From NCBI GenBank assembly GCA_000182565.2, contig KQ257453.1: 11,226 nucleotides of DNA; one strand, 5' to 3'. This DNA comes from Spizellomyces punctatus DAOM BR117. Lineage: Eukaryota. Below the pieces are notes generated by a model. It had not been told where the DNA came from. It made no database searches and was given only the letters and a program-made list of their open reading frames with translations. The position numbers were made by a program, and so were the translations under genes. Positions 1 through 11,226 of this stretch are shown here, piece after piece. How positions within the stretch are numbered: the first letter of the stretch is position 1; each line of letters starts with the position of its first letter.

Positions 1-198
1 TTCCCCCCTACAAAAGAAGTCGCAGGAAACAAATCAAACGCCGCCGTCCGTCCGCCTCCTCACTCCGTCGTCCTCCTCACCTCCCTCCGGCAGATGACCA
101 CCATGTACCAAAGCGTACTGACTAGGAGCAAGATCGATCGGGCGAAAAAACTCCTTTGTGCTGGATCGGCAAGAGGAAATTTGGATGATACGGGGTGA
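1..198 (+). CDS. Possible 3' end of an upstream gene (partial, product unknown)
   Basis: Frame 1 is open from base 1 to TGA 196-198 (FPPTKEVAGNKSNAAVRPPPHSVVLLTSLRQMTTMYQSVLTRSKIDRAKKLLCAGSARGNLDDTG*) and is followed by more AT-rich sequence. No recognisable motif. Confidence 0.25.
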   Translation, partial: FPPTKEVAGNKSNAAVRPPPHSVVLLTSLRQMTTMYQSVLTRSKIDRAKKLLCAGSARGNLDDTG

Positions 199-416
199 TG
201 ACGAACGTTAAATATATTAGCGATCTCCTACGTACACACTAAGGACTGATTCACATTAGTCTGCAGCCAGGATCACGCTAACTACAACTAGGCCTATACC
301 CCCAACCACGTCTGCATCGCCTTTACACCACTGGTAACTATATATACATGTCAACTGACGAAGTAGTACCAACACTCCTAATACCCCATCCAAACGCTTG
401 CACAACGTGGAGCGCC

Positions 417-497
417 CATAGGCCTGCTTTAAACACTCTAATTTTTTCAAAGTAAAAGTCCTGGATCCCCAGCGCACTCAATCAAGAGCACCAAGGG
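417..497 (-). rRNA. Isolated ~80-bp fragment of 18S (SSU) rRNA, V4 region; not a functional rRNA gene
   Basis: The minus strand reads CCCTTGGTGCTCTTGATTGAGTGCGCTGGGGATCCAGGACTTTTACTTTGAAAAAATTAGAGTGTTTAAAGCAGGCCTATG. The block CCAGGACTTTTACTTTGAAAAAATTAGAGTGTT(C/T)AAAGCAGGC is the conserved fungal 18S segment after the V4 expansion, and it is preceded here by a V4-like hairpin. The flanks do not continue as rRNA. Confidence 0.82.
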
Positions 498-1089
498 TCG
501 ATGAACCGTTCGAGAGTACATTCAAGGGAGTCGTCACCGTCATGGCTTGAGATGAAGCCTGCTTCAAAAAGCTGTCTTTCAACACTAACCCGTTGAAGTG
601 CACATATCATATTAGTCGATTGATGTCAAATGGCTCAGCAATATACCTGATCATGTTGTATGGAATATCTGCCTAGGATAGTATCTTGAGGAAGGAGGTC
701 TTCCAGATATGATGTGCTTGAACAACCGTTGTTCCAGAAGTGAGGATCCTAGCGCTCTGGGGAGAGTTTCATGGAGTAGGGTGGGAAGTATTCTTCTCCT
801 TGTCGTTCATTCTGTGGTTATTTTGGTTGTGGTGCTCGGTTGTGGTGGTTTTGTTCTATGCGTTTTGAATGGCGAAGGAAGGGAAACGGGTTCCCTTCTT
901 ATAGACGCGCAGAACAGCAGCGCCTCTGATATGACTCTAGGTGATCTCAAGTGACGGGTCTCCTCGCATTACCAGTATCCAATACGGGTTTACAAGTATC
1001 TTGCAGTATAATGAGGTTCCTACAACAACTAATCAAAAACATGTATCTAAAAAAAACCAACGTCTAAACATCTATACAAGTTGAAATTT

Positions 1090-2024
1090 CTATATGATGG
1101 AAACGATGGCCAGCAGCATCGCTCCCATCAAGGTTCCCATCAGTGCACTGCTCTGGACAGCAGCAGCTGTCACAAATTGGTCAGGCCCGGTAGGGTTGGG
1201 TGGTTTCCACCCACGTTTGGGCTTCTCGCTTGGAAACCCGCCCTTGGATGCTGTTACGCAGTATCCCCCGACAATCGACGACGCCCCAGAATTATCGCCA
1301 ATCTCGCCACATGTGGATGACCCAGCGTACCCAACCATAGAGTTATATTTGCAATTCCCGCAGGTGGAGTTGCAGTAATCGCGGATGTAGACGGATCCAT
1401 CCTTTTGGCAGGAGAGACGCATGTATCGCTGGGGGCCTGCGTCGCGGCATTGGCCGTCGGCGAGACGGGCTGTGCGGACCCAGTTGTCCGTTGTCGAGTC
1501 TTTGTTTTTGATGGTTTTGCAGCGCTCAGCACCGATGCTGTTATCATATTCCGTTACTGTAAAGAAGTTATCAGCATTTTGCAACGCTTAAAGCCAAATT
1601 TACTTGGTCATGAACACATACAGATGGCAAAGGTTCCACCATTTGCTCCCTCCGGAAAGAAATCTCCATTGACTCTATCTGGGTTATTTCCCTCGGGATC
1701 AATACAAGGCATCCAGGTCGAGTTTGCACCAAAGTTTGTCAGAACGGCTTGATCGGCAGTACAGCCTGTGGCTGCCAGATTTTTGCAGTTGTCGGCGCTC
1801 CAGTCTTTGTTCTTGTTCTGGACTGTTTAGAAGGAAGGAGGATTAGCCGGTTATTGCATAGAGTGAGGCAGTAAACATGATATGGGAGACGTACTGATCC
1901 AATCGACCTTGTTGGCCATGCCTTGACAGTTGTTTGATGAAAACTCTTGGTTTCCTCTGATAAAGGCTGTCGTAGTGCCCTGGAGGGCCGCTGCCACTGC
2001 GAGGAAAAGGATGTGTCGTGACAT
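1090..2024 (-). CDS. Secreted cysteine-rich surface protein, probably GPI-anchored, 265 aa; exons 2024-1895, 1822-1622, 1556-1090
   Basis: ATG at 2024 gives a signal-peptide-like N-terminus MSRHILFLAVAAALQGTTTA. Intron 1 is 1894-1823 (72 nt, GTACGT...GCTAAT...CTAAACAG) and intron 2 is 1621-1557 (65 nt, GTATGT...GCTGAT...TTTACAG). Splicing keeps frame (130+201+467=798 nt) and joins the 1090..1584 ORF. The protein has 12 Cys, a Pro/Gly/Lys linker and a terminal hydrophobic stretch SALMGTLMGAMLLAIVSII* with no cytoplasmic tail. Confidence 0.88.
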
Positions 2025-4348
2025 GAGGTACTCGTCAACAGCCTAACCAAGACTGTGTGCGTTGGTCGCAACTTGTTTTTGCAGCGGTTTCTTCGTAGCG
2101 GAAGGCAGGTTCCTCGCTGTTTGGCAACTTGAACGAGTGCCAACAGCCGATGGTCCGCCATTGATGTCATTTACCGTAAATTGTTTATCACAACTTTTTT
2201 TTTCTTTTGATTCAGCACACGACTAGCAAAAACGGCCAAAAATCGGCGCGCAAAAAAAATAATTCGAAACAAGACTTGCTGCTCTTTGGTTTTTGGGTTT
2301 TGCTTTACGGGAAACCGTTGTCGTGCCATGGCCGTGGCGGTTGGTCGACGGCCCTCCGACGATAGACAAGGGCGGCATCCTTTGACGACGACGGCAACTG
2401 CCACGGCGGGTGACATAATCACAATTGATCCTGTTTCTCCTCTGGCCAGTGATAGGTGACTCTTTGCAACATCACGAGATTGGGATTCCCCCACCTTCTG
2501 TGGACCATCTTTTGTTCCCTAAGCAAGTCCCAAGCGGTGATTCTATCGCTTTTCTTCTCTTTTAACAGCAATGACACGAGACATACAAAATGTCAAGCAG
2601 TCCTCGAGGGATTCTGTAGAGAGCATTCTATGATGTGCACAGTCCTCCATCATTTTCACCGCAGTACACCAACTAGTGTTTCTGCCTTCACACTCCCTGT
2701 TTGCCAAAGCCATTCATATGAGGGATTTATGATCACACATTTCAATTCTTCACTCCGCCTTCGACTGACTGTACAGCCTGCAACAGTGTTTGCAAAAATG
2801 TTTACCTGCATCTTGTCAGGCAAGATGCCCTGTCATAAGTTGTTGTAGCGGAACTTTTGGTTTCCGCCGATGTCCTAAATCTCACTGCAGCGAATTCGGA
2901 CTCTCGCTGCGATAAAAGAGACATCACAGAACCCCAAACAAAGGCTTCGTTAACTGGGGCAAAGAGGCAAGGTGAATCGGTTGGGGTGAACTGAGCAGGA
3001 TTTGGCGGCGCACGAGTGGGGTGATCAGTCGGAAGGTGGTGGTGGTAGGAACGATAGATTTGGGTTGTGATGTCGCTTGCAGGCATGTCGTTGCCTGCTG
3101 CGACCCTTGCTATTTATCCCAGCCCAAAACATCGAGATACAGTATTCTTGAACATTGCAATAGTATTGGAGAACGAGTACTGACTTTTCTTACTTCCACG
3201 TGGTTATCAGCTTTTAACAGTATCATATCTGTGTTTGTATGGCGGGGATCAACGGCTGGTGTCCAATCAAGATCTGATTGAAATTATAGTCCTTGTCGGA
3301 CTATCTTGATTTATTGACATGTCTGACCAGATGGGGCCACAAAGGGCAATTGTACTAGTACATTATTTTAAAAAAGGACACCGACGCGCCATATCCATCG
3401 AGTCAGAAATCACCATACACAGCTGTAACTTTCATTCGTGGTGGGCAGCAAAAGGCCGCGGAGGTCAGTCGAATAGGTGCACCATTACTTGCAGAACACA
3501 GTGATTTTCAGAACACTTGCGGCCGACAAATTTCGTAATGATGGAACGATATGTCGTTATTGATTGCCGTGCGCGGGTGATTGTTCCTGCACCCCGAGGG
3601 GAGGCATTTGTCTCATATGGTTGCTCTGAGCTGGAGTCTCCTTTTGATCAAATCTTTGCAGAGCCTGTGGGGACAAAAGATCCTAATGAGAACACCTACG
3701 ATCAAGGATTACGGATGTCCATGTGTTCCAGAATGATGTTGTTTCTTGCTTTAAAGGTTTAATTGGAGATCGCGATCAGCTTCCATGAACTCACTATCTA
3801 GCAACTGTGTGCAACGGTGCATCTGCTCATCAGAACTATCCCCGCTTCCCCTTGGTAGTGCAGAGCAATGAGCAGTCACTCACCAGGCACCATCACTTAC
3901 GTAGCCCCACTATATTCATAACTTTATTACTATGTCGGTGCAAGGAGGATTCGTCTCCGGTAGTGCGGAGTCTTATCGTGCAAAGCGAACAGAAAAAACG
4001 CGTGGATCGCCCAATCTCACGTTGAAAGTGTGCTATTGTAGGAGTTATACAAGCGCGGCACAACACAGTACCTCAAGATCCCACTTTTCTTGCGCGGAGC
4101 TTTGAGACTGGTGGGAGACAAGACGTCGGTGCGTTATCAAAAGTCTCGCTCGCGCGACCGTCTGCTCATGGGGAGAATAGCAGCCATCGCGGGGTTAACA
4201 TGCTTATGCCCCCGTATCAATTCGGGTGTACAGTTTGTTCACAGTTCGTTGGGTTTGATCGTGGGGTGCAGCGCTGCCCGGAGAATGACCGCTTTAGCAA
4301 GTTTCCCCGTATAATACAAATCCTGTTCTTCTGACAAATGACCATAAC

Positions 4349-4355
4349 TATAAAA
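4349..4355 (+). promoter_or_regulatory. Candidate TATA box for the gene starting at 4481
   Basis: TATAAAA about 130 nt upstream of the ATG; position only. Confidence 0.3.
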
Positions 4356-4480
4356 GCATCATGCCGGTGGTTTCCCATTGAATGTAAAATCTACTCCTGC
4401 TTCAGAGGATCGTTGAACGGTTCTTGATTGCTTATACCTCATAATAGCTCCAGTGAAGCCAACGTTACGCACACCATACT

Positions 4481-5986
4481 ATGAAAGCCTGGTTTATTAC
4501 CGCTGTCCTTGTCGCACCCCTTGTTGCGGCTCTTCCGCCGGTTCCCAAGGATGGTGAATTGCATTGTATTGGCGCTTGTCAGCAAGGAGGTACGTCTGCA
4601 AACATTGAGATCAGTCATAAATTCAAGTCTCCAACATGAATCTGTGCATGTTCACACAGATCCCAATTCTCTGATGGGCCGCGTCCTTGAGGCCAAGAAG
4701 GCCGATTGGGAGCAATGCGAAACTTCTACTTCATTGGTTTGCAAGGCCCAACAGAACAGCAGTTCATTTGCCCCCACTGCATCCCTCCAGAGCGTCGGAT
4801 ACAAAAAGTGTGCTAACGGATTTGTAAGTACCAATTCGCAGCAGAAGTCGCCGTGTACTATTGAATAAACCTTCTACTGTATTTGTAGGCTGGAGACTAC
4901 CCATGCAAAGGAGTCGACCTCCTATCCTTCATTCCCCACACCGAGCTCGGAAGCCAAGGTAACGGCAACGACATCTGGGGATGGACGGACCCAACCACCA
5001 AGCGCGAGTATGCCATCATCGGTCAAACAGATGGCACTGCCTTTGTGGACATTACCAGTCCATCGTCCCCAATCTTCCTTGGACGTTTGGCCTCCAACGT
5101 CAACGCCAAAGTACCCTGGAGGGATATCAAAGTCTTTAAGGACCATGCGTTCATCGTCGCTGATGACTCGTCCAATGCACATGCATGCAGGTGTTTGACC
5201 TTCGTACCTTGAGAGCGTTACTCGGCCAAGGATCACAAAGCCGTGCTGACTTACAGAGAAGTCGGAAAGACCCACAACATTGCCATTAACGAGGAGACTG
5301 GGTTTGCGTACCTTGTCGGCTCTCGTACCTGCAATTCGGGTCTGCACATGGTAGACATTAATACCCCGGCCGCTCCCAAGTTTGTTGGATGCGCGAGCTC
5401 TGACGGCTATACCCACGACGTTCAAGTCGTTAACTACAAGGGACCTGATTCTCGCTACCGTGGTCGGGAGATTGCGTTCGCATCCAATGAGGATACTGTC
5501 ACATTCTGGGACGTTACTGACAAGTCGTCGCCCAAGATACTCTCTCGCACTGGATACACGGGTGCTGCGTACACTCACCAGGGATGGCTGACCGAGGACC
5601 ATCAGTACTTTCTCGTTGACGACGAACTCGACGAGAAGAATGGTTCAGACAAGCACACCAAGACCTACATCTGGGACGTCCGCTCCCTCACTGCTCCCAA
5701 GCATATTGGTACCTACAGCGCCCCGGTAACCTCAATCGACCACAACCTGTACATCAAGGGCAACTATGCTTACCTCGCAAACTACGGCTCCGGCTTGCGC
5801 GTCCTCGATATTTCAAAGGTTGCGCAAGCGAAGCTGCAAGAAGTTGCTTACTTTGATGTCACCCCCGAGAAGAATGAGGCCGTCTTTGAAGGATCTTGGT
5901 CTAGCTACATCTACTTTCCCTCTGGAAACATTGTTGTGAACTCTATTGAGAGAGGATTCTTTGTGGTCAAGACGACCACCATTTAG
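4481..5986 (+). CDS. Secreted choice-of-anchor B family / LVIVD-repeat beta-propeller protein (~457 aa if repaired); exons 4481-4589, 4660-4823, 4889-5986; apparent frameshifts at ~5183, ~5215 and ~5242
   Basis: Signal-peptide-like MKAWFITAVLVAPLVAA. Introns 4590-4659 (GTACGT...CACAG) and 4824-4888 (GTAAGT...TGTAG) keep frame. Family motifs: CANGFAGDYPCKGVDLLS, NDIWGWTDP-T-REYAIIG, WRDIKV, HNIAINEETGFAY, YTHDVQVV, AYTHQGWLTED, DDELDE, IDHNLY, ANYGSGLRVLD, GSWSSYIYFPSG, SIERGFFVV. As assembled there is an in-frame TGA at 5210-5212. Confidence 0.88.
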
Positions 5987-6252
5987 ACTATGCTATAATA
6001 ACCGTGCGTAGGATAGGATACCCTGTAGTTCTAGTAGTTCTATGAAACTTTGTACCTCGTCATTGTTGATCAATCGCAGGCATAATGCAGATAATTGCAA
6101 GCCAGAATAAGACCTCGGCTCCTGTAGTCACGTGACTAAAGATTATGTAATAAGATGAGGAACGACCAGAAGAAGAGGGGGTTGTAGAGATATGATGAGT
6201 CACATCAAACGCGTTCCTCTCTGCTTTCTTCCCTCTTCACACTTTGAATAAT

Positions 6253-6284
6253 CATAGTGCGGAGCCGATTGGTATTGGCACTAG
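6253..6284 (+). repeat. Left end of Fanzor1 element: CATA motif (6253-6256, TA as putative TSD) followed by terminal repeat GTGCGGAGCCGATTGGTATTGGCACTAG
   Basis: Seen directly: CATA, then a 30-nt stretch with an internal inverted pair TAGTGC (6255-6260) / GCACTA (6278-6283), about 165 nt upstream of the Fanzor ATG. From knowledge: SpuFz1 uses a 5'-CATA TAM and its element has TIRs. As I recall it, the 3' end of its omegaRNA scaffold (...CUAGUGCCAAUACCCACCGGCUCCGCACUA) is nearly the reverse complement of this stretch. The partner right TIR lies outside the window. Confidence 0.75.
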
Positions 6285-6360
6285 TACATAGATTCCAACC
6301 AATTTAATCATAATTTTACTCGATTTAGACTCATGAACTATGGTTTGATCCAAAAAATCC

Positions 6361-6367
6361 TATATAA
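6361..6367 (+). promoter_or_regulatory. Candidate TATA box of the Fanzor gene
   Basis: TATATAA about 60 nt upstream of ATG 6420, followed by a pyrimidine-rich leader. Confidence 0.4.
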
Positions 6368-6419
6368 GTTGTCGTCGCGCATTTTCCCAGGCTTTCATCT
6401 TTTTCCACAGATATCATCA

Positions 6420-7004
6420 ATGCCACCAAAAAAGAAGCAAAAGCTTGAAAACCCTACTTGCTTACATACCTGCAACAAGACTTCCTTTGCAAAAGCTTTC
6501 CTGCCAAATGACATCTACCGCCAATGGCTTTTAGATTACATCGCCATCATCCATCAACTCGCCGACCACGCTTCCCATGCTCTCAAATTCTACATCCTAT
6601 CTGCACCAACCTTCACCGTGAACGAGGAGACCATCGAAGCGATTCTCTATCTTCTCAACAAGGGGGAGGCTTGGCATCCAAGAAAGGAAGCAAAGAAGGC
6701 ATGGCGGGATTGTTTGCTGCCATATGTTCAACGGTACTGCCACATCATCAGCTTCGTTCATCCAAATCTACAAAAAGAGCAGCAGTCAATCAATTACCTG
6801 ACAGCGAGTATGATGACGAACCTGAAAGTCAACGTTCAAGAGCATTTCATGCAGATGCTCCTTTGGTACATTAATCTGCGGCTCGATGTGAAGGGACAGA
6901 AGCAGCGACTGAAAAGCGATGCGCGAAACGCTTTCTTTGCTCGTCTTCACTACTTGAAGTCAATTTTCCTTTTTGATATCGTGCCCGAGTCACTCGATGA
7001 CTTG
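6420..7004 (+). pseudogene. Fz1: Fanzor1 RNA-guided endonuclease, N-terminal 195 aa (NLS and WED/REC region); RuvC half separated by the retrotransposon insertion
   Basis: MPPKKKQKL...LHTCNKTSFAKAFLPN...LLDYIAIIHQLADHASHALKFYILS...IEAILYLLNKGEAWHPRKEAKKAWRDCLLPYVQRYC...EQQSINYLT-SMMTNLKVNVQEHFMQMLL-YINLR-DVKGQKQRL...YLKS-FLFD-VPE-LDDL closely matches the N-terminus of S. punctatus Fanzor1 as I recall it. Similarity stops exactly at 7004. The ORF track start (6333) is upstream of the likely true ATG (6420). Confidence 0.92.
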
Positions 7005-7604
7005 TGTAACGACGAGGACGTCTTCGAGAGATCGCGAGTAAGCCCAAATCGGACGCGGGAAGCACGAATCGCGTGACCAACTCCACCGATTGGGTTACCG
7101 CGACCGAAAAAACCGGTTCGGAGAATGGCAATTGGCGCATTAGATTTCAGCGTGCCTCGTACAACCTGTGGAGGCCCGAGCCAGTGCGGAAAAGGAAGAG
7201 ATCGGTACCGCCACCAATAAATCAGTTGCGGTGCAGCGACACCCATTAGTTTAGTTTAGTTTAACAGTTTATCCAAGAATCTTGTATAAAAAGGATGTAT
7301 TCAATAAAATAAGTCGGGGGCAGAAGCCGTAGCGACAAAAAATCCCCATAACTCGCTTCTCAACTCCAATCTTAGGTTAACAGGAACCTAACAGAGCGCT
7401 TCAACGGCCTGATCACCCGTACCGAAGCCTCTAAATCCTGCTCGGTTCACAACTAACCGACTCTCCTTGCCTCTCGCCCTCAAGTCGCTACCGACGCCCA
7501 AAGAAAGGATTTGGAGACTACGATTCCTAGTACGGACACCCACACAACCTGCTAGGAGACCCAAGTTGTCTTTACTGTAGTCTACCAACAAAAAATCCGT
7601 TACA
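7005..7604 (+). repeat. 5' LTR, 600 bp
   Basis: Starts TGTAACG (7005-7011) exactly where Fanzor similarity ends and finishes CGTTACA (7598-7604), a perfect 7-bp terminal inverted repeat. Contains TATAAAA 7285-7291, AATAAA 7303-7308 and a short TTTAG iteration at ~7245-7262. The second LTR is not in the window, so the 3' boundary is inferred. Confidence 0.82.
7285..7308 (+). promoter_or_regulatory. LTR TATA box (7285-7291) and polyadenylation-like AATAAA (7303-7308)
   Basis: Canonical motifs in the AT-rich centre of the LTR. Confidence 0.45.
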
Positions 7605-7619
7605 CTTGACTGAGAAGCG
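7605..7619 (+). other. Primer-binding-site position, non-canonical (no TGG); possible self-priming site
   Basis: CTTGACTGAGAAGCG follows the LTR. TGAGAAGCG (7611-7619) is the exact reverse complement of CGCTTCTCA (7354-7362) in the LTR downstream of the TATA box. Confidence 0.35.
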
Positions 7620-7763
7620 CGACGAACCGCCTTCCCCTCTCAAATTCAGCTGAAAACCTTATTCGGTCGTACCGAAACTCTTGCGCAAACCGAGATCCGC
7701 TCAGGTAGCTACTCGGAAACCTTTTCTCTCGTTTCGGGAGACAGAACTTCACGAAACCCGAGA

Positions 7764-10700
7764 ATGATGCCGGTCGAACGCTCACCAACGCGAGGCCGCT
7801 CACCTGTGATCCAGACTCGTAGTCAGGGTCCTGCGGAGGACGTCGAAGTCCCTCCCGCAACACGCCCAAGGCGTTCAGGGACCACTTCCGTCGAACCGGA
7901 AGCCCCTAACTTGGCCACGATGGCCTCTGAAGTGGCAGCGTTAAAAGAAGACATTGCCCGCTCGACTGCTGCAACGCAGTTGGCAACTCAAAACCTTACG
8001 GAACAGCTTCATAGGCTTTCCGAACGTCAGACAGCGGCGGATGAGCGCCTCGCACGAGCCTTAGAAGCCCTAGCGCATCGCCCGCTGCCTGAACAACCTC
8101 CCATAGCACGAGCTACAAGAGAACGGTCCGCAACCCCGTGGGAAACGGCGGACACACCAAGGGAGCGTACCGAACCAAGTTTTTCAGGTGCGGTGCCTCC
8201 AATCCAAGTGCCAGCGGCCCCGTGGGCCAGCGACACCAAGGTCGATTCCTTGAAAGCAAAGGACGTACCCGAGTTTACGGGCAGAAGAAACCAAGACGTT
8301 GAAGAATGGCTTAACAAAGTCCAACTTCTTCAAAACGTTAGCGCAACGTCGGATGCCAGGATGGTACAGCTCCTACCAGCCATGATAGCCGAGAAAACCC
8401 CTGCTGACGCTTGGTTTTACACTCTGGAAGCCCAGGAAACTCGCTCATGGACCTGGAAAAGGTGGAAAGAGGAACTGCTTCGAGAGTTCCGAGATCCCCT
8501 AACCGAGTCCAAGCGCAAAACCGAATATGTGCGCTGCCATGCGAACCCCAAAGAATTTCGCAGCTTTCTCGCGTTCATCGACCACAAAACTCATCTCCGG
8601 CGCCTCGCTTATGGCGACCGGGCAAACATAGAATGTCCCGCTGACCAGCATTTCGACCTAATAGTCGAACAATTGCCCAGCGACATCCAAATCATGGTCA
8701 AATCCTGTAACGTCACGAACCTGACCAAATTAAAAGACTTCCTGCGCCTTTATTTCGGCTCTGATGACACCAGAAAACGAGACCCTTGCTACAGCGGTGC
8801 TGCAGAAGCTCAGAAGAAGTCACAAAAGACCGGAACCGACAAAGGCCCTAAGCAGACGGCTCCGCATAAAACCGGAAACCCCGAAAAGGGTCGCGATGGT
8901 CCTCAGAAGATGGTTCCGGACCCCAACAAGGAACCACCGGCACCCTGCAAATTCTGTCAGAAAAAGCATTGGAATGTTTTCTGCTGGCAGAACCCGAACC
9001 GAAAAGATCCTGAAGATGGAAAGAAAGGACCATATGGAGCACCCATGCCCTCAGGTTGGAAACCCAAACAGGAATCGAAGAAGGCGTACATAGTGGAGCT
9101 GGACTCGACGTCCGCTACCACCGAGACTCTTTTTTCGGCTTCGGAACTGGAAAGAACGGAAGCCGCTAATCAAGGATTCCACACCATCGGGTTCTTTCAT
9201 TCACCCAAGCACTCGGAATCAACAATTTTGATGACCGCACCTCTTTCCAAGGTCACGGTGACCAAGGAAGAGGACCCCCGCACGCCCACGCAGGGCTGGG
9301 ACCGAGTCTGGGACAACATAGCCATCATCTGGGGCACCCCGCAAGTGGCTCTGATGATGGGCAACAACCCCCGCGCGCTCAGCTTCTTCGCCAAAGAACC
9401 GAAGCGAGGCGCCGGGCACCTCGGGAACGACCCCTACGCAGTCGCGTGGAGTTCCCACCACCTCTACATCGCTGCCGCAGCCGAAGCTGACAAGGATCGA
9501 ATCCTGCGAAAGGTCCGAGAAGACGGTACCCCTCGTTTGATTCTCCTTGCCTGGATAAAGCTCGACGAGCGCGAGAAATTCTTGATGTGGAGCTCTGAAG
9601 ATCCTGTTATCTTTGATGCGTACGCCAACCTGCAACTGGTGGCATTTCTCCTGACAGGCAATATCGTTCGCTCAGACTATTATTATCGTCGCGGAAACCC
9701 CAAATTTCGGCACGTTAAAGACCATCCACGTCTCCAAAGACACGAAGAGAGCGAACGGACGCGTATAGTCATGCTGGCTATCGAACAAGTTGCTCGCCAG
9801 AATAAAACAACAAAACCACAAAACGACAAAACTAGAGAACACTTTGAGAGTGTGATCAAGGCTACGGAAGCAACAATTAACGACATCGCGCCCCATTTCG
9901 AGATCGCGGTGCCTTCTATCAACGCCTTCTACTCAGTAGATTTAGGCGATGTACTCAAAAGCCAGACTAAGACCCAAACGCAGCCTTGCTGGACGCTAGC
10001 CGTCATCGCGCAGCTCTGGGCACCTGTGGTACTAGACACAGGGGCCTGCGAGTCTCTGATTTCCGACACGTACCAAGGCCTTCTGTTCTCCGAAACCGAT
10101 TTGCAGGATGCGGAAACGATGGCTTTCAACGGCATTGGTGGACGTATCTCATCTACCAAGACAGTATGCCTCGAAACTTCCCTCAGAGGCCGCGGCGGAG
10201 AATACCTGACTTTCCGCGCCTACTTTCGGGTCATCGCGTACGGGAAACCTCTCATCATCCTAGCCAACGACGTTTTGGGACATTTGAAACTCCAAACCTT
10301 GGTTCAGGAACCCCCGTTACCCAGTTTCGCGGTGACGCTCAAGAATCCAGACATCCTTATCCCCTGCTCCATAACGGATGAGCTGGACACCGATCACATG
10401 CGCGGCACGCCATACAAGACCAAGCAGGGTGAATTCATGAAGGATGTGTCAATGCCACGGCTGACCAAAGCCAAAGCTCAGAAGTCTAGATTAACCATGT
10501 TAATCACGGGACAGACGCGCGTGGCAGCCCAAACTTTTCTCATCGAAAACCCTCTTGAGGCCACCGCTGCTAGCTCAACGGTCCCGTTAGGCCTCAAACT
10601 GTCCACCGCGACCCATAATTCGGTTGCGGACCCCGAAGAGAACATTTCCAAAGAAGAATGGCAGACACTTCGGAACAAATGGAACCTCGACTCTACGGAG

Positions 10701-11226
10701 AGGGCTCCAGGGGCCTTCGAAGCCCAATTAAAAGACGCGGAACGTTTCCACGTCGATCTCAAGCGACCCAAACCCGTGGTCTGGGCCCTAATCAACATTC
10801 TACGACACTTCCATCAAGCCTTCAGCTATGAGGGTCATCTCATAGGGAACTACACCAAGATTCCTTATGCGCCTCGATTTATCTCGGCTCCGCCACCCCT
10901 TTCGAGGCCACGGTCGTACTCTCCGTTGGAGCGGACAGCCCTCGAGACGGAGCGAGACACCATGATGGGGCTTCAGAGGTGGAAACGAACCACCGAAGTA
11001 ACCTTCGCCAGCGATCCTGTTATCATTCGCTATGCAGACAAACCCCCGCGCGTAGCCTTCGACTATCGCCGAGCCAACGACTGCATGGCCTGGGATCCAT
11101 ATCCCTTTCCCATCATGCTCGACATCCTGAACTGGATCGTCGCAGTCCCATTCCGATACATATCGGGAGGTGACGCAAACAAAGGATTCTACCAAATCGC
11201 ATCAACGGATGCGTCGGTACGCAATG
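7764..11226 (+). CDS. gag-pol: Single-frame Gag-Pol polyprotein (>=1154 aa, 3' partial): Gag, CCHC knuckle, extra MTase-like domain, aspartic protease, reverse transcriptase N-terminus
   Basis: Translated by hand from ATG 7764 with no stop to the window end, which explains its absence from the ORF track. Gag: DVPEFTG...DVEEWLNKV...ADAWFYTL...TWKRWKEELLREF. Knuckle: CKFCQKKHWNVFC at 8946-8984. Protease: VVLDTGACESLIS (DTG at 10035-10043) and IILAND at ~10254-10271. RT: PRVAFDYRRAN at 11046-11078, DPYPFP, DANKGFYQI at 11172-11198. Confidence 0.93.
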   Translation, partial: MMPVERSPTRGRSPVIQTRSQGPAEDVEVPPATRPRRSGTTSVEPEAPNLATMASEVAALKEDIARSTAATQLATQNLTEQLHRLSERQTAADERLARALEALAHRPLPEQPPIARATRERSATPWETADTPRERTEPSFSGAVPPIQVPAAPWASDTKVDSLKAKDVPEFTGRRNQDVEEWLNKVQLLQNVSATSDARMVQLLPAMIAEKTPADAWFYTLEAQETRSWTWKRWKEELLREFRDPLTESKRKTEYVRCHANPKEFRSFLAFIDHKTHLRRLAYGDRANIECPADQHFDLIVEQLPSDIQIMVKSCNVTNLTKLKDFLRLYFGSDDTRKRDPCYSGAAEAQKKSQKTGTDKGPKQTAPHKTGNPEKGRDGPQKMVPDPNKEPPAPCKFCQKKHWNVFCWQNPNRKDPEDGKKGPYGAPMPSGWKPKQESKKAYIVELDSTSATTETLFSASELERTEAANQGFHTIGFFHSPKHSESTILMTAPLSKVTVTKEEDPRTPTQGWDRVWDNIAIIWGTPQVALMMGNNPRALSFFAKEPKRGAGHLGNDPYAVAWSSHHLYIAAAAEADKDRILRKVREDGTPRLILLAWIKLDEREKFLMWSSEDPVIFDAYANLQLVAFLLTGNIVRSDYYYRRGNPKFRHVKDHPRLQRHEESERTRIVMLAIEQVARQNKTTKPQNDKTREHFESVIKATEATINDIAPHFEIAVPSINAFYSVDLGDVLKSQTKTQTQPCWTLAVIAQLWAPVVLDTGACESLISDTYQGLLFSETDLQDAETMAFNGIGGRISSTKTVCLETSLRGRGGEYLTFRAYFRVIAYGKPLIILANDVLGHLKLQTLVQEPPLPSFAVTLKNPDILIPCSITDELDTDHMRGTPYKTKQGEFMKDVSMPRLTKAKAQKSRLTMLITGQTRVAAQTFLIENPLEATAASSTVPLGLKLSTATHNSVADPEENISKEEWQTLRNKWNLDSTERAPGAFEAQLKDAERFHVDLKRPKPVVWALINILRHFHQAFSYEGHLIGNYTKIPYAPRFISAPPPLSRPRSYSPLERTALETERDTMMGLQRWKRTTEVTFASDPVIIRYADKPPRVAFDYRRANDCMAWDPYPFPIMLDILNWIVAVPFRYISGGDANKGFYQIASTDASVRN
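9297..9659 (+). other. Extra polyprotein domain resembling a degenerate DNA N6-adenine methyltransferase (DIRS MT / phage Dam-like fold)
   Basis: WDNIAIIWGTPQVALMMGNNPRALSFFAKEPKRGAGHLGNDPYAVAWSSHHLYIAAAAEADKDRILRKVREDGTPRLILLAW...LQLVAFLLTG aligns by eye, in order and spacing, with the DIRS MT pattern I-x3-WG-x-P-x-VDLFA-x3-N...F...P..GA...DAF...W...Y-x-(F/N)PP...VL-x-K-x3-D...ILI-x-P-x-W...L-x-L-x-AW-x-(L/I)SG. The key residues DLFA and (N/F)PP are replaced. Confidence 0.6.

What the first reader, a model, noticed from the sequence alone, without database searches (positions are those of the whole stretch)
6253..7004. Fanzor1 locus with intact left end: CATA motif, terminal repeat mirroring the omegaRNA 3' scaffold, NLS-bearing ORF
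Seen: CATA directly abuts a 28-nt terminal sequence with a TAGTGC/GCACTA inverted pair, followed by a TATA box and an ORF starting MPPKKKQKL. Knowledge: Fanzors are eukaryotic TnpB/Cas12 relatives guided by an omegaRNA from the element's right end, and SpuFz1 recognises a CATA TAM that matches its insertion site. Inference: this is a diverged SpuFz1 relative. Against my recollection it has small indels near KLENPTCLH, ILSAPTF, QRLKSD and VPESLDD, and it could be a new ortholog to reconstruct. The system class is known; this variant may not be.
Basis: partly seen in the sequence, partly recalled or inferred. Interest (0 to 1): 0.75.

Follow-up and report, generated by a model that had tools for sequence, protein, structure and literature searches.

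The report
Broken copy of known Fanzor transposon
This is the left end and first third of a Fanzor1 (SpuFz1-family) transposon gene that a jumping retroelement has cut in two. It is an ordinary dead copy of a family already described in detail in the fungus Spizellomyces punctatus.

Summary
CATA lies at 6253-6256, the terminal repeat at 6257-6284, TATATAA at 6361-6367, and an ORF starting MPPKKKQKL at 6420.

The ORF matches solved SpuFz1 (PDB 8GKH) at E 5.8e-102. It is 79-89% identical to 14 long annotated S. punctatus DAOM BR117 paralogues.

Only about 195 of about 630 codons are present. Homology stops at 7004. There, sister copies continue the Fanzor frame, and other copies of an LTR element begin at 7005 with unrelated flanks. 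A Ty3/Gypsy chromovirus-type retrotransposon (gag-protease-RT ORF 7764-11225, open at the window end) has therefore split the gene.

The REC C-terminal part, RuvC, the zinc finger, the right end and the omegaRNA are all absent from the window.

The copy is not unusually diverged. Its mean identity to ten paralogues is 88.7%, inside their own range.

Saito et al. 2023 (PMC10432273) already report 42 Fz loci, 30-nt inverted repeats preceded by CA, the CATA TAM, and Gypsy/Ty3 insertions in Fz genes.

Verdict: already known, low interest.

The parts
6253..6256 (+). CATA abutting the element: the conserved CA (6253-6254) plus TA. It is identical to the SpuFz1 TAM.
   Evidence: Sequence. Sister-copy contigs begin to match at 6253. 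TAM and the conserved CA are as published.
6255..6284 (+). Left-end inverted repeat. It has an internal TAGTGC/GCACTA pair.
   Evidence: Length and the preceding CA agree with the paper's wording. The partner repeat is not in the window.
6285..6419 (+). Promoter / 5' leader with TATATAA at 6361-6367 (inferred promoter).
   Evidence: Sequence. A sister-copy contig aligns over 6346-6503 (record 2). Promoter function is inferred, not shown.
6420..7004 (+). First 195 codons of a Fanzor1 gene: basic N-terminus, N-terminal WED residues and the first part of REC, including the TAM-reading residues.
   Evidence: E 5.8e-102 to PDB 8gkh SpuFz1. tblastn with 20 of 20 relatives hits only this interval.
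7005..7076 (+). Read-through of the broken ORF into the retroelement: 23 foreign codons, then TGA.
   Evidence: Translation. The alignment loses homology after L195.
7005..7382 (+). 5' LTR of the inserted retrotransposon. It starts TGTAAC at 7005. The 3' limit is tentative (...TTAACA at 7382).
   Evidence: Other copies start at 7004/7005 with unlike flanks in X2 and X10, and X1's 6239-nt contig starts at 7005. The end is not verified, because the second LTR lies outside the window.
7764..11225 (+). gag-protease-(start of RT) ORF of a Ty3/Gypsy chromovirus-type retrotransposon, 1154 codons, still open at the window end.

Best explanation
Window 6253-7004 is the left end (CA + 30-nt inverted repeat), the leader and the first 195 codons of one of the many SPu-1/SpuFz1 Fanzor1 transposon copies of Spizellomyces punctatus. 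An LTR retrotransposon of the Ty3/Gypsy chromovirus type integrated between codons 195 and 196, at 7004|7005.

The ORF now runs 23 codons into the LTR and stops at 7076. The product, if made at all, would have the basic N-terminus, the N-terminal WED residues and part of REC. It would lack the rest of REC/WED, the RuvC triad and the zinc finger, so it cannot cut DNA.

In an intact element the nuclease binds an omegaRNA transcribed across the right-end repeat. It then cleaves DNA that carries CATA followed by the guide match. That part of the mechanism is taken from the literature and is not visible here.

Shown here: homology, both boundaries and the nature of the insert. Inferred: promoter, NLS function and inactivity.
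For: - Homology to SpuFz1. P0001 residues 2-197 match the PDB 8gkh SpuFz1 chain at E 5.8e-102. P0014 (SPPG_07727) is that solved protein over residues 2-638.
- Paralogues. 20 proteins scored E<=0.001 among 480 candidates, and 16 of the 20 are named S. punctatus DAOM BR117. The 14 long matches are 79-89% identical.
- Extent in the window. tblastn with all 20 gives one hit each, all within 6420-7028 and none elsewhere in the window.
- End of homology. The alignment loses homology after ...ESLDDL, L195 = 7002-7004.
- Sister copies continue. Contigs of sister copies run on after 7004 (3 in X1, 2 in X2) with letters that encode T-A-E-E-S-E-L, as the paralogues read.
- The insert starts at 7005. Other LTR copies begin at 7004/7005 with unrelated flanks in X2 and X10, and X1's 6239-nt contig starts exactly at 7005.
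- Left boundary. Sister-copy similarity starts at 6253.
- Nature of the insert. P0002 has 154 relatives at E<=0.001. I scanned the 4 long ones, and all 4 carry RNase H and the integrase zinc-binding domain after the matched protease-RT stretch; 3 of 4 have a Chromo domain and 2 of 4 have RVT_1. Atlas neighbours are retroelement protease/RT clusters.
- TAM- and RNA-contact residues. H21, T22, K25, R96, Q129, Q130, N133 and Q148 of SpuFz1 are kept. R157 is W in this copy (contacts as named in the paper).
- Literature (PMC10432273, section 7 read in full). It reports 42 Fz loci (19 full-length), 30-nt inverted repeats with CA upstream, and 11 loci with further genes including Gypsy/Ty3 inserted in the Fz gene.
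Against: - The 195 codons carry no stop or frameshift and keep 8 of 9 checked contact residues. The break is therefore recent, or the fragment could still be expressed; nothing here excludes expression.
- This Pfam copy gave no significant family for the fragment (best hit DUF7863, E 0.059). It gave none for full-length SpuFz1 either (0 families), so Fanzor membership rests on pairwise homology.
- The retroelement ORF has no significant Pfam hit of its own, no hit in the word-indexed protein search and none in the PDB. Its class rests.
- The second LTR, the target-site duplication and the rest of the Fanzor gene lie outside the window. Insertion into a once-complete gene is inferred.
- I could not see Supplementary Data 1 and 2 of the paper, so I cannot say that this very locus is among its 42.
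Confidence: 0.93

Rival explanations
1. The truncated gene is still used. From its intact promoter it makes a nuclear N-terminal WED/REC fragment that binds CATA sites or the omegaRNA-target duplex, and so modulates the full-length Fanzor copies.
For: The frame is open over 195 codons, the basic N-terminus is kept, and the TAM-reading residues R88/Q121/Q122/N125 (SpuFz1 R96/Q129/Q130/N133) are kept. The leader with TATATAA is intact.
Against: Among the 10 S. punctatus copies aligned, three residues otherwise invariant are changed only in this copy: R36W, G111S and R149W. R149 corresponds to SpuFz1 R157, an RNA-backbone contact, so this looks like decay. REC is incomplete, since REC residues are named up to S269 in the paper. 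The exact ORF is not in the protein collection.
Confidence: 0.03
2. It is a new, diverged Fanzor1 ortholog from another organism, worth reconstructing.
For: It is 81% identical to SpuFz1 itself, with several small indels.
Against: The best matches are other S. punctatus DAOM BR117 paralogues, up to 89%. Its mean identity to them (88.7%) lies inside the range of their own means (86.2-91.8%). The paper states that the paralogues share about 82% identity. Run X1 holds the flank and the LTR start with 0 differences alongside many sister copies. The indels are shared with paralogues, except the QRL/KSD gap.
Confidence: 0.02
3. The Fanzor fragment is a 5' stub left by a deletion or rearrangement, and the LTR element merely lies next to it. 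No downstream half exists.
For: Neither the 3' LTR nor the rest of the gene is in the window.
Against: The junction coincides to the base with the start of the LTR, where other copies of that element also begin. That is what an integration gives. The paper reports Ty3 inserted in Fz genes.
Confidence: 0.04

Closest known systems
SpuFz1 (SPPG_07727, PDB 8GKH), Fanzor1 of Spizellomyces punctatus DAOM BR117 (Saito et al. 2023, PMC10432273)
   Same: Same family and the same N-terminal architecture. 81% identity over the first ~200 residues. Same MPPKKKQKL start. TAM-reading residues kept. CATA at the left end equals its TAM.
   Different: Only 195 of 638 codons are present. It has no RuvC triad, no zinc finger and no omegaRNA. 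R157 is replaced by W. There are small indels against SpuFz1, most of them shared with other paralogues.
SPu-1 element (Bao and Jurka 2013, PMC3627910; passages seen)
   Same: A single-ORF element of about 2.1 kb with terminal inverted repeats and a putative TA target duplication. The left end here fits: TA followed by the repeat.
   Different: The element here is interrupted. Its right end is not in the window, so neither the repeat pair nor the TA duplication can be checked.
Fz loci with Gypsy/Ty3 inserted in the Fz gene (Saito et al. 2023, section 7)
   Same: This situation is described there for some of the 11 loci that hold further genes. The insert here is a Ty3/Gypsy chromovirus-type element.
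   Different: I could not see the supplementary locus lists, so identity with a listed locus is not shown.
TnpB of IS200/IS605 elements
   Same: The general logic recalled from the literature is the same: a TAM at the left-end junction, and a guide RNA from the right end (for Fz).
   Different: This is a eukaryotic Fz1 with an enlarged REC. The element has inverted repeats and no transposase was found within them (Discussion passage). None of the nuclease part is present here.

Membership tests
Fanzor1 (SpuFz1 / SPu-1 family) | Significant sequence homology to characterised Fanzor1 proteins | tested here: met
   E 5.8e-102 to the 8gkh SpuFz1 chain. 79-89% identity to 14 long S. punctatus paralogues.
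Fanzor1 (SpuFz1 / SPu-1 family) | RuvC catalytic residues (SpuFz1 D383, E541, D606) and the C4 zinc finger | tested here: not met
   No part of the window matches beyond SpuFz1 residue ~207. The gene is cut at 7004. The copy is a fragment of a member, not a working member.
Fanzor1 (SpuFz1 / SPu-1 family) | Left-end inverted repeat of about 30 nt preceded by conserved CA (CATA junction) | tested here: met
   CA 6253-6254 plus 30 nt 6255-6284. Sister copies start to match at 6253. The wording is in the paper. I could not compare letters with the published logo, because figures and supplements are not held.
Fanzor1 (SpuFz1 / SPu-1 family) | Right-end inverted repeat and omegaRNA scaffold followed by a guide | tested here: not met
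   No second copy of the 28-mer on either strand at up to 3 mismatches. No Rfam match. The right end would lie beyond the retroelement, outside the window.
Fanzor1 (SpuFz1 / SPu-1 family) | TAM-reading residues in REC (R96, Q129, Q130, N133 of SpuFz1) | tested here: met
   R88, Q121, Q122 and N125 in this copy. The contacts are named.
Ty3/Gypsy (chromovirus-type) LTR retrotransposon | Polyprotein order gag - aspartic protease - RT - RNase H - integrase (- chromodomain) | tested here: inconclusive
   The window holds gag, a D-T-G protease motif and the first RT residues only. Of 154 relatives I scanned 4 long ones. All 4 have RNase H and the integrase zinc-binding domain downstream of the matched stretch, 3 of 4 have Chromo, and 2 of 4 have RVT_1. 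The ORF's own Pfam hits are not significant (RVP E 0.15).
Ty3/Gypsy (chromovirus-type) LTR retrotransposon | Two LTRs (TG...CA) and a target-site duplication | not testable with these tools
   Only the 5' LTR start (TG at 7005) is in the window. The self-comparison finds no second LTR.

The most novel reading that the evidence does not exclude
The retroelement-truncated gene is expressed from its intact promoter as a nuclear WED/REC stub. The stub keeps the CATA-reading residues and acts as a decoy or regulator of the full-length Fanzor copies.
Probability: 0.03. Interest if true: 0.4.

Novelty: already known. Interest (0 to 1): 0.08.

Why it matters
It matters little. The family, its repeats, its TAM, its guide RNA, its copy number in this fungus and even Ty3/Gypsy insertions into its genes are in print (PMC10432273). 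The locus adds one more example of nested transposon insertion. It offers no new nuclease, because the catalytic half is not there and the copy is not unusually diverged.

Tried and rejected
- Own genome: none is held for this window, so I could not follow the contig past 11226.
- Sister-element DNA. The protein-profile scan of viral contigs gave 2 loci at only 22% identity, which are distant giant-virus Fanzors and no use for the repeat. The same scan of genome contigs gave 0 of 57 candidates, and of metagenome contigs 0 of 196 candidates.
- A 20-mer of the left-end repeat found 2 metagenome stretches. They share only 21 nt, have no Fanzor ORF and sit in G+C-rich unrelated sequence. I rejected them as chance.
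- The omegaRNA or repeat letters are not in the main text of PMC10432273 or PMC11423790. Supplements were not seen.
- Rfam gave 0 matches and tRNA search 0 genes.
- Classifying the retroelement through Pfam on its own ORF, the word-indexed protein search and the PDB gave nothing significant.
- Expression. In run X14 (guessed RNA) the pieces on the Fanzor part differ by 17 and 9 letters, so they come from other copies. Only an LTR piece is exact. This says nothing either way for this copy.
- The 144-nt skip 7131-7276 seen in one X1 contig was not pursued.
- The exact 218-aa ORF is not in the protein collection.
- Earlier scan notes held nothing on this genome or on this protein. A word search returned only giant-virus ghost elements, which do not bear on this locus.

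Full report
**What is in the sequence**

- CATA at 6253-6256.
- A 28-nt stretch at 6257-6284.
- TAGTGC (6255-6260) and GCACTA (6279-6284) form a 6-bp inverted pair.
- TATATAA at 6361-6367.
- An ATG at 6420 opening a frame that starts MPPKKKQKL and runs to a TGA at 7074-7076 (218 residues, P0001).

The hairpin alone is unremarkable. As DNA it gives z -1.28, and 22 of 200 shuffles fold as well. The reverse complement folded as RNA gives z -1.81, with 10 of 200 as good. If the TA is counted with the repeat, the layout is CA plus a 30-nt repeat (6255-6284). That is the published wording for this family.

**What the ORF is**

P0001 residues 2-197 match the solved SpuFz1 chain (8gkh and six further entries) at E 5.8e-102. 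A search among longer proteins gave 20 hits at E<=0.001 among 480 candidates. Sixteen of the 20 are named as Spizellomyces punctatus DAOM BR117 proteins, and the 14 long matches are 79-89% identical. P0014 (SPPG_07727, 638 aa) is the solved SpuFz1 itself over residues 2-638, so the paper's residue numbers can be carried over.

This Pfam copy gives nothing significant for the fragment. It gives nothing for full-length SpuFz1 either, so membership rests on pairwise homology.

**How much of the gene is here**

tblastn with all 20 relatives gives one hit each. All lie within 6420-7028, and none lies elsewhere in the window on either strand. In the alignment, homology ends after ...VPESLDDL (L195, bases 7002-7004). 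After that the window reads CNDEDVFERSR..., where the paralogues read TAEESELLEE....

The window therefore holds about 195 of about 630 codons. By the residues the paper names, this covers the basic N-terminus, the N-terminal WED residues (H21, T22, K25) and the first part of REC. It lacks later REC residues (R260-S269), the WED loop (R291, Y345), the RuvC residues (D383, E541, D606) and the zinc finger.

**Boundaries, from other copies**

I laid Logan contigs of four coded runs on 5900-7500 at 80% likeness.
- Run X1 holds the left flank 5900-6282 and the stretch 7005-7500 with 0 differences, so it carries this locus.
- Sister copies begin to match exactly at 6253, with unlike flanks before it (2 contigs, flank agreement 0.58). 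Summed depth rises from 670 to 1638 in bin 6224-6277. This fits a repeat present at many element ends.
- At 7004, contigs of sister copies (3 in X1, 2 in X2) run on with letters that encode T-A-E-E-S-E-L, which is the paralogue reading.
- At 7004/7005, other contigs in X2 and X10 arrive from unrelated flanks, and X1's 6239-nt contig starts exactly at 7005.

So 7004|7005 is the junction between the Fanzor gene and the first base of a repeated element that starts TGTAAC.

**What the insert is**

From 7764 a 1154-codon frame runs to the window end. It has a gag-like part with a Cys/His knuckle, a D-T-G protease motif and the first residues of a reverse transcriptase.

Its own Pfam hits are not significant (RVP E 0.15). 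The word-indexed protein search found none, and neither did the PDB. A full HMMER scan of representatives found 154 relatives at E<=0.001.

I scanned the four long relatives with Pfam:
- All four carry RNase H and the integrase zinc-binding domain downstream of the matched stretch.
- Three of four end in a chromodomain.
- Two of four have RVT_1.

Atlas neighbours are retroelement protease/RT clusters. The insert is thus a Ty3/Gypsy, chromovirus-type LTR retrotransposon.

Its 5' LTR starts at 7005. The LTR's end is tentative (...TTAACA at 7382), because the second LTR is outside the window.

**Is the copy unusual?**

It is not. I aligned 10 of the 16 S. punctatus hits and left out the shorter or partial models P0004, P0007, P0012, P0016, P0021 and P0022. 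Over the N-terminal region the copy's mean identity to those ten is 88.7% (range 85.4-90.8). The others' means run from 86.2 to 91.8%. The paper gives about 82% identity among SpuFz1 proteins.

For example, P0008 has the same short KLE...KPT, P0003, P0008 and P0009 share F-TVNEE, and every aligned sequence except SpuFz1 lacks the two extra residues in VPE..SLDD. Only the QRL/KSD gap is private among the S. punctatus copies.

Private substitutions are R36W, G111S and R149W. R149W corresponds to SpuFz1 R157, an RNA-backbone contact. At both R-to-W sites the laid contigs of other copies read C where the window reads T (6525, 6864). This looks like ordinary decay. Eight of nine checked contact residues, including all four TAM readers, are kept.

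**How it works**

In an intact element, as published, the nuclease binds an omegaRNA of about 75 nt of scaffold that spans the right-end repeat, plus 14-15 nt of flanking guide. It cuts DNA that carries CATA next to the guide match.

Here only the left end and the N-terminal third survive in the window. The frame ends 23 codons into the LTR. I therefore read the locus as a dead copy split by a nested retrotransposon insertion (confidence 0.93).

What is shown and what is inferred:
- Shown: homology, both boundaries and the nature of the insert.
- Inferred: promoter use, NLS function of the basic start, inactivity, and that the rest of the gene lies beyond the retroelement.

**What could not be tested**

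- No right end is in the window. The 28-mer occurs once on both strands at up to 3 mismatches, and Rfam finds nothing.
- No genome is held for this window.
- Profile scans of the viral, genome and metagenome collections gave no close relative.
- Two 20-mer hits in metagenomes are chance matches.
- The letters are not in the main texts of the two papers, and supplements were closed.

The claim is consistent with the paper's statement that the omegaRNA spans the 3' inverted repeat.

**Comparison with what is known**

Saito et al. 2023 (PMC10432273; I read section 7 in full and passages elsewhere) report, for this fungus:
- 42 loci with full-length (19) or partial Fz genes.
- 134 ghost loci.
- 30-nt inverted repeats preceded by CA.
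- The CATA TAM.
- 11 loci with further genes, including Gypsy/Ty3 inserted in the Fz gene.

Bao and Jurka 2013 (PMC3627910; passages seen) described the SPu-1 element with terminal inverted repeats and a putative TA duplication. This locus fits those descriptions. Whether it is one of the listed loci I cannot say without the supplementary lists.

**Verdict**

Already known, with low interest.

Noticed in passing
window 4889-5986 (+): A host gene for an LVIVD-repeat protein ends 267 bp upstream of the Fanzor left end (LVIVD E 5.3e-08). The in-frame stop at 5210-5212 lies inside a 66-nt GT...AG intron candidate (5191-5256) with a CTGAC branch-like motif, so the gene looks intact.
   Followed up: partly
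window 2963-3028 versus 7409-7474: A 66-68-nt inverted match of 78-79% joins the region just downstream of the retroelement's LTR to a spot about 4 kb upstream. It may be a remnant of a related element in the opposite orientation. No retroelement protein similarity is found there.
   Followed up: partly
window 7131-7276: One contig of run X1 skips 144 nt inside the LTR (table 5). This suggests LTR length variants among copies of the retroelement.
   Followed up: no
window 6525 and 6864: The two private Arg-to-Trp changes are TGG, where contigs of the other copies read C at the first base (table 3). These are C-to-T changes at CpG in this copy.
   Followed up: partly
window 6333-6419: An upstream ATG at 6333 is in frame with the Fanzor start. 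It lies before the TATATAA, and the paralogue proteins start at MPPKKK, so it is probably not used.
   Followed up: no
L001 2001-3494 and L002 2001-3479: Two viral (IMG/VR) contigs encode distant Fanzor-like proteins, 22% identical over SpuFz1 residues 138-628. I did not study them further.
   Followed up: no
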